A stretch of 64,000 nt of DNA. Source: Candidatus Latescibacterota bacterium. GTDB lineage: Bacteria > Latescibacterota > UBA2968 > GCA-2709665. The first letter of the stretch is position 1. Each line of letters opens with the position of its first letter. The stretch spans positions 3,904,001 through 3,968,000 of the forward strand of contig CBDCOX010000002.1 in assembly GCA_965219995.1 (NCBI GenBank), given 5' to 3'. The position numbers and the translations under genes were made by a program. Shown one piece after another: positions 1-64,000 of this stretch. The notes under the pieces are model-generated. The model was not told where the DNA came from, ran no database searches, and worked only from the letters and a program-made list of their open reading frames with translations.

Positions 1-143
1 AAAAGATCGCGGGCCCCTGGAAGATCGACGCGCTGGACGACCTGGCAACGGAACGCACGCTTGAAACGCTCGATCCGGAGATTCAACGCATCCTCAAGGG
101 CGAACAGACGGGCAGGGTCGTCGTCAACCTGACTGAAGAATGA
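1..143 (+). CDS. 3' end of YhdH/YhfP-family (acryloyl-CoA reductase-like) MDR oxidoreductase, partial
   Basis: Frame 3 reads KIAGPWKIDALDDLATERTLETLDPEIQRILKGEQTGRVVVNLTEE*, which matches the typical 'ILxGxxxGRxVV' C-terminus; the stop overlaps the next ATG (ATGA). Confidence 0.7.
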   Translation, partial: KIAGPWKIDALDDLATERTLETLDPEIQRILKGEQTGRVVVNLTEE

Positions 144-1141
144 ACCGCGCGAAGATCGGCGTTATCGGCCTCGGTCGATTCGGCGTCCAGCACGCCCGCG
201 TCCTGGCCCAGCTGCCGCAGGTGGAACTGACCGCGGTCTGCTCGCGCTCTGCCGAACGCGCCGCGTGCGTCGCCTCAACATATAATGTACCAGGGCATTA
301 TACCGACTATCGCGACCTGATACGTGACCCCGACGTCGAGGCGATCGACATCGTCACGGAAGTGGACCGGCACACCGAGATCGCCCTCGCCGCGCTTCGT
401 CTGCACAAACACGTCTTCAGCGAAATCCTGCTGACCGACAGTCCGGATGAGAACGACCGGCTCGTCGAAGAGGCGGAAAAAAGCGGCGCCGTGTTCATGG
501 TCGGCTTCCTCGAGCGGTTCGACGTGCGGCGCGCCAACATCAAACGGAAAATCGACGCGGGTGAACTCGGCGAACTCGTCTCCATCTACGGCCGTCGCAA
601 TATCTGGCGCGGCATCCTGGACGCGCCGCGATTCAAGCCCTGGCCGCTCGTGCTGCAGCCAGGGATTCACACCGTCGACCAATTGCTCTGGATGGCCGGA
701 GAGGACGTCCGGGAAGTCTATGCCCGATCGCGCAGCATGGCGGAGCCGGGCCGCCCGGATACGTGGTGGGCCATGCTCACTTTCGAGAGCGGTCTCGTCG
801 GCGTCATCGAGCAGAGTTTCTTCATGCCCGACGGGCGGCTCTACTGGTCCAACGCGGGCCTGGAAGTGGTCGGCACGGACGGGACGGCTCACATTACCGA
901 ACCGAACGACGCCTCCTGGGTCTGGACCCGCGACGCGACGTCCAGCCCGGATCTCTATCTCTCGCCGGAACTCCATGGCAGGATCGTCGGCGCGCTGGAG
1001 CAGGAACTCGCCCACTTCGCCGACTGCGTCATCGGAGGTCGGGATCCGCAACAGGGGACATTGCAGGACGCGCGCAATGCCCTGAAGGTGGGTCTGGCCA
1101 TCGTGGAATCCGCGCGCGAACAACGGGCGGTTCATTTATAG
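140..1141 (+). CDS. Gfo/Idh/MocA family oxidoreductase
   Basis: N-terminal Rossmann motif GVIGLGRFG, KHVFSE (EKP-like), VGFLERF, GIHTVD. Confidence 0.9.
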   Translation: MNRAKIGVIGLGRFGVQHARVLAQLPQVELTAVCSRSAERAACVASTYNVPGHYTDYRDLIRDPDVEAIDIVTEVDRHTEIALAALRLHKHVFSEILLTDSPDENDRLVEEAEKSGAVFMVGFLERFDVRRANIKRKIDAGELGELVSIYGRRNIWRGILDAPRFKPWPLVLQPGIHTVDQLLWMAGEDVREVYARSRSMAEPGRPDTWWAMLTFESGLVGVIEQSFFMPDGRLYWSNAGLEVVGTDGTAHITEPNDASWVWTRDATSSPDLYLSPELHGRIVGALEQELAHFADCVIGGRDPQQGTLQDARNALKVGLAIVESAREQRAVHL

Positions 1142-1157
1142 GCAGGGAGGAGACCTA

Positions 1158-2462
1158 ATGACGTCCAGCGACACGTACCGGATCGGCGTGGCCGGTGAAG
1201 ACATCACACCGCCGGTGGGCATCTACCTGGCCGGGTTCGCCGCCCGCACGGACCCCTCCACGGCCGTTTATCATCCCCTGAAAGTCAACGCCATCGCCAT
1301 AGACGACGGCAGCGATCCGCTGCTCATCGTCAGCGCCGAAATCCTGGGTTTCTACGAACACACGCCGCATGTCCGGTCCCGCATTTCGGCGGCGACGGGT
1401 ATCGCTTCTTCAAACGTCATTCTGAGCGGGTCCCACACCCACTGCGGTCCCTGCATCCGCGACATGGACCGGCATCGCCACGGCGACCTGGACGAGAATT
1501 ATATCGCGGATCTCTTCGAGAAGGTCACCCGTTGCGCGGCAACCGCGTGGGAAGGCCGGTCGCCCGCCCGGCTTCGTTTCGGGACCGGGAAGTGCGATAT
1601 CGCCGTATCCCGCCGGAAACCCGATGGGAAGGGCGGCGTTGAGTGGAAACCCGGCGCCGAAGCGCCACACGACCACGACGTGGCGGTTATGGTCGTCGAA
1701 TCTCCCCGCGGTGAGCGCCGAAGCGTCATCTTCAACTACGCGTGCCATCCCACCAGCCGGGCCGGCACGCTCATCGGCGGCGACTATGTCTGTTTCGCCT
1801 GCGACCAGGTGGAATCGATGTACCCGGGCGTCACCGCGTTCTTCCTCCAGGGCTGCGCGGGAGACCAGAAAACAAAACCGGTCGACCCCGCGTCGGATGC
1901 CTTCGGACACCGGACGATCGATGAAATCCGCGACATCGGCGTCCAGCTGGGCGAAACCGTGGCCGGCGTTGTCGCGTCGGACGCCCTCGAGCCGGTCGAC
2001 GGCCCGATCTCCGTGAGTCAGACCGTTCTCGGCCTGGATACCGAACCCGTCGACATGGACCTCGTGAAGGCCGGCCTGAACGACAACCGGGCGTTTGTGC
2101 AGGCCTGGGCCCGCCATCTGTTTGAATGCGTCGAAAACGATACTCCGGTCGCGACCAGCATTCCGTTTGAAATCCAGACCGTGCGTTTCGGAAACACGCT
2201 GGCGGTCGTCACGCTCGCGGGGGAGATGACCGTCGAACACGGCCTGCGCCTGAAACGGGAACTGGGCCCGCATTTCGACAACGTCTTGATTCTGGCGTAC
2301 ACCAATGACATCGTCGGTTACGTACCCGTCAGACGCCAGATTCCCGAGGGCGGCTACGAAGTCTGGTTCAGCCAGCAGTACTGGAAACGTACGGGACCCT
2401 ACGTGGCCGCCACCGAAGACCGGATTCACGCCGCCGTGAGCCGGGCTCTCGACATCACATAG
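1158..2462 (+). CDS. Neutral/alkaline ceramidase-like hydrolase
   Basis: DITPPVG.LAGF, SHTHCGP, NYACHPT, FLQGCAGD, GYVP..EGGYE motifs; GGAGG RBS upstream. Confidence 0.8.
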   Translation: MTSSDTYRIGVAGEDITPPVGIYLAGFAARTDPSTAVYHPLKVNAIAIDDGSDPLLIVSAEILGFYEHTPHVRSRISAATGIASSNVILSGSHTHCGPCIRDMDRHRHGDLDENYIADLFEKVTRCAATAWEGRSPARLRFGTGKCDIAVSRRKPDGKGGVEWKPGAEAPHDHDVAVMVVESPRGERRSVIFNYACHPTSRAGTLIGGDYVCFACDQVESMYPGVTAFFLQGCAGDQKTKPVDPASDAFGHRTIDEIRDIGVQLGETVAGVVASDALEPVDGPISVSQTVLGLDTEPVDMDLVKAGLNDNRAFVQAWARHLFECVENDTPVATSIPFEIQTVRFGNTLAVVTLAGEMTVEHGLRLKRELGPHFDNVLILAYTNDIVGYVPVRRQIPEGGYEVWFSQQYWKRTGPYVAATEDRIHAAVSRALDIT

Positions 2463-2506
2463 GATTGGAAAGGCCGAAACAATCCTGCATCTCCGGCTCG
2501 GCCGAT

Positions 2507-4414
2507 ATGACAGACGCGTTGCCCGAAATCGCCCTGGTCCAGATGGACGTGAAGCCGGCGCGGCCGGACCTGAACGTGGAGCGGATGCTGCGTTACATCG
2601 ACAGGGCGCGGGAGGCGGGCGCGGAACTGGTCGTCTTTTCGGAACTCTGCATTCCCGGCTACATCCTGGGCGACCTGTGGGAGGTGGACGCGCTCGTCGA
2701 GGATTTCGCGGCGTACAGCGATACGATCCGGGAGGCAAGCCACGACATTGTCGTACTGTTCGGCAACGTGGCGGTGGACCGGGCGAACATCGGCGAGGAC
2801 GGCCGGATACGCAAGTACAATGCCGTCCACGTCTGCGCGGACCGCCGCTACGTGGCGCGCGAAAACGTCCCGGCCGGGCTGCCGCCGGGCGTACAGCCCA
2901 AGACGCTGCATCCGAACTACCGGTTCTTCGACGACGACCGCCATTTCTACTCGCTCCGGAAACTCGCCGATGACCGCGGGAGGTCGGTTTACGACTGGAT
3001 TGCGCCGTTCGAGGTCCGCCTAAGGGACGGCCGGACGTTCCGCTTCGGCGTGCAACTCTGCGAGGATATCTGGTGCCAGGACTACGGTTATGCGGACGAT
3101 ATCCTGGATACGCTGCGCGTCTTCCACGAACGCGGGGCACAGGCGCTGTTCAATCTGTCCTCGTCCCCCTGGACCTGGCAGAAGAACGTGAAGCGAAACC
3201 GGGTCGTCCGGGAGATACTGCGGCGTTCACCCCTTCCCGTCTTCTACTGCAACCACGTGGGGGCGCAGAACAACGGCAAGAACATCATCGTCTTCGACGG
3301 CGATACGACGGTCTATTCCCCCGGGGGCGACATTCTGCGCCGCGCACGTCCCTGGCGGGAGCAGATGGTCCTGAGCCGGGGCGGAAACCCACCGGCTGCC
3401 TCCCAGGACGAGATCGCCGCGATCCTCGATGCCATCCTGACCGGGTTGCGGCATCTGGACGACGTCCGCGAGAAGGAGAACCGGTTTCTGGTTGGCGTCA
3501 GCGGGGGCATCGACTCGAGCGTGGCGGTATCCATCCTCGCGCAGGCCTTCGGGCCCGAACGGGTGTTTGCGGTGAATATGCCCACGCGGTTCAACGCATC
3601 CATCACCCGGAATAACGCGAAGCAGGTCTGCCGTACCCTCGAAGTGGATTATCTGAGTTGCCCGATCCAGGACCTGTACGAGGCCCTGTCCGAGAAGATA
3701 AAGGACATGCGCTTTTCCAGGTCGCCGGGCGACTATACCCGCCTGGTCGACGAGAACCTGCAGGCGCGCATCCGGGGCGCGGATATCCTGCCCGCGCTGG
3801 CCGCGAAGTTCGGACTGGTCTTCACCAACAACGGCAACAAGACCGAAACAGCGCTGGGTTACGCCACGCTCTACGGGGACGTGAACGGCGCCGTGGCCCC
3901 GATTGCGGACCTCTACAAAGTGCAGGTTTATGAACTTGCGCGGTTCTTGAACGGGGAGGTGTTCGGCAGGGAGGTCGTTCCGGACAACCTGATCAGCGGG
4001 GAGACGGTACCCAGCGCGGAGCTGTCGGACGCCCAGGACGTGACCCGGGGCCTGGGGGACCCGATCAAGTACGGTTACCACGATGCCGTCCTGCGCCAGA
4101 TCATCGAATACCGGAAAGATCCGGTCGATTTTCTGCAATGGTTCGTGGACGGCGTCCTGCTGAACGAGATCGGGTGGAACGACAGGGAACAATTCCAGGC
4201 CTGGTTCCCCGACGTGAACGGCTGGATAGATGACCTGGAATGGGTCGCGCGGCAGCTGAGGATCAACTATTTCAAGCGCGTCCAGGCGCCGCCGATCATC
4301 GTGCTCAGCAAACGCGCCTTCGGGTTCGACCTTCGCGAAAGCCAGTTGCCGTCCTATCAAACACGGCGATATGGAGAATTGAAAGAGCTGGCGCTCCAGA
4401 TGGAAATACCTTAA
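2507..4414 (+). CDS. nadE: Glutamine-dependent NAD+ synthetase
   Basis: Nitrilase-like domain (FSELCIPGY, K, CEDIW triad) plus synthetase domain (GVSGGIDS, ENLQARIR, NKTETALGYATLYGD, PSAEL); ATG at 2507 preferred over TTG at 2465. Confidence 0.93.
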   Translation: MTDALPEIALVQMDVKPARPDLNVERMLRYIDRAREAGAELVVFSELCIPGYILGDLWEVDALVEDFAAYSDTIREASHDIVVLFGNVAVDRANIGEDGRIRKYNAVHVCADRRYVARENVPAGLPPGVQPKTLHPNYRFFDDDRHFYSLRKLADDRGRSVYDWIAPFEVRLRDGRTFRFGVQLCEDIWCQDYGYADDILDTLRVFHERGAQALFNLSSSPWTWQKNVKRNRVVREILRRSPLPVFYCNHVGAQNNGKNIIVFDGDTTVYSPGGDILRRARPWREQMVLSRGGNPPAASQDEIAAILDAILTGLRHLDDVREKENRFLVGVSGGIDSSVAVSILAQAFGPERVFAVNMPTRFNASITRNNAKQVCRTLEVDYLSCPIQDLYEALSEKIKDMRFSRSPGDYTRLVDENLQARIRGADILPALAAKFGLVFTNNGNKTETALGYATLYGDVNGAVAPIADLYKVQVYELARFLNGEVFGREVVPDNLISGETVPSAELSDAQDVTRGLGDPIKYGYHDAVLRQIIEYRKDPVDFLQWFVDGVLLNEIGWNDREQFQAWFPDVNGWIDDLEWVARQLRINYFKRVQAPPIIVLSKRAFGFDLRESQLPSYQTRRYGELKELALQMEIP

Positions 4415-4416
4415 AG

Positions 4417-4872
4417 CGGGGAGACGGTAGAGGGTAGACGGGAGATGACATCCTTGCCCGATTGGATCGGCCTTATTGCCTCCGGCATGAGATGATACCG
4501 CAAGGGGCGATAAAAGCGTTGAGACGGAAGACGGTAGACAAGGTGAAAACCAACGACGATCTCCACTCATGTCTTGAGCTTAACGTAACGCGACTTCGGG
4601 ATGTTTAGCCGCAAATGAATAGGTGGGAGTTGACGCGCGCCCGTTAGACGGTCTAATCACTCCCCCCTTGAGGGGGAGTCGCAGAAGCCGAGCCGGTCCC
4701 TGAGCTTGTCGAAGGGCGGCGACGGCTGATGCGGTGGGGGGATTTCAGGAAATACAGTGGTCAGCGTTCAGCTTGAAGCAAGAGCTAAAAGCCAAACAGA
4801 AGAACACTTACATAAGGCACATCGCAAATCCGTTGCAAGGCGGGTTGTCATCTCCCGTCTTCCGTCTCCCCG
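4417..4872. mobile_element. MITE-like non-coding element with heptamer-periodic terminal inverted repeats
   Basis: Left end cggggagacggtagagggtagacgggagatgaca (4417-4450); the right end 4846-4872 reverse-complements to cggggagacggaagacgggagatgaca. The first 84 bp match 38445-38528 (reverse) at 72/84 without gaps. Confidence 0.65.
4659..4744. repeat. REP-like palindromic repeat (ACTCCCCCCTTGAGGGGGAGT...CCCTGAGCTTGTCGAAGGG...GCGGTGGGGGG)
   Basis: Hairpin actcccccc-ttg-agggggagt; both ends recur near-identically at 20961-21193. Confidence 0.8.
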
Positions 4873-4904
4873 AATCTGGAGATTTGTCAACGAGGTGAAC
4901 CGGA

Positions 4905-5774
4905 GTGACCTCAATTAAAGACGCAATTTCCCATATACAGGGAACCGTAGGGCTGTCGGCCAGGCACCTGGAGTCCGGGCGGGAGATCCAACACAATGCC
5001 GACGACGTGTTCTTCACCGCCAGCACGCTGAAAGTGCCGGTGCTCGTCGAGCTCTACCGCCAGGTGGACCGTGGCAGAATCGATCTGAACCGGCGCGTCG
5101 AACTCTCCGGCGAACTTCGCGTGCCCGGCTCAGGCATCCTCAAGGAAATGGCTCCGGGCCTCAACCCCACCGTACACGATCTGGCGATGCTGATGATCAT
5201 CATCAGCGACAACACCGCGACGGATATTCTGTATAACCTGGTCGGCGGAGACAACCTCAACAATACGATGCGGGAACTCGGCCTGTCGCGCACACGTATT
5301 CCGATGACGGTCAGGGAACTGCTCTTCAGCGTCGTCGGCCTGGACCCCGGGAACCCCGATCATACTTACGAAACGTGCGCAAGCCGGCTCTTCAACCAGG
5401 AATACGTGCCCGACGGCGCGGGTTACGACGTCGACCGGTCCGACGTTTCCTCACCCGGCGATATGTGCAAACTGCTGGAATCGCTGTATTCGGGCGATCT
5501 GCTTTCAGCCGCATCCCGGAACGGCGCCCTGGACATCCTGAAGCGACAGCAGCTCAGGACCGTGATTCCCCATGCGCTGCCCGTCGGGACCGACGTTGCG
5601 CACAAGACGGGCTTTTACGACGGTGTGCGCGCCGACGTGGGCATCGTCTACTCGCCGGCCGGTCCATACGCCGTTGCCATCATGGCCAAAGATGTGACGT
5701 GCCCCGACCGCCTGGTCTTCGACCTCAGCCTCGCCGCGCTTTCGAGGGCGGTGTACGACTCCATGGTCGGATAA
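4905..5774 (+). CDS. Class A beta-lactamase-related serine hydrolase
   Basis: ASTLK (SxxK), ISDNTATD (SDN), AHKTG; GTG start after GAGG; no signal peptide. Confidence 0.85.
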   Translation: MTSIKDAISHIQGTVGLSARHLESGREIQHNADDVFFTASTLKVPVLVELYRQVDRGRIDLNRRVELSGELRVPGSGILKEMAPGLNPTVHDLAMLMIIISDNTATDILYNLVGGDNLNNTMRELGLSRTRIPMTVRELLFSVVGLDPGNPDHTYETCASRLFNQEYVPDGAGYDVDRSDVSSPGDMCKLLESLYSGDLLSAASRNGALDILKRQQLRTVIPHALPVGTDVAHKTGFYDGVRADVGIVYSPAGPYAVAIMAKDVTCPDRLVFDLSLAALSRAVYDSMVG

Positions 5775-5809
5775 TCGGAATCCAGAGACGCATTGAGGAG
5801 ACACGCAAA

Positions 5810-6532
5810 GTGGGGATGGCCGTTGAAACCAACATGGACGCGCTCAGGGCTTCCCGATATCCGGGACGCGGCATCATTATCGGGCAGACGCCCGACGCTC
5901 GACACTACGTCCAGATTTACTGGATCATGGGGCGCAGCGCGGGGAGCCGGAACCGGGTCTTCATTGCCGACGGCCATACGGTCAGGACACGGGCTCTCGA
6001 CGAATCCGCGCTTGAAAATCCCGCTCTGGTTGTGTACCGCCCTGTCAGAGCCCTGAATGGCTGCCACATCGTTTCCAACGGCGACCATACGGACACGATT
6101 TTCGACGCGATTCGGCACGGCGGTACATTCGAATCCGCCCTGAATACCCGGACCTTCGAGCCGGATCCGCCCATCCTCACACCCCGGATCGCCGGTCTGG
6201 TCGACCTGGAGGACCGGTGCGTTGCCTATAAGCTCGCGATCCTCAAGGCCGTCGGCCGAAGTGGCGATTTCGCCGCCAGGCACTACTTCAATTACGAGAC
6301 GGGGATCCCGGGTGTCGGCCATTGCGTCACGACTTACAGCGACGACGGAGACCCGCCGCCGGCGTTTTCAGGCGAACCGTATGCCGTTGACCTGCACGAC
6401 AGGATTGAAACGACCCGCGACGATTACTGGGATGCCCTGAACCGGGAAAACAGGGTCTCGCTGCTCGTCAAGTTCATCCACGTTACGTCGGGAAAAACCG
6501 ACCTCAGCATCGTCAACAAGCACCAGGAATAG
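5810..6532 (+). CDS. IMP cyclohydrolase-like protein (PurO-like Ntn hydrolase)
   Basis: YPGRGIIIG, YWIMGRSAGSRNR, IVSNGDHTD, TFEPDPP..TPRI motifs; GAGGAG RBS at 5795; start GTG 5810 or ATG 5816. Confidence 0.8.
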   Translation: MGMAVETNMDALRASRYPGRGIIIGQTPDARHYVQIYWIMGRSAGSRNRVFIADGHTVRTRALDESALENPALVVYRPVRALNGCHIVSNGDHTDTIFDAIRHGGTFESALNTRTFEPDPPILTPRIAGLVDLEDRCVAYKLAILKAVGRSGDFAARHYFNYETGIPGVGHCVTTYSDDGDPPPAFSGEPYAVDLHDRIETTRDDYWDALNRENRVSLLVKFIHVTSGKTDLSIVNKHQE

Positions 6533-6534
6533 AG

Positions 6535-7251
6535 ATGGTGGCGACCCTCAAACATTTCTGGCCCGCGATCGTCTGCGCAGTCGTCGCGCTGGCGTTCTGG
6601 GACACGCCCTACGTCAAACCCTTCAGGGTCTTTATGGTCCAGGTACACGAAATGTGCCACGCGGCCGCCACGCTCGGTACCGGGGGCGAGGTTCTTGAGA
6701 TCCGCGTCAACTGGGACGAATCCGGCCACGCGAAGAGCCGGGGCGGCATCTTTCCGATCATCGCGTCGGCCGGTTACGTCGGATCGGCCTTCCTGGGCGC
6801 CATCTTCATCTACGTCAGCCTGTGGCCCACGCTCCAACGGATTCTGCTTGCCGGGATCGGATGCCTTTCCATCGGGGTGGCGGTGCTCTACACGCCATTG
6901 GGCAGCCTCGACTTCACGTTCGGAATCATAAGCGGCTTCGTTCTTCTGGTACCGGCCGTCCTGCTGCCGAGAGTTGCGCGCTGGGTGGCCACGTGGGTGG
7001 GCGTGATGCTCTGTCTCTACAGCCTCTACGACTTCCGCACCGATCTCTGGCTGTATACCGAACGCACCGATGCCGGCATCCTCGCCCGACATTGGGGCGC
7101 GCCGCTTCTGGCCTATCCGATCGCCCTGGTCTGGGCGCTGATCTCCGTATACGCGATGTATCGGTCCATGAAGTCCGTCGCGCGCAGGGGCCAGGACCGG
7201 GAATCCGGTAGCGTCTCTCAAGGCAACGCGGCTTCCCCGGGCGGGACCTGA
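6535..7251 (+). CDS. M50 family membrane metallopeptidase
   Basis: HEMCH (HExxH), SAGYVG, TDAGILA; multiple TM segments. Confidence 0.85.
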   Translation: MVATLKHFWPAIVCAVVALAFWDTPYVKPFRVFMVQVHEMCHAAATLGTGGEVLEIRVNWDESGHAKSRGGIFPIIASAGYVGSAFLGAIFIYVSLWPTLQRILLAGIGCLSIGVAVLYTPLGSLDFTFGIISGFVLLVPAVLLPRVARWVATWVGVMLCLYSLYDFRTDLWLYTERTDAGILARHWGAPLLAYPIALVWALISVYAMYRSMKSVARRGQDRESGSVSQGNAASPGGT

Positions 7252-7337
7252 CCCGGGGGCATCCCGATCTTGCGCCGATCGGGTCGGTCGCGGCGGCGCC
7301 CGTCTCAGGTTCATCGCAAATCTCGAGGTCATCCGCA

Positions 7338-8099
7338 ATGCATACCAGCAGCGTCATTTCCGCTACGGATTTCCAATATTGGCAACGTGGCACGAACGGT
7401 CCCGCTCGCGTGCCATTCTCGGCCTTCTGTCCCGACTATGAGGCGTCCGACCGTACGGGTTTCGTCTCGCCCTGCCTGGAAGACGGGATCCTGCACACCT
7501 CGCATGCGATTCTGGCCCTCACCACGGCGTTCTACGACGCCTGGCGCGACCGGACGGATGACTTCTTCATCTATCCCCAGCACTTCGCCATTCTCGACAT
7601 CTCGGCGGAAGGGGTCAATTCCGGAAGCGGGCGCCTGCGCCTGAACAGGGACCGCCTGGGATGGCCGTGGGGCAACCTGGACGTCTGGCCCGACTCGCAA
7701 TGGGTTCGGTCTGACGGCAGCGTATCCGGCGCGCTGAAGAAGGCGTTCGATCTCCATATCAACCGGCTCTTCTTGCCCGAGTCATTCGTCCCCGGCGCCC
7801 GCGAGAACCGGCTGCCCGGGTACGCGCTCAAGATCATGAGGACCCGCCTGAAGTCGGTGTATTTCTACAAGTCCGACAAACCCGATATCGAGATTCGCGC
7901 CAGATCGAACGCGAATGAGGTCGCGGCGCAAAGCGTATGGAGGCTGTCCCAACTGGAAGGGTTGTCGGCGGAGCATTTGGCGTTGGCAGGCGAAGAGGAA
8001 GATTCCAAAACAGGCCACTGTTACGTCGAACGATTTCGCAGGGCAGACCCCGGACAATTCCTGGAAGCCATGGGCGCTTGCTTCGAGAACGGTGGGTAG
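7338..8099 (+). CDS. Hypothetical protein
   Basis: GAGG RBS, co-oriented, protein-like composition (FFIYPQHF, LDVWP motifs); no family recognised. Confidence 0.7.
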   Translation: MHTSSVISATDFQYWQRGTNGPARVPFSAFCPDYEASDRTGFVSPCLEDGILHTSHAILALTTAFYDAWRDRTDDFFIYPQHFAILDISAEGVNSGSGRLRLNRDRLGWPWGNLDVWPDSQWVRSDGSVSGALKKAFDLHINRLFLPESFVPGARENRLPGYALKIMRTRLKSVYFYKSDKPDIEIRARSNANEVAAQSVWRLSQLEGLSAEHLALAGEEEDSKTGHCYVERFRRADPGQFLEAMGACFENGG

Positions 8100-8164
8100 G
8101 GCTCAGTCCCTTCGCTGCTCAGCCACATATTCACTTCCGCTTCCTCAGCGTCTCGACGAAAACC

Positions 8165-9541
8165 ATGACCCGGCTTTCGAGGTGTCCCGTGTCCAGCGCT
8201 GATACCCGATACAGAAGACCTGGCCGCGCCGATTCCGGAAGTCCCGTGAGAGTCGGGCTCATCGGCGCCGGAAAATTCGGCACGATGTTTCTGGCCCAGG
8301 CCCGCCGGATCCCCGGTCTGCACGTTCTGGGCGTGGCCGATCTGTCTGTCGATCGGGCGCGGGAGGCGCTTTCCCGCGCGGAGTGGCCGCCTGAACAAGC
8401 TGCCGCATCGGACTTCGAAGATGCACGCAAGAGCGGGGCGACGCACCTCACCGACGACGGCGATTCTCTGGTGGCCGCCGACGGTCTGGACGTTCTGGTC
8501 GAAGCAACGGGAAATCCGATGGCCGGAATCCACTACGCCCTGAAAGCCATCCACGAAGGTCGCCACCTGGTCATGGTGAACGTCGAAGCCGACGTTCTCG
8601 CGGGTCCCGTATTGGCGCAACGTGCGGCGTCGGCCGGTCTCGTCTACTCGCTCGCCTACGGAGACCAGCCCGCCCTGATCTGCGAACTCGTCGACTGGGC
8701 GAGGACCAACGGATTTGACGTCGTCTGCGCCGGCAAGGGTACGAAACAACGGCCCGTGTACCACGAATCGACCCCCGATACGGTCTGGGACCACTACGGA
8801 ATCGACGCGGAAACCGCTGCGCGAGCCGGGATGAATCCGAGGATGTTCAATTCGTTCCTGGACGGTACGAAATCGGCCGTCGAGATGGCCGCCGTCGCGA
8901 ATGCCACGGGGCTGGAACCGCAGCCGGAGGGATTGAACTTTCCGCCATGCGGCATCGACCGGCTGCCGGACCTATGCCGGCCCCGCAGCGCTGGCGGTTG
9001 TCTTTCCCACAAGGGAACCGTGGAGGTCATCTCCTGCGTGCAGCCCGACGGCACACCCGTCGATAACCACCTTCGATGGGGTGTCTACGTCACGATCGAG
9101 GGGTCGGGAGAATACATCCGGCGCTGCTTCACCGAATACGGGCTGCCCACGGACGACTCCGGTCGATACACCGCCATCTACCGCCCCTATCACCTGGTGG
9201 GCATGGAACTCGCGACCAGCGTGATGCGCGCGGGGCTGCACGGTGAGGCCACCGGCTGTCCCCGCGCCTTTGTCGCGGACGTCGCCGCTACCGCCAAGCG
9301 GGATCTCGAGGAGGGAGAAGTCCTGGACGGCGAAGGCGGGTACCGCGTTTATGGCAAACTCATGCCGGCAGCGAGTGCTATGAGGGAAGGCGTCCTTCCC
9401 ATCGGACTGGCGCACAAACTCAAACTGAAACGCGGAATCGTGGCCGGCCGGCCGATCCTTCGAGCCGACGTGGACCTGGACGAAGACAGCGACGTTTTCC
9501 GCCTTCGCAGGGAAATGGAAGGACAGTTGGAGGATTTGTAA
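8165..9541 (+). CDS. NAD(P)-dependent oxidoreductase with C-terminal SAF domain (homoserine-dehydrogenase-like)
   Basis: GLIGAGKFG, VNVEAD, GDQPA, SFLDGTKSAVEM, AKRDL..GEVLDGEGG; start 8165 or GTG 8189. Confidence 0.85.
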   Translation: MTRLSRCPVSSADTRYRRPGRADSGSPVRVGLIGAGKFGTMFLAQARRIPGLHVLGVADLSVDRAREALSRAEWPPEQAAASDFEDARKSGATHLTDDGDSLVAADGLDVLVEATGNPMAGIHYALKAIHEGRHLVMVNVEADVLAGPVLAQRAASAGLVYSLAYGDQPALICELVDWARTNGFDVVCAGKGTKQRPVYHESTPDTVWDHYGIDAETAARAGMNPRMFNSFLDGTKSAVEMAAVANATGLEPQPEGLNFPPCGIDRLPDLCRPRSAGGCLSHKGTVEVISCVQPDGTPVDNHLRWGVYVTIEGSGEYIRRCFTEYGLPTDDSGRYTAIYRPYHLVGMELATSVMRAGLHGEATGCPRAFVADVAATAKRDLEEGEVLDGEGGYRVYGKLMPAASAMREGVLPIGLAHKLKLKRGIVAGRPILRADVDLDEDSDVFRLRREMEGQLEDL

Positions 9542-9616
9542 GCGCGAGAACGTATCGCAGTTCAATCACTCCCCTCTCTCCGCATCTGAAAATCTGCCAA
9601 CGAGGAAATTTCGCCA

Positions 9617-11476
9617 ATGAACACATCACAAGACCTGGGCAACGGATTCCGCCACCACGGGGTCGCGACGGACATCGCCAACAGCCGGGGGCTCGTCGCC
9701 ACGGTGGACGGGCAGGGCCGCAACGTGGTCCTGTTGTGGCTGTACGACCATCGCGGCTGCTATGCCCTGCTGCTGATCGACGCGGAGACCGGCGCCAGCG
9801 AACAGTTCGCCCTCCCGTTTCCGCCGGGCGATGACTTCAACGCCTGTCCTTTTTCGTCAATACTCTCCAGCGGCAACCTCTTCTGCAGCCATTTCCACAG
9901 CCGTTTCCTGGCCTTCGATCCCGTCGAGCGGGCGTTTACGTTCTGGCATGAGACCGTACCGCAGATGGCCATGGCGATGACCGAAGACGACGATGGCCGC
10001 ATCTGGGCGGCCACCCATCCGGACAGCGGCGTTCTGTCTTACGATCCCCGGAACCGTGCGTTCAGGGACTACGGTCACGTCTACAAGCAGAACTGGCGGC
10101 AATACCCGCGTTCGGTCGCCGCTGACGTCGCCGGCTGGGTGTACTTCGGCATCGGCAGTACCGCCAGTCAGATCATCAGCCTGAATCCGGATTCCGGCGC
10201 CGCGGAGCCCATCCTGTCCGAAGACGAACGCGTCCAGGGCAGCGGCCACGTCTACCGCGACGTCAACGGCAAGGTCTACGGACATGCCGGGGACGGCTCC
10301 AACAACTGGTTTGAACTCTACCGGGGCGCGCGAAGTCCCGTCGGGGCGCTCGAAGATCAGAACGAGAAACCGATCGTCACGGGCAGCCAGGGACTCTTCC
10401 ACCGGGATTTCCCGGATGGCAAACGCATCGGGTCGTGCAATCTGGAAACACGCACGCTATCGGTGGAAGACCCCGATTCCGGTGAAATCCGGGAAGTCGG
10501 CTTCGAATACACGACCGAAGGCGCCCACGTAATGGGGCTTGCCGCGGCGCCCGATGGGACCGTCAGCGGGGGCACAACGTTTCCGGCGCGCTTCTTCAGC
10601 TTCGATCCCGCGGCCGACACGTGGGTCAACCGCCCTAACCTCGGCCAGTGGAACACCGTCGCGAGGCAGCTGGACCGGTTCTTCGCGGGCGCATACACCG
10701 GCGGACTCCTGCTGGAATGGGACCCCGCCGCGCCCTGGGCGCCTACCGAAAGGGACAACCCCGGATCCAATCCCCGGTTCCTGACCGATTGCAAACCCGC
10801 CATCAACCGCCCGCATACGCTGCTCGCCCATCCGGACGGAAAGACCGTCATTCTGGCCGGCACCCCCAACTACGGGCACACGGGCGGCGGGATGCTGTTC
10901 TGGGACCGGAAGACCGGATCGGGCAATCTGCTGGACCACACAGAGATTCTCCCCGATCACAGCACGATGAGCCTGATCGCCCTTCCGGACGGCGATCTAC
11001 TGGGCGGTTCCACGACCGATCCCGGGACCGGAGGCGAGCGGAAGGCGGAAGAAGCCGAACTCTACGTGATGGATGTAGATACGAAGCGGATCCTGTGGCG
11101 CGAGGCGGTCTTCCCCGGTGTGCAATCGTACACGGATCTCTGCCCGGGGTCGAACGGCGTCGTCTACGGGATTGCAGACCGGGAACGCTTTTTTGTGTTC
11201 GATCCCGACTCCAGAAAGGTCCTGCGCAGCGAAATCACCGCGGGCAGTTACGGATTGACGGCCAGACAGCAGGGCCCTCGCGTCTTCGCGACCACGCCGT
11301 CGGGCAGGGTCTACTTGCTTTTTATCAAGGGCATCGTCCGCGTAGATCCATCCGACCACAGCCTCACCCTGGTGGCAGAGTCTCCCGTGCCCGTCGGCTT
11401 CGGCGGGGACTGGCTGAACGGACGCATCTACTTCGGAAGCGGCTCCCACGTCTACAGCTACGGGGAGTGCGAATAG
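9617..11476 (+). CDS. Beta-propeller repeat protein (PQQ-like)
   Basis: Repeated blades (DGRIW, GWVYFG, GKVYG, GVVYG, GRIYFG); GAGG RBS. Confidence 0.7.
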   Translation: MNTSQDLGNGFRHHGVATDIANSRGLVATVDGQGRNVVLLWLYDHRGCYALLLIDAETGASEQFALPFPPGDDFNACPFSSILSSGNLFCSHFHSRFLAFDPVERAFTFWHETVPQMAMAMTEDDDGRIWAATHPDSGVLSYDPRNRAFRDYGHVYKQNWRQYPRSVAADVAGWVYFGIGSTASQIISLNPDSGAAEPILSEDERVQGSGHVYRDVNGKVYGHAGDGSNNWFELYRGARSPVGALEDQNEKPIVTGSQGLFHRDFPDGKRIGSCNLETRTLSVEDPDSGEIREVGFEYTTEGAHVMGLAAAPDGTVSGGTTFPARFFSFDPAADTWVNRPNLGQWNTVARQLDRFFAGAYTGGLLLEWDPAAPWAPTERDNPGSNPRFLTDCKPAINRPHTLLAHPDGKTVILAGTPNYGHTGGGMLFWDRKTGSGNLLDHTEILPDHSTMSLIALPDGDLLGGSTTDPGTGGERKAEEAELYVMDVDTKRILWREAVFPGVQSYTDLCPGSNGVVYGIADRERFFVFDPDSRKVLRSEITAGSYGLTARQQGPRVFATTPSGRVYLLFIKGIVRVDPSDHSLTLVAESPVPVGFGGDWLNGRIYFGSGSHVYSYGECE

Positions 11477-11486
11477 GGGAGGGAGG

Positions 11487-12125
11487 CTAGAATCTGAACT
11501 CCCGATCCCGGATCCGAAATCCCAGGAGCGACGCGCGTCCATTCGGGTCTACCCGGACGAGCGCTGCGAATTCGTCAGGGTGTTTCCTGATGTCTTCGAC
11601 GATCTGCCTGCGCAATCTCTCCGGCACATGATAGGTTCCGATCCCGAAGTTCACGTATTTCTCCCTGAACGATCCCCTTGCGACGGTCCGATCCGTCTCC
11701 CCGTATCCGAGGGGCTCGTCCTCCTTCCCTGTCACCACCGAATCCGCGATCCATTCTCCGGAGCTGTCCCGGCGCAGGGGAACGTGAACGGGTACCCATC
11801 GATACGCGGTCTTGCCGCGGATCACGACGTCTCCCGCCGGAACCGCTGACGGCATCTCCAATTCCGTACTTTCGACGGACCAGGTGGAATCCACCTGCAA
11901 CCGCAACGTGACGTAGACCGTCTCCCCGCGTTTGCGATGCGCTTCGGCCCGTGCAAATTCATACTCGATGCGGATGCCGGCGCCGCGCATCACGTGCTGC
12001 AGATTCGTGGCCTTCGCCGGGAGCCGGATTTCCCTTCCCGATTCCCCTCGATTCAGGGGCAGCGCGGCCAGGATGCCGATCTGCGCGAGTAGCGCGACGC
12101 CGAACCAGGCGGACCTCTTAACCAT
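11487..12125 (-). CDS. GDYXXLXY-domain-like membrane-anchored protein
   Basis: N-terminal TM, G.TVYV.L, FGI..Y.VPE, VRVD..GRA.L; the signature is degenerate (RGAGIRIEY); overlaps the DUF2157 gene, its usual partner. Confidence 0.7.
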   Translation of the reverse strand: MVKRSAWFGVALLAQIGILAALPLNRGESGREIRLPAKATNLQHVMRGAGIRIEYEFARAEAHRKRGETVYVTLRLQVDSTWSVESTELEMPSAVPAGDVVIRGKTAYRWVPVHVPLRRDSSGEWIADSVVTGKEDEPLGYGETDRTVARGSFREKYVNFGIGTYHVPERLRRQIVEDIRKHPDEFAALVRVDPNGRASLLGFRIRDREFRF

Positions 12126-13452
12126 TGTGCGCCTCTCCCTGTTTGAGATGCCTCTCAAATCGAATGCCACCCAGGATCACGCCGATGCCACAGGCGATGA
12201 ATACGAACGATTTCAGGAACAGATTCGTATCCCACTCTATGAAGGTGTGGACGATCACCCACGCCAGAATCAACAGCCCCGCCCAGTAGGACGTCCTGCG
12301 CTGGACCCGGACCGCCGAATAGAGCAGGCTCACCGCGATGGCGCCGGCGGCGATCTTGGCGGCCACCGGCAACCCGGTTGGATGCATCGCCAGCGTTCCG
12401 GCGACGAGGACGACGCCGGCCGCCAGCGTCGCGATCGAGCGGTGCCTCAAGGGAGTCCTTTCGGGCGGCGTCCTGATCACGGAGGTCCAGACGGCGACCG
12501 CCGCCAGGCCGACAAGCCCGAGAGGTACAGTCCACATCCATCCTTCCGAACGCCAGCCGTGTTTCGAGAATTCACGTGCGACCTCCTCGAACGACATCAT
12601 ATAGGCGAGCAGCAGAATCACCGTCATCCCAACCGTCCTGGCAATGGTCCCCGTCATGCGCGCGGATTGGACCCTGTCCAGCCGGAGGCCCAGTCCATAC
12701 AGGAACGTCGCGGTCGCGGCTACGGCGAGGAGCGGCGGCCATTGCTCGCCGCTGTCGAGCGCCGCGCACACGGCAAGCGCCGCGCCCGCCGCCAGGATAA
12801 CGCCGCCGAAGGCCGCGGCGCTGCGACGCATCAGAAACGGTCCGCAGACGGCGACGACCGCGAAGGGATACCAGCAAAACATGTGCGGATGGTTCGCCGT
12901 GTACCCGCAGAACCAGGCAAAGCTCGCCACACACGTCACCAACATGCAGGGCCCGCTCATCGTCGCGAAAGCGATGACCGCGGAACCGAGCGCCCAGATC
13001 CCGAAGGCGCCGTACGGTTCTCCGGTCAGGTGAAACATCTGCGCGATCAGGAAAACGTTCGCACCGAAGACCAGGGTACCCAGCACGATCAGCGCCTCTC
13101 CGAGTCTCTTGCGACTTCCCGACAACTTCCACAGGTAGAAGCCCGCAATCTCGCAGGCGAGCAGGGTTCCGACAAGAAGCGCCATTCTCCCTGGCACAGG
13201 GATCTCGTCCCACCTTGAAGCCACGAAGCTGACGGCGCCGCCGCCGATCAATACCGCGCCAATCAGATAGAGCGCCTGCACGAGCAGGCCGCCCGATCTC
13301 CCGGCAACGTCGTCCAGGCCGTAGCGTTTGGATATCGCGGCGGACTGATCCGTATCGACAACCCCGTCGTCCACCCAATCGTTCAGCTCCCGTCGAAGCA
13401 TCGAGCGGAAGGCCGGGGACACCCGCCTGCCGCCTGAATCGCTTTCGCTCAT
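12118..13452 (-). CDS. DUF2157 domain membrane protein
   Basis: L.RELNDWV.DG.V, GAVLIGGG..FVASRW..IP, FGANVFLIAQMFH; many TM helices. Confidence 0.85.
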   Translation of the reverse strand: MSESDSGGRRVSPAFRSMLRRELNDWVDDGVVDTDQSAAISKRYGLDDVAGRSGGLLVQALYLIGAVLIGGGAVSFVASRWDEIPVPGRMALLVGTLLACEIAGFYLWKLSGSRKRLGEALIVLGTLVFGANVFLIAQMFHLTGEPYGAFGIWALGSAVIAFATMSGPCMLVTCVASFAWFCGYTANHPHMFCWYPFAVVAVCGPFLMRRSAAAFGGVILAAGAALAVCAALDSGEQWPPLLAVAATATFLYGLGLRLDRVQSARMTGTIARTVGMTVILLLAYMMSFEEVAREFSKHGWRSEGWMWTVPLGLVGLAAVAVWTSVIRTPPERTPLRHRSIATLAAGVVLVAGTLAMHPTGLPVAAKIAAGAIAVSLLYSAVRVQRRTSYWAGLLILAWVIVHTFIEWDTNLFLKSFVFIACGIGVILGGIRFERHLKQGEAHNG

Positions 13453-13455
13453 TGC

Positions 13456-13866
13456 CTAATGATCCTTTCCGGAGTAGATCCACATGGGCTCCGTCCTCCC
13501 GGCCCTCGTGAACCCGCATTTCGTGTAGAAATCGATCGCTCGTCCATCCGCTATCAGCACGTGCTGGTGGAAGCCTTCATAGTTCGCCATCAGCCTTTTC
13601 ATCAACTCCGTTCCGATACCCTTCCGCTGGTATTCGGGATCCACCAGCAGGTGCGGATAATACACGACAAGATGACCGTCCGAGATGGCGTTTCCCAGCC
13701 CGACCAGCCGGCCGTCGTCCCAGGCCGTGAGCAGGGAATGCGAGTTCATCAACGCGTCGCGCAATTCCGCCGGCTTGTCTGCGGAAGACCATTCGTTGGC
13801 GGCATAGAGGCTCAGTAGCGCATCAAGTGGGACATTCCGGTTGTCGCTATATGTGATCGATGCCAT
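13456..13866 (-). CDS. GNAT family N-acetyltransferase
   Basis: LLVDPEYQRKGIGTELM (motif A), FYTKCGF. Confidence 0.9.
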   Translation of the reverse strand: MASITYSDNRNVPLDALLSLYAANEWSSADKPAELRDALMNSHSLLTAWDDGRLVGLGNAISDGHLVVYYPHLLVDPEYQRKGIGTELMKRLMANYEGFHQHVLIADGRAIDFYTKCGFTRAGRTEPMWIYSGKDH

Positions 13867-14866
13867 CGGATCTCCATTGCATCATATTTCTCATCTGGTC
13901 GACCCGATCGCTTACGAATCCCGCGATGCCGTCGCGCAGGCCCGGGTTGTCCCGGCGGCCGGCCATCCAGACGGCGATCTTCAGTCGGTCTGCGATCAGA
14001 AAGGAGGTCAGCGTTGGCTCGTGGCCGGCATCGAGGGGGCGTACGCCTCTGTATCCGTGAAGAAACGCGGCGCGCAGCGAGGCGAAATCCTTCCGGCTGA
14101 CCAGGGGGCCGAGGGTAGCACCCATATCGCCGAGGTAGTAACCCCATCCGCAGTCGTCAAAGTCCAAAGCACGCGCTTCGCCCTTCAGGAATACGTAGTT
14201 CATCTGGTGCAGATCGCCGTGTATCAGACCGAAGACGGACGGGCCCTCTCCCAACCGCTCCATTGCGCGGCGCGTGATCGATTCTGCCCGGTCAACGATG
14301 GCCTTTCTTGCGGGATCGAGTATTGCTTTCGCATGGGCGATCGTTCCACAGTAGACACCGCCGAGCAGACCCCCGGCGTCCCAGCGGATGCGCGTGAAGC
14401 CGGGCGGGGGGACGAAACCCTCTGCGTGACAGTGCAATCTGCCCACGAGGCGGCCGACCCTTTCAAGATGTCGCCCGGTCAGGACGTGCTGGCTGACAAA
14501 GCGTCCCTTCACCCAGCGAAACAGCGCGCAGACTCTCGGTTTCGGGATCCCCGGCGCCGAGGCGACCGTCAGCAGACTCCCTTCCCGATCCGCAACCGGC
14601 GCGGGCACAACGAGGTCCGTCTCCCGGGCAATCGCATCCAGCCACATCAGCTCCGACCGGAAGAGCGCCAGATCCCTGTGCCCCGGCCGGTTGACGCGCA
14701 GGACGTATCGGCAGCCCCCGGCCCGAACCAGGAACGTGGCGTTGTGCCGGTGTTGTATTGGCCGAAGCGTAAAATCACCCAGGTCGTAGGACGCCAGCGC
14801 CTCGAACGCGAGGCGACGAAGGCGGCGAAGCTGGCCCCTGTACGTGAGATCCTCAAATGGTGTCAA
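13847..14866 (-). CDS. APH/homoserine-kinase-like phosphotransferase
   Basis: LIHGDLHQMN, LDFDDCG motifs. Confidence 0.88.
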   Translation of the reverse strand: MTPFEDLTYRGQLRRLRRLAFEALASYDLGDFTLRPIQHRHNATFLVRAGGCRYVLRVNRPGHRDLALFRSELMWLDAIARETDLVVPAPVADREGSLLTVASAPGIPKPRVCALFRWVKGRFVSQHVLTGRHLERVGRLVGRLHCHAEGFVPPPGFTRIRWDAGGLLGGVYCGTIAHAKAILDPARKAIVDRAESITRRAMERLGEGPSVFGLIHGDLHQMNYVFLKGEARALDFDDCGWGYYLGDMGATLGPLVSRKDFASLRAAFLHGYRGVRPLDAGHEPTLTSFLIADRLKIAVWMAGRRDNPGLRDGIAGFVSDRVDQMRNMMQWRSDGIDHI

Positions 14867-14981
14867 GTATTCGGATTCCCTCCCGCCTCGAGAGAAGACC
14901 TCCAGGCCGTCGGCGTCTATCGATTGGGCCCACCTTGCCGAGATTTACGCTGAGTCCGGAAAGCCTGACGTGGCGTCCGCT

Positions 14982-17435
14982 TTATTCGCATTTCAAAGAA
15001 GCGACCGGATTCGCAGAGGCTGGCTTCATCGCGTGATAACCTACCGTTGCGGTTGCTATGAGCAACACAGCGCAGCCACCCCATACAAAGGGCTCCGGAT
15101 TGAGATCGACGCGATAGGCGAATCGCTGCAGCCAATTCGATGCAAGATAATATGCAAGCGGCCAGGCGATCGCGTTGGCAACGACCACCCATTTTAGAGA
15201 TGCCCTGCCGAGCAACACGACGATAGACGCAACAGATGCTCCCGAAACCTTTCTGATACCGATTTCTCTTGTCCGTTGCTCGGCAGTAAACGAGGCAAGG
15301 CCCATCAGCCCCAGACATGCGACGAAGATCGCGAGAAATGCTCCGGTTGCGAACATCTGTCCATGCCGAATTTCCCTTCGATACAGTGAATCGATCCGTT
15401 CATTGAGGAAGTGATAATTGAAAGGTCGTTCCGGCACAAACCGCTTCCAGGTTGCCTTGATAAAACCCAAAGTTTCGGATAGCTCTTCCGTTCGAACCTT
15501 CAATGACAGAAACCTCAATCTGACAGGGGATACCGATAAGACAACGGGCTCAATCCGGCGCCGCAAATCCAGATGAAAGTCTTCGATCACACCGATGACC
15601 CGTCCTTGCGACAAATGTCCCTGTCCACTCAACGACTTGCCTACCGGATCTTCCCATCCCAGGCGCCTGGCTGTCGTTTCCGTGATGATATAGCTGATCT
15701 CTGAGTTTCCACGCCAGCTCTTTGCGTCTTTATCCGAAAACGACCTGCCCGCGACAAGCCTTAAATCGAAAAATCCTATGAAATCCACGTCCACATCAAA
15801 CATCCGAACTTCAATCTCTCTGTCGTTTTCTGTCTTCAGAGTCGGCGCATAACTTCCGCTTCGAAGCCTGCCGGGGATTCCGCGCGAGGCTGTCGCCATT
15901 AAGACATTGGGATGTTTAAGAAATTCCCGCTTTACGATATCGTATTTTTTCGACAGGGCGCTCTTTTCCGCGATCATCAGCTGAGTATTATCGAAAATAG
16001 GCATGACCAACACATGATCATCATCGAATCCCAGGTCTTTATTGTCAATGAATTCCAATTGTCGATACGCGACGATCGTACAGATTATTAACAGCGTGGC
16101 GATCGAGAACTGTGAAACAACGAGTGATCGTCTGCACCAGACGGCACCCAAACCGGTCTTCGAAACTCCTCGTAAAGCGGCCGCCGGATGAAAGCCCGAC
16201 ATAAAAAAAGCAGGATAGCTGCCCGACAGTAATCCTGCAAAGAGGGCAATTCCAATCAGCCAGGCTGGCACCGTCGAATTCCTGATCAGATTCAGAGACA
16301 AACCGCCGCCAACGAACATCGTAAAGTAGGGCAATGACAGCGCAGCAATGAACAACGCGAGCAATATGGCAATGCCCGACAGAAAAACAGACTCGCCCAG
16401 GAATTGTAAAATCAGTTGATGCCGCTTCGCCCCTACTACCTTTCGCATCCCGATTTCTCGAATGCGATTTGTGGCGCGTGCCGTTGCGAGATTCATAAAG
16501 TTGATACATGCGATGACCAGAACAAAGGCCCCGATCGCAATCAATAGATACAGACCCTGTATATCGCCCCTTCCGCCTTGATGGTATCCAAAATCAACAC
16601 CTGAATAGAGGTGAATCCGTGTCAGCGGTTGAAGATGATAGAGATTCCTTGTGCCCTTATGTTCGCCCCTGTCATCACCCAGATATCTGGCGAGTGCATC
16701 GGGCAGTTTACGCTCAATTTCCGATGCGGAGAATCCTTCCGCAAGCCGCACATACGTGTGTGCGGGGGTCGTGATTCCGGATTTCTTCCAGACGTCCCAG
16801 AGTTGCTCCCTGCGAATGTAATCTGTCGGAGTCGCCGTAATGAAGTCAAATCTGAAATGAGAATTGGAGGGCATGTCCGCCAGAACGCCCGTGATTTTCA
16901 GGTCCACCCTCCCAAAGTACAGGCGTTCTGTCGTAATGGTCTTCCCAATCGGGTTCTCACGCCCGAAGTATTTCTGCGCCATTTCCTGAGTGAGCACAAC
17001 GGATGACGGTTCTGAAAGAACGGATTCAGGGTCACCGGACACGACTTCGATGCCGAAAAATTCCAGGATGTTCTCATCCGCGAGACAAAACCTCTGTCTG
17101 AATCCGGTGTCTCCGGAACTCACCCAACTGGCGACAGCCCAGAATCGCGTTGCATCTTCCACTTCTTCGAAATCTTCGCGCAGCGCCGAGGCCAGGGCGC
17201 CTTTCTGACCTGCTGACCATTGAATGCGTCCACTCGGCCACCGCGTTTCTCTCAGAATTCTGTAGACTCGGTCCGATTGCGGTCGAAACCCATCAAAGCT
17301 CAATTCAGATTGCACATAGAGTGCGATCATCAGCGCAGGGGCCATGCCAAGGGCTAACCCAATAATGATGATAAGAGTATATTTCGTGTTTCTTCCCAGG
17401 TTTCGAATTGCAAGGATGAAATGGTTCTTGAACAT
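14982..17435 (-). CDS. ABC transporter permease (duplicated MacB/FtsX type)
   Basis: MFKNHF..AIRNL, INFMNLATARA..R.REIGMRKVVGA, EQRTREIGIRKV.GAS, ANPVASLK; visibly more AT-rich than flanks; no ATPase gene adjacent. Confidence 0.92.
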   Translation of the reverse strand: MFKNHFILAIRNLGRNTKYTLIIIIGLALGMAPALMIALYVQSELSFDGFRPQSDRVYRILRETRWPSGRIQWSAGQKGALASALREDFEEVEDATRFWAVASWVSSGDTGFRQRFCLADENILEFFGIEVVSGDPESVLSEPSSVVLTQEMAQKYFGRENPIGKTITTERLYFGRVDLKITGVLADMPSNSHFRFDFITATPTDYIRREQLWDVWKKSGITTPAHTYVRLAEGFSASEIERKLPDALARYLGDDRGEHKGTRNLYHLQPLTRIHLYSGVDFGYHQGGRGDIQGLYLLIAIGAFVLVIACINFMNLATARATNRIREIGMRKVVGAKRHQLILQFLGESVFLSGIAILLALFIAALSLPYFTMFVGGGLSLNLIRNSTVPAWLIGIALFAGLLSGSYPAFFMSGFHPAAALRGVSKTGLGAVWCRRSLVVSQFSIATLLIICTIVAYRQLEFIDNKDLGFDDDHVLVMPIFDNTQLMIAEKSALSKKYDIVKREFLKHPNVLMATASRGIPGRLRSGSYAPTLKTENDREIEVRMFDVDVDFIGFFDLRLVAGRSFSDKDAKSWRGNSEISYIITETTARRLGWEDPVGKSLSGQGHLSQGRVIGVIEDFHLDLRRRIEPVVLSVSPVRLRFLSLKVRTEELSETLGFIKATWKRFVPERPFNYHFLNERIDSLYRREIRHGQMFATGAFLAIFVACLGLMGLASFTAEQRTREIGIRKVSGASVASIVVLLGRASLKWVVVANAIAWPLAYYLASNWLQRFAYRVDLNPEPFVWGGCAVLLIATATVGYHAMKPASANPVASLKCE

Positions 17436-17480
17436 ATCGTCCTGTCAGCAATCATGCAGGCCTGTGCGGTGTTCAGACCA

Positions 17481-18245
17481 TCAAAGCCTGATACAGGCAT
17501 CTATTGCCAACCGCAAAAGCGCCTCTCTGGCAGAGTTCTCTCTACCCATTTCTCTGGGATCCCACTCCGTGCTGCTGACGTCGTCCGATCCGTACAATAC
17601 CTGCGCCAACTGTACGCCGCGGAAACGGGCGACCGCAAAGAACGCTGCCGCCTCCATTTCAACTGTGACACACCCTTCGCTGCGTCGTTTCGCGACCTTT
17701 GACCGGGTCTCCCGATAGAATGCGTCCGTTGTCCACGTCTTGCCTTCCACGTAGCAGCATCCGTGTTCATCGAGGGACACCCTGATCGCGTCGAGGGCTT
17801 TCGGCGTCGGTTTGACTTCACGGGCCGGCGGCAGGTAGTGGTAGGATGTACCTTCGTCCCGCAAGGCGGACGTCGGGACAACGATATGTCCGCTCGCTAT
17901 CGACTGATCGAGGACTCCGGCGCTTCCGCACACGATAAATTTTCGGCCGCCGCGAGCAATGATTTCCTCGAGACAACCCGCGGCGAGCGGGGCGCCGACC
18001 GCACCGGCAAGAATCGCCAGACTCTGCTCGTCATGTGTGCCTGAATAGACGGGAATCTCGCCCATGACACACTTGACCGGGCGCAATGGCCGGAGATCAA
18101 GTCGTTGTTTCGCCTGTTCGATTGTCTTTGGAAAGTAGCAGACGACGCAGCGCTCGGGAACGTCTCGATGTTTGATTGCTTTCGACGGCTCGATGACGGC
18201 TTCCCGTTCCTCGTCGAACTCAAGAATTGGAAATGAAGTCGGCAT
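17481..18245 (-). CDS. Nucleoside phosphorylase (PNP/UDP family)
   Basis: GAPLAA, CGSAG, RDEGTSYHY, WTTDAFYRET, VEMEAAA. Confidence 0.9.
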   Translation of the reverse strand: MPTSFPILEFDEEREAVIEPSKAIKHRDVPERCVVCYFPKTIEQAKQRLDLRPLRPVKCVMGEIPVYSGTHDEQSLAILAGAVGAPLAAGCLEEIIARGGRKFIVCGSAGVLDQSIASGHIVVPTSALRDEGTSYHYLPPAREVKPTPKALDAIRVSLDEHGCCYVEGKTWTTDAFYRETRSKVAKRRSEGCVTVEMEAAAFFAVARFRGVQLAQVLYGSDDVSSTEWDPREMGRENSAREALLRLAIDACIRL

Positions 18246-18367
18246 ATCTGGCGCGGTCCTGTTGACTTCTGCGTGTGTTGAATTCTTGCGTCAACTCCAC
18301 TGTATCGGCGCTCGCGTTATCCGCCGCTGCGTTTGCGGATGGCGGAAATGTCAATGCCGGCCCGGCG

Positions 18368-19006
18368 TCACTCTCCGAGGCGTTTCAATATCGCGCTGGC
18401 GACCTGATCTGCCAGACGCTCGGAACCCTCTTGTGTGAAGTGCACGTTTTGCGGCAGCTGAATATCCTTCAGTCGCGGCAGAGCGAAGGCATAGAGATCG
18501 TTGACCGTAATGCCAGACTGGTTGACAATCTCCATGGCGGCGGCGTTGTACACCGCTGCGTCTCCCTGCTTTCGGCCGTTTGCGCCCGCCGGAACGGGCG
18601 TCGTTGTCGCCCAGATCAACTTTGCACGCGTCGCCTTCAGCCTCTCCACCAGCGTACCCAGGTTTTCCCTGTACTGTTCGATGGACGTCAACGGACCACC
18701 GCCGTTCGGGTCGTCGAGTCTGCCCTCGGCATCCACATATTTCAGGTCGTGCAGACCCCAGTTGAAATGGATGACGTCCCATTTCCGGTTGCCCAGCCAT
18801 TCGTCCATTTGCGCCTGCCCCCGGCTCGTCGGTCCGCAATTGTCAGCCGGGCGGTGGACGTTCGCTCTGCCTGCAAGGCGTTCCCGGGTTGGAATCGTAT
18901 ACCCCATCGAGATCGAGTCTCCGATCAGGAGCACGTCCGGCAGGCTCGGGTCTCCGGTTATCTCGACAAATGAAGGATGGCGTTCGGCGGCGTTCGTATT
19001 CCGCAT
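18368..19006 (-). CDS. SGNH/GDSL hydrolase
   Basis: LIGDSIS, NWGLHD, NVHF motifs. Confidence 0.9.
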   Translation of the reverse strand: MRNTNAAERHPSFVEITGDPSLPDVLLIGDSISMGYTIPTRERLAGRANVHRPADNCGPTSRGQAQMDEWLGNRKWDVIHFNWGLHDLKYVDAEGRLDDPNGGGPLTSIEQYRENLGTLVERLKATRAKLIWATTTPVPAGANGRKQGDAAVYNAAAMEIVNQSGITVNDLYAFALPRLKDIQLPQNVHFTQEGSERLADQVASAILKRLGE

Positions 19007-19052
19007 CTGGATCCCCCTGGCGTGAATTCGACCGAAAAGCATAAAACACAGC

Positions 19053-19086
19053 GTACACGGATGGACAGGATGTGCAGGATAAAGAC
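19053..19086. repeat. 9-nt periodic tandem array (GGACAGGAT type)
   Basis: acacggatggacaggatgtgcaggataaagacc; similar array at 45812-45847. Confidence 0.6.
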
Positions 19087-19159
19087 CAGCAGCAGTAAAC
19101 CGCGTGAATCGCGTCGGCCGTACATGAGATTCCGGCTCCCGTATCCAGGTCGGATCGCG

Positions 19160-19813
19160 TCAGTTATAATGCCGGATTTTTGGATCTCTGAATCGAGCAA
19201 CCGTACGGTGCCCCCAGGTGCCCAGCGCAACCGCTCCGTTCGGATTCGTTTCGAGCGTCAACCGGTTGACGAGTTCACCATTTACATAGGTGGTAACGGA
19301 ATGTCCTCGAACTGCCACAACAAGATCGTATTCCCGTCCTTGCTCGAGCGCCAGGTTGACAACGTCGAGCTTGGTGACGCCGCGTTTACCGCGCTCGTAG
19401 GCGCTGATCGCCAGCGCCTTCCAGCCGCCGAGATAATCGACCATATACTCCCGGCTCTCGTCGGTTATGCCGAAGCGGATCTGCACGTTGGCGCCCCTTA
19501 CCGGCGTAACCTGGACCTTGAACTCATAGTGTGACCAGGAACTGTCTCCCTGGACGAGTCTGGTGGCTGCATCCTGTCCACCCGCTCTCGCGATTATCGT
19601 GTCACCTTCCCGGGACCACACCTTTTCGTCTCCTGGCCTCCAGCCCTCCAGTCCGTCTCCCGTCAGCATCGACTCCCAATGGATCCTGCCCGTCATGCCG
19701 CCAATCCGGGAGCGGCCGTAATCTTCCTCCGATCCCGGCTGTTCATCCGCGGCTTCCGGTGACACGATGGATAGCAGGAAATAAGTCAGAATGAAATATG
19801 CGGACATTGTCAT
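19160..19813 (-). CDS. DUF1080 (3-keto-disaccharide hydrolase-like) secreted protein
   Basis: Signal-like N-terminus; L.GW, W....DTI, VRG....YVNG, G.VAL, RFRD.KIR pattern. Confidence 0.72.
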   Translation of the reverse strand: MTMSAYFILTYFLLSIVSPEAADEQPGSEEDYGRSRIGGMTGRIHWESMLTGDGLEGWRPGDEKVWSREGDTIIARAGGQDAATRLVQGDSSWSHYEFKVQVTPVRGANVQIRFGITDESREYMVDYLGGWKALAISAYERGKRGVTKLDVVNLALEQGREYDLVVAVRGHSVTTYVNGELVNRLTLETNPNGAVALGTWGHRTVARFRDPKIRHYN

Positions 19814-19892
19814 AGACTTCCCTCCGGGTTGATATTGGCTCGGTGGCAGGCGGACGGACTTCGTACAAATGGGCCCGGCAGTGTTTTCTTTT

Positions 19893-20930
19893 TCAGAGGT
19901 CCTCCATCCATTCGAGGACGAACGGTTCGCCTTCGAGATATTTCCGGCAGGCGGCTTCCACGAAACGGGGTATTTTCGAGAAATCTTCTCCAGGATTCTC
20001 CGTACGCCAGGATAGGAGTCGAATGCAGGACTCGATATGGAAACTTTCGATTATTCGCAGATGGTTATCTGGAAGATTGTGCTGCCGTTCGTACCCGTCC
20101 AGAAAAGCCTGGCATCGCGCCGGACTCATCGGATTTACGACGAAGCACCATCCAACGTCTGCCAGTAAATGCCCGAACCGACACCAGTCGAAATCAATCG
20201 GACGGATCTCGCCCAGATGTACGATGCAATTGCCGCATGAGAAATCTCCGTGAAGCAGTCCCCGGGATTTCGGTGATCCGTTCATTTTCGCGATGTGCTC
20301 GATAATCTGGCGCACAGTCAGTTCCAGAACCGCGAAATCATCGGTGGCGATCCGTCCGTCCTCTGCGGCCGGACGTAAGCGGTTCAGGTCGAGTTGCAGG
20401 TCTTCATGTTCGCTCCCGGGACGAAAGAAGCCTTCGGGAAGGGTCCACTGACTGCCGTGCCGGTGGATTTTGCCGAGGACCGTTCCGACGTTGTAAAGTG
20501 TTTCCGATGGCAGGTCAACGAACACCTCTTCTCCGTAGTTGTCCCAGACCAACTCGCCGTCAATCCAGCGAAGAAGGGTCACAAGAAGGGACTGATTGCC
20601 ATCGGACGGGACGTCTGTGATGAGATCGCCTGACAGATTGCGGACGGGTTTCTGTATGACCAGATCGGTGTCGCGGTCCAGGGCTTCGAGCCAGAGAAGG
20701 TGGGACCGGATTGCTGTTCGATAATCATGGATGTCACCGTCTCCCCTGGCATAATACACGGTGACGAGCCAACTCCCGGATGCGCCGTCCGCACGGAACT
20801 TGACCATTCGGTAGCCGGAAAAGCCTATATGGCCCATTGGTTTGCGCGCGTCGATGCGGACTTCCCCTGTATCGTAGTTTTCCAGGGCCCGATCGGCAGC
20901 GTGCAGGTAATGCTGAAGATGCTCGCACAT
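19893..20930 (-). CDS. APH-like phosphotransferase
   Basis: LLHGDFSCGN, IDFDWC; the longer upstream ORF extension reads through repeat DNA. Confidence 0.85.
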   Translation of the reverse strand: MCEHLQHYLHAADRALENYDTGEVRIDARKPMGHIGFSGYRMVKFRADGASGSWLVTVYYARGDGDIHDYRTAIRSHLLWLEALDRDTDLVIQKPVRNLSGDLITDVPSDGNQSLLVTLLRWIDGELVWDNYGEEVFVDLPSETLYNVGTVLGKIHRHGSQWTLPEGFFRPGSEHEDLQLDLNRLRPAAEDGRIATDDFAVLELTVRQIIEHIAKMNGSPKSRGLLHGDFSCGNCIVHLGEIRPIDFDWCRFGHLLADVGWCFVVNPMSPARCQAFLDGYERQHNLPDNHLRIIESFHIESCIRLLSWRTENPGEDFSKIPRFVEAACRKYLEGEPFVLEWMEDL

Positions 20931-20960
20931 AAGCTCGGGAGCCCGTTTGACGCTCGAATG

Positions 20961-21193
20961 ACTCCCGCCTTGAGGGGGAGTCGCAGAAGCCGAGCCGATC
21001 CGCTGGCTCGTCGAAGGGCTATTGAATAGCGGGCATTTCGACAAGCTCAATGACCACGCGTAATTTAGTTCATTGGACGTCATGAAGCCGCTGGCAGGAG
21101 ACCCATAGCCTGCCCTGAACCGTTGTCCTGAGCCTGCTGTAAGGATTGTCGAAGGGTCGAAGGGCCGGCGACGGCTGATGCGGTGGGGGGATT
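20961..21193. repeat. Expanded REP-like repeat with nested internal units
   Basis: Starts actcccgccttgagggggagtcgcagaagccgagccg and ends ggcgacggctgatgcggtggggggatt, like 4659-4744; contains extra ttcgacaagctcaatgacc and cctgagcctg...tcgaagggtcgaaggg units. Confidence 0.8.
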
Positions 21194-21274
21194 GCAACAC
21201 CTTTTTGTTCACTTGCACCTTGAAAAAACATCAACGCGTTTTGCGGAGAGGTCTTTCTGTAAGACCCCAAATCC

Positions 21275-21949
21275 CTATTGCCTGCGTCCCACCAGGAGCG
21301 TAATGGGCGGATCCTGCCACGTGCATTCGGCAACGAATCCTGTCTCACGCATCGCGGCGAGCTCTTCTTCGACCGGGAAGTAGGTGTCTTCGGAGGACCA
21401 CTCATCGAAGTGCTTGTGGGCGCGCTGTTCGTCAATGCCGCGGGAAACCAGGTGGGCCGCCCAGATGCGGTAGGTCTGCTCGCGTTCCCCCTGGTCGGCG
21501 CTCATCGTCACGTCCCCGTTCACGAAAAGACCACCGCGGCGGAGCACCCGGTAGATGTGCTCGTACAGGGCGCGCTTGCGATCCATCAGGGGAATGTGAT
21601 GCAGGGCCAGGGAAGCGGCCACGGCATCGCATGGGGGCAGCGGCGCGTCGAACGAACATTCGCGGAAACGCGCACGGGACCCGAACCGTTTGAGCCGGGC
21701 GCGCGCCCGTTCCAGCATCTCCGGATCGACGTCGATGGCTTCAACGGTTTCCACGACGTCGTGTTCGAGCAGCACCTCGGCCAGCGCGCCCGTACCCGCG
21801 CCCAGGTCCAGCACCAGGGCGGGGCGGATGGCAGCGACCTCACGGGCGATCCGGTTCAATCCCTCTTCGTATCCCGGGATGAACCTCCGGATCGTCTCGT
21901 CGTAGGCATCGATCTCAAGTCGAAGATGATTTCGAACGGAGTGACTCAT
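21275..21949 (-). CDS. Class I SAM-dependent methyltransferase
   Basis: VLDLGAGTG, ID.DPEML, SLALHH, L..GGLFVNGD. Confidence 0.9.
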   Translation of the reverse strand: MSHSVRNHLRLEIDAYDETIRRFIPGYEEGLNRIAREVAAIRPALVLDLGAGTGALAEVLLEHDVVETVEAIDVDPEMLERARARLKRFGSRARFRECSFDAPLPPCDAVAASLALHHIPLMDRKRALYEHIYRVLRRGGLFVNGDVTMSADQGEREQTYRIWAAHLVSRGIDEQRAHKHFDEWSSEDTYFPVEEELAAMRETGFVAECTWQDPPITLLVGRRQ

Positions 21950-21968
21950 TTTCGGATATTGATCCGTA

Positions 21969-23162
21969 TCAGTCCTTGTACGGATCGAACACGTCAGCAC
22001 CGGCCATAGCCACTCCCAACGGCGTCAACGTGTGCATCACGTCAATACAACCCTCGTGGTTCTCGATCACATCGTCAATGCGGCGATAGCAGTGCGGGCT
22101 TTCGTCCGTTCCGCCACCCCTCAACTGAACGCCCATAGGACGTATCCACTCGTGCATCATATCCATCGAAATCTCACCTGGCTTTTTCAAAATACGGCGC
22201 CCGCGCCTACGCCTCCACTTGCCCGCCGCCCGCGTACGGCTCATCACACGCCCCGCCCCGTGGATCGTCGAATACAACGCCTGCTTGTTCTCGTCAGTAT
22301 CCTTGCCGCGAATGATGTAGCTCTTGTCTCCCATCGAACCTCCAACGAAAGACCACTGACCGGGGAAGGAAGGCGTGGAACCCTTACGGACGACGTGATA
22401 CGTCTGGCCGTTGTGTTCCTCTTCCCACGAAAAGTTGTGGTGATTATTAACAACATCTTCCACCACGCCGCCGATAATGTGGGCCGCCTTGCCACAGACC
22501 CACTTGCGACCCTTCTCCGCCAGAAGACCGGCCAGTTCCATGCACGCCCTGTACTCCCGGCCCAGGTCCGAGTCAACATCCAACAACGCGGGAGCCACGT
22601 GCATACCGTCCTCACCGCCTGCCGCCTTGATGTAATGCGTGGCGATCTTGTGGCCGAAGCCCCGCGAACCGAAGTGAACGCCTACCCACACGCGACCTTC
22701 CTCGTCTTCAAAAACGTCCACGTAATGATTGCCGGAACCCACTGTGCCAAGCTGGCCCTCCGCCAGTCGCTTCAGGGTCTTCGCCGGCTCGATGTCCCAC
22801 GCCGGGTGGCCGCCATGCTCGAAGATCGGATCGTCGACCGTCTCTTTGTTCTTCATACCTATCCCGAACGAGATTTCGTCAAATATCGTATCCATGATCG
22901 CGGCAATGTTCGCCTTCACGTGGCCAAGCGGAGAATCGAGGCGTACGGCCGTGTTGCCGCAACCTATGTCGAAACCAACACCCGATGGAGAAACCTTGTC
23001 AGGATACGCTACAACGCCACCGATGGGCATCGAGTATCCCACGTGATGATCTGCCATAAGGGCAGCGACAGAACCCTTCGTACGGCAGCGGATGATCTGC
23101 TCTACAGCCTCGGGCGTGGGAGGCCCGAACACAAAAACGTCATCGACAATCTGTGCCATCAT
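21969..23162 (-). CDS. rtcB: RtcB family RNA ligase
   Basis: DHHVGYSMPIG, GFDIGCG, LGTVGSGNHY, HFGSRGFG, HHN, RKG, GSMG, S..HGAGR, DESP..Y all present. Confidence 0.93.
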   Translation of the reverse strand: MMAQIVDDVFVFGPPTPEAVEQIIRCRTKGSVAALMADHHVGYSMPIGGVVAYPDKVSPSGVGFDIGCGNTAVRLDSPLGHVKANIAAIMDTIFDEISFGIGMKNKETVDDPIFEHGGHPAWDIEPAKTLKRLAEGQLGTVGSGNHYVDVFEDEEGRVWVGVHFGSRGFGHKIATHYIKAAGGEDGMHVAPALLDVDSDLGREYRACMELAGLLAEKGRKWVCGKAAHIIGGVVEDVVNNHHNFSWEEEHNGQTYHVVRKGSTPSFPGQWSFVGGSMGDKSYIIRGKDTDENKQALYSTIHGAGRVMSRTRAAGKWRRRRGRRILKKPGEISMDMMHEWIRPMGVQLRGGGTDESPHCYRRIDDVIENHEGCIDVMHTLTPLGVAMAGADVFDPYKD

Positions 23163-23434
23163 GATACCTCGTACTCTTCATGAAGTTTATCATCATCCAA
23201 CACTTCGGCTTTGTGGCCGTCTGCAACAAGCCAACTTCCTTCCGGGATTTCACAACTCAGAGTTACGCGGTGATATGATTTGTTGGTTCCGGGAATCAGA
23301 ACCCCTTTGAATTCCCCCACGAAAAACGCCGGCTCCCGCTTCGCAATCCAGTACTCTACCTCGTTCAAATTGCGTCCAAGATACCGGATTGCATCGAACT
23401 TCTTGCGGTAACGCTTTGGGTATTTAACTACAAT
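23159..23434 (-). CDS. Small phage-type hypothetical protein (YRKK...G.W.V...YE pattern)
   Basis: The frame extends upstream of the TTG call to IVVKYPKRYRKKFDAIRYLGRN; GAGGTG RBS precedes an ATT codon; the stop overlaps the rtcB start. Confidence 0.6.
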   Translation of the reverse strand: MVVKYPKRYRKKFDAIRYLGRNLNEVEYWIAKREPAFFVGEFKGVLIPGTNKSYHRVTLSCEIPEGSWLVADGHKAEVLDDDKLHEEYEVS

Positions 23435-23552
23435 GTGTCACCTCAGTTCCGTACGAACCCGTAGAAGCAAAGCATGTACAATTCCGGTCGCGGGTGCCTC
23501 GGGCGGAAACCTGTTGCGATGCTGGATCAGCGGGATCCATCCACCCGATGGG

Positions 23553-24335
23553 TCAGAGATTGCCAGATTCGTCTTCACGTGGCTTTTTTTGCTCCCACCA
23601 TCGCTTCGCCGAGGTCAGGCACGCAACCCCTTTTTCGATCAGGTCCAGGGCGGTGTCCGGCCCGGGTCGCTCTTCACGGTAATGCATCAGGACGGACGCA
23701 TAGAATTCACGCATTTGTCGTCTGAGTCCGAGGTCCTCAGGAAGCGCATCGCAAGCCCGGTCCTTCGGAAGTTGCCAGGCCGATATCGGATCGTTCGAAT
23801 GAATCGTCAGCACTTGAAAGAGGACCGGCCATACTTTCGTGCACAGCAGTCTCACGTCCCTCTCGAGCCGTCCGTCCCCGTGATCGAGAAGACCCTTGCG
23901 CAGGAAGTCAGGCGACGGTTCCAGGGCGGCCAACGCTTGGCTGGCGGACGCGACAAGCTGTTCGGCGCTCGCTTCTGCCACCGGCAGGCGGCCGCGGACA
24001 ACCCGATACGTTCCGGGGACCGGGCCGTGATTGTCATCCGCCGCCTGCTGGACTGGAGTCGGGGTGCACTGGATATATCGGAACGGACGGGGGTCGATCA
24101 TTGCTAGATCACGGTGGATCCCCAGACCAAGTGTAAGCGGAAGGCATCCATCTGCATCGAAAGCGGCGGCGTCCAGAAAGAGTTGAAAGTCGATATCGCT
24201 GCATCCCGCGATGAAGCCTCCCTTGACGGCGGAACCGAAAACAATCAGTCCGGCGAACCATCCCTTCGTATGGGAATGGATGACGGCGGCCACCGATTCC
24301 ACGATATCTCCGGCTTCCTCGACCGCAAACTTCAT
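23553..24335 (-). CDS. Nucleotidyltransferase-fold protein
   Basis: FGSAVKGGF..GCSDIDF (GS..DxD). Confidence 0.75.
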   Translation of the reverse strand: MKFAVEEAGDIVESVAAVIHSHTKGWFAGLIVFGSAVKGGFIAGCSDIDFQLFLDAAAFDADGCLPLTLGLGIHRDLAMIDPRPFRYIQCTPTPVQQAADDNHGPVPGTYRVVRGRLPVAEASAEQLVASASQALAALEPSPDFLRKGLLDHGDGRLERDVRLLCTKVWPVLFQVLTIHSNDPISAWQLPKDRACDALPEDLGLRRQMREFYASVLMHYREERPGPDTALDLIEKGVACLTSAKRWWEQKKPREDESGNL

Positions 24336-24344
24336 TTCAGGGAT

Positions 24345-24492
24345 CAACCTCAATTCGAAAAAAGAAAACCGAAAAATTGGCCACAAAAAGCACAAAGGGC
24401 ACAAAAAGCATCCGTGCAAAGCGGCGTGTGTCGTAACGCGGCGACCCTGCAGTTATTTCCACACCGGGCCGAAAAGGTCGTCCAAAAGCACT
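24345..24492. repeat. Dispersed non-coding repeat with CACAAAGGG 9-mers (copy 1)
   Basis: caacctcaatt..aaaaaga.aaccg..aaattggccacaaaa.gcacaaagggcaca...cggcgtgtg.cgtaacgc...ctgcag matches the reverse complement of 46131-46265. Confidence 0.8.
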
Positions 24493-24640
24493 CTTTTCGT
24501 TCACGTCCAGTGACCTGAAGTTTCCTGGAAATCCGATGTTAACTCGCCTTTATCAACTTGCGTATATTCGATTCAACGTCATAGAAGAATGACGAATCAG
24601 AGTCAATTCCTGTCAAAAGGCCATCACTTATCGTGAACAG

Positions 24641-25870
24641 TCATCTGGAGTATGTCCGGGCTTCAATCGCCTCTACGGCTGCCTGATTCACGTAGCTCCG
24701 GTCGTGAAATCGAGCGGCGTATTCGATCGGCGTCACATCTCGATATTTTCGTACAGCTTCATCAGCGGTAAACTTCAGGCCCTTTCGGATGGACGCCCGA
24801 TGGGACGGATCCGCTCCTCTGTCGAGGAGCTCGATAGTTACTCTGTCTTCCTTCCGGCCTTTCTTGACGACACAGTTGAACAGCGGGGTGTGCCCCCCAA
24901 AGCCGTCGGCATCGACGTCGGCCGCCGCGTTCGGGTCCGCGCCGTGTTCGATTGCCCAATCGAAGACCTCATCCTCGTCAAATTCGATCGCCATGTGCAG
25001 GAGCGTAGTCCCGTCCAGCGGTGTACCGTGGAGACCGGTGTCGTCGCCGACACGGAAGTCAGGAGGATAGATGTCGTCATACCCAAACCTGCGGGAAATA
25101 AGTTCGGGGTCCCTGTCAAGATGACGCTCCAGCAAGTCGATCCGCCCAAAATGGAAAGCCAGAGCGGGGGTTTCCGGGAATTCCACGCCACTTTCGGCAA
25201 GGATTTTCAAACACTCGTGTTTTCCGACCGGGTTGCGGCTGTATGTCTCCAGGACCATCGCGGCCGGCGCGGTGAAGTCCCCATCTGCGTCGCAAAGTTC
25301 CCCGCCCAGATCCAGAACCATCTGCAGTCCCTTGCTGTTCAGGGTTTCACAGGCGCCCATCGCGACGCCGCGTTCTACTCGTGCGCCTTTCTTAACCAGC
25401 GCATGAGCGGTTTCGGCATTTCCCTGAAGGATGGCTCGCCCGAAAGCGTGTTGGATCTCGGGACTGCCCAGATCGGCCAGCATCTCCACAATTCCGGTCT
25501 TGCCCAGTTCAGCGGCAAACCCCATCGCGGCGCCCCAGTGTGAACCCCGCCCGCGAGCTTCTTCTGTCAGGAGTTCGGGGTGCTTCCTGACCAGCTCACG
25601 AACGGTTTCCAGGTCTTCGCGAGACACGGCTGCACACAGTCTGGCCGCAAGCAGCAATCTGGGCCAGCTTGCATATCGATACATACGCGCGAGCACGAGT
25701 TGTGCGTCGGCCAGCCTGGCGCTTTCGGGGGAGACGTCCCGTGGATGCAGACTCTCAAAGGCGGAAACGGCCTCGGGATCGCCCGATCGATAGGCGGCCA
25801 GAAGCGATTTTGCCCGCTTCCTGAGGTTCTCGATGTTGGGATTGACGGGAAGACTTTGACGGCGGGGCAT
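24641..25870 (-). CDS. Ankyrin repeat protein with N-terminal 'LP..PN.E.LRKRAK.LL...LADAQ..LAR.Y...SW..L' domain
   Basis: GTTLLHMAIEF, GADPNA, GHTPLF, LLDRGADP ankyrin motifs; GGAGG RBS. Confidence 0.85.
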   Translation of the reverse strand: MPRRQSLPVNPNIENLRKRAKSLLAAYRSGDPEAVSAFESLHPRDVSPESARLADAQLVLARMYRYASWPRLLLAARLCAAVSREDLETVRELVRKHPELLTEEARGRGSHWGAAMGFAAELGKTGIVEMLADLGSPEIQHAFGRAILQGNAETAHALVKKGARVERGVAMGACETLNSKGLQMVLDLGGELCDADGDFTAPAAMVLETYSRNPVGKHECLKILAESGVEFPETPALAFHFGRIDLLERHLDRDPELISRRFGYDDIYPPDFRVGDDTGLHGTPLDGTTLLHMAIEFDEDEVFDWAIEHGADPNAAADVDADGFGGHTPLFNCVVKKGRKEDRVTIELLDRGADPSHRASIRKGLKFTADEAVRKYRDVTPIEYAARFHDRSYVNQAAVEAIEARTYSR

Positions 25871-26005
25871 AGCAGCCTCCTCTCGCAGAGTCGCCCGGCG
25901 TCCGCATCTTCGGGCAGAAAGAAGGTGCTATCGGAACTTCAGGATCTGGTGAGGTGGGTGGGCTTAGCCCTTTCCGCGGACCGGAGGCTCCCTTTCGAGC
26001 ACGGC
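25871..26005 (-). ncRNA. Candidate structured cis-regulatory leader RNA of the ankyrin gene
   Basis: AGCCUCC (25983-25989) is complementary to the SD-containing GGAGGCU (25874-25880); GUCCGC/GCGGAC long-range helix; GGGC-UAA-GCCC hairpin. Confidence 0.5.
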
Positions 26006-26009
26006 AGTT

Positions 26010-26038
26010 AAAATAACCATAACCGGGCCCCATGGCAA
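26010..26038 (-). promoter_or_regulatory. sigma70-type promoter for the ankyrin gene
   Basis: TTGCCA-17 bp-TATTTT on the minus strand. Confidence 0.55.
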
Positions 26039-26189
26039 GCCGGCTCTTTGAGTATCTCCGGCAGGAAGGTTAAACGTACGCTGTTTCGGCGGCTTCCAGA
26101 TAATCAAGGCCTCGCGGGCATTCTAACACCTGGTGCAAGGACGCCGCCAGGAATAACGACGGCGTACACGAAGGAAGCGCCCGGCTGTT

Positions 26190-26468
26190 TTATACCAACG
26201 CGATGCGCAGTTGCCGGCCGAGAGCCCTTGCAGCGCGGTCCAGTGTCCGCAGGGTTACCGAAGCATTGGAGGCGTCGAGCAAACGGTCCAGCGCCGATCG
26301 GCTGGTTTGCATACGCCTCGCCATCTCGGACTTGGACAGCTTGTGTTCCTTCATGAACTGGCTCAACTGAAACGCAATCACGCGTTTTGCTGCCGTCGCT
26401 TCTGATTCACTGAGGAGACCCTCTTCCTCGAGGAACTCATCGAAATTGCTGCCGAAGTGTTTTCTCAT
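26190..26468 (-). CDS. XRE/HigA-type antitoxin (orphan)
   Basis: H.GS.FDEFLEEEG...KRVIAFQL...SKSEMARRMQTSRS.LDRLLD..N.SVTL.TL..AA.ALG; GGAGG RBS; no toxin upstream. Confidence 0.88.
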   Translation of the reverse strand: MRKHFGSNFDEFLEEEGLLSESEATAAKRVIAFQLSQFMKEHKLSKSEMARRMQTSRSALDRLLDASNASVTLRTLDRAARALGRQLRIALV

Positions 26469-26518
26469 CTCGCCTCCCATAACGTCATGAGCCCAACTTG
26501 TCACACGAAGAGTGTTTC

Positions 26519-26805
26519 TCACAGGAAGTCGCGCAATGCCAGCAGGTTTTCGATCTCCGCGAATGGCTGACCGTCGCCGGGTTCTCTGCCTTGCCGATTG
26601 ACCCAGATTCCCCTGATTCCGGCCTCTTGCGCTCCGGCGATGTCTTTATTGAGATTGTCTCCGACCATCAATGTCTGGTCGGGGCCGGCATCCGCAAGCC
26701 GGAGCGCATGCTCGAAAAAACGGGGATCCTGAGCGCGACGGGTTTTTCGAGAACGATCGTCTCGTCAAGATCGAACAGGATCGTTCTCACTGCGTCCTGG
26801 CTCAT
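26519..26805 (-). pseudogene. HAD-family hydrolase remnant (internal deletion plus frameshift)
   Basis: MSQDAVRTILFDLDET (motif I) is joined out of frame to DPRFFEHAL...MVGDNLNKDIAGAQEAGIRGIWVNR (motifs III/IV). Confidence 0.8.
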
Positions 26806-26845
26806 CGGTTCGCCCGTCTTCCCGCTTTCTCAATGTAGTTTTCGC

Positions 26846-27244
26846 TCAGCCACCCGGCGCGGCCCCGGCAGGAGACCGATCCCGCGCGGCGGACCGGAAC
26901 AGCTGCGCCGATGCGATCCATAGCGCGATGAAGAATCCGTTGAATCCAAGGATCTCGCGTACGGACATGTACGGCGCGTGGTGCAACCCGGCGATCAGCG
27001 CGATTACAGCGACCAGCGTCTGCGCGAGCGCGGTTGCGAAGACTGCGCGCGCCATTCCGGCCGGCCGAAAGCGCGCGGCGACGGCGCAGATGATGCCCAC
27101 CGCGAATACGCCGATGAACATCAGATCGGCGGGGTTGCCCTCGCGCCCGAGAACGCCGACGGCGCCGATCATCCAGGCGAGGAGTAATGGGGTAGCGAGC
27201 GCAAGGCCCACGGCGAGTTTGTACACGGGTTTGCCCATCTTCAT
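26846..27244 (-). CDS. Hypothetical 4-TM membrane protein
   Basis: Hydrophobic helices, GAVG.LG.EG.PA.LM motif; AGGA RBS. Confidence 0.75.
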   Translation of the reverse strand: MKMGKPVYKLAVGLALATPLLLAWMIGAVGVLGREGNPADLMFIGVFAVGIICAVAARFRPAGMARAVFATALAQTLVAVIALIAGLHHAPYMSVREILGFNGFFIALWIASAQLFRSAARDRSPAGAAPGG

Positions 27245-27301
27245 TCCTTTCCCCCGGCGTTCGCTCGTTTCTCCCGTCGATGTTTCTTTGCTCGCGGACA
27301 G

Positions 27302-28111
27302 CTACTTCTCCACGACAAAGACGACATGGTCGGTTATATCTCTGAACTGAGGCAACTCCGACGTCTCCGGTGCGAATTCCAGGACATTCTCATATGCTTC
27401 GGGTTCGTTCTCTCTCAGCGACTCGAAAAGTGGCGCCATGCCTCCGACAAAGCCCTGCGCGCCTGCGTAGCTTACAATTCGCAGTCCTGCGTCCCGGAGT
27501 TCGTTGCCGGCGATCTCAGGGTTGGACCAGTGACACTCCGTAAAGTTCGGGCGTTCATGGTCTTCAAAATTCGTTTCGCCGAGCAAGCTCCGCAGAAAGG
27601 CGGGATTGCGGTAGAGGTGGGGGAAACCGGCCACTCCCGTTCGGAGCAAACCCCATGCATTGAGGAAGGCGACAATTGCCCTGCTCCCCGGTTTCAGAAT
27701 GCGAATCATCTCCCTCAAAGCTTGTGCTCGATCATCCCGCTCGATCAAGTGATAAAGCGGACCGAGAAGGAGGGCCGCGTCGAACGACTCGTCGGCAAGA
27801 ACGCCCAGGTCGCGTGCGTCTCCATGGATAAACTCCGTTGCATTGACTCCTTCCGATGCAAAGGCACGCTCTGCCCGCGCCAGCAGTTTTCCGGACAGGT
27901 CGCATAACGTCATCCGGTACCCGCGTCTGGCGAGCTCGATGGAATAGCGACCCGGACCGCTCCCGATATCGCACACGTCTCCGTTCACGGGAAAGTATTT
28001 CTTGATTAGCCGGAGGGTAGAAGCGAACTCGATTCGTGCAAGCCCCGTGTCCAGTCGTTCCCACTCGCGCTCAGGCGCCGAGTCGTAGTAGTCCCGGACG
28101 TGCGTGCTCAT
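27302..28111 (-). CDS. Class I SAM-dependent methyltransferase
   Basis: YYD....EWERL, DIGSGPGRYS, LLLGPLYHL, LKPG. Confidence 0.9.
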   Translation of the reverse strand: MSTHVRDYYDSAPEREWERLDTGLARIEFASTLRLIKKYFPVNGDVCDIGSGPGRYSIELARRGYRMTLCDLSGKLLARAERAFASEGVNATEFIHGDARDLGVLADESFDAALLLGPLYHLIERDDRAQALREMIRILKPGSRAIVAFLNAWGLLRTGVAGFPHLYRNPAFLRSLLGETNFEDHERPNFTECHWSNPEIAGNELRDAGLRIVSYAGAQGFVGGMAPLFESLRENEPEAYENVLEFAPETSELPQFRDITDHVVFVVEK

Positions 28112-28157
28112 TCAAGCACCAATCTCCCTCGACGTCTTCATGGTCTTCGACTCTCGA

Positions 28158-28961
28158 TCAAGCCGATGGTTCACGAAGCGCCGCTTCCCATAGCCCGGAA
28201 ACATCCTGAGCGCATCCGACCTCGGGAAAATACCGGGCCATGTTTTCTGCGCAGATCGACCGGACCATTTCTTCGATATACCCCGGGTCTACGAGGGACT
28301 CGAGCCGGTCCTGCCAGGTGCTGCGGTTCTGATGCCCGTTGTCCACGTCGAGCGAATCCACAGGGATTTCCAGGAAGTCCGCCAATCGCCCGTGCGAACG
28401 AGCCAGTTCGTGGGTCCTGATCACCAGACGGCGTTCTACCGGAATCGGCCCGGTGCACCTGTCGACATGATCGTTCCAGGCGTGCAGGAAGGCCGGGATC
28501 GAATAGAGCCCTCGCTCCGCAAGCGCGCGGTCGTGACGTGAGTGGGGATAGCGTTCCGGCTTGATCCACCAGGGGAGAAAGTCCAGGATTTCCGATGGCA
28601 TCTCGCGGCTGATCAGGTGTCCGACAGCCGATTGAAGCCAACTATAGCTGTCACGGACGAGAACGATGAACCTGGCGGAAGGGAAGAGGTGCAACAGATG
28701 GCCGATGACGAACTGGTTCACCCACGAGACATCGTATTCCAGGTTCAGCCGGGTATCGCGTTCACGGAGGAACACTCGGAAGGCGGAGGCGGAGACTTCA
28801 CCCCGGGCCTCGCGGAGAATCATGTCGAGCAACTCGGGGCGCTCCGGTTCGTGCGCCGCGAGGTAGTTGGTTGAAAGCAACCCAACGAGAGATGCCGTTC
28901 CGGACTTTGCCTGCCCGACGCAGAAGGCTTTGACACGGACGGACGTGTGGCTATCAGTCAC
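28158..28961 (-). CDS. Sulfotransferase-family protein
   Basis: GQAKSGTASL (5'-PSB loop), HEP, FIVLVRD..SW.QS (3'-PB). Confidence 0.78.
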   Translation of the reverse strand: MTDSHTSVRVKAFCVGQAKSGTASLVGLLSTNYLAAHEPERPELLDMILREARGEVSASAFRVFLRERDTRLNLEYDVSWVNQFVIGHLLHLFPSARFIVLVRDSYSWLQSAVGHLISREMPSEILDFLPWWIKPERYPHSRHDRALAERGLYSIPAFLHAWNDHVDRCTGPIPVERRLVIRTHELARSHGRLADFLEIPVDSLDVDNGHQNRSTWQDRLESLVDPGYIEEMVRSICAENMARYFPEVGCAQDVSGLWEAALREPSA

Positions 28962-29010
28962 AGGTTTCTCCGGATTCGTGAAAGCACCGGACGCGTTCTG
29001 GCGCCTTTTT

Positions 29011-29080
29011 GACCCTTTGCCGACCCTTCGACCCTTCGGCAGGCTCAGTGCACCGCAAGCTCAGGGACCGGCTCAGGTCG
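29011..29080. repeat. Nested REP-like repeat (CTGAGCTTGTCGAAGG family)
   Basis: Reverse complement reads gagccggtccctgagcttg[cggtgcactgagcctgccgaagg]gtcgaaggg; the first 19 nt are identical to the 4690 copy. Confidence 0.7.
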
Positions 29081-29133
29081 CCAGGTCCATGGCTTGTAAT
29101 AATGTAAACTGTGGAGTGTTCCCAAAATAATTC

Positions 29134-29727
29134 TCAAATAAGGACGGCCCCAACGGCGTCGAGTCGATATTGGCTGCCGTCGTATGCAATGGTCGTAACG
29201 GAGCATTCCCGTACTGCTTCACTGCTATACGGGTCATCGCAGAATCCCGGCCTGATCCGGTTCAATTCATCAGCCGAAAACACGTTGAGAAGGAAGTCCG
29301 CCAGGACACCTCCATGGGTTACCCCGATCACGGTATCTCCTGATGACCGACGATGGCAATCGGAAACAAAAGCCTCTATGCGTCTGCCAGCCCCGATGCT
29401 CGAATCGCCAACATCGGGTTCGTAGTCCCGTTCCATGGAACAGCGCTCCTACTGGGCCAGGAATTCGTCGAAGGTCTGGCCTTCGATATCTCCCCAGTTC
29501 AACCGTTCACGGAGGCGTGAATCTTCAGTCAACTCGAGATTCAGAACGGCGGCGATGATTTCTGCCGTCTCTCTCGTCCGTGCAAGCGGACTGCAGAAGA
29601 TCCGCGCGACGCCTTCCGATACCAGCCACCCTGCCAGACTCTCCGCCTCTTCCCGACCCTCGGACGTCAGTGACGGATTCCCGATCCTTCGTTCTCTCTT
29701 CCCGTGTCGAATAAAGTGACAACGCAT
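29134..29727 (-). pseudogene. Histidine phosphatase family protein with in-frame TAG
   Basis: IRHG, SPL.RT.ETA, LRER, THGG motifs are split over two same-frame ORFs by TAG at 29449-29451 (FLAQ*ERCS). Confidence 0.82.
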
Positions 29728-29945
29728 AGCGTCTGCCCGATCGTATTCCCCGATCCCCCGAATAACCCGGTACCGCGTGGTACAAGTACCTATGCTACGT
29801 CCCCTCTGACGTCGCCCATCGCTCGTTTCTTAGCCATCCTGACGATCTGCGCCGATACAACCGCTGAGGCTGCCGTCAGGGACACCAGGCCTCCGCGCAT
29901 ATGGGTTGGTGAAGGCTTCCGCTTCACGTCAAGCCGAGAAGACGG

Positions 29946-30074
29946 GAGATTCTTCGCTGCGCTCAGAATGACAAGTTTTGCAATCGTCATAAGTAAATGT
30001 TACGGTAATACATGCGCCTGTTTTGTCATCCTGACGAAGCCGTTGTGAAGGTGGGGCGGACATTCCTGTCTGCC
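29946..30074. repeat. Cluster of REP-like motifs (GTCATTCTGAGCGCAGCGAAGAATCT and GTGGGGCGGACATTCCTGTCTGCC types)
   Basis: gagattcttcgctgcgctcagaatgaca 29946-29973, tgtcatcctgacgaag ~30024, gtggggcggacattcctgtctgcc 30051-30074; these are palindromic intergenic motifs. Confidence 0.6.
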
Positions 30075-30092
30075 TGCCTCGCTGGCCTTGTT

Positions 30093-30674
30093 TCACGGCT
30101 CAATCGGAGCAAGATCAATCGGTGTCAGGACGCCGAAGAAGCCATATTTGATACCGGATGGATCGCCCTTGCCAGGCGGAAAGTACTCCTCGATCAGCTC
30201 CAGGAGACGGCGGTTGAATTCGGCCGCCTGTTCTTCCGAGAGACGAGCGCGGTTATGGTTGACCGAACTTTGAAATCTCGGGCCGAATATGCCGTCCGCG
30301 CTTTCGCGAAACGCCTGGTTGAATTGGCAAACGACCTCGCGAGGCAAGGGCTCGTCGGTTTCAGCCGTCTCATCAATCGGGTCGACAAATCGTATCCTGC
30401 AGGCCGCGGGCACGCAACGTCACGCCCTCGGGTCTCTATCGGTTTTGTCAAGATTAACGACATCTGAGTCCGCGAGACGTTCCAGGTGACGGAGAACCCG
30501 GGTGTCGGTAACGCCCAGCATTGACGAAATCTCCGCCACGGATTTCCCCGCGCCAAGCGTCTCCAGGATGCGCAACCGGAGGGGGTCCGAGACGACATTG
30601 ACCCGCTCGTCATCGATAACAAGCACCGATCCGGTTTTTGCACCAGGAAATGCCAATTCGCGCCAGCCCGCCAT
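30093..30674 (-). pseudogene. ArsR-type winged-helix regulator with in-frame TGA
   Basis: SDPLRLRILETL..GKSVAEIS..LG......RHL..L; the same-frame C-half has RLSEEQAAEF..RL..LI; TGA at 30420-30422 (DPRA*RCVP). Confidence 0.75.
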
Positions 30675-30725
30675 TCAATGCCTCCGTCGGAATGGTATCG
30701 CAGGTTTCCCGCTTTGTTTGACGTT

Positions 30726-30941
30726 TCATTGGACCACGACAATTTCACGTTCCGCTTCTGCAGGCGCAGCACGAAGTCCGTCCTCTCGCCGGTCTTCGAG
30801 GATGAGGGATATTGCTTCCTTTAAGCTCGCAAGTGCTTCATTCTTCGTCTTACCTTGCCCGTTGGCGCCCGGGATCTCAGCGCAATAAGCGATGATCCAA
30901 TCGTCGTCGTATTCGATCACGGCGGTGAATTCGTTTCTCAT
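30726..30941 (-). CDS. hicB: HicB-family antitoxin (short form)
   Basis: FTAVIE.D..W.IAYC.EIPGANGQG.T..EA..SL.EAI.LILED. Confidence 0.85.
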   Translation of the reverse strand: MRNEFTAVIEYDDDWIIAYCAEIPGANGQGKTKNEALASLKEAISLILEDRREDGLRAAPAEAEREIVVVQ

Positions 30942-31051
30942 TTAAATCCCTCCTGGAATTCCTTTCCAATGCTGATTGCATATAACTACTGCAGATTGTC
31001 AGGGAAAAATACGTCAAAAGGGAGCTGCGTGTGCCACTTTCCAGGTCCGCA

Positions 31052-31528
31052 CTATCCCAGCCTGGTGCTGAGCCATGCTCGCAGCTTTTCCGCGTAGGGT
31101 CTGCGCTGTTCCGGGCTCGTAAAGTGACGACGTTCGAAATACAGTTTGTCGTTTTCCCACCGCGGGAAGACGTGCAGGTGATAATGCCAGACATCCTGGT
31201 TGCCGGCGGGCTCGTTGTGCTGGCGAGATGAGACGCCGTCGCAGCCATAGGTCTCCTTGAACCCGATGGAGATCTCTCTCGCGACCTCCTGAATTCGCGC
31301 CAGCAGATGCGTTGGCATGGCGTAGACATTCTCGATGTGCTCGTTCGGAATCACAAGCGCGTGACCGGGATTCCTCGGCCACCAGGCGGCAGAGATAAAA
31401 GCCGTAACGTCGCCGTCCCGAAACACAACGTCATCCTGCTTCGTCCAAACGTGCTCGTTTTCAACTCCCTGCGCCACAAGACAGAACGGGCAGGTATAGT
31501 CCGCAGGGGCGTGAGTGCGCATTTCCAT
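31052..31528 (-). CDS. HIT family hydrolase
   Basis: CPFC, PGHALVIP..H, GNQDVWHYHLHVFPR (HxHxH). Confidence 0.92.
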   Translation of the reverse strand: MEMRTHAPADYTCPFCLVAQGVENEHVWTKQDDVVFRDGDVTAFISAAWWPRNPGHALVIPNEHIENVYAMPTHLLARIQEVAREISIGFKETYGCDGVSSRQHNEPAGNQDVWHYHLHVFPRWENDKLYFERRHFTSPEQRRPYAEKLRAWLSTRLG

Positions 31529-31569
31529 CTGTGTGGGTCTTATTTTTACCGCTGCTCTTTCGCCCGAAT

Positions 31570-31860
31570 TCAACTCGCCGGTTGTCTTGCGCCGGATCGT
31601 TCCAACTCAACCTTCAGATCAAGGGCGTGGCATACCTTTAGAAACGTCGTCAGATTGCAATTGATCCCATTTTCCACCTTTGACAACTGCTGCTGCGTGA
31701 CCTTCGCTTTCCTGGCGACCTCCAACTGAGAAAGCCCCAGTTGTGCACGCATATGGTGGATCTTCAGAGACAGTTCAGTAAGCTGTCGCTCCTCCTCGTA
31801 CAGTCTTCTGAATCGCTCATCTCTTAGCTTCTCTTTCAGATGACGTCTAAAGCTCCTCAT
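31570..31860 (-). CDS. XRE HTH antitoxin (HigA-like)
   Basis: F..HL.EKL.D..F...YEEE...R..LGLSQ.EVA.KA.VTQQQLSKVENG.N. Confidence 0.85.
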   Translation of the reverse strand: MRSFRRHLKEKLRDERFRRLYEEERQLTELSLKIHHMRAQLGLSQLEVARKAKVTQQQLSKVENGINCNLTTFLKVCHALDLKVELERSGARQPAS

Positions 31861-31900
31861 CCAGTACCGCCTTTAGCCTGTTCTCGTCAAATCGAGACCC
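31847..31900 (-). pseudogene. Putative C-terminal remnant of a RelE/HigB-type toxin
   Basis: ...SRFDENRLKAVLDEEL* overlaps the antitoxin start as in toxin-antitoxin pairs; the rest of the gene is absent. Confidence 0.4.
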
Positions 31901-31959
31901 GAGGATTCGCGACTGCACCGAAACGCACCACCCCGAAATCTCAGCATTCCCAATATACC

Positions 31960-31983
31960 AAAAATGCCCCCGAACGGGGGCAT
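31960..31983 (-). terminator. Rho-independent terminator after the histidine kinase
   Basis: ATGCCCCC-GTTC-GGGGGCAT-TTTT on the minus strand. Confidence 0.8.
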
Positions 31984-32044
31984 CATCTCCAATCGCATCC
32001 GGACTCTTTCTTACCGTAAATACATTCAGCGGGTGCTCCACTCC

Positions 32045-35314
<3,270 letters not shown>

Positions 35315-35330
35315 TTCAGACCGTCCTGTG

Positions 35331-36980
35331 CTATGGGAAGACGCCTCTCAGGAGCTTCGCCTGAGTCACGCGGTGAATGCCCTCTATCAGCGCCGCTGTA
35401 CGCATATCCAGCCCATCGCGCTCGGACCGGTGTATCGTCCGCCGGAACGCGTGGAGCAGTATCTGCCTGAGCCGCTCGTTGATTTCGTCGAGGGTCCACA
35501 TGTAATTCTGGGTGTCCTGCACCCACTCGAAATAGGAAACCGTAACCCCTCCGGCGTTTCCGAGCACGTCCGGAAGAATAAACACGTCCTTGTCTTTCAG
35601 GATTTCGTCGGCCTCCAGTGTGGTGGGGCCGTTGGCGCCTTCGGCCAGAATCCTGCATGAGATGTTCTCGGCATTGTCCACGGTGATCTGATTCTGCAGG
35701 GCCGCGGGTACAAGAATGTCGCACGGGATCTCAAGCAATTCCCGATTGCTCACGGCGTCGCCGCCGGTGTAACCTTCCAGAACCTGGTTTTCATCCGTAT
35801 GCCTCAGCAGCGAATCCACGGACAGACCATCTGGGTTGTAAATGCCGGTGGTCACGTCGCTCACGCCCACGAGCCTGACCCCGCAGGCGTTCAGAAACCG
35901 CGCGACATTGCTCCCCACGTTCCCGAACCCCTGGACGATGGCGGTCGCGTTGGTCAGGTCCATCCCGATATGTCTGGCCGCTTCCTCCACGAGATACACC
36001 AGCCCCCGTCCCGTCGCCTCGCGGCGTCCTTCGGAGCCGCCCAGCACCACCGGTTTGCCCGTTACGACCGCGGGCACTGTATGTCCCATCTGGTGGCTGT
36101 AGGTGTCCATCATCCACGCCATAACGTGTTCGTCCGTGCCCATGTCCGGCGCGGGGATGTCCTTTTGCGGTCCGATCACGTCGATGATCTCCGACGTATA
36201 ACGGCGTGTCAGGCGCTGCAGTTCGGTACGAGAGAGGACGGTGGGGTCAATCCGGACGCCCCCCTTGGCGCCGCCGAACGGGAGGTTCATCAAGGCGCAC
36301 TTCCAGGTCATCCACATGGCCAGGGCGGTTACCTCGCCCAGGTTCACGTCGTGATGGTATCGAACGCCGCCCTTGGTGGGCCCCATCGTCAAGAGATGCT
36401 GGATCCGGTAACCGGCAACCGTCTCCACGTATTCGTGTTCGTCCCGCCGGAACGGAAACGTGACGACGTGGGTGCGCTGGGGAAAAAGCAGCCGCTGCCG
36501 GATATTGTCATCCAGTTCCATCAGGTGGGCGGCCTTCAGAAATTGCTGCTGCGCCAACCGGAACATGGGCGATTCCCATTCGGCGTGCTGCGCCCGGCTG
36601 CGCTCCACGGCGTATCGAATCGACCGCACCAGCAACGCGCCGTTCATATTCGACTTGACGAGATAGTCCTGCGCGCCGGCTTCGACGGCCCGCGCCGCGA
36701 GTTTGATGTCCTGCAGACCGGACAGGATCACAACCGGCAGGTCCGGATATGGCGCGCGGACCCGGAAATACGTGTCCAGGTCCTCGCTGTCGGGCAGCAC
36801 GAGGTCCAGCAGCAACAGCTCATACCCGTACGCCGCAAGCCGGTTCAGCCCTTCCGCGAGCGTGCCCGCCGAATCCACCTCGAACTCCGGGCCCTCGGAT
36901 TTGGCAAGCAGTTCCCGAATCAGGCGGGTGTGAAGCGGATTGTCCTCAATCAGCAGCGTCTTCAGGCTTTTTCCTGGCAT
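35331..36980 (-). CDS. Response regulator receiver fused to Glu/Leu/Phe/Val (glutamate) dehydrogenase
   Basis: REC: IEDN, LLLDLVLPD, ILSG, DYLVK. GDH: KGGVRYH, MTWKCA..LPFGGAKGG, DIPAPD, TGKP, GFGNVG, EGANGP, NAGGVTVSYFEWVQ. Confidence 0.93.
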   Translation of the reverse strand: MPGKSLKTLLIEDNPLHTRLIRELLAKSEGPEFEVDSAGTLAEGLNRLAAYGYELLLLDLVLPDSEDLDTYFRVRAPYPDLPVVILSGLQDIKLAARAVEAGAQDYLVKSNMNGALLVRSIRYAVERSRAQHAEWESPMFRLAQQQFLKAAHLMELDDNIRQRLLFPQRTHVVTFPFRRDEHEYVETVAGYRIQHLLTMGPTKGGVRYHHDVNLGEVTALAMWMTWKCALMNLPFGGAKGGVRIDPTVLSRTELQRLTRRYTSEIIDVIGPQKDIPAPDMGTDEHVMAWMMDTYSHQMGHTVPAVVTGKPVVLGGSEGRREATGRGLVYLVEEAARHIGMDLTNATAIVQGFGNVGSNVARFLNACGVRLVGVSDVTTGIYNPDGLSVDSLLRHTDENQVLEGYTGGDAVSNRELLEIPCDILVPAALQNQITVDNAENISCRILAEGANGPTTLEADEILKDKDVFILPDVLGNAGGVTVSYFEWVQDTQNYMWTLDEINERLRQILLHAFRRTIHRSERDGLDMRTAALIEGIHRVTQAKLLRGVFP

Positions 36981-37028
36981 AGCCCCGCTGTCCGCGCGAT
37001 TTCAAGTGAGTGACGCATGCCTCGATAC

Positions 37029-37069
37029 AGTCCTATCGGATATTTAGTCCTATTGCCGATTCCAGTCAA
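37029..37069 (-). promoter_or_regulatory. Putative promoter with ATAGGACT direct repeat
   Basis: TTGACT-17-TAAATA; AGTCCTAT at 37029-37036 and 37046-37053. Confidence 0.45.
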
Positions 37070-37222
37070 GTCCAAAGCGTTGAATGACACGCTTTCGCAG
37101 GATTCCCCTCTGTGGTGTACGGAGAAAAGGCAGGGTATCTCCGATGCCCCGCCCATCTTTCGCCCGCAAACCGATCCCGTCGATTAAGACGAATGGATCC
37201 GTTTCGGGTTGCACGTTATCCG

Positions 37223-38194
37223 TTACCTGTCGTCTCTTCGCAGGTCCAGCCAGTCCAGTTCGTCAGGCGTCAACCGGATTCCCATCGCCTCCTGATTCTG
37301 GCGGCTCTCCTCGGCCGATCTGCAGCCCGACACCGTGAACAGGTTCAGCGGCTGGTTGAAGAGAAACGCGAGCGCGATCTGTGCCACGGTTTTCCCCCGC
37401 ACGCAAGCAAGTTCGGTCGCGCGTTCCAGCCGGGTGAAGTTTTCTTCGTGGCCATAGACCTGCGCACAGCCTTCCGTCGTTTGTTTCGACATTTGAGTGA
37501 TGTTCTCCCGGGTCAGGAGACCGGAAAAGAATCCCTGCGCCAGGCTGGACCAGGAGAACACCGGCATCTGCGATTCCCGGTACCAGGCCCTTTCCTCGGC
37601 TCCTCGAGGGCCGGAGATACTCAGACAGCCCTCCCAGATTTCATTCATACGCACGGCCAGGCTGAAGTTCGGGCTGCTGGCAACAAATGGCGTCAGGCCG
37701 TGATGCCGCGCGTACGTATTGGCCTCGCGGATCCGACTCACGGACCAGTTGGAACCTCCGAAGGCGCGGATGCGCCCTTCGGACACATGTTCGTTCAATG
37801 CCTCCACGAGCGGTGCGACCGGCACCTCCGGATCGTCCCGGTGCAGCAGATAGAGATCGATGGTATCCGTTTTGAGCCGCGCCAGGGAATCGAACAGGTC
37901 GGATGCGATGTCGAATACCGTCACCCTGCGGTTGCGGTCGGCGTTGGGATGGCCGCCTTTGCTCAGAATGAATACATCGTCTCGATTGCCGCGCCGGTCC
38001 ATCCAGGCGCCCAGCGCCCGCTCCGCTTTTCCGTTTCCGTAGACCGGCGCGGTATCGAAGCTGTTGCAGCCCAGCGCGCGAACTTCGTCGAGAAAAGCGA
38101 TGCTCCGCTCGAGATCGTCGGTCGACACCATAAGCGTGCCCTGGACGAGCCGGGAAACCGGTTTGTCAATGCCCTCGATACGGCCGTACTTCAT
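37223..38194 (-). CDS. Aldo/keto reductase
   Basis: FDTAPVYG.G.AE..LG, SKGG, IDLYLLHRD, G.IRAFG.SNW. Confidence 0.92.
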   Translation of the reverse strand: MKYGRIEGIDKPVSRLVQGTLMVSTDDLERSIAFLDEVRALGCNSFDTAPVYGNGKAERALGAWMDRRGNRDDVFILSKGGHPNADRNRRVTVFDIASDLFDSLARLKTDTIDLYLLHRDDPEVPVAPLVEALNEHVSEGRIRAFGGSNWSVSRIREANTYARHHGLTPFVASSPNFSLAVRMNEIWEGCLSISGPRGAEERAWYRESQMPVFSWSSLAQGFFSGLLTRENITQMSKQTTEGCAQVYGHEENFTRLERATELACVRGKTVAQIALAFLFNQPLNLFTVSGCRSAEESRQNQEAMGIRLTPDELDWLDLRRDDR

Positions 38195-38217
38195 CAGGAG
38201 CTCCATATTAAATATGA

Positions 38218-38235
38218 TATAGTATATATACTATA
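38218..38235. promoter_or_regulatory. 18-bp perfect palindrome, candidate operator
   Basis: TATAGTATATATACTATA in an AT-rich patch just upstream of the AKR start. Confidence 0.5.
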
Positions 38236-38279
38236 ATTAGTATGTTTTGCAATGTCGGAAAGCAGCGATCAGTTAAAGG

Positions 38280-38528
38280 CGGTAAGACGTTAGAGGTAAG
38301 ACGGTAGATGATGTCGCCGCGTCTACGGGATATCGTTATGGCTTGGCGAAGTCAATCAGCGATACGGGCGGAACCTCTTTCCCCAGCCCCTCAACCCCGG
38401 GGTAGACGAGAGACGGGAGACGTGAGATGATGTCACCGCCTGTCCGGTATCATCTCTTGCCGGAGGCATTTAGGAAGAACCAATTGGGCACGGATGTCAT
38501 CTACCGTCTAACGTCTACCGTCTCACCG
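38280..38528. repeat. Heptamer-periodic (AGACGGT) repeat element, second copy
   Basis: Arrays at 38280-38315 and 38401-38434, and an inverted array at 38495-38528; the 84-bp core matches 4417-4500. Confidence 0.75.
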
Positions 38529-38537
38529 GTTTCCGGT

Positions 38538-39524
38538 TTATTCCATCGGGAATTTCAGCCCGATCTGATCGCGGATCGTGTCCATCGTTTCCATGATCGA
38601 GACGGATTCGTCCAGTGGGATTTCGTCGCTCTCGAGTTTCCCTTCACGCAGGTAACGACCCACCGCTTCCGCCTGGCAATTGTACCCATTCCCGTCGAAC
38701 GGGCGTTCGACCGTCGTCTCCTCACCGCCTTTCACGAGCGTCGCGGTCGTTCCGCGCCAGTACGGCGGATGGATACGAATCATCCCTTCGGTGCCCATGA
38801 TGTGAGCCCAGTGGGACGTGCTGCACTGGATCGACGTATACAGCATCGCCATTTCTCCCCCGTCGTATCCCAGCATCATCCCCGCCTGCTCGTCCACCTT
38901 CAGATCGCCAATGTGGGCCATGCCCGCCACCCGCGACGGCGCGCGCCGGAACACCATGGAGGCGAACGACAGCGAATAGATGCCTACGTCCATCAGCGCA
39001 CCGCCGCCCAGGGCAGGGTCATAGAGGCGTGACTTCGTGCTGCCGGGACGCGACCCGAACCCGAAGTCCGCCGCGACCATCCGGACGTCGCCGATCGCGC
39101 CTTCCGCCAACCACTTTCGCACCTGAACCATGATCGGCAGGAAGCGGGTCCACATGGCCTCCATCAGGAAGAGGCCTTCCTCGCGCGCAACGGCAACGAG
39201 TTCCGCGGCTTCCGGTCGATTGATGGTGAAGGGCTTCTCGCACAGGACCGCTTTCCCCGCCTTGAGACAGAGGATGCTGTTCTCCTTGTGGAACGTATGC
39301 GGCGTGGCAACGTAAATGACGTCCACGTCCGGGTCGTTCGCCAGGGCCTCGTAGCTCGGGTGCCTCCGCGAAATGCCGAATTCGTCTCCGAACGCATCCG
39401 CCGCCGCCTGAGTCCGCGAACCCACGGCAACCGGTTCCGCGTCCCCAACCGCCGCCAGGCCCTTCACGAACGACTTTGCGATGGCCCCCGTGCTCAGGAT
39501 ACCCCATCGGATCCTCTCGTCCAT
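38538..39524 (-). CDS. Gfo/Idh/MocA family oxidoreductase
   Basis: WGILSTGAIA, VLCEKP, EAMWTRFLP, GGGALMDVGIY; AGGAG RBS. Confidence 0.92.
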   Translation of the reverse strand: MDERIRWGILSTGAIAKSFVKGLAAVGDAEPVAVGSRTQAAADAFGDEFGISRRHPSYEALANDPDVDVIYVATPHTFHKENSILCLKAGKAVLCEKPFTINRPEAAELVAVAREEGLFLMEAMWTRFLPIMVQVRKWLAEGAIGDVRMVAADFGFGSRPGSTKSRLYDPALGGGALMDVGIYSLSFASMVFRRAPSRVAGMAHIGDLKVDEQAGMMLGYDGGEMAMLYTSIQCSTSHWAHIMGTEGMIRIHPPYWRGTTATLVKGGEETTVERPFDGNGYNCQAEAVGRYLREGKLESDEIPLDESVSIMETMDTIRDQIGLKFPME

Positions 39525-39583
39525 CTCCTTTTCCCCTCTGTAATTTCCGCGCTCACCGGGTGCGGACGTTTCGACGTGACCGA

Positions 39584-41440
39584 TTATCCGCCGGCGTCGC
39601 GGGCGGTTCCGTCTTCGCCCGCGGAGAGCACGCGGTGCGACAGCGCCTCCAGTTGCGCAAGCGGCTCTTCCAGGCTGCGGATCGCCTGCACCCAGAAGTC
39701 CGGCTGCTCGAGGTCGCTTCCGATACTGCGTGTGGCCACGTTCTCGGCATTGTCGCTGCCGGTTAACCGCAGGAACCTCTCGTACCGGGGCAGAAAGTCC
39801 GGCCCTTCGTTCTTGAACATGGCAAAGAGTCCGCGGCTCAGCAGATAGCCGAACGTATACGGAAAATTGTAAAACGTGACTCCCGTGATATAGAAATGGA
39901 GCTTGGAAGCCCAGAACCAGGGGTCCTCTTCCCCCTCCTGAAGCACGTCGCCGAACACCCCGCGCTGCTTTTCGGTCATCAGCGCCTTCAGCCGGGATAC
40001 GCTCAGTTCTCCGCTGTTTCGCTCCTCGTAGAGCGCCTTCTCGAACTGGAACCGCACCGGGATGTCCATCAGATAGGCGCCCGCGTGTCCCACCTCCGAG
40101 TCCAGAATCACTGCTTTCTGAAGGTCGTCCGCGTCCGGATCCGAAAGGACGCCATCGGCCAGGATCATCTCCGCGAACGTGGAGGCCGACTCCGCAAGCG
40201 TCATCGGATAGTGCCTCGCGAAGGGCCGCAAATCGCGCATCACGTGGCTGTGAAACGCGTGCCCGGCCTCGTGCGCGAGCGTCAGGGCGTCGCCCATGGT
40301 GTTGTTGTACGTCATGAATATCCGCGACTCGGAAATCATCGTCGATCCCGTGCAGAAACCGCCGGGCCGTTTTCCGGCGCGCGGCTCGTAGTCGATCCAC
40401 CGCCTGTCGTACATGTCCTGCGTAAACCTTCCCAGGGCCGGATACGCCCTGGCGAACGCCCCCTGCACCAGGGTTTTCCCCTCATCCCAATCCATCGGCG
40501 ACACATCGGGAAAGGGCAGCGGCGCGCCGAGGTCATACCAGGCCACCTTGTCCACGCCCATCGCCTTCGCCCGGAAACGCTGGATCCGCCGCCCCACCTC
40601 GATTTCTGAAAATATCGCGTCGAACATCGCGTCCAGCGTCTTCCGCGTAATGGCGGACTGGAACAGGGCGACCTCCAGAAAATGCGGGACCTCGCGATAG
40701 CGGTTCATGGTCAGCCGCGTTCCGGATATCGCGTTCAATGCCGCAGCCGCAACGTCTTCCACGCTTTCCCACGCGGCGTTGCCCCTCTCGAACGCGGCCC
40801 GCCGGACCCGGCGGTCCGGATTCTCCATCAGCGACCGCCGCTGTGAAATGGGAACCATGTCCTCCCGGCCGTCGGGAAACCGCATCCGGAACTCCAGCTT
40901 TCCGGACAGGGTATCGTAAAGCCGGCCCCACGCCGAGATACCGTCCACTCTCAGGTCGGCCGCGAGCGCTTCTCTTGCCGAATCCATCGTGTAGCGCGCC
41001 TCGCGGCGCATCCGTTCCAGGGTATAGCCGGCGTCCGAGAGCGACTCCCGGGCGGCGAGCGCCTTGAAGCCTTCGTCGGACGCCGTCTTCAATCCCCTCA
41101 ACAGCTCCGTCTGGAGCTTGGAAGCCTCGGCGTATTTCAGCGTCAACGCGGCTTCCTCCTTCAGATACGCCTCGTTTCGCGCGTCGGCGGCCGTCAGACA
41201 TCCCACGTAGGAAGCCAGATGGCGCAGCCGCGCGAACAGGTCCTCGCTGCGGACGAAAACGTCCTCCCAGGTCTCAACATTGCCCTCGTCCAGCGGTTTC
41301 AGCGCCATTGTCGTATCCAGCAGATCCCGGGTATCCGAGTCCAGGTCTTTCTTGAAACGGACCATTTCGGGCCCGTTGAACGCCGGGAAATAGCTCGTCA
41401 GATCCCAGTTCATCCCCTCTTCGACAGCAGTCTCCACCAT
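39584..41440 (-). CDS. M3 family oligoendopeptidase (PepF-like)
   Basis: WDL..YF, GKRPGGFC, LAHEAGHAFH, AESAS.FAE, FYNFPYTFG. Confidence 0.92.
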   Translation of the reverse strand: MVETAVEEGMNWDLTSYFPAFNGPEMVRFKKDLDSDTRDLLDTTMALKPLDEGNVETWEDVFVRSEDLFARLRHLASYVGCLTAADARNEAYLKEEAALTLKYAEASKLQTELLRGLKTASDEGFKALAARESLSDAGYTLERMRREARYTMDSAREALAADLRVDGISAWGRLYDTLSGKLEFRMRFPDGREDMVPISQRRSLMENPDRRVRRAAFERGNAAWESVEDVAAAALNAISGTRLTMNRYREVPHFLEVALFQSAITRKTLDAMFDAIFSEIEVGRRIQRFRAKAMGVDKVAWYDLGAPLPFPDVSPMDWDEGKTLVQGAFARAYPALGRFTQDMYDRRWIDYEPRAGKRPGGFCTGSTMISESRIFMTYNNTMGDALTLAHEAGHAFHSHVMRDLRPFARHYPMTLAESASTFAEMILADGVLSDPDADDLQKAVILDSEVGHAGAYLMDIPVRFQFEKALYEERNSGELSVSRLKALMTEKQRGVFGDVLQEGEEDPWFWASKLHFYITGVTFYNFPYTFGYLLSRGLFAMFKNEGPDFLPRYERFLRLTGSDNAENVATRSIGSDLEQPDFWVQAIRSLEEPLAQLEALSHRVLSAGEDGTARDAGG

Positions 41441-41451
41441 TCGTTCCTTTC

Positions 41452-42588
41452 TCAGATTTCGTGTTCTACGCCCAGAATCCTTGCTGCGGTCCCCCCCATG
41501 ATCATCTTCAGGTCGTCCTCGCCCAGAAACGCGCAGTACTTCTCAATCCACCGCCTGGACTGCCGGTACGTACAGAACCGGTTCTGAAACGGCATGTCCG
41601 TGCCCCAGTTCAGGTGATCCGCGCCCACGTGCTCGACCAAAGACTCCAGCACCGGCCAGACCTCGCTGTAGGGGAAGTCGAACCAGTCGCCGATTCGGAC
41701 CGGAAAACAGACTTCCAGGTTGCAGTTGGGGTTTTCGAACGGCAACCAGACGTCGGGCGGCATGGGCATGAAAACGTCGTCCGCGACGAACGCGCGCCAG
41801 GGAAATCCGTGGGTCAGGTTGACCACCACGTCCGGGTACCGTTCCATCCAGCGGATCAACGTCTTCTGTTCGTCCAGGTAGCCCTGACGGGCGCCGTCCG
41901 GTGTCATCCTCCGCGTCACGTCTCCCGGCCCGGAACCCAGCGTAAAGAAGATCGGCACGTTCAGCGACGTCGCCGCGTCCCAGAACGGGTGACATGAAGG
42001 CGCGTCCCATGGTTCGGCGGTACCGAAATAGGCCGGCCGGGCGTTGAACTTGATCGCGTGGAGGCCATGTCCCCCAATGGCTGTCCGGAGTTCTTCGATG
42101 ACCCCATCCGTCTCGCTGCGGATGCGCCACTCGTCCACGGGCGCCATGGACCGGAGCCGGTCCGGGTACTGACGCACGCAATCGGCAAGGAATTCGCTGT
42201 TGCGGGTCAACATCGGATTCGTATGGATGAGCGCCATGTCGACGTCCGCGTAATCCATTTCCGCGATCAGGCTGTGCGGCGTGAACTCCAGGTTTCGCAA
42301 GTTGGGCGGATAGAATTGTTTCGTATAGTCCTCTCCGTCGATCGTCCAGACCACGCGCCCCTTCTGTCTGTCCACTCGGAAGTCCGCATCGGGCAGGTCC
42401 CGCCAGGACTCGTAATCCCGCGGGATCAGTCCGTCCGAAGTTGCCGGAGCCCGGTCACGCACGCGCCAGGCCGGCTGGTGGTGCAGTCCCTGGGCCTCCT
42501 GGACCCATTTCAGGTGGGCGGCGCTGTCTTCGAACCCGGCCGGATCGTCCCCCGGCTCGAAGCAATATGCGTGGGAGTCAATGATCAT
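41452..42588 (-). CDS. Amidohydrolase family protein
   Basis: IDSHAY, THG, WGTDMP, GGTAARILG. Confidence 0.85.
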   Translation of the reverse strand: MIIDSHAYCFEPGDDPAGFEDSAAHLKWVQEAQGLHHQPAWRVRDRAPATSDGLIPRDYESWRDLPDADFRVDRQKGRVVWTIDGEDYTKQFYPPNLRNLEFTPHSLIAEMDYADVDMALIHTNPMLTRNSEFLADCVRQYPDRLRSMAPVDEWRIRSETDGVIEELRTAIGGHGLHAIKFNARPAYFGTAEPWDAPSCHPFWDAATSLNVPIFFTLGSGPGDVTRRMTPDGARQGYLDEQKTLIRWMERYPDVVVNLTHGFPWRAFVADDVFMPMPPDVWLPFENPNCNLEVCFPVRIGDWFDFPYSEVWPVLESLVEHVGADHLNWGTDMPFQNRFCTYRQSRRWIEKYCAFLGEDDLKMIMGGTAARILGVEHEI

Positions 42589-43388
42589 TACGCCGCGTCC
42601 TGTTCGGGCATCATTGCGCCTTCACCGAAGATCATCGAGAACGACGACTTTCGACTGGACCGCGTCCGTGCGTCGATGTAACAGGCGCTGAAGGCCCGCC
42701 TGGGAATGTCCATCCGGTTCACCCCGGACCGATGCAGCAGCCAGTTGTGCAGAATCACCACGTCTCCCGCGTCCATCGTCAGGTCCACGATCCGGTCTTC
42801 AGGACACAATTCCTGCTCATGTTCGTCCGAAATCGTGTGTCCCTGCTCGCTGAGAATGCCCAGCTGGTGGGACCCCGGCACCACCTGCACGCATCCGTTC
42901 TCCGGTGTGGCCGGGTCCAGCGCCGTCCAGACCGTGACCAGCGGGTCCCTGTCCACGTACCACGAACTCCCGCCGTCCTGATGCCAGGGCAGGTCGGAAC
43001 CCTGCTGCGCGGGTTTGTTCATGAACATCGCCCGGAAACAGGCGATCGACGCGTGCGCACCGTATACATACGCGCAGATTTCCGCGAAAACCGGCTTCTG
43101 CATATACGCCAGAAACAGCGGATCGAACTCCAGCCCCTGAATCTTCCGGTAATTCAGGCTCGCCTCCTGGTGGCCGATTCCGCCGCCTCGAACCTCTTCG
43201 TACCGGTCGGTGTTCGCGTCGATCTGCATCGTCAACCGGCCGTAATCCAGTGACGCCCTTCCAAGCATGATCTCGTCGATCCGCCGCTGCAGCCCGGCCA
43301 GTTCGCCGGCGCTGCACTGCCTGCCGATTTTCAGAAAACCGTCCCGGTGGTAGTCGCTCCACCGGTCCTGCGAAATGATCCGCTGCAT
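42588..43388 (-). CDS. Phytanoyl-CoA dioxygenase (PhyH) family Fe/2OG oxygenase
   Basis: WHQD, WTALD.AT.ENGC...PGSH, LLHRSG.N....RRA. Confidence 0.92.
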   Translation of the reverse strand: MQRIISQDRWSDYHRDGFLKIGRQCSAGELAGLQRRIDEIMLGRASLDYGRLTMQIDANTDRYEEVRGGGIGHQEASLNYRKIQGLEFDPLFLAYMQKPVFAEICAYVYGAHASIACFRAMFMNKPAQQGSDLPWHQDGGSSWYVDRDPLVTVWTALDPATPENGCVQVVPGSHQLGILSEQGHTISDEHEQELCPEDRIVDLTMDAGDVVILHNWLLHRSGVNRMDIPRRAFSACYIDARTRSSRKSSFSMIFGEGAMMPEQDAA

Positions 43389-43463
43389 AGACTTATCCCC
43401 CGATGTCGATGGAATAGACGGCGTGTGTGCTTCTGAAGTTGGCCCTGAAAGGAAAGTCGAATG

Positions 43464-45038
43464 TCACGACGCGGATGCCAACCGGTCCCGTACCACCTGC
43501 TTCCGGATTTTGCCGACCGACGTCCTCGGCAGCGCGTCCACGAATTCGATCCGGTCCGGGACCTTGAACGCCGCGAGCCGCTTCGCGCAATACGACCGTA
43601 TCGTGTCCTCGCGCTCATGCGCGTACGGTTTCAGCACGACGGCCGCGACGACGCGTTCGTCGCGAATCTCGTCAGGAACGCCCACCACACAGACGTCCGC
43701 CACACCCTCGCACTCCTGAATCACACCCTCCACTTCGATGCTCGAGATATTCTCGCCGGAACGCCTGATGAGATCCTTTCCCCGGTCCAGAAAATACAGA
43801 AACCCGTCTTCATCCGCACGTACCGTATCCCCGGAATGAAGCCAGGTCCCGTCCGCCCGTCGCCGCAGGGTTTCGGCCGTCGCCTCCGGATTCTTCAGGT
43901 AGCCCAGCATGACTGTTCGTCCCGGTATTCCCCGCACGATCAACTCGCCCGGCGCGCCCGCAGCCACGTCCTCACCCTGGCCGTCCACCACATTCACGCC
44001 GTACCCGGGCACCGGCTTCCCCATCGCCGAGAGGTTGCGTTCGTCCGTCAACGGACTCATCACCGGGAGCCCGCACGTTTCCGTCATCCCCCACAACTGC
44101 TGAAGCGGCGCCCTGAACCGCCGATGCCAGGCGTCGTACTGGCTCAAAGTGAGATTCTGGGCGAACGTGACGTTCCGGATGCCGTGCGCCGCGTCGGTCC
44201 TCCGCTCCGGCTGGCTCAGCAGCATCCGCAGCAGTGCGCCAAACATCGCAGCCATCGTGCAACCGTATTCGATCGCCTGTTCGAAGAACCGGCCCGCGCT
44301 GAACCGGGACATTACCGCCACGCTCGCGCCGGTCACCAGAGACGGCCACACCGCGTGGCATTGCGCCCCGGCGTGAAAGAGCGGAAGCACCACCAGGTGC
44401 CGGTCTTCCCGCCGCAGCCCCGAACCCGCGGCGAACACCTCCGCGCCGTAGAGAAAGCAGGCATTGGTGAGCATGACCCCTTTGGGTCGCGAGGTGGTTC
44501 CCGACGTGTAGAGGAGTTGCACCACTCGCTCGGCCGCGCCGCGTCCGTCCGGTGGTACCGCGCGCTGCGCGGAGAGCGCGTCTTCGTATACCGGATATCC
44601 GCCGGGGACCTCGTCGCCCGTATTGCATAAGACAACCGGAATTCCCGATTCAGACGCGACCCGGTTGGCCACGTCAAGACATGCGGTCTCGGTAAATATC
44701 AACCTGCTCCCGGAATGCCCGACAAGGTACGCCAGTTCATCCTCGGTGCAAGCCGGATTCGTGGGCATTGCCGTCGCGCCGAGGTGCGATGCGGCGAGTA
44801 TCAGCTGTACGCAGGCGGGATGGTTGGACAGGTGCAGGTCGAAGACGTCACCGGCGCGGATTCCGAGTTCGCCAAGCAGATTGGACGCCTGATGCACACT
44901 TTGCAGGAACTCGACGTACGTCCAGCGGAAAACGCGCCCGTCTTCCCGTTCGTACACCATCCACTCCCGGTCAGGCTGTCTGCCCGCGTAGGCCGCGAAA
45001 TCCAGGTACAGCGTCCGGTCCGCACCAACGTCGATCAT
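43464..45038 (-). CDS. ATP-dependent acyl-CoA ligase (CaiC-like)
   Basis: YTSGTTSRPKG, WGMTE, HSGD, GENISSIEVE, PRTSVGK. Confidence 0.9.
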   Translation of the reverse strand: MIDVGADRTLYLDFAAYAGRQPDREWMVYEREDGRVFRWTYVEFLQSVHQASNLLGELGIRAGDVFDLHLSNHPACVQLILAASHLGATAMPTNPACTEDELAYLVGHSGSRLIFTETACLDVANRVASESGIPVVLCNTGDEVPGGYPVYEDALSAQRAVPPDGRGAAERVVQLLYTSGTTSRPKGVMLTNACFLYGAEVFAAGSGLRREDRHLVVLPLFHAGAQCHAVWPSLVTGASVAVMSRFSAGRFFEQAIEYGCTMAAMFGALLRMLLSQPERRTDAAHGIRNVTFAQNLTLSQYDAWHRRFRAPLQQLWGMTETCGLPVMSPLTDERNLSAMGKPVPGYGVNVVDGQGEDVAAGAPGELIVRGIPGRTVMLGYLKNPEATAETLRRRADGTWLHSGDTVRADEDGFLYFLDRGKDLIRRSGENISSIEVEGVIQECEGVADVCVVGVPDEIRDERVVAAVVLKPYAHEREDTIRSYCAKRLAAFKVPDRIEFVDALPRTSVGKIRKQVVRDRLASAS

Positions 45039-45799
45039 CGGTCTTTCTTTCGCGCGATGAACGCCGCCACGTTCGCCCGCGCCTCGTCCGTTCCGAAACA
45101 GGCCTCGAATGCCTCCGAGGCGGCGTCATCCCACCTGGCGTCGCGAGCCGAGGCGATCCGGTTCAGCAGGGCCCCGGTCTCTCTCAGCGCTGCCGGCGGA
45201 AACGACGCCAGGCGCTTCGCAAACGCACCGACGCGACCCCTCAATGCGTCGTCAGCGACGCAATCGTGCACCAGGCCGAGCCCTTTGGCCTCCTCCCCGG
45301 TGACCGTTTCGCACGCCATCGCGATCCACCTTGCGGCCGATCCGCCAACGACGTCGACGAGCCGGCCCAGCCCCCACGGCGGCGTCCACCCCAGTTCCAC
45401 TTCCGGCATGCCCAGCCTGGCCGACGTCGCCGCGAAACGGAAGTCGTGGTACATCGCCATCACCACCCCGCCGCCGAGCACGTGGCCGTGCAGCATCGCG
45501 ACGGTGGGCTGGGGGATCGTCTCGAGCAGCGCGAAGGCGTCGGCGTGCTCCTTTTCCGCGTCCGCGGCTTGCCGGGCCGACAGCGGCGCCAGGTCTTTCA
45601 GGTCGCTGCCCGCGCAGAACGCCCGGCCCGCGCCGCCGGTGACCACAACCCGCACGTCTTCCCGATCGCGTATCCCCTCGAGGTGCGCCCTGAACGCGCG
45701 CACACTTTCGAGATCCATCGCATTCAACACTTCGGGCCGGTTCAACGTCAGCCAGGCGATTCCGTCTTCAACCGTCAGATCGATCTTGGCTTTCTTCAT
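45035..45799 (-). CDS. Enoyl-CoA hydratase/isomerase family
   Basis: LNRPE.LNA, AFCAGSDL, G.VLGGG, MPEV.LG. Confidence 0.9.
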   Translation of the reverse strand: MKKAKIDLTVEDGIAWLTLNRPEVLNAMDLESVRAFRAHLEGIRDREDVRVVVTGGAGRAFCAGSDLKDLAPLSARQAADAEKEHADAFALLETIPQPTVAMLHGHVLGGGVVMAMYHDFRFAATSARLGMPEVELGWTPPWGLGRLVDVVGGSAARWIAMACETVTGEEAKGLGLVHDCVADDALRGRVGAFAKRLASFPPAALRETGALLNRIASARDARWDDAASEAFEACFGTDEARANVAAFIARKKDR

Positions 45800-45811
45800 T
45801 TCAACCGGAAC

Positions 45812-45905
45812 CAACAGGGATGGACAGGATGGACAGGACAAAAACCAAAATGCGCGAGAAAGGCACGAGAAAACGAGGAAAACCGAAAAACGCCAGAAAA
45901 CGAGT
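45812..45905. repeat. 9-nt periodic purine-rich arrays
   Basis: gggatggacaggatggacaggac followed by cgagaaaggcacgagaaaacgaggaaaaccgaaaaacgccagaaaacg. Confidence 0.6.
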
Positions 45906-45999
45906 AACGGCAGTGAATCGATTCACCAGACCGCACGTCGTCATTCCGGCCACCCTTAAACCCCAACATTTCGCAGGCCGAACCGATTCCGGATACTCC

Positions 46000-46265
46000 T
46001 GGACGACCTTTACGCCCCGTTTCGGAAGTTCTCCCCGCAGTGTCGGCTTGATGGATTTTTAGACCTGAGGCAAATTGCCGCAAGAGGCGCAAAACAGCTA
46101 TCCTGTTACAGGGCGCATAGCCGAACGTCCAGGAATTACCTGCAGCGTCACGGCGTTACGGCACACGCCGATTCGCAGCGATATTTTCTGTGCCCTTTGT
46201 GCCCTTTGTGCCCTTTGTGCCTTTTGTGGCCAATTTGACGGTTATCTTTTTTCAAATTGAGGTTG
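46000..46265. repeat. Dispersed repeat with CACAAAGGG 9-mers (copy 2, inverted, more units)
   Basis: (tgtgccctt)x4; the reverse complement aligns with 24345-24460, and 46000-46027 aligns with ~24457-24485. Confidence 0.8.
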
Positions 46266-46281
46266 GCTCAAGCCCGGGGGT

Positions 46282-46776
46282 CTATGCGTGTTTCTTCGGA
46301 TAGTCGTACGACACCATCCGCCCGAGACCGCCGGATACGTCAGCCCAGGATTCGACTTCCAGATCGACGCAGCAGACGGCGCAGGTCGGCATATAAATCG
46401 ACGAGTCTGAAGCGAGAAACCCGGCCAAGTCCGAGAAACCCGGATTATGTCCGACCAGGACAACTTCGCCGCAATCGTCAGGGAGTCCCCTTACGACGGC
46501 AACCAGGCTGTGAAGGCTCGCCTCGTATATGGTCATTTCCTCGACGATCTTCTTTGCCGGGAACTCCAGTGCCTTCGCGATCGCCCGGGCCGTTTTCGCC
46601 GCGCGTCTTGCGGGACTGGAGACGATCATATCGGGCTTCGCCCCGTCTTTTTTCAGACGCGCGCCCATGGACGGCGCGTCCCGTTTGCCGCGTTTGTTCA
46701 ACGGGCGCTCGAAATCGCCAAGCGTCGGATCGCTCCAACTCGACTTTGCGTGTCGAATCACATAGAGCCGTTTCAT
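46282..46776 (-). CDS. sixA: Phosphohistidine phosphatase SixA family
   Basis: IRHAKSSW, RPLNKRG, SSPARRA..TA, LVGHNPG. Confidence 0.88.
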   Translation of the reverse strand: MKRLYVIRHAKSSWSDPTLGDFERPLNKRGKRDAPSMGARLKKDGAKPDMIVSSPARRAAKTARAIAKALEFPAKKIVEEMTIYEASLHSLVAVVRGLPDDCGEVVLVGHNPGFSDLAGFLASDSSIYMPTCAVCCVDLEVESWADVSGGLGRMVSYDYPKKHA

Positions 46777-46837
46777 TCCGCGAAGCCCCCACGTAAATGA
46801 TGCCCTTGCGGACCTGATCCGACCGAAGGAGCGGCCA

Positions 46838-47734
46838 TTACGCATCGCGTACCGGTCCGCCGGCATCCCAGACCAGCCTGGGACCGCCCTCGAGCCCTTG
46901 AATGTGGCCCGCCTCCCGTTCGCGCGGGTATCCCAGACAATGAGAAACATACGTCACGCCATCGATCTCGCGAAAGCGGTTTCGATGCTGATGACCGTAG
47001 ACGTGCATCGACGCGCCGACGCGCCGCACCTGCGCATCCAGCCCCCGGCATCCGGCAACGCGGCTGAAGTTGAACGCCGGGTGAGGATCCGCCGGCCATT
47101 TCCCGGGCGGCCGCCTGTCGGGGAGGCCGTAAATCAGTTCCTTCCTCGGCAGAACATGGCTGAACGAGATAACCGGCGCATCGTATTCCCGCACGACGCG
47201 GCTCTCATTCACGCGAAGGAAATATTCCGCGGCCGGCGTTGCCGCCTCCGGCCAACTGACAAAATGATCGTCGCTCCACATGGACAAGGTCGCGTCTTCG
47301 CCGGCCTTCGGCGAGTACAAGCTGTCCGGCCCCTCTTCCGGTTTCAGATACCACGAAAAGAGAGGGACGATCCACACACCCGTCCCGTTGCCGGCCCTGC
47401 CGGGCCGCGTGTTGACGTCGAGTCGGTCGCAAAGGTCCAGTACCTGGTCGAACTTGCCCAGAGACCCGCGGGGCGGCGTCCCTCGGCGCACCCACAATTC
47501 GTGGTTTCCCGGGACGAAAAACAAACTCGAGAACCGGGACCGCAGCTCCGACAGCGTCCCCTCCAGCCGGTCCACGCGGTCGGTGACGTCGCCGGCGAGA
47601 ATCAGCACGTCTCGCTGAAAACCGGACCGGGACAGCGCCCGGACCCAGGCCAGATTCAGCGCGGAATCCACGTGGATATCGGATAACGCGAATATGCGCG
47701 GCGTATCTTTCTCGGTCTCGCCCATGGCTGTCAA
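46838..47734 (-). CDS. Metallophosphoesterase
   Basis: SDIH, AGDV, GNHE, SH, GHQH. Confidence 0.88.
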   Translation of the reverse strand: MTAMGETEKDTPRIFALSDIHVDSALNLAWVRALSRSGFQRDVLILAGDVTDRVDRLEGTLSELRSRFSSLFFVPGNHELWVRRGTPPRGSLGKFDQVLDLCDRLDVNTRPGRAGNGTGVWIVPLFSWYLKPEEGPDSLYSPKAGEDATLSMWSDDHFVSWPEAATPAAEYFLRVNESRVVREYDAPVISFSHVLPRKELIYGLPDRRPPGKWPADPHPAFNFSRVAGCRGLDAQVRRVGASMHVYGHQHRNRFREIDGVTYVSHCLGYPREREAGHIQGLEGGPRLVWDAGGPVRDA

Positions 47735-47794
47735 CCGGTCCGCGCTGAGCTTACGGACGTGGCTGCCTCCACGAATCGCGAAGGGAAGCCGGCT

Positions 47795-48427
47795 TTATTC
47801 CCTTCTTACCCGGCAAACCGCCCGGGAGCCGGCGTCGCAGTACCAGAAGTCACCGTTCCACATCGTCATGCCGTGAGGCTCCGGATACCCTTCGGGAATC
47901 TCGATCTTCTCGCGGACCACTCCATCCGCCGCGTTCAGACGGTAGATTGCACGGTGATTGGTTTCGACGCACCAGAGGTCTCCGCCTACCCAGGCAATGC
48001 CGTGCGGCCGTTCCCCGGGAGCGGGAATCGAATGGACCACTTCGAAGCCGTTCTCTACGTCCACCTGGTAGATCGTAGCCGACGGCGGAACGGCCATCCA
48101 GAGGCAGCCGTCGCGCATCTCCAGGCCGTGGGCGCCCGTTTCCACCGCGCCGGGGGTATCGAAGCGTTGCAGCGTTTCCCCGGTCTGCCGGTCGACGAGG
48201 AGAATCTCCCGGCTGTACGTGGACGCCAGCCACAGAGCGGCGCCGGTGTCCGTAATCCCGCTTCCCTTGTCCGACTCCGTCTCCAGCGTCTTTATCGATT
48301 CGCCCGAGAAGGAAACCAGAGCGACCTGATTCGTCTCCTGATCCAGAATCCAGATCCCTTCAGACGTTGCCTGCATCCCGTTCGGATGCGGCCCGGGCGA
48401 GCAAAATTCCCGTGCGATGTCAACCAT
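47795..48427 (-). CDS. Beta-propeller protein (glutamine cyclotransferase/Vgb-like)
   Basis: Repeats P....P.G..W.G..LW..D/E. Confidence 0.7.
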   Translation of the reverse strand: MVDIAREFCSPGPHPNGMQATSEGIWILDQETNQVALVSFSGESIKTLETESDKGSGITDTGAALWLASTYSREILLVDRQTGETLQRFDTPGAVETGAHGLEMRDGCLWMAVPPSATIYQVDVENGFEVVHSIPAPGERPHGIAWVGGDLWCVETNHRAIYRLNAADGVVREKIEIPEGYPEPHGMTMWNGDFWYCDAGSRAVCRVRRE

Positions 48428-48477
48428 GAGAGCGTTCCCCGTTTTCCGTATATGAGATTTCCCGATCTGCCAGCGAG

Positions 48478-49299
48478 TCACGCCACCCGCGTCGGCCTCG
48501 TATTCATCAGTCCGATAATGCTGTCGGGGTGCTCGTCGCGGGTGCTGAAACCCGGCGTGTCGCCCCGCCGTCTATAGCGCGTGGTGCGAACGTAGGGCGG
48601 GCTCATTTCCGGATACCTGAAAGAGGAAGGATCCGCCTTCAGCTTCTCCATCGCCGCCAACGCCCCGTTCCGGATGAGCGCGCGGGACCGCGCGGGCGCC
48701 AGGTTGACGGCGCTCAGCTTGGCGCGGCTGTAGGCGTCCGCATCCAGGTCTTCGAGGCCGTCCGGGAGCAGGCCGCGTTTCACGCCAACCGTAACCACGC
48801 CGGGCGTGAGCGACTCGGCCTCACCGGCGAACGCTTCCTCGCCGGCGGCGAAAATCGTCGGTACGCCGAGTTCCATCGCGCACAACACCAGTTGCCCGTA
48901 TTCTCCGATGGAAATCCCATTGATCGCATAGTCCACGCACGCGAAACTCCCCGTGTGGGTCAGGTGCGAATAGGGGGTACCCGCCTTCGCGTGCTGCCCC
49001 ACGTATGCAAGGCCCTGGTACGATTCATCCAGGCTCCAGGGCCAGATCGGGTCCGCGTGTCCCCGCATCAGCTGTGCGCGTTCGTCGAGAAGCTCCGGAT
49101 CCATCGCGCCGTGCCCGTGTCCGTCGACCACCAGGATCTCTTCCGCGCCGCCCTCACAGAAACCGTCCACCGCGGCGTTGACCTCCAGCGTCAGGAGTCT
49201 CTTCGCTTTGTCGTAATACATCGCCTCCGGCACGCACCAGTCCTCGAAATTCAGAATGCCCGCGACCCCTTCCAGGTCCGTCATAATCATCAGCTTCAT
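48478..49299 (-). CDS. M55 family D-aminopeptidase-like metallopeptidase
   Basis: TDLEGVAG, VDGHG, GQHAKAG, LTHT, IGE.G. Confidence 0.88.
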   Translation of the reverse strand: MKLMIMTDLEGVAGILNFEDWCVPEAMYYDKAKRLLTLEVNAAVDGFCEGGAEEILVVDGHGHGAMDPELLDERAQLMRGHADPIWPWSLDESYQGLAYVGQHAKAGTPYSHLTHTGSFACVDYAINGISIGEYGQLVLCAMELGVPTIFAAGEEAFAGEAESLTPGVVTVGVKRGLLPDGLEDLDADAYSRAKLSAVNLAPARSRALIRNGALAAMEKLKADPSSFRYPEMSPPYVRTTRYRRRGDTPGFSTRDEHPDSIIGLMNTRPTRVA

Positions 49300-49339
49300 C
49301 GTCGGTCTCCCGTCTTTATCCGACCATCGTCTTACGCGT

Positions 49340-50537
49340 CTACGCCTCGCGCCCGATCCAGAAGTCGTTGAAGCCCGTCACCGGCCCGTCGTCGTTCGGC
49401 CCGCTCGCCAGGTCCAAACCGCCGAACAGGTACACCGATTCATCCAGCGACACCATGCCGGGCACGCGGCGGACTCCCGGAACCGCCGCGGATGCCGAAT
49501 AGTCTTTCGCCCCGTCGTGCGCGTGCAGACACGTCCACTCGCCGGTACACAGATTCAGGCGCCAGAGATCGTTCAGCTGAGGTCCATTCACTTCTTCGGG
49601 CATGAACGCGCCCTGCGGCCCGAACCCGCCGAAAACGTACCATCGATCGCCGATCCGGGCCGAACCGTGGCCGTAGCGTGCGGAAGGCCGGTTCACCGCA
49701 CCGAAGTCATTCTCCGCGAGACAGGTCCACGCGGCCGCGGCAGGATCGAAACACCAGAGGTCGTTATAAAACTGCGGATCGCGGTCCTGCGTATCCCGCC
49801 CGCCCCAGATGTAGATCCGGTCCCGCCATGCCGTCATCGACATCACGTACCGTTTCGGCGGCCACAGCTCGCCATCTTCCGCTTCGATCCGCTCCCATGT
49901 CCCCGCGGCCGTATCGTACGTCCAGAGTTGCCGGCTCAGTACCGCGGTTTCGACCGTCGGCGGCAGCGGTGCCCGGTGGCCCCAACCGCCGAACGAATAG
50001 ATAGATCCTGCTTCCGATCACGGCCGTTCCGAACCCGCCGATGGTCGTGGGCCGGCCCAGGCCTGCACAATCGGGGTGCTCCAGCAAGACACCGTCGTCG
50101 GGCTCCAGCAGCGTCCAGCGCGCTTCCGACGGGTCGTACCTCCACAGATCGTTCAGCAGGGTAAATTTCCACCCTTCGCTCAGGATCGACAGCCCGCCGA
50201 ACAGGTAGAACCTGCCGTCGATCTCAACCCACGCGGGCAGCATGCGGGCGCAGGGCCGGTCCGCCGAGACGTCGAAACCGGCCGCGCCGTCGTTCTCCTC
50301 AAGAAGGTCCCATTTTTCAACCGACGGATCGTACACCCATACGTCGTTCAACCCGCCGAGCGTGGACTTGTTTCCCTGCCCCGAGGAAGCGCCGTATCTG
50401 AGCGTGCCCCCGCCGAACATATAGACGCGTCCCCGGTAGGACAGCATCGCGCCCGGCGCTTCTCTGGCGCAGGGCACGTTGCCGTCTGTCGACTCGACCT
50501 GAGGATGGCCCATCCGCCAAGTGAATGTGTGGTCCAT
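49340..50537 (-). pseudogene. Kelch repeat protein, frameshifted
   Basis: Y.FGG...LNDLW.YD repeats in both halves; a 4-bp duplication at ~49990-50006 breaks IYLFGGWG. Confidence 0.8.
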
Positions 50538-50595
50538 AATTATTCGTGCGCCGCGTTTCCTGATTCCGCGGGTACCGGTTTCGCCCGCTGCCGGC

Positions 50596-52296
50596 TCACA
50601 CAGCGACCGGCAGGATCAGACGCGAGGGATATTCCGCCGAATGATGGACTTCCTGGGTGGCCGCCGCGAGTTTCGTTTCCGCCAGATCGTTCCCGCCGGT
50701 ATTGTGATTCCTGTCATGATTCGGAAAGTCACTGCTGGTAATCTCAAGCCGGATCCTGTGCCCGGCAAGGAACCGGCAGGCCGTGGCCGTCAACCGAATG
50801 CGATACTCTGTAACGTCTCCCGGTGTGATGAAGTCTTCCTCGTCCAGGGAAAGGCGGTGCCGGGCGCGGACCATTCCGTACGCGACCTCCATCGCCGGAC
50901 CGTTCGGGACTTCGTCCGCCAGGCGGGCGAAAAAATCGGTATCGGGCGCGGAAGTCGACGCGTAGAGCACCACCTCGGGAACTCCCGCCGTCTCCAGGTC
51001 GACCTCCAGGACAGGGGTGCGGTAAATCAGGATATCCTGCCGGTAGTCCAGCCGTTTCCTGTCCGACGGCTCCGTATACAGTCCCTTCGACCAGAGCGTA
51101 GGTACCGGATCGTTCGGGTCGTACACGTATCCATCGTGCCTCGATCCAGCGCCGGGCCCATCCTTCAGGCGTCCGGATCCCGTGGTGAGGTGGGCGTCGC
51201 CTTCGCTGTCCAGATAGTAGGCTGCCCGCGTTGTTCCCGGGGGAGGCCAGGTCGACGCCGTCTTCCACGCGCCCGAACCCATTACGAAGTATCGTACGGC
51301 CGGGTCCCGGTCCACCCCGTTATCCGAGCCCTTGAGCCAGCGGTCGAACCAGCGGATCATCGCATCCTGCAGGTCCAGACTCGCCTCGGGACCGAAATCG
51401 AACGGTCCCTGACGCCGGTTTCCGAGTCCGCTGTGGTTCCACGGCCCGATCACGAGGCGGGTCTGCGTTCTGGCGATTTCAGAACGGCCATTTTTCTGCA
51501 TCAGGCCCAGGTGCGCCATGGTGCCCCCGCAATGGTCGTACCACCCGCTGAAATCCAGGTTCGGGACCTCCACGTCGCGGTGCACTTCGTCGAACTTCCA
51601 GCATCGGCGGTTGGGATGCCGCAGCCAGTCCTCGGCGTAACCCGCCATTGCATCGGGCAGATAGCGGGGAAGGTCCAGCCACGGCATGAAATACAACCAC
51701 CGCATATGCTCCACGTCCTCCCAGATCTCCACGGCTTCGTCCCGGTGGTACGGGCCCGGACCGCCCTCCCGCCTGCGGATATCCGGCGCGATCGTCCCCA
51801 TCCACCACTTGACGCGACGCCCGGGGCGGAAAGATCCCCACCAGTCCACTTCCGTATTCTCCAGCGGAATCGACCATGCGCACATGGCGACCAGATGCGG
51901 CGGCCGCAGCTTTGCCAGCATCCACTGCATCCAGGCGTTGTACGACCCGCCGAACGTGCCGACCTTCCCGTTGCAATACGGCTGCCGCGCCAGCCATTCG
52001 ACGCTCTCGTAGCCATCCTGTGCGTCGGGCGTGCCGCCCTCCACGGTATACGGGATGTACGTCCCGCCGGAAGCGTACCGACCGCGCGAGTCCTGTGTGA
52101 CCACGGCGTACCCGGACCGGACAACCCGTTCAAAGCCGCCCTCGGGTTTTCCATAGGGCGTTCGCATCAGCAGACCCGGAACCCGTCCGGGGCCGTCCGG
52201 CCGGAACACGTTCGCGCGAAGCGTGACCCCGTCCGACATCCCCACGGGAACGTTTTTCTCAACGACGATTTCCTGGACTTCGTTCTTCTCCGCCAT
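50596..52296 (-). CDS. CocE/NonD family serine hydrolase
   Basis: MSDGV.L.A..FRP, RTPY, DSRGR..S.G, G.SY, GWYD, IGPW.H. Confidence 0.92.
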   Translation of the reverse strand: MAEKNEVQEIVVEKNVPVGMSDGVTLRANVFRPDGPGRVPGLLMRTPYGKPEGGFERVVRSGYAVVTQDSRGRYASGGTYIPYTVEGGTPDAQDGYESVEWLARQPYCNGKVGTFGGSYNAWMQWMLAKLRPPHLVAMCAWSIPLENTEVDWWGSFRPGRRVKWWMGTIAPDIRRREGGPGPYHRDEAVEIWEDVEHMRWLYFMPWLDLPRYLPDAMAGYAEDWLRHPNRRCWKFDEVHRDVEVPNLDFSGWYDHCGGTMAHLGLMQKNGRSEIARTQTRLVIGPWNHSGLGNRRQGPFDFGPEASLDLQDAMIRWFDRWLKGSDNGVDRDPAVRYFVMGSGAWKTASTWPPPGTTRAAYYLDSEGDAHLTTGSGRLKDGPGAGSRHDGYVYDPNDPVPTLWSKGLYTEPSDRKRLDYRQDILIYRTPVLEVDLETAGVPEVVLYASTSAPDTDFFARLADEVPNGPAMEVAYGMVRARHRLSLDEEDFITPGDVTEYRIRLTATACRFLAGHRIRLEITSSDFPNHDRNHNTGGNDLAETKLAAATQEVHHSAEYPSRLILPVAV

Positions 52297-52321
52297 ACGA
52301 TTCCTTACCGGAATCCGACGT

Positions 52322-53878
52322 TCAGATCCGCTCCATGATTTCCCGGAATCCGTTCAAGGCATCCGGGAATCCCGAAGGACCGGGCATCGGCCAGAGGCAG
52401 AAGATCCCGTCGAAACTCCGGCACCGGAGATTGGATAGAATCTCGACGAGCTCCGCGTTGCCCCGGCCGGCGACCGCCGGATCGCCGCTGGCCGCGACCG
52501 CGTCCCTGAAGTCGACGTGCCTCACAAGCCGGCGGATCGGCCCCTTGTACAGTCCCGAATAGAACGGGCTTCCTCCCGAGAGCGCGACGGCGGCCGGATC
52601 GTATGCCATGTGTACGCCGGCCGCCCCGATCTCTCTCAGACCTCTCGCGATATCCGACGGGTTCACACCCGCTGGATTCCCCACCAGCACGTCCATCCCA
52701 TTGTCATCGGCCACCCGGGAGAGCCGTTCGAGTGCACCTTTCATATCCGTCCGATCAAGGTCCTCGGGCAGCAGGACATGCAGGTGCCTTGCACCGAAAC
52801 CGGCCGCAACTTCACAAGCCTCCGGCACTGCCTCGGCTGATGCAAACGGCGCGCGCAGGGCAACGAGTGCGACTCCCCGCGCCGTGAGCCGCTCGCAAAG
52901 ATCCGCGGCGCCGTTCAGATGCTCCGCGTGCAGTTCCACGGACCGGATCCCCGCCCCGGCCACCTGGTCCAGCGCCCGTTCGGGGTTGGCATCAACCGCC
53001 CACAGCGGCGCGCTAAGCCTGAATTTCTCTTCCTCCAGAAGGGATTCCAGCGATTTGCCGCCATTCGCTACCGCATCGCGCCGGACCTTCGGCCGGCCCG
53101 CCGAAACACGCGCGATCTTCTCCCTGTACCCCACGCAGTCGGCGCAGTGCGGATTCTCGTCCAGCGCAAAGCCCGGGTCGCGCGTCATTTCACGGCGCAT
53201 CACGGCCGCGGCGCGGGGTGCGTCGATCAGGCGGCAGACGGCCGGCCCTACCGTACCCACGGCCATGGCCCCTTCGGCCCTGAACAGCCGGTCGAACTTC
53301 AACACGCCGCCGCGGTGCCCGCCCGGACACCGGTGAATCGACAAGACGCGGACCTCGCCGGAGGCGTCCACGTACTGCATTTCCAACTCGCGAAGGTACG
53401 GCAGATCCAGCTCCGCTTCCACCGTGTGCAGCAGCGTCATCGTATCCAGATCGCACCCGATGTGCAGCACCTTTCCGCCGAGGGTGATCAGGCGGCCGTA
53501 CGGCGTCTCCGGGCCGTCGGGGACCGCGCTCTTCTCGTGATCGGACAGGATCTCCTCCGCCCGCGCTCCGAACCCCGCCACCGGATGATAGGGGTGCCTG
53601 CTGCGCAGCACGCCGGGCCGCAGCCGGAACGTCTCGCTGATGGCGCCCATGTCCGATGGGATCGTGTCCGGATCGAACGTGCGACCGTCGCGGGCCGGAT
53701 GGGTGGGCATCAGCAGGGTTCCGCCGGGACCCAGGACTTCGAGAAGGGCGTCGATCACCCCGTCCGCGCCGCCCGCAACGCGGCCCAGGGCGCTCAGGGA
53801 CGAATGCGCCACCACGATCGCGCCCGGCTGCAATCCGAGCGCCGACAACCCGTCTGCGATTTCACTTTGCGTCAGCAT
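52322..53878 (-). CDS. AAC(3)-family N-acetyltransferase fused to xylose-isomerase-like TIM barrel
   Basis: HSSLSALG.V.GG, GTLLMPT, RS.HP, T.LH.VE, CADC, then a C-terminal DP....., H.DFRD, G.G...L..I...L....FDG barrel. Confidence 0.78.
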   Translation of the reverse strand: MLTQSEIADGLSALGLQPGAIVVAHSSLSALGRVAGGADGVIDALLEVLGPGGTLLMPTHPARDGRTFDPDTIPSDMGAISETFRLRPGVLRSRHPYHPVAGFGARAEEILSDHEKSAVPDGPETPYGRLITLGGKVLHIGCDLDTMTLLHTVEAELDLPYLRELEMQYVDASGEVRVLSIHRCPGGHRGGVLKFDRLFRAEGAMAVGTVGPAVCRLIDAPRAAAVMRREMTRDPGFALDENPHCADCVGYREKIARVSAGRPKVRRDAVANGGKSLESLLEEEKFRLSAPLWAVDANPERALDQVAGAGIRSVELHAEHLNGAADLCERLTARGVALVALRAPFASAEAVPEACEVAAGFGARHLHVLLPEDLDRTDMKGALERLSRVADDNGMDVLVGNPAGVNPSDIARGLREIGAAGVHMAYDPAAVALSGGSPFYSGLYKGPIRRLVRHVDFRDAVAASGDPAVAGRGNAELVEILSNLRCRSFDGIFCLWPMPGPSGFPDALNGFREIMERI

Positions 53879-53932
53879 CGTTGCCGCGAGTCCTCCCCGT
53901 TGACGCGATCGCATCGCGTCCCGTGCCCGTCC

Positions 53933-54652
53933 CTACCGCCATTCGATCAGCGCTTTGACATAGGCGCGGCCCACCAGTCGGTGGCCGTCCCTCAGATACG
54001 GTATATGATGACCTGCCAGTATGCAGTCGACGTGGAGACCCGCCAGCCGCTTCAGCGTGCGGATGTACGTGGGTTTGTCGAATTCCTCTCCGCCCTGCCA
54101 GCCCAGTTCCGGTTGAAAGCCGGTATTTCCGCAGAACAGGACGTCGCCGGCCAGCCAGATTGTCTTTCCGGCGTGTTCGAACCGGTAGATGACGCATCCG
54201 TTCGTGTGGCCCGGCGCGTGGATGACTTCGAAGCGGAACCCGCAGGCCTCGATCGTGTCGCCGTCTTCGACCACCCGGTCCACCTTGCAGGCCGGCAGCC
54301 GGAATCCGGCGGCATAGGGTATCGTCCGCGCGTCCGATCTCTCGATGCCCTCCGCGTCGCCCGGGCCGGCGATCACGAAAGCGCCCCGCTCACGGATCGC
54401 GGCCGCGTTGCCGATGTGATCGTAGTGGCTGTGGGTCAGGAACAGGTAGTCGACGCTTTCCAGCGAGATCCCCCATACGCGCAACTGCGCCTCGGCGCGT
54501 TCCAGGTCGGCGGGTACCGAACCTGAATCGACCACGATGGTACCTGCGTCGTTGTGCAGGACGTAGAAATTCGGGTGCTGCGCGTAAGCGAACCCGTCCG
54601 CGAGATAAATTTCCGGCAGAATCTGCATTTCGGCCTCCGTCGGCCTTGTCAC
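53933..54652 (-). CDS. MBL-fold metallo-hydrolase
   Basis: THSHYDHIG, PGHT.G, GD, GH. Confidence 0.92.
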   Translation of the reverse strand: MTRPTEAEMQILPEIYLADGFAYAQHPNFYVLHNDAGTIVVDSGSVPADLERAEAQLRVWGISLESVDYLFLTHSHYDHIGNAAAIRERGAFVIAGPGDAEGIERSDARTIPYAAGFRLPACKVDRVVEDGDTIEACGFRFEVIHAPGHTNGCVIYRFEHAGKTIWLAGDVLFCGNTGFQPELGWQGGEEFDKPTYIRTLKRLAGLHVDCILAGHHIPYLRDGHRLVGRAYVKALIEWR

Positions 54653-54653
54653 G

Positions 54654-55529
54654 CTACACGTCGGAAACGCCCGTATATCCGGGGGGAATCAGCCCCCTCT
54701 GGTGGTCCCGGCAATGCGCCAGAAAGCTGCGGTCGCTCAACAGAAAGCCGGGATCTTCAATGATACAACGGGTACCCTCGTCAATCAGCTCCCTTGCGTT
54801 CATGACGGTCACTCTCGCATCGCCGATCTTTCCGTACTGAACCAGACCCAGCCGCTGCATCTCGGGCTCCATCAGGTAATAATCCCTGGGTACGTTCGGC
54901 GTGTGCACCTTCTGGACGTGGACGTGGATCCGGCCATGCTCGTCCGCCACCTCCAGTCGCGAAGGTTCGTCCGCCAGCGCATAGGGCGCATGGCCGTACT
55001 CCTCGCAGGCGTGCATCAGCGTGCAGCTGGTCCAGCCCGTGCCGAGGAACATATAATGCGCTTCCAGTTCCCCCAGCTTTCCCCATGCCGTGTCCCGCCC
55101 GCAAGGCGTAAAACAGCGAATCGCGTCCTCGGCGAGGTACTCCGCCTGGCGCCCGATCGCACACATCGGATTGCTGGAGTCCAGGCAACGCACGGCTCCC
55201 GGATGATGTCGAAACACCTCGGTGATCCTGCCCATCCGGGACGGGGAGCGGCGCACGTCGAAGGCCGGTGACCCGGCGTTGCGGGCGTACTCCCAGTGCC
55301 ACCCGTTGAAATGGCACGTATGGACCGCGACCGTGCCCTGTGGCCCGACGGCCTCCAGGAACGCGTCGATCACCGTTTCGGCGCCGCCGTCCACGTATCC
55401 CATACTGCTGAGGGAATTGTGAAAGAACACCGCGTCGCCTGGATTCACCCCCAGGTTCCGAAGGCCTTCGACGACGTCACGCTTCCGAACGACCGTTTTC
55501 CCTTCCGGCGACCAGGGTTTCTTTGCCAT
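54654..55529 (-). CDS. AAC(3)-family N-acetyltransferase
   Basis: LG...GD....HNSLSSMGYVDGGA, S.MG.ITE.FR, T.MH..E. Confidence 0.82.
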   Translation of the reverse strand: MAKKPWSPEGKTVVRKRDVVEGLRNLGVNPGDAVFFHNSLSSMGYVDGGAETVIDAFLEAVGPQGTVAVHTCHFNGWHWEYARNAGSPAFDVRRSPSRMGRITEVFRHHPGAVRCLDSSNPMCAIGRQAEYLAEDAIRCFTPCGRDTAWGKLGELEAHYMFLGTGWTSCTLMHACEEYGHAPYALADEPSRLEVADEHGRIHVHVQKVHTPNVPRDYYLMEPEMQRLGLVQYGKIGDARVTVMNARELIDEGTRCIIEDPGFLLSDRSFLAHCRDHQRGLIPPGYTGVSDV

Positions 55530-55608
55530 CTCAGGAGTCTCCTTGTAAAAAAGCGATGCCAGGTGAGACACGAGAAGGACGAAAGCAGGCGCCTCAGTCG
55601 GCCGGCCA

Positions 55609-56196
55609 TCAGCGGTAAGGGGCGAGGGATGGATGGTCCAGCACGGAGGCGAGCCACGTCCAGCCCTCGGCGCACCGGTCGTAGGTTTCGATGGGGACGA
55701 AGCCGAAGTCCAGGTACAGGTTGATCGCCCTCGAGGTGTTGGTCTGCGTGGTCAGATAGGCGCGATCGTGGAAGTCCGCAATCCGGCGAAGGGACGCCGC
55801 CAAAAGCGGTTTGGCGAGACCGCGGCCCTGATATTCGGGACGGATGACGACCCAGTGGATGCGGCCGTAGTCCCTGCCGTTGAACGCGTCGTTGTACCAT
55901 GCCGTGCACGTACCGATCGCCCGACCCTCCGGGTCCTCCAGATACAGACACCGTGCCTCCATCTCGTCCCGGCCCGGTCCGAACTCGCTCTCGAAGTACT
56001 CCAGCGCCTTGTCCACGGAATCGAACGAAGCCACGGCGATTTCGATTTCCGCCCAAAGGTGGTCTTCGCCGGCCCTGTAGTACCGCAGCCGGTATCCCGC
56101 GGGAAGCGGATATGACGGGAGGTCCGTCAGGTCATCCCTGACCATGACCACCGGAATGTGCTTCTGCTTCCTTTCCCAGTGCCTGTCGATTCTCAC
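55609..56196 (-). CDS. GNAT family N-acetyltransferase
   Basis: HWVVIRPEYQGRGLAKPLL, AI.LY..FGF; GTG after GGAGG. Confidence 0.88.
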   Translation of the reverse strand: MRIDRHWERKQKHIPVVMVRDDLTDLPSYPLPAGYRLRYYRAGEDHLWAEIEIAVASFDSVDKALEYFESEFGPGRDEMEARCLYLEDPEGRAIGTCTAWYNDAFNGRDYGRIHWVVIRPEYQGRGLAKPLLAASLRRIADFHDRAYLTTQTNTSRAINLYLDFGFVPIETYDRCAEGWTWLASVLDHPSLAPYR

Positions 56197-56251
56197 AGCG
56201 CCTGCCTCCGTTTCCCAATCGATGCGGGACGGCTCGCGGCCACCCCGCACG

Positions 56252-58363
56252 CTAGACGACGGCGGTCCCGGCATCCGACACGGCGTAGGACCGGCCCTCG
56301 CCAAGCACCGTACTCCATCGTTCTCCATCGTGTTGTTCGAAGGCGAGTTTAATCCGGCCTCCGGACGGCGCGCCCAGTACGAATACCGTCTCCGGTCGCT
56401 GCGGAAGCACCGGTCCCCGGACAGGCAGGGTGACGTCCCCGCCTGCCGGCGTCAGAACCATCCGCGGCAACCCTCCCGGGTCTGTAAACCAGAAGGTGAT
56501 CATCGAATCGCCGGCGCACTGTTGCACGACACAACCGTCACCGCCAGGCAGAATCGCCCACAGGATGTCGAGTGACGATTCGCCATCCATCACGAATTGG
56601 TACCTGAGGTCCGCCTGGTCCATTGCGTCCAGGTCTTCGGGCGGAATGTCGTAGCCGGAGAGATAGTCCTCCCAGTACGGGTCGACCGGCTGCGGGACCC
56701 GCTCGAATGCCGCTGCCCGGGAAGACGCCTTGCACAACCGGCAGGTCCGCCTGGATGGCGTCCGCAGCAGGAGTGAACCGTCCGGTCGGATTTCGGCGTC
56801 AACCTCTTGCCCTGTGTGAAAATGGGCTTCCACGTGGCGCGGCGCAGGGCCGGAGAACCGGACGCGGTCCAGAATGAACGCGGCGTGGCAATCCCGCGCG
56901 TGCATTACGGTCCGTTCGAACGAGGTCAGCCCCGGCACGTCCGGATACGCGCCCGCCGCCTCGCACCGCGCGGCCGAATACACGTCGTTCCCGCCGCAAT
57001 ACACCCCCGTGACCTCGCCGCCCGAGTCGGGTCCGTCCGACTGTCCTGCGCCGTCGAACGTGAGGGTATTCTTCAACGCGGTGTCGAATCGAAAGTAGCC
57101 CGACGGCCTGAAGAAATAGTGCCCGTTGGCAAAATAGGTAAAACTCGCGCGGTCTTCATAGTGGGCGTGTTTATTCTGGGTGATAGTCTGTATCGGAAGC
57201 CCCGTATCCCGCCCGGCCTGCGCCAGCGGACCCCCGGGAATCGTACACTCGAAGCTCAGGACGGAGGCGCTCCCGTTGAACCCCGTGCGGGAGAAGAACT
57301 GACCCAGCGACGGGAAGAATGCCGCTGCCGGCAGACCGTCCGGCGGTTCCGCCTCAACGCCGGGATCGTACCAGAGAAAGCTCCAGCCGTAGTCGTGGTA
57401 GTCTTTCAGAAACGTGCGTGACGTCTCCCGCTCCGCCTGCCACTGCGCCAGCCCGTCACTGAACTCGGACGCGAGTTTGTACAGCTGAAAGGCCACGACC
57501 CCGCCGGTCTCCCCGTGGTACCGGCCGCTGGGCGTGGAATCGTCCAGAAACACGTACGATCCGTCGGGCAGAAGGTGGTACGCGCGCCAGCGGGACAGCG
57601 CTTTCAGCCACGCAATATCAAATTCATCCTCTCCGAATACACGCTTCCGGCCTTCCAAGTAGAACAGCATCGGCCCAAGCGCGTAGTTCAGCGGGGCCAC
57701 ACCCTCGTTCCATGCACCGTCCTCACCCTGGATGGAGACGATCCGTGCGACCTCTCTCTCAACCGTGGATAACCAGGCCTCGGCGTCTGTCTCGTACGGC
57801 AGCAACGCCAGGCAGCCGACGCCCGCACCGAAGACCGGTACCCAGCAATCGTGGTAGTGGTATCGCCGGCTCCAGCCCGCCTCGCCAGTGTCCATGTGTC
57901 GGACCATGCGTCCGGTTTCGACGCGCAACACCGCAACCAGACGGCGTACGAGCGCATCCGGCAGAACACACCCGAACAGGTCCAGGCCGTAAGCCAGCGC
58001 CATCACGTGAAAGGCGACCAGATACGAAGCCTTGACCTGATCGTCGTCCGCGGCGCCGACCCCGACCCATCGCGCCAGCCAGCGTTCCGCCAGCCCGCGC
58101 CACCGCCCGTCTCCGGTGACCTGCCAGGCGATGCCGCAGTTTACCACCAGAGAAAAGCAGATCTCGAGGATATCGCTGTATTCGGGTTCCTCGAGGTCCC
58201 AGAGCGTAGCCGGCGGTTCGTGGGCTATCCGGCGATCCAGGTCCTCGACCAGGGCGCGAAAGAACCGGGCGTGCGACGTTGCGCTGCGTTTGCGCAGGTC
58301 ATCAAGTTCGCAGTCAGCCAGAATCAACCGCGGCCCCGCGGGATCGACCATTGAGGAACCCAT
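56252..58363 (-). CDS. Heparinase II/III-like (DUF4962-type) lyase-fold protein
   Basis: Alpha-toroid N-part, DGAWNEG, H.H.D..SF.....G, NTL.FDG.GQ, F.R; the start is uncertain (58363/58408). Confidence 0.72.
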   Translation of the reverse strand: MGSSMVDPAGPRLILADCELDDLRKRSATSHARFFRALVEDLDRRIAHEPPATLWDLEEPEYSDILEICFSLVVNCGIAWQVTGDGRWRGLAERWLARWVGVGAADDDQVKASYLVAFHVMALAYGLDLFGCVLPDALVRRLVAVLRVETGRMVRHMDTGEAGWSRRYHYHDCWVPVFGAGVGCLALLPYETDAEAWLSTVEREVARIVSIQGEDGAWNEGVAPLNYALGPMLFYLEGRKRVFGEDEFDIAWLKALSRWRAYHLLPDGSYVFLDDSTPSGRYHGETGGVVAFQLYKLASEFSDGLAQWQAERETSRTFLKDYHDYGWSFLWYDPGVEAEPPDGLPAAAFFPSLGQFFSRTGFNGSASVLSFECTIPGGPLAQAGRDTGLPIQTITQNKHAHYEDRASFTYFANGHYFFRPSGYFRFDTALKNTLTFDGAGQSDGPDSGGEVTGVYCGGNDVYSAARCEAAGAYPDVPGLTSFERTVMHARDCHAAFILDRVRFSGPAPRHVEAHFHTGQEVDAEIRPDGSLLLRTPSRRTCRLCKASSRAAAFERVPQPVDPYWEDYLSGYDIPPEDLDAMDQADLRYQFVMDGESSLDILWAILPGGDGCVVQQCAGDSMITFWFTDPGGLPRMVLTPAGGDVTLPVRGPVLPQRPETVFVLGAPSGGRIKLAFEQHDGERWSTVLGEGRSYAVSDAGTAVV

Positions 58364-58775
58364 TTCCGATAGCTGGTATGGAGCCGGATGGCCCACCATG
58401 TGGCACATTCAAAAGTGCGGGGATCTACCTGCGACGCGCGGTCCTGAGTCCTGGCGGCCGCACGGCGAACGTCCGCTCGAATACCGTACAGATCCCAACG
58501 TGCCCTGGCGTTACAAACCCCTCATCCCAAGTCTAAACCATACCGGGAGGGATTGCAAGTCCCATCGTGTGCGGAGTGAAGGGCGGCGCCTGAATCCGGA
58601 CAGGCGGCAGGCCGTGGTGAATGACAGAAAACCTGACATCCGGCCCGGTTTGAATTCAGCATCGACAGCCAAAAATCAGCTTGTGATTGGCTCACAAGAG
58701 CACGTACACGAACCCGCCGCGGCCGCGCGCGACCTCGACGTCCCGAAAATCAAAAAAAGACACCCCTTTTTTCTC

Positions 58776-58815
58776 TTGACAAAAAATGTTACCTGATATT
58801 ATCATGTGTTATAAT
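58776..58815 (+). promoter_or_regulatory. sigma70 promoter(s) with overlapping TGATA-T-TATCA inverted repeat
   Basis: TTGACA 58776-58781, TATCAT 58800-58805, extended -10 TGtTATAAT 58807-58815; palindrome 58794-58804. Confidence 0.7.
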
Positions 58816-59100
58816 CGCTATTTTTATCATGCCTGCTTCATTGGCGGGTATCGAAACGGCATCGCGAGGGCTTTCTCTGTGGGAGGGGCACCGTCTTGCC
58901 GTATCCACAACAATCGGTCCTCCCCCCGCGATTACGGATGCCCGTTTCCGGTGTCGCCGAACGGGCTGCTCAGGCAACGCCGGGAGTATTGCAGGGGGAG
59001 TCGGTGACAGGTTGAGCCGAAGTTCCGAAAACGGACCCGGTCCCGCGGGAATTCAGGCGGCATCCGCGCGGCTTTGTCCATCTCTTAAGGAGGGCAGTCT

Positions 59101-59844
59101 ATGGGCACATGGAGGGTTTTGGCGGTTGCCGGGCTTCTGGTGTCGCTTCTCGCACCGGATTCCGGCGCGCGGGAGTTCGACCGGATCGGCGGGCGGATGC
59201 TGTTGGGCTACAACCTGCCCGTGATGGGGCTTCGGACGAACTGGTACACACAGGCCGTACGTTGGGGCGGCAGCGTTGTTTACAACCGGAATATCAACAA
59301 CGCGATCGAGTTCGAGTATCACCGGCTCGAGTACACTGACGGCAAGATCGAGAATCAGACGTTCACCTGGAACGAAGACTCGAAAGATTATTCGAGTCCC
59401 GAGTCGGACGCCAGTATGCGGATCAACAGCGTGCTTTGCAACATGGTTTTCCGGCTCGGTGACAAATCACGCCTTTTCTATAACCAGGCAACCTCACCCT
59501 ACGTGGTCGCCGGCGGCGGGTTTCACAGCTACAGCAATCGCGTGAGCGGCCTGATTTATCCGGGGCAGAAGGGCATCGCTGTCGAGGGTTCCGAGCAGAA
59601 CATGCTGGATCCAAGCGTGGTCCTCGAACCCGTGGTGGAGAGCCGGTGGGCGCTTGGGGCCCATTTCGGGTTCGGCGTCGAGAGGTTCATGTCCAACAAC
59701 TTTTCACTGGACTTCCGGGTTCAGCACAACTTCCTGGTCGGGACGCTCGGTCCGCGGGAAGCCTGGGGCATCAAGGGCGTGATGCCGCTGCTGCAGATGC
59801 TGGATCTGGAAGTGGGCCTCAAATTCTACGAATCGGGTAAGTAG
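59101..59844 (+). CDS. Outer-membrane beta-barrel protein (OmpA-like TM domain)
   Basis: Signal peptide, PYV.AGGG, G.HFGFG.E, C-terminal VGLKFY; AAGGAGG RBS. Confidence 0.8.
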   Translation: MGTWRVLAVAGLLVSLLAPDSGAREFDRIGGRMLLGYNLPVMGLRTNWYTQAVRWGGSVVYNRNINNAIEFEYHRLEYTDGKIENQTFTWNEDSKDYSSPESDASMRINSVLCNMVFRLGDKSRLFYNQATSPYVVAGGGFHSYSNRVSGLIYPGQKGIAVEGSEQNMLDPSVVLEPVVESRWALGAHFGFGVERFMSNNFSLDFRVQHNFLVGTLGPREAWGIKGVMPLLQMLDLEVGLKFYESGK

Positions 59845-59940
59845 TGCGTCTCGCATGCCCGGGAAAGGAGGAAACGTCATCCTATTGAGCATGCAAGGCG
59901 GCAACCAATCAGGCAGTCCAACTTAATTGGAGGTTCGGTA

Positions 59941-62900
59941 ATGAAGAAGTGTGTTTTGTTTCTCGGATTTCTTTCCCTCTGCACGGCACTGGCGTTAAGT
60001 GGCAGCGCCTGGGCGGGCACGACCGGAAAGATTGTTGGAAAGGTCCTGGACCAGAATGGCGAAGCGCTGCCCGGCGCCAACGTGGTCATCGAGGGACAGA
60101 ATCTCGGGTCCACGGCCGACGCGGAAGGGTTCTACGTGATCCTGCGCGCCGACCCGGGGCTGTATACGCTCAAGGCCTCGCTGATCGGCTATCAGACCGA
60201 GTCGCTGACGGACGTGCGGGTGCAGGCCGACGTGACCACAGAGGTCGATTTCAGACTCGAAGAGGCAACGCTTGAACTCGGTGAGATGGTTGTCAAGGCG
60301 GAGCGTCCTCCGGTGGAAGTGGACAAGACCTTCAGCAAGTACATCGTGGGCGCCGATGAGATCGAGCAGCTTCCCATCGTGCGCACCACCAGCGAAATGA
60401 TTACGCTGCAGCCGGGCGTGCACCTCGACGGTTCCGACCGCATGCGGGGAAGCAACCGGCCCGGAGAATGGCGAAGCCGCACGGGCGGAGACGTGGCCTA
60501 TTACGTGGACGGCGTGAAAATCGTGAACAGCGACGGCGCCGGGTCCCACAACTGGAAGGCCATCAACCGGTCGACCGTCCAGGAAATTTCCGTGGTTACG
60601 GGCGGGATGAACGCCGAGTACGGCAATGCCCAGGCTGGCGTCGTCAGCATTATCACGAAAGACGGGAGCCAGAACTTCCACGGATGGGCGGAGTACCGGC
60701 GGACGCCGCCGGGGCAGAAGCACTGGGGCGCGAACATCTACGAAAGCCCCATGCACCTCGACAAGATGAAGTGGGGCGAGGGCGAGTGGCAGAACGAGCG
60801 GGACCCGGATACGGGTCGACTCGTCCACCAGCGCGCGGACTACGACGAAATCACCGGCCACGAGGTGGAGGGGAATATCTCGGGGCCGCTTTCCAAGAGC
60901 GCTTCGTTCATCGTTTCGGGCAAGACGGCGCGGAAGGCGCCCGTCTATCCCTCGGGGACGGAGAGGGGCTACTATGACGACATCGGGCGGTTCGTTCCCT
61001 CTTTGAACAATTACCAGGGATCATACAGCGTCACGGTCCGCGCGTCCGAAAACGTAAAGATGAAGATCGGCGGGTTGTTCGAGTACAACAAGAAGTTTAT
61101 CGGAACGGACCGGGATTCCTGGCGGAACGAACGGTCCGCGGGTACGTCCAGCGGCGTCATCCGCGGTCTGCACGACAGCGGGAAGAACATCTTCCTGCCG
61201 GAGGACTGGAGCGCGGCGGGCAAGATGAGCACGAACCACAATATGCAATACCTGGCCATCACCCATTCTCTCTCGCCCAGGACGTTCTACGACCTCCGGA
61301 TTTCGCGCTATTCAACCGTCGACGACACCAGCGACATCGCGGCGAGAACGTCGGACGTGCGTACGGATGCGGACGGATGGTTCGCCGTGGACCGGGAGGT
61401 CCGCCATTACCAGGTTGCGGACCGGAAGCGGTACCAGGTGAAGCTGGATCTGGCCAGTCAGATCACGAAGGGGCATTTCGTGAAGGCCGGCTTCGAGTTC
61501 ATCAAGTACAGCATGTTTCTTACCCGCTACACCGGTGAGAGCGCACAGGCCAGGCGGCTGGAGTTCGCCGGCGCGCAGGGCGTGATCGGAGACCCTGTCA
61601 AGCCCCAGCACCTTGCCATCTACGCGCAGGACAAGATGGAGTTCGAAGGCATGGTCATCAATGCCGGCCTTCGCCTGGACCTGTTCGATCCGGTCTCCAA
61701 ATTCCCGGCTTCGGGCGCTTATGCATTCTCGCCCATGTACAACTCGCCGCTGCGGTTCCAGAATGCGCCCCACCGCGAACCGGTGGTGTTCAAGAACCTG
61801 AGCCCGCGGGTCGGGGTGTCGCATCCGATCACGGCGCGGTCGTCCATGCACTATTTCGCGGGTCTGTTCCTGGCCTATCCCGACATCTATTACCTGTTCA
61901 ACGGGGACTGGCGGACATCGGGTCCCGACCAGGACTGGAACGGGAACGGCGCGATCGACCCGGGTGAGCGCTACAACGCCATGCGCCCCTCCTACCCCAT
62001 TCGCAGCGGACAGGGCACCACCGAAATCCGGCCCGAAAAGACCGTGTCGATGGAGGTGGGGGCGGACTGGAACTTCGTGCAGGACTACACCGGCGCGATC
62101 GCGGTGTATTACAAAAGCGCGAAGGACCAGTACCATTACCATTCCGACGTGCGCTTTTACGCGCCGCACCGGCCGGGATGGGTGCATCCCTACGCACGGA
62201 TCCTGCACAACAACGGTTTCGAAGAGCAGCGGGGTCTGGAATTCTCCCTGCGGAAGCCGCTCAGCCACAACTTCGCCATCAACCTGGCGTACAACATGAC
62301 TTGGGCCCAGGCCGGATGGGGCAACTTCGACGCCTGGTTCAACTTCCTCTATCCTGATTCCATGTACATTGCCAGCGGGCGGTACTGGTACGAATACAGA
62401 GTGGAGAACGGCGTTGAGGTGCCGGTGCCCCTCACGGTGGAACAGATCCGCGAGATCGGGCACACCGCCAACAACGCGATCAAGAGCATCGCCCGGCGGG
62501 ACGGCAATCCGGGAGGCCGGGGATACGAGCAGACCCGGATGACGGCCCGGGAGTATGGGCTCATCGGTCTGGACGACTTCGAACTGGACCACATCCACGT
62601 ATGGGCCAGGGGGTATCAGACCGGCCTGAACGCCGACGGCGGCAACATCCGCAACCAGGGCAGCGTCCAGTTCCTCTACCTCACGCCGGGGGACTACGGA
62701 CCCGATTTCAAGGTGTTTGGAAGCAAGTTCCTTGCCAACTGGCGGGTCAACATTCTGTGGCGTATGCAGAATACGGGTTCGTTCTGGTACACGCCGCCGA
62801 ATTCCGGCCGCGAACGGCGGCTGCGTCCGATCCGCACCTGGACGGACTTCGCCATCGAGAAGCGTTTTCCGTTCGGTCTCGGGCGCGGCGACGTCAGCCT

Positions 62901-63090
62901 CTTCCTGGAGGTGCGGAACCTCTTCAACCAGAAGGACGACAGTTCATTCAATACAACCGACTGGACCAACTGGGGCCTGCATACGGCCCGCCCGGACAAC
63001 TCTCACTTCCTCCTGTACGGGGATACGGCCGACCGGAGTTTCTACAACCATCCCCGGCGCACGGAAATGGGTCTGAGAGTACAATTCTGA
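59941..63090 (+). CDS. TonB-dependent receptor with N-terminal carboxypeptidase-like domain
   Basis: Signal peptide, GTTGKI.G.V.D..GEALPGANV, plug YYVDG / GG.NAEYG.A..GVV.I.TK, LSPR.G.S.P, terminal Phe. Confidence 0.93.
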   Translation: MKKCVLFLGFLSLCTALALSGSAWAGTTGKIVGKVLDQNGEALPGANVVIEGQNLGSTADAEGFYVILRADPGLYTLKASLIGYQTESLTDVRVQADVTTEVDFRLEEATLELGEMVVKAERPPVEVDKTFSKYIVGADEIEQLPIVRTTSEMITLQPGVHLDGSDRMRGSNRPGEWRSRTGGDVAYYVDGVKIVNSDGAGSHNWKAINRSTVQEISVVTGGMNAEYGNAQAGVVSIITKDGSQNFHGWAEYRRTPPGQKHWGANIYESPMHLDKMKWGEGEWQNERDPDTGRLVHQRADYDEITGHEVEGNISGPLSKSASFIVSGKTARKAPVYPSGTERGYYDDIGRFVPSLNNYQGSYSVTVRASENVKMKIGGLFEYNKKFIGTDRDSWRNERSAGTSSGVIRGLHDSGKNIFLPEDWSAAGKMSTNHNMQYLAITHSLSPRTFYDLRISRYSTVDDTSDIAARTSDVRTDADGWFAVDREVRHYQVADRKRYQVKLDLASQITKGHFVKAGFEFIKYSMFLTRYTGESAQARRLEFAGAQGVIGDPVKPQHLAIYAQDKMEFEGMVINAGLRLDLFDPVSKFPASGAYAFSPMYNSPLRFQNAPHREPVVFKNLSPRVGVSHPITARSSMHYFAGLFLAYPDIYYLFNGDWRTSGPDQDWNGNGAIDPGERYNAMRPSYPIRSGQGTTEIRPEKTVSMEVGADWNFVQDYTGAIAVYYKSAKDQYHYHSDVRFYAPHRPGWVHPYARILHNNGFEEQRGLEFSLRKPLSHNFAINLAYNMTWAQAGWGNFDAWFNFLYPDSMYIASGRYWYEYRVENGVEVPVPLTVEQIREIGHTANNAIKSIARRDGNPGGRGYEQTRMTAREYGLIGLDDFELDHIHVWARGYQTGLNADGGNIRNQGSVQFLYLTPGDYGPDFKVFGSKFLANWRVNILWRMQNTGSFWYTPPNSGRERRLRPIRTWTDFAIEKRFPFGLGRGDVSLFLEVRNLFNQKDDSSFNTTDWTNWGLHTARPDNSHFLLYGDTADRSFYNHPRRTEMGLRVQF

Positions 63091-63120
63091 TCCATTCCGG
63101 CATCCACACGTCATGAATAC

Positions 63121-63150
63121 GCGGGGCCCCGGGGTTGCCGGGGCTCCCGC
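63121..63150 (+). other. Intercistronic GC-rich hairpin without U-tract
   Basis: GCGGG-GCCCCGG-GGTTG-CCGGGGC-T-CCCGC. Confidence 0.5.
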
Positions 63151-63198
63151 TGACATGCGATCATTTGTCAAGGACCTAACAACGCTAAGGAGGATACG

Positions 63199-64000
63199 AT
63201 GCGTTCGAACCGTTTGAACACCGTCCTGAAAGGGTGCGGTGGATGGGCGTTCGCAGCAGTCCTGGCGATCTGCTGGTCCGGAGAGGTCCGGGGCCAGGCG
63301 AATCACCCGGGGTCCGCAGGCAGGGGCGCCCTGGAACGCGGAATGTTGTATACGTCCGTGACCAATCTGGGCACGCAGGGAGGCTCCATCGGGGCGGCGC
63401 TCTCGCGGTCTTCCAGTATGGTCTACCCCGCGACGGTGGGCGGGGACATCATAACGGGCCAGGGTTGGGCGAGCCAGTTGCCCTTCTTCCGCGTGGACTG
63501 CAACAGCGAAGGGCGAATCGAGGCCACGTCGCACGGGGAGGGCATCGGCCTGGCGTTGCGCCTTCCGTCCAGTTTCCAGGGCTCCAGAGCCTACGACAAT
63601 TTCTCCAAGAACGGATTCTACGTGGTATTGACCGGTCCGCGGTCGGACATGCTGGACGAGATCGTCCCCATGGTGGGAGACCCCGCCATGGATGAGGACC
63701 TGCAGTACCTGGGCGGGGAAATCAGGGCGCAGCCCTCCTCCGCCGAGGATCCCGGCAAGGAATGGCGTAAAGGCGCGCCGTGGTACTACGCGCCCACGTG
63801 GAGCGAGAACCTGGCGCAGATTCTGGAGAATGCGCCGCTGAACAGGGCGCCCGTGAGGATCAGCAACTGGGCATGGGGGGAATACGCGACGCCGGGGCCA
63901 CCCGCCGCACCGTCTTCCCGTTCCGACGAATGGCCCGAAGAGATCATCGTGACCAAGTGGACCACGCTGGCGGGAGTAACCTTTACACGGCGCACGATGG
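63199..64000 (+). CDS. Large secreted hypothetical protein, 5' part (runs off window)
   Basis: AAGGAGG RBS; MRSNRLNTVLKGCGGWAFAAVLAICWSGEVRG-Q signal peptide; open to the window end (..WPEEIIVTKWTTLAGVTFTRRTM). Confidence 0.85.
   Translation, partial: MRSNRLNTVLKGCGGWAFAAVLAICWSGEVRGQANHPGSAGRGALERGMLYTSVTNLGTQGGSIGAALSRSSSMVYPATVGGDIITGQGWASQLPFFRVDCNSEGRIEATSHGEGIGLALRLPSSFQGSRAYDNFSKNGFYVVLTGPRSDMLDEIVPMVGDPAMDEDLQYLGGEIRAQPSSAEDPGKEWRKGAPWYYAPTWSENLAQILENAPLNRAPVRISNWAWGEYATPGPPAAPSSRSDEWPEEIIVTKWTTLAGVTFTRRTM

What the first reader, a model, noticed from the sequence alone, without database searches (positions are those of the whole stretch)
25871..26038. Candidate novel cis-regulatory RNA sequestering the SD of an ankyrin gene
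Seen (minus strand): TTGCCA-17-TATTTT defines a ~135-nt leader. Its 5' AGCCUCC can pair perfectly with GGAGGCU covering the Shine-Dalgarno. The adjacent GUCCGC pairs with GCGGAC ~75 nt downstream and encloses a GGGC-UAA-GCCC hairpin and a single-stranded CACCCACCUCACC tract. An alternative GCCCG/CGGGC helix competes. It matches no riboswitch consensus I know. Inference: a translational switch, either a riboswitch or an autoregulatory site for the protein's basic N-terminal helical domain, forming an RNA-plus-protein module.
Basis: partly seen in the sequence, partly recalled or inferred. Interest (0 to 1): 0.78.

Follow-up and report, generated by a model that had tools for sequence, protein, structure and literature searches.

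The report
New leader RNA tied to protein domain
The stretch before this ankyrin gene is one copy of a widespread, undescribed folded leader RNA that hides the ribosome-binding site and is found, across many bacterial phyla, almost only in front of genes whose proteins begin with one particular uncharacterised domain.

Summary
Window 26005-25868 (- strand) is one member of a structured 5' leader RNA class with six covarying pairings. These are two hairpins, two long-range (pseudoknot-type) pairings, and a two-part helix that buries the Shine-Dalgarno sequence and AUG.

A covariance model finds it in 69 of 132 genomes of the window's class, up to 15 copies per genome. It also appears in records labelled Acidobacteriota, Verrucomicrobiota, Chloroflexota, Planctomycetota, Poribacteria and others. 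No Rfam 15 family matches.

It almost always sits directly before genes whose product starts with one ~80-residue helical domain that has no Pfam model of its own. That domain is fused to ankyrin, FliG/FliM-like, Clp_N, LRR, sigma-54 AAA+, glyoxalase or peroxiredoxin parts. Counts are 45 of 45 RNA hits in five genomes, 79 of 79 protein-first loci and 73 of 75 evaluable RNA-first metagenome loci.

Its AGCCUCC anti-SD helix is not conserved; the true anti-SD is AUAGCACCUUCUUU.

The effector is unknown. I favour autogenous control by the N-terminal domain (about 0.4) over a small-ligand riboswitch (about 0.3).

The parts
26033..26038 (-). -35-like hexamer TTGCCA
   Evidence: One search found one site against 0.2 expected. 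TTGACA/TTGCCA-type boxes are seen at the same relative place in orthologues and in many other leaders.
26010..26015 (-). -10-like hexamer TATTTT, 17 nt after the -35 hexamer
   Evidence: In 118 distinct leaders, -10-like boxes peak 9-10 nt before model position 1. 72 of 118 have one in the 30 nt before the model, against 43 of 118 in a control window. The start site itself is not shown.
25868..26005 (-). The leader RNA motif as matched by covariance model R1, ending with the start codon
   Evidence: G000:C2:3929868-3930005 (-), 163.5 bits, E 1.1e-37. This is the only strong copy in the genome.
25987..26000 (-). H1 hairpin, GCUC (26000-25997) / GAGC (25990-25987), loop GAAAGG
   Evidence: Covaries (GCUC/GAGC, GCGC/GCGC, GCGU/ACGC, GCUU/AAGC and others). 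2 of 4 pairs in A3 and 3 of 4 in A6 change on both sides.
25991..25993 (-). PKa 5' side: AGG in the H1 loop
   Evidence: Pairs with CCN after H2. In A3 the variable pair is A-U 25, G-C 9, C-G 1, A.C 4 and A.G 1 of 40. In A6 it is A-U 66, G-C 4, G-U 3. These columns were not paired in the model. In the window itself this pair is A.C.
25976..25981 (-). H3 5' strand GUCCGC
   Evidence: Pairs with GCGGAC. 99.6% of cells are paired in A3 and 99.3% in A6, with G-C to A-U and other double changes. It was not part of the model's structure.
25960..25970 (-). H2 hairpin GGGC-UAA-GCCC
   Evidence: 4 of 4 pairs change on both sides in A3, with 100% of cells paired. 3 of 4 do so in A6.
25956..25958 (-). 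PKa 3' side: CCC (CCN) just after H2
25932..25955 (-).
   Evidence: Length and sequence vary among members (alignments printed).
25918..25931 (-). H4 5' strand: the conserved anti-SD, AUAGCACCUUCUUU
   Evidence: Pairs with SD plus AUG. 12 of 14 pairs change on both sides in A3 and 13 of 14 in A6. It is part of the single-sequence MFE.
25912..25916 (-).
   Evidence: 4 of 5 pairs change on both sides in both alignments, e.g. GCCCG/CGGGC to GCCUG/CAGGC.
25900..25905 (-). H3 3' strand GCGGAC, lying in the loop of H5
25892..25896 (-). H5 3' strand GGGCG
25869..25883 (-). H4 3' strand AGAGGAGGCUGCUAU. It holds the SD GGAGG (25880-25876) and the first two bases of the AUG (25870-25868).
25616..25870 (-). 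Coding region for the ~85-residue N-terminal helical domain (LPxxPxLExLKKQAKxLL...DAQLVxARxYxFxSW)
   Evidence: E 1.8e-29 to the domain profile. AF2 model with pLDDT 91. No Pfam or NCBIfam hit.
24641..25870 (-). Whole gene, 409 aa: N-terminal domain plus ankyrin repeats
   Evidence: Ank_2 45.3 bits against cut-off 27.3, residues 282-357.

Best explanation
Window 26005-25868 (-) is one member of a previously undescribed, widespread class of structured 5' leader RNA.

From 5' to 3' the RNA has:
- a hairpin (H1) whose loop NGG pairs with CCN downstream (PKa);
- the strand GUCCGC (H3);
- a small hairpin (H2);
- a variable linker;
- a conserved anti-SD (CUUCUUU-type) that abuts a hairpin (H5). The loop of H5 carries GCGGAC, the partner of GUCCGC;
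- the SD and AUG, which pair with the anti-SD (H4).

Folded, the RNA therefore buries the ribosome-binding site, so it should hold translation of the downstream gene off until the fold is opened or fails to form.

The class is dedicated to genes whose products begin with one ~80-residue, mildly basic helical domain of unknown function.

My committed reading is autogenous control. The N-terminal domain, made first and present in every regulated protein, binds the pseudoknotted core of its own (and its paralogues') leader and stabilises the SD-occluding fold. The RNA and the domain would then travel together as a self-regulating cassette that has been joined to many different C-terminal domains.

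What is shown: the RNA family, its pairings, and its co-occurrence with the domain (about 0.95 that these are real). What is inferred: translational repression by SD occlusion (about 0.8) and the identity of the effector (about 0.4). The confidence given for this explanation is that of the whole statement, effector included.
For: Structure
- On 40 diverse copies from the window's class (A3), 95.0% of cells are paired. 25 of 36 pairs change on both sides (128 cells), 0 of 500 shuffles reach this, and slid controls give 47-53% paired.
- On 78 distinct copies from other phyla (A6), 93.9% of cells are paired and 28 of 36 pairs change on both sides (235 cells).
- H3 and PKa were not in the model's structure and still pair in 99.3-99.6% and 94-96.5% of cells respectively.
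- G-U pairs are frequent, so the structure is specific to this strand, which points to RNA rather than DNA.
- The single-sequence MFE of the window leader already contains H1, H2, H4 and H5.

Position
- The model ends at the start codon in nearly all copies.
- -10-like boxes peak 9-10 nt before its 5' end.

Link to the domain
- 45 of 45 RNA hits in genomes G017, G038, G042, G121 and G125 lie upstream of a domain hit on the same strand. The gap is -2 to 53 nt for 43 of them, and 146 and 384 nt for the other two.
- 79 of 79 loci fetched by the protein hold the RNA. 71 have it directly at the start codon and 8 have it in front of an inserted first gene of the same operon.
- 73 of 80 metagenome loci fetched by a 25-nt RNA pattern alone have the domain within 700 nt downstream. 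Five of the rest are cut by contig ends and 2 are 5'-half remnants.
- At genome level in the class, 66 genomes have both, 3 have the RNA only, 9 have the domain only and 54 have neither, of 132.
- C-terminal parts differ. Of 19 downstream proteins, 10 are Ank, 4 FliG-type, 1 FliM, 2 sigma-54 AAA+, 1 glyoxalase and 1 AhpC/TSA. Of 138 representatives, 41 are Ank, 12 Clp_N, and 4 each FliG_C, FliM and LRR.
- The domain is at residues 1-90 in nearly all of the 150 best of 10,133 hits.
- Its net charge is +3.3 per 85 residues, against -1.8 for the rest of the same proteins.
Against: - No binding was or could be tested.
- The domain has no recognisable nucleic-acid-binding fold. Foldseek's best E is 0.79 and VIA-align's best Z is 4.1. 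Its excess of basic residues is modest.
- The RNA core is far more conserved (long identical runs across phyla) than the domain (about 30-50% identity). That fits an invariant partner such as a small molecule or the ribosome better than a fast-evolving protein.
- Domain genes without the RNA exist. Three of about 49 in five genomes lack it, as does L016, and 9 genomes have the domain only.
- One copy (L059) precedes a FliG-like protein that keeps only about 12 residues of the domain.
- In 8 loci the first regulated gene lacks the domain altogether.
- Near-exclusive association with one gene family is also known for orphan riboswitch candidates (yjdF, nadA and pnuC abstracts in the listing).
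- Whether H3 coexists with H4/H5 or competes with them is unresolved.
- The start site is not confirmed.
Confidence: 0.4

Rival explanations
1. A small-molecule or ion riboswitch with an unknown ligand. The double-pseudoknot core is the aptamer and H4 is the expression platform. Proteins carrying the N-terminal domain are the cell's responders to that ligand, perhaps because the domain senses it too.
For: - Sequence is highly conserved in junctions and in both long-range pairings across at least 8 labelled phyla.
- The architecture has two subdomains joined by a variable linker and a bridging pairing.
- The SD is embedded in the conserved fold.
- The RNA is more conserved than the protein domain.
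- Orphan candidates tied almost exclusively to one gene family exist (yjdF, nadA and pnuC abstracts, listing).
- 8 loci put a gene without the domain first behind the leader.
Against: - No transporter, biosynthetic or degradative gene family is among the regulated genes. The only thing they share is the domain.
- 45 of 45 and 73 of 75 associations with a protein domain, across many architectures, is stricter than I know for validated riboswitch classes (that comparison is recalled, not tested).
- No ligand can be proposed from the gene context.
Confidence: 0.3
2. A binding site for another trans-acting factor shared by all carriers, such as a global RNA-binding protein, the ribosome or S1, or a small RNA. 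The N-terminal domain would be linked only functionally, as one regulon of proteins that use the same docking domain.
For: - There are up to 15 copies per genome with a near-identical core, as expected for a regulon operator.
- GGA-type motifs occur both in the H1 loop and in the SD.
- The domain has no RNA-binding fold match.
Against: - No conserved neighbouring regulator gene was seen or looked for systematically.
- The factor would have to be conserved across Acidobacteriota, Chloroflexota, Planctomycetota and the other labelled phyla, and yet act only on this gene set.
- The elaborate fold exceeds what known simple protein or sRNA sites need (that comparison is recalled).
Confidence: 0.15
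3. A constitutive, non-switching leader. It would be a structured element that tunes translation or mRNA stability, or a thermometer-like device, inherited together with the domain simply because promoter, leader and first exon-like module duplicate as one unit.
For: - The leader and the domain are adjacent and would be copied together.
- Tandem paralogues exist (G125:C73, G121:C95).
- No alternative conserved 'ON' pairing was found.
Against: - Purifying selection has kept six pairings and long invariant single-stranded runs while the linked protein diverged to about 30% identity across phyla.
- Two long-range pairings are not needed for a plain SD hairpin.
Confidence: 0.1
4. One reading: the 5' AGCCUCC (25989-25983) is the anti-SD that pairs with GGAGGCU.
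For: There is perfect 7-bp complementarity in the window and its close orthologues.
Against: - 0 of 7 pairs show a compensatory change, and 4 of 7 depart only by unpaired cells in the diverged orthologues.
- AGC of that segment is the covarying 3' arm of H1.
- A different, covarying anti-SD exists (H4).
Confidence: 0.03

Closest known systems
Orphan riboswitch candidates tied to one gene family (yjdF, nadA, pnuC motifs)
   Same: A conserved, covarying 5' UTR structure found almost only before one kind of gene, with the function of the gene product giving little help. Basis: abstracts of PMC4793209, PMC6859854 and PMC7749635 as shown in the listing; the papers were not read further.
   Different: Here the association is with an N-terminal domain shared by many otherwise unrelated proteins, not with one orthologous gene. 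No Rfam model matches, so it is not a member of any of them.
Autogenous ribosomal-protein leaders, e.g. the rpsF leader bound by S6:S18
   Same: A structured leader, widely distributed across phyla, sits in the mRNA that encodes the protein proposed to bind it, and control acts at the ribosome-binding site. Basis: abstract of PMC3895269 in the listing; the rest is recalled.
   Different: - The proposed binder is an uncharacterised domain with no known RNA target to mimic.
- There are many paralogous copies per genome.
- Binding is untested.
ZTP (pfl motif) riboswitch architecture
   Same: Two subdomains are joined by a variable-length linker and held together by a long-range pairing. This description of ZTP is recalled from memory, not from a call.
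   Different: - There is no match to RF01750 or any other Rfam model.
- The conserved sequences are different.
- There is a second loop-to-strand pairing (PKa).
- The platform is SD occlusion rather than a terminator.
Pseudoknotted translational riboswitches in which the SD is part of the fold (preQ1 classes, SAM-II/SAM-SAH)
   Same: SD accessibility is set by a pseudoknotted 5' UTR. Basis: abstracts of PMC10622847, PMC9410914 and PMC10516623 in the listing.
   Different: - This RNA is much larger (about 125-145 nt).
- The SD pairs with a dedicated anti-SD that resembles the 3' tail of 16S rRNA (that resemblance is recalled), not with the aptamer core.
- No Rfam match.
RNA thermometers (ROSE, fourU)
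   Same: The SD is paired in a leader hairpin (recalled).
   Different: Those are simple hairpins before heat-shock or virulence genes. This RNA has six conserved pairings, two of them long-range, and no Rfam match.

Membership tests
Any family of Rfam 15 (4227 models) | Covariance-model match on the leader, at or near the family's gathering score | tested here: not met
   - Window 25500-26600 at E<=10: 3 weak hits, none on the leader.
- 18 loci of the class at E<=1: 0 hits.
- 14 loci of other phyla at E<=1: 5 hits, none on the motif's place and strand.
Riboswitch (as a kind) | Conserved structured domain with covariation | tested here: met
   25-28 of 36 pairs change on both sides, and 0 of 500 shuffles reach the observed values.
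Riboswitch (as a kind) | Expression platform overlapping the ribosome-binding site or a terminator | tested here: met
   H4 pairs the SD and AUG with a conserved anti-SD. No terminator-like site was found. This rests on sequence only, with no functional test.
Riboswitch (as a kind) | Direct, selective binding of a small ligand | not testable with these tools
   Needs in-line probing, ITC or similar.
Riboswitch (as a kind) | Regulated genes share a metabolic or transport logic | tested here: not met
   Downstream proteins share only the N-terminal domain. The C-terminal parts are Ank, FliG/FliM-like, Clp_N, LRR, sigma-54 AAA+, glyoxalase and AhpC/TSA.
Autogenous protein-binding leader (r-protein-leader type) | The leader lies in the mRNA that encodes the binding protein | tested here: met
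   Shown as co-occurrence only: 45 of 45, 79 of 79, 73 of 75 evaluable.
Autogenous protein-binding leader (r-protein-leader type) | The encoded protein binds the leader and represses translation | not testable with these tools
   No RNA-protein tool was available. EMSA, toeprint and reporter assays are needed.
Autogenous protein-binding leader (r-protein-leader type) | The protein has a recognisable RNA-binding fold | tested here: inconclusive
   The AF2 model (pLDDT 91.3) has no PDB match at E<=0.001 or Z>=5. Net charge is +3.3 per 85 residues.
ZTP riboswitch (pfl motif) | Match to the family model and its conserved nucleotides | tested here: not met
Pfam PF20066 (Glyoxalase_8), for the N-terminal domain | Whole-protein score above the gathering cut-off (23.7 bits) | tested here: not met
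   - P0001: no hit.
- L065 protein: 16.5 bits, on model positions 4-28 only.
- P0040: 23.8 bits, but no stretch passes on its own.
- 4 of 138 representatives hit at E<=1e-4.

The N-terminal end of that model appears to contain this domain.
Ankyrin-repeat protein (C-terminal part of the window's gene) | Pfam Ank models above cut-off | tested here: met
   Ank_2 45.3 bits against 27.3, Ank 37.6 against 21.1, residues 282-357.

The most novel reading that the evidence does not exclude
The ~80-residue N-terminal domain is a new, portable RNA-recognition domain. With its leader it forms a self-contained autoregulatory cassette, consisting of promoter-proximal pseudoknotted RNA plus the protein module that reads it. 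Evolution has grafted this cassette onto more than ten kinds of C-terminal domain in at least eight bacterial phyla, so that every protein built on it limits its own and its paralogues' synthesis at the ribosome-binding site.
Probability: 0.35. Interest if true: 0.9.

Novelty: new variant of a known kind. Interest (0 to 1): 0.85.

Why it matters
- It adds a large, phylogenetically broad class of structured leader RNA that Rfam 15 does not hold. It occurs in poorly studied phyla (Latescibacterota, Poribacteria, Acidobacteriota, Verrucomicrobiota, Chloroflexota, Planctomycetota).
- It gives the first functional handle on a protein domain with about 10,000 sequence clusters and no annotation.
- A cis-regulatory RNA that follows a protein domain rather than a gene or pathway is unusual. 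If the domain reads the RNA, this is a modular RNA-protein regulatory cassette and possibly a new RNA-binding fold. If a small ligand does, it is a new orphan riboswitch whose regulon is defined by a sensing or docking domain.
- Either way the hypothesis is directly testable with a roughly 140-nt RNA and a roughly 100-residue protein.

Tried and rejected
- **Single-sequence folding** gave no signal (z 0.21), so it cannot support or refute the structure.
- **RNAalifold on 13 orthologues** added a GCGG/CCGC(U) pairing into the coding region. I dropped it as specific to the close orthologues.
- **A crude all-against-all covariation scan** recovered the known helices but was otherwise noise from relatedness.
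- **A regular-expression parse of the H1 loop** picked the wrong GG in some rows and was discarded in favour of column counts.
- **Fold searches** of the domain model found nothing usable, and the ESM Atlas gave only unnamed clusters with scores of 0.87 or less. None of this shows that the fold is new.
- **RNA-library contigs.** Five RNA runs hold part of the stretch. Four of them, from two studies, were laid and have contigs that join leader and coding region: 25522-25942, 25729-26047, 25718-25979 and 25710-26106.
  - Contigs show neither strand nor ends, DNA carry-over is possible, and two contigs run past the predicted -35 box.
  - So neither the start site nor expression is established.
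- **Literature.** Six full-text searches listed no paper that ties a bacterial RNA motif to ankyrin genes or to this domain.
  - I saw listings and abstract beginnings only and opened no paper.
The supplements of the large motif surveys (for example PMC2864571, PMC8632094, PMC11109978) could list this motif under another name. 'Not described' therefore rests on Rfam 15 and these searches only.
- **Not done:** Complex prediction was not used (it takes no RNA). No second covariance model was built. The window's phylum was not searched beyond its class.
Full report
**What is at the site**

On the minus strand, a 409-residue gene (24641-25870) follows a 320-nt gap after a small XRE-type HTH gene. 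Pfam sees only ankyrin repeats at residues 282-357, and NCBIfam sees nothing.

TTGCCA-17-TATTTT is the only sigma-70-like site in 1.2 kb, against 0.2 expected.

Folded alone, the leader is no more stable than its shuffles (z 0.21). Rfam 15 has nothing on it even at E<=10. Taken by itself, the observation could have been chance in a G+C-rich genome.

**Orthologues**

A six-frame search of 61 related genomes found full-length orthologues. In 13 of 14 of them, including four with only 52-66% protein identity, the upstream 140 nt are conserved far better than expected for a spacer. The fourteenth (L012) lacks the element and carries N's.

The alignment (A2) shows five pairings:
- **H1:** GCUC/GAGC.
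- **H2:** GGGC/GCCC.
- **H3:** GUCCGC/GCGGAC, with three sequences changed G-C to A-U.
- **H5:** GCCCG/CGGGC.
- **H4:** a long helix between AUAGCACCUUCUUU and AGAGGAGGCUGCUAU, that is, the SD plus the AUG.

Part of it is simply the 3' arm of H1.

**A family, not a single locus**

A covariance model of these 13 sequences (R1) finds one copy in the window's genome. It finds 46 hits in 21 of 53 genomes of the order and 218 hits in 69 of 132 genomes of the class, up to 15 per genome.

I counted pairs on two alignments:
- **Forty diverse hits aligned to the model (A3):** 95.0% of cells are paired, and 25 of 36 pairs change on both sides. 0 of 500 shuffles reach this, and slid controls give about 50% paired.
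- **78 distinct copies from other phyla (A6):** 93.9% of cells are paired, and 28 of 36 pairs change on both sides.

These alignments were fitted to H1, H2, H4 and H5, which favours those helices. H3 was not in the model, yet it pairs in more than 99% of cells with several double changes.

Inspection turned up a sixth pairing, PKa. The last three loop bases of H1 (NGG) pair with CCN just after H2. The variable pair is A-U 25, G-C 9, C-G 1, A.C 4 and A.G 1 of 40 in A3. The four A.C rows are the window itself and its close orthologues.

H3's 3' strand lies in the loop of H5, and H4's two strands flank H5. So H3 crosses H4 and H5. The data cannot say whether all of them form at once (a double pseudoknot) or whether H3 alternates with H4/H5.

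-10-like boxes peak 9-10 nt before the model's first position: 72 of 118 leaders have one, against 43 of 118 in a control window. The motif therefore sits at the very 5' end of the predicted mRNA and ends at the start codon.

**The link to a protein domain**

The downstream proteins differ in length and C-terminal content. Of 19 examined, 10 are Ank, 4 FliG-type, 1 FliM, 2 sigma-54 AAA+, 1 glyoxalase and 1 AhpC/TSA. All of them begin with the same ~80 residues, LPxxPxLExLKKQAKxLL...HPR...LxDAQLVIAREYGFxSWxxLK.

I tested the link in three ways.
1. **RNA first, five genomes.**
   - 45 of 45 R1 hits lie upstream of a hit to the domain profile on the same strand. For 43 the gap is -2 to 53 nt.
   - Conversely, of about 49 domain genes only four lacked an R1 hit. 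One of those four has a diverged copy (23.5 bits) and three have none.
2. **Protein first, other phyla.**
   - 79 loci were fetched from reference genomes by the peptide pattern. Their records are titled Latescibacterota, Poribacteria, Acidobacteriota/Terriglobia, Verrucomicrobiota, Chloroflexota, Planctomycetota, Gemmatimonadota and Abditibacteriaceae.
   - All 79 hold the RNA. In 71 it ends at the domain's start codon.
   - In the other 8 it stands about 1 kb upstream, before a 336-residue ORF without the domain that has been inserted between leader and domain gene. The 3' part of an older leader is still in front of the domain gene.
3. **RNA first, metagenomes.**
   - 80 loci were fetched by a 25-nt pattern of the RNA core alone.
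   - 73 have the domain within 700 nt downstream, 5 are cut by the contig end, and 2 are remnants with only the 5' half of the motif.

At genome level in the class, 66 genomes have both, 3 have the RNA only, 9 have the domain only and 54 have neither. These genomes are kin, so no statistical test is claimed.

Exceptions run in both directions:
- L016 has a domain gene with no leader.
- L059 has a leader before a FliG-like protein that keeps only the first dozen residues of the domain.
- The window's genome has a second, weak domain-like ORF without the RNA.

**The domain**

A profile search of 1.84 billion representatives gives 10,133 hits at E<=1e-3 and 5,332 at E<=1e-10. In the 150 best it sits almost always at residues 1-90. 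Of 138 representatives, 41 carry Ank, 12 Clp_N, 4 each FliG_C, FliM and LRR, and others occur once. Many carry nothing that Pfam knows.

There is no Pfam model for the domain itself. Only the N-terminal end of PF20066 touches it weakly.

The AlphaFold model is confident (pLDDT 91.3, five helices) but finds no solved relative. The domain is mildly basic, at +3.3 per 85 residues against -1.8 for the rest of the same proteins.

**Mechanism**

What is shown is an RNA whose conserved fold includes pairing of the SD and AUG. That pairing is part of the thermodynamic optimum of the window's own sequence. I infer that the folded leader keeps translation off.

For the effector I commit to the protein's own N-terminal domain, at about 0.4. 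The RNA tracks that domain rather than any pathway, the domain is the first part of every regulated protein to be made, and it is the only basic part.

The strongest argument against this is that the RNA core is much better conserved than the domain, which favours an invariant ligand. Orphan riboswitch candidates tied to a single gene family are also on record (listing). I therefore give the small-ligand riboswitch about 0.3, another trans factor about 0.15 and a non-switching element about 0.1.

**Novelty**

No Rfam 15 model matches the window or 32 other loci. Six literature searches listed nothing relevant.

In kind, it is a structured cis-regulatory leader, which is a known kind. The variant is that it is bound to a protein domain across many architectures and phyla.

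**Expression**

RNA-library contigs of two studies join leader and coding region but prove neither strand nor start, and two of them run past the predicted promoter.

**Verdict**

The site is one copy of a large, apparently undescribed RNA class. Function and effector remain to be tested.

Noticed in passing
L095, L096, L097, L101, L104, L105, L107, L111 (RNA at about 320-460; domain gene at 1501): A 336-339-residue ORF without the N-terminal domain sits between a complete leader and the domain gene. The 3' part of an older leader (H5 3' arm plus SD) is still in front of the domain gene. It looks like a gene captured under the leader's control.
   Followed up: partly
L059 (G049:C49), RNA 1501-1631, ORF 1629-2690: The leader is followed by a FliG_N/FliG_M-like protein that keeps only about the first 12 residues of the N-terminal domain.
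   Followed up: partly
L161 and L191 (metagenome contigs): The 5' half of the motif (H1, H3 5' strand, H2, ACC) is present without the anti-SD, H5, GCGGAC or SD and without a domain gene. These are probably remnants.
   Followed up: partly
Alignment A7 consensus; 'stretches' column: Many proteins carry a second, degenerate copy of the domain motif (GD..A...P...DA....AR..GF..W..L) right after the first. G121:C61:36259-36774 has two profile hits in one 323-residue frame.
   Followed up: no
G000:C2:1541619-1541963 (+), outside the window: There is a second, weak match to the N-terminal-domain profile (E 3e-4 and 1.2e-3) in a 450-residue frame of the window's own genome, with no leader hit.
   Followed up: no
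window 26190-26522 (-): The upstream gene encodes a 110-residue XRE/Cro-type HTH protein (HTH_26 33.1 bits) with a weak, sub-threshold likeness to HigA antitoxins (16.9 bits against 47.7). No link to the leader was seen.
   Followed up: no
window 26069-26155 (-): A sub-threshold Rfam hit to Trp_leader (21.6 bits against 41, E 0.13) lies upstream of the predicted promoter. It is probably chance.
   Followed up: no
L016 1266-1604 (G019): A domain gene with no leader. The DNA just upstream of its start gives an odd 112-residue reverse-strand ORF. I did not check what lies there, such as an RNA gene.
   Followed up: no
window 25931-25917 (-): The anti-SD segment CACCUUCUUUCU closely resembles the 3' tail of bacterial 16S rRNA. 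The rRNA sequence is recalled from memory, not taken from a call.
   Followed up: no
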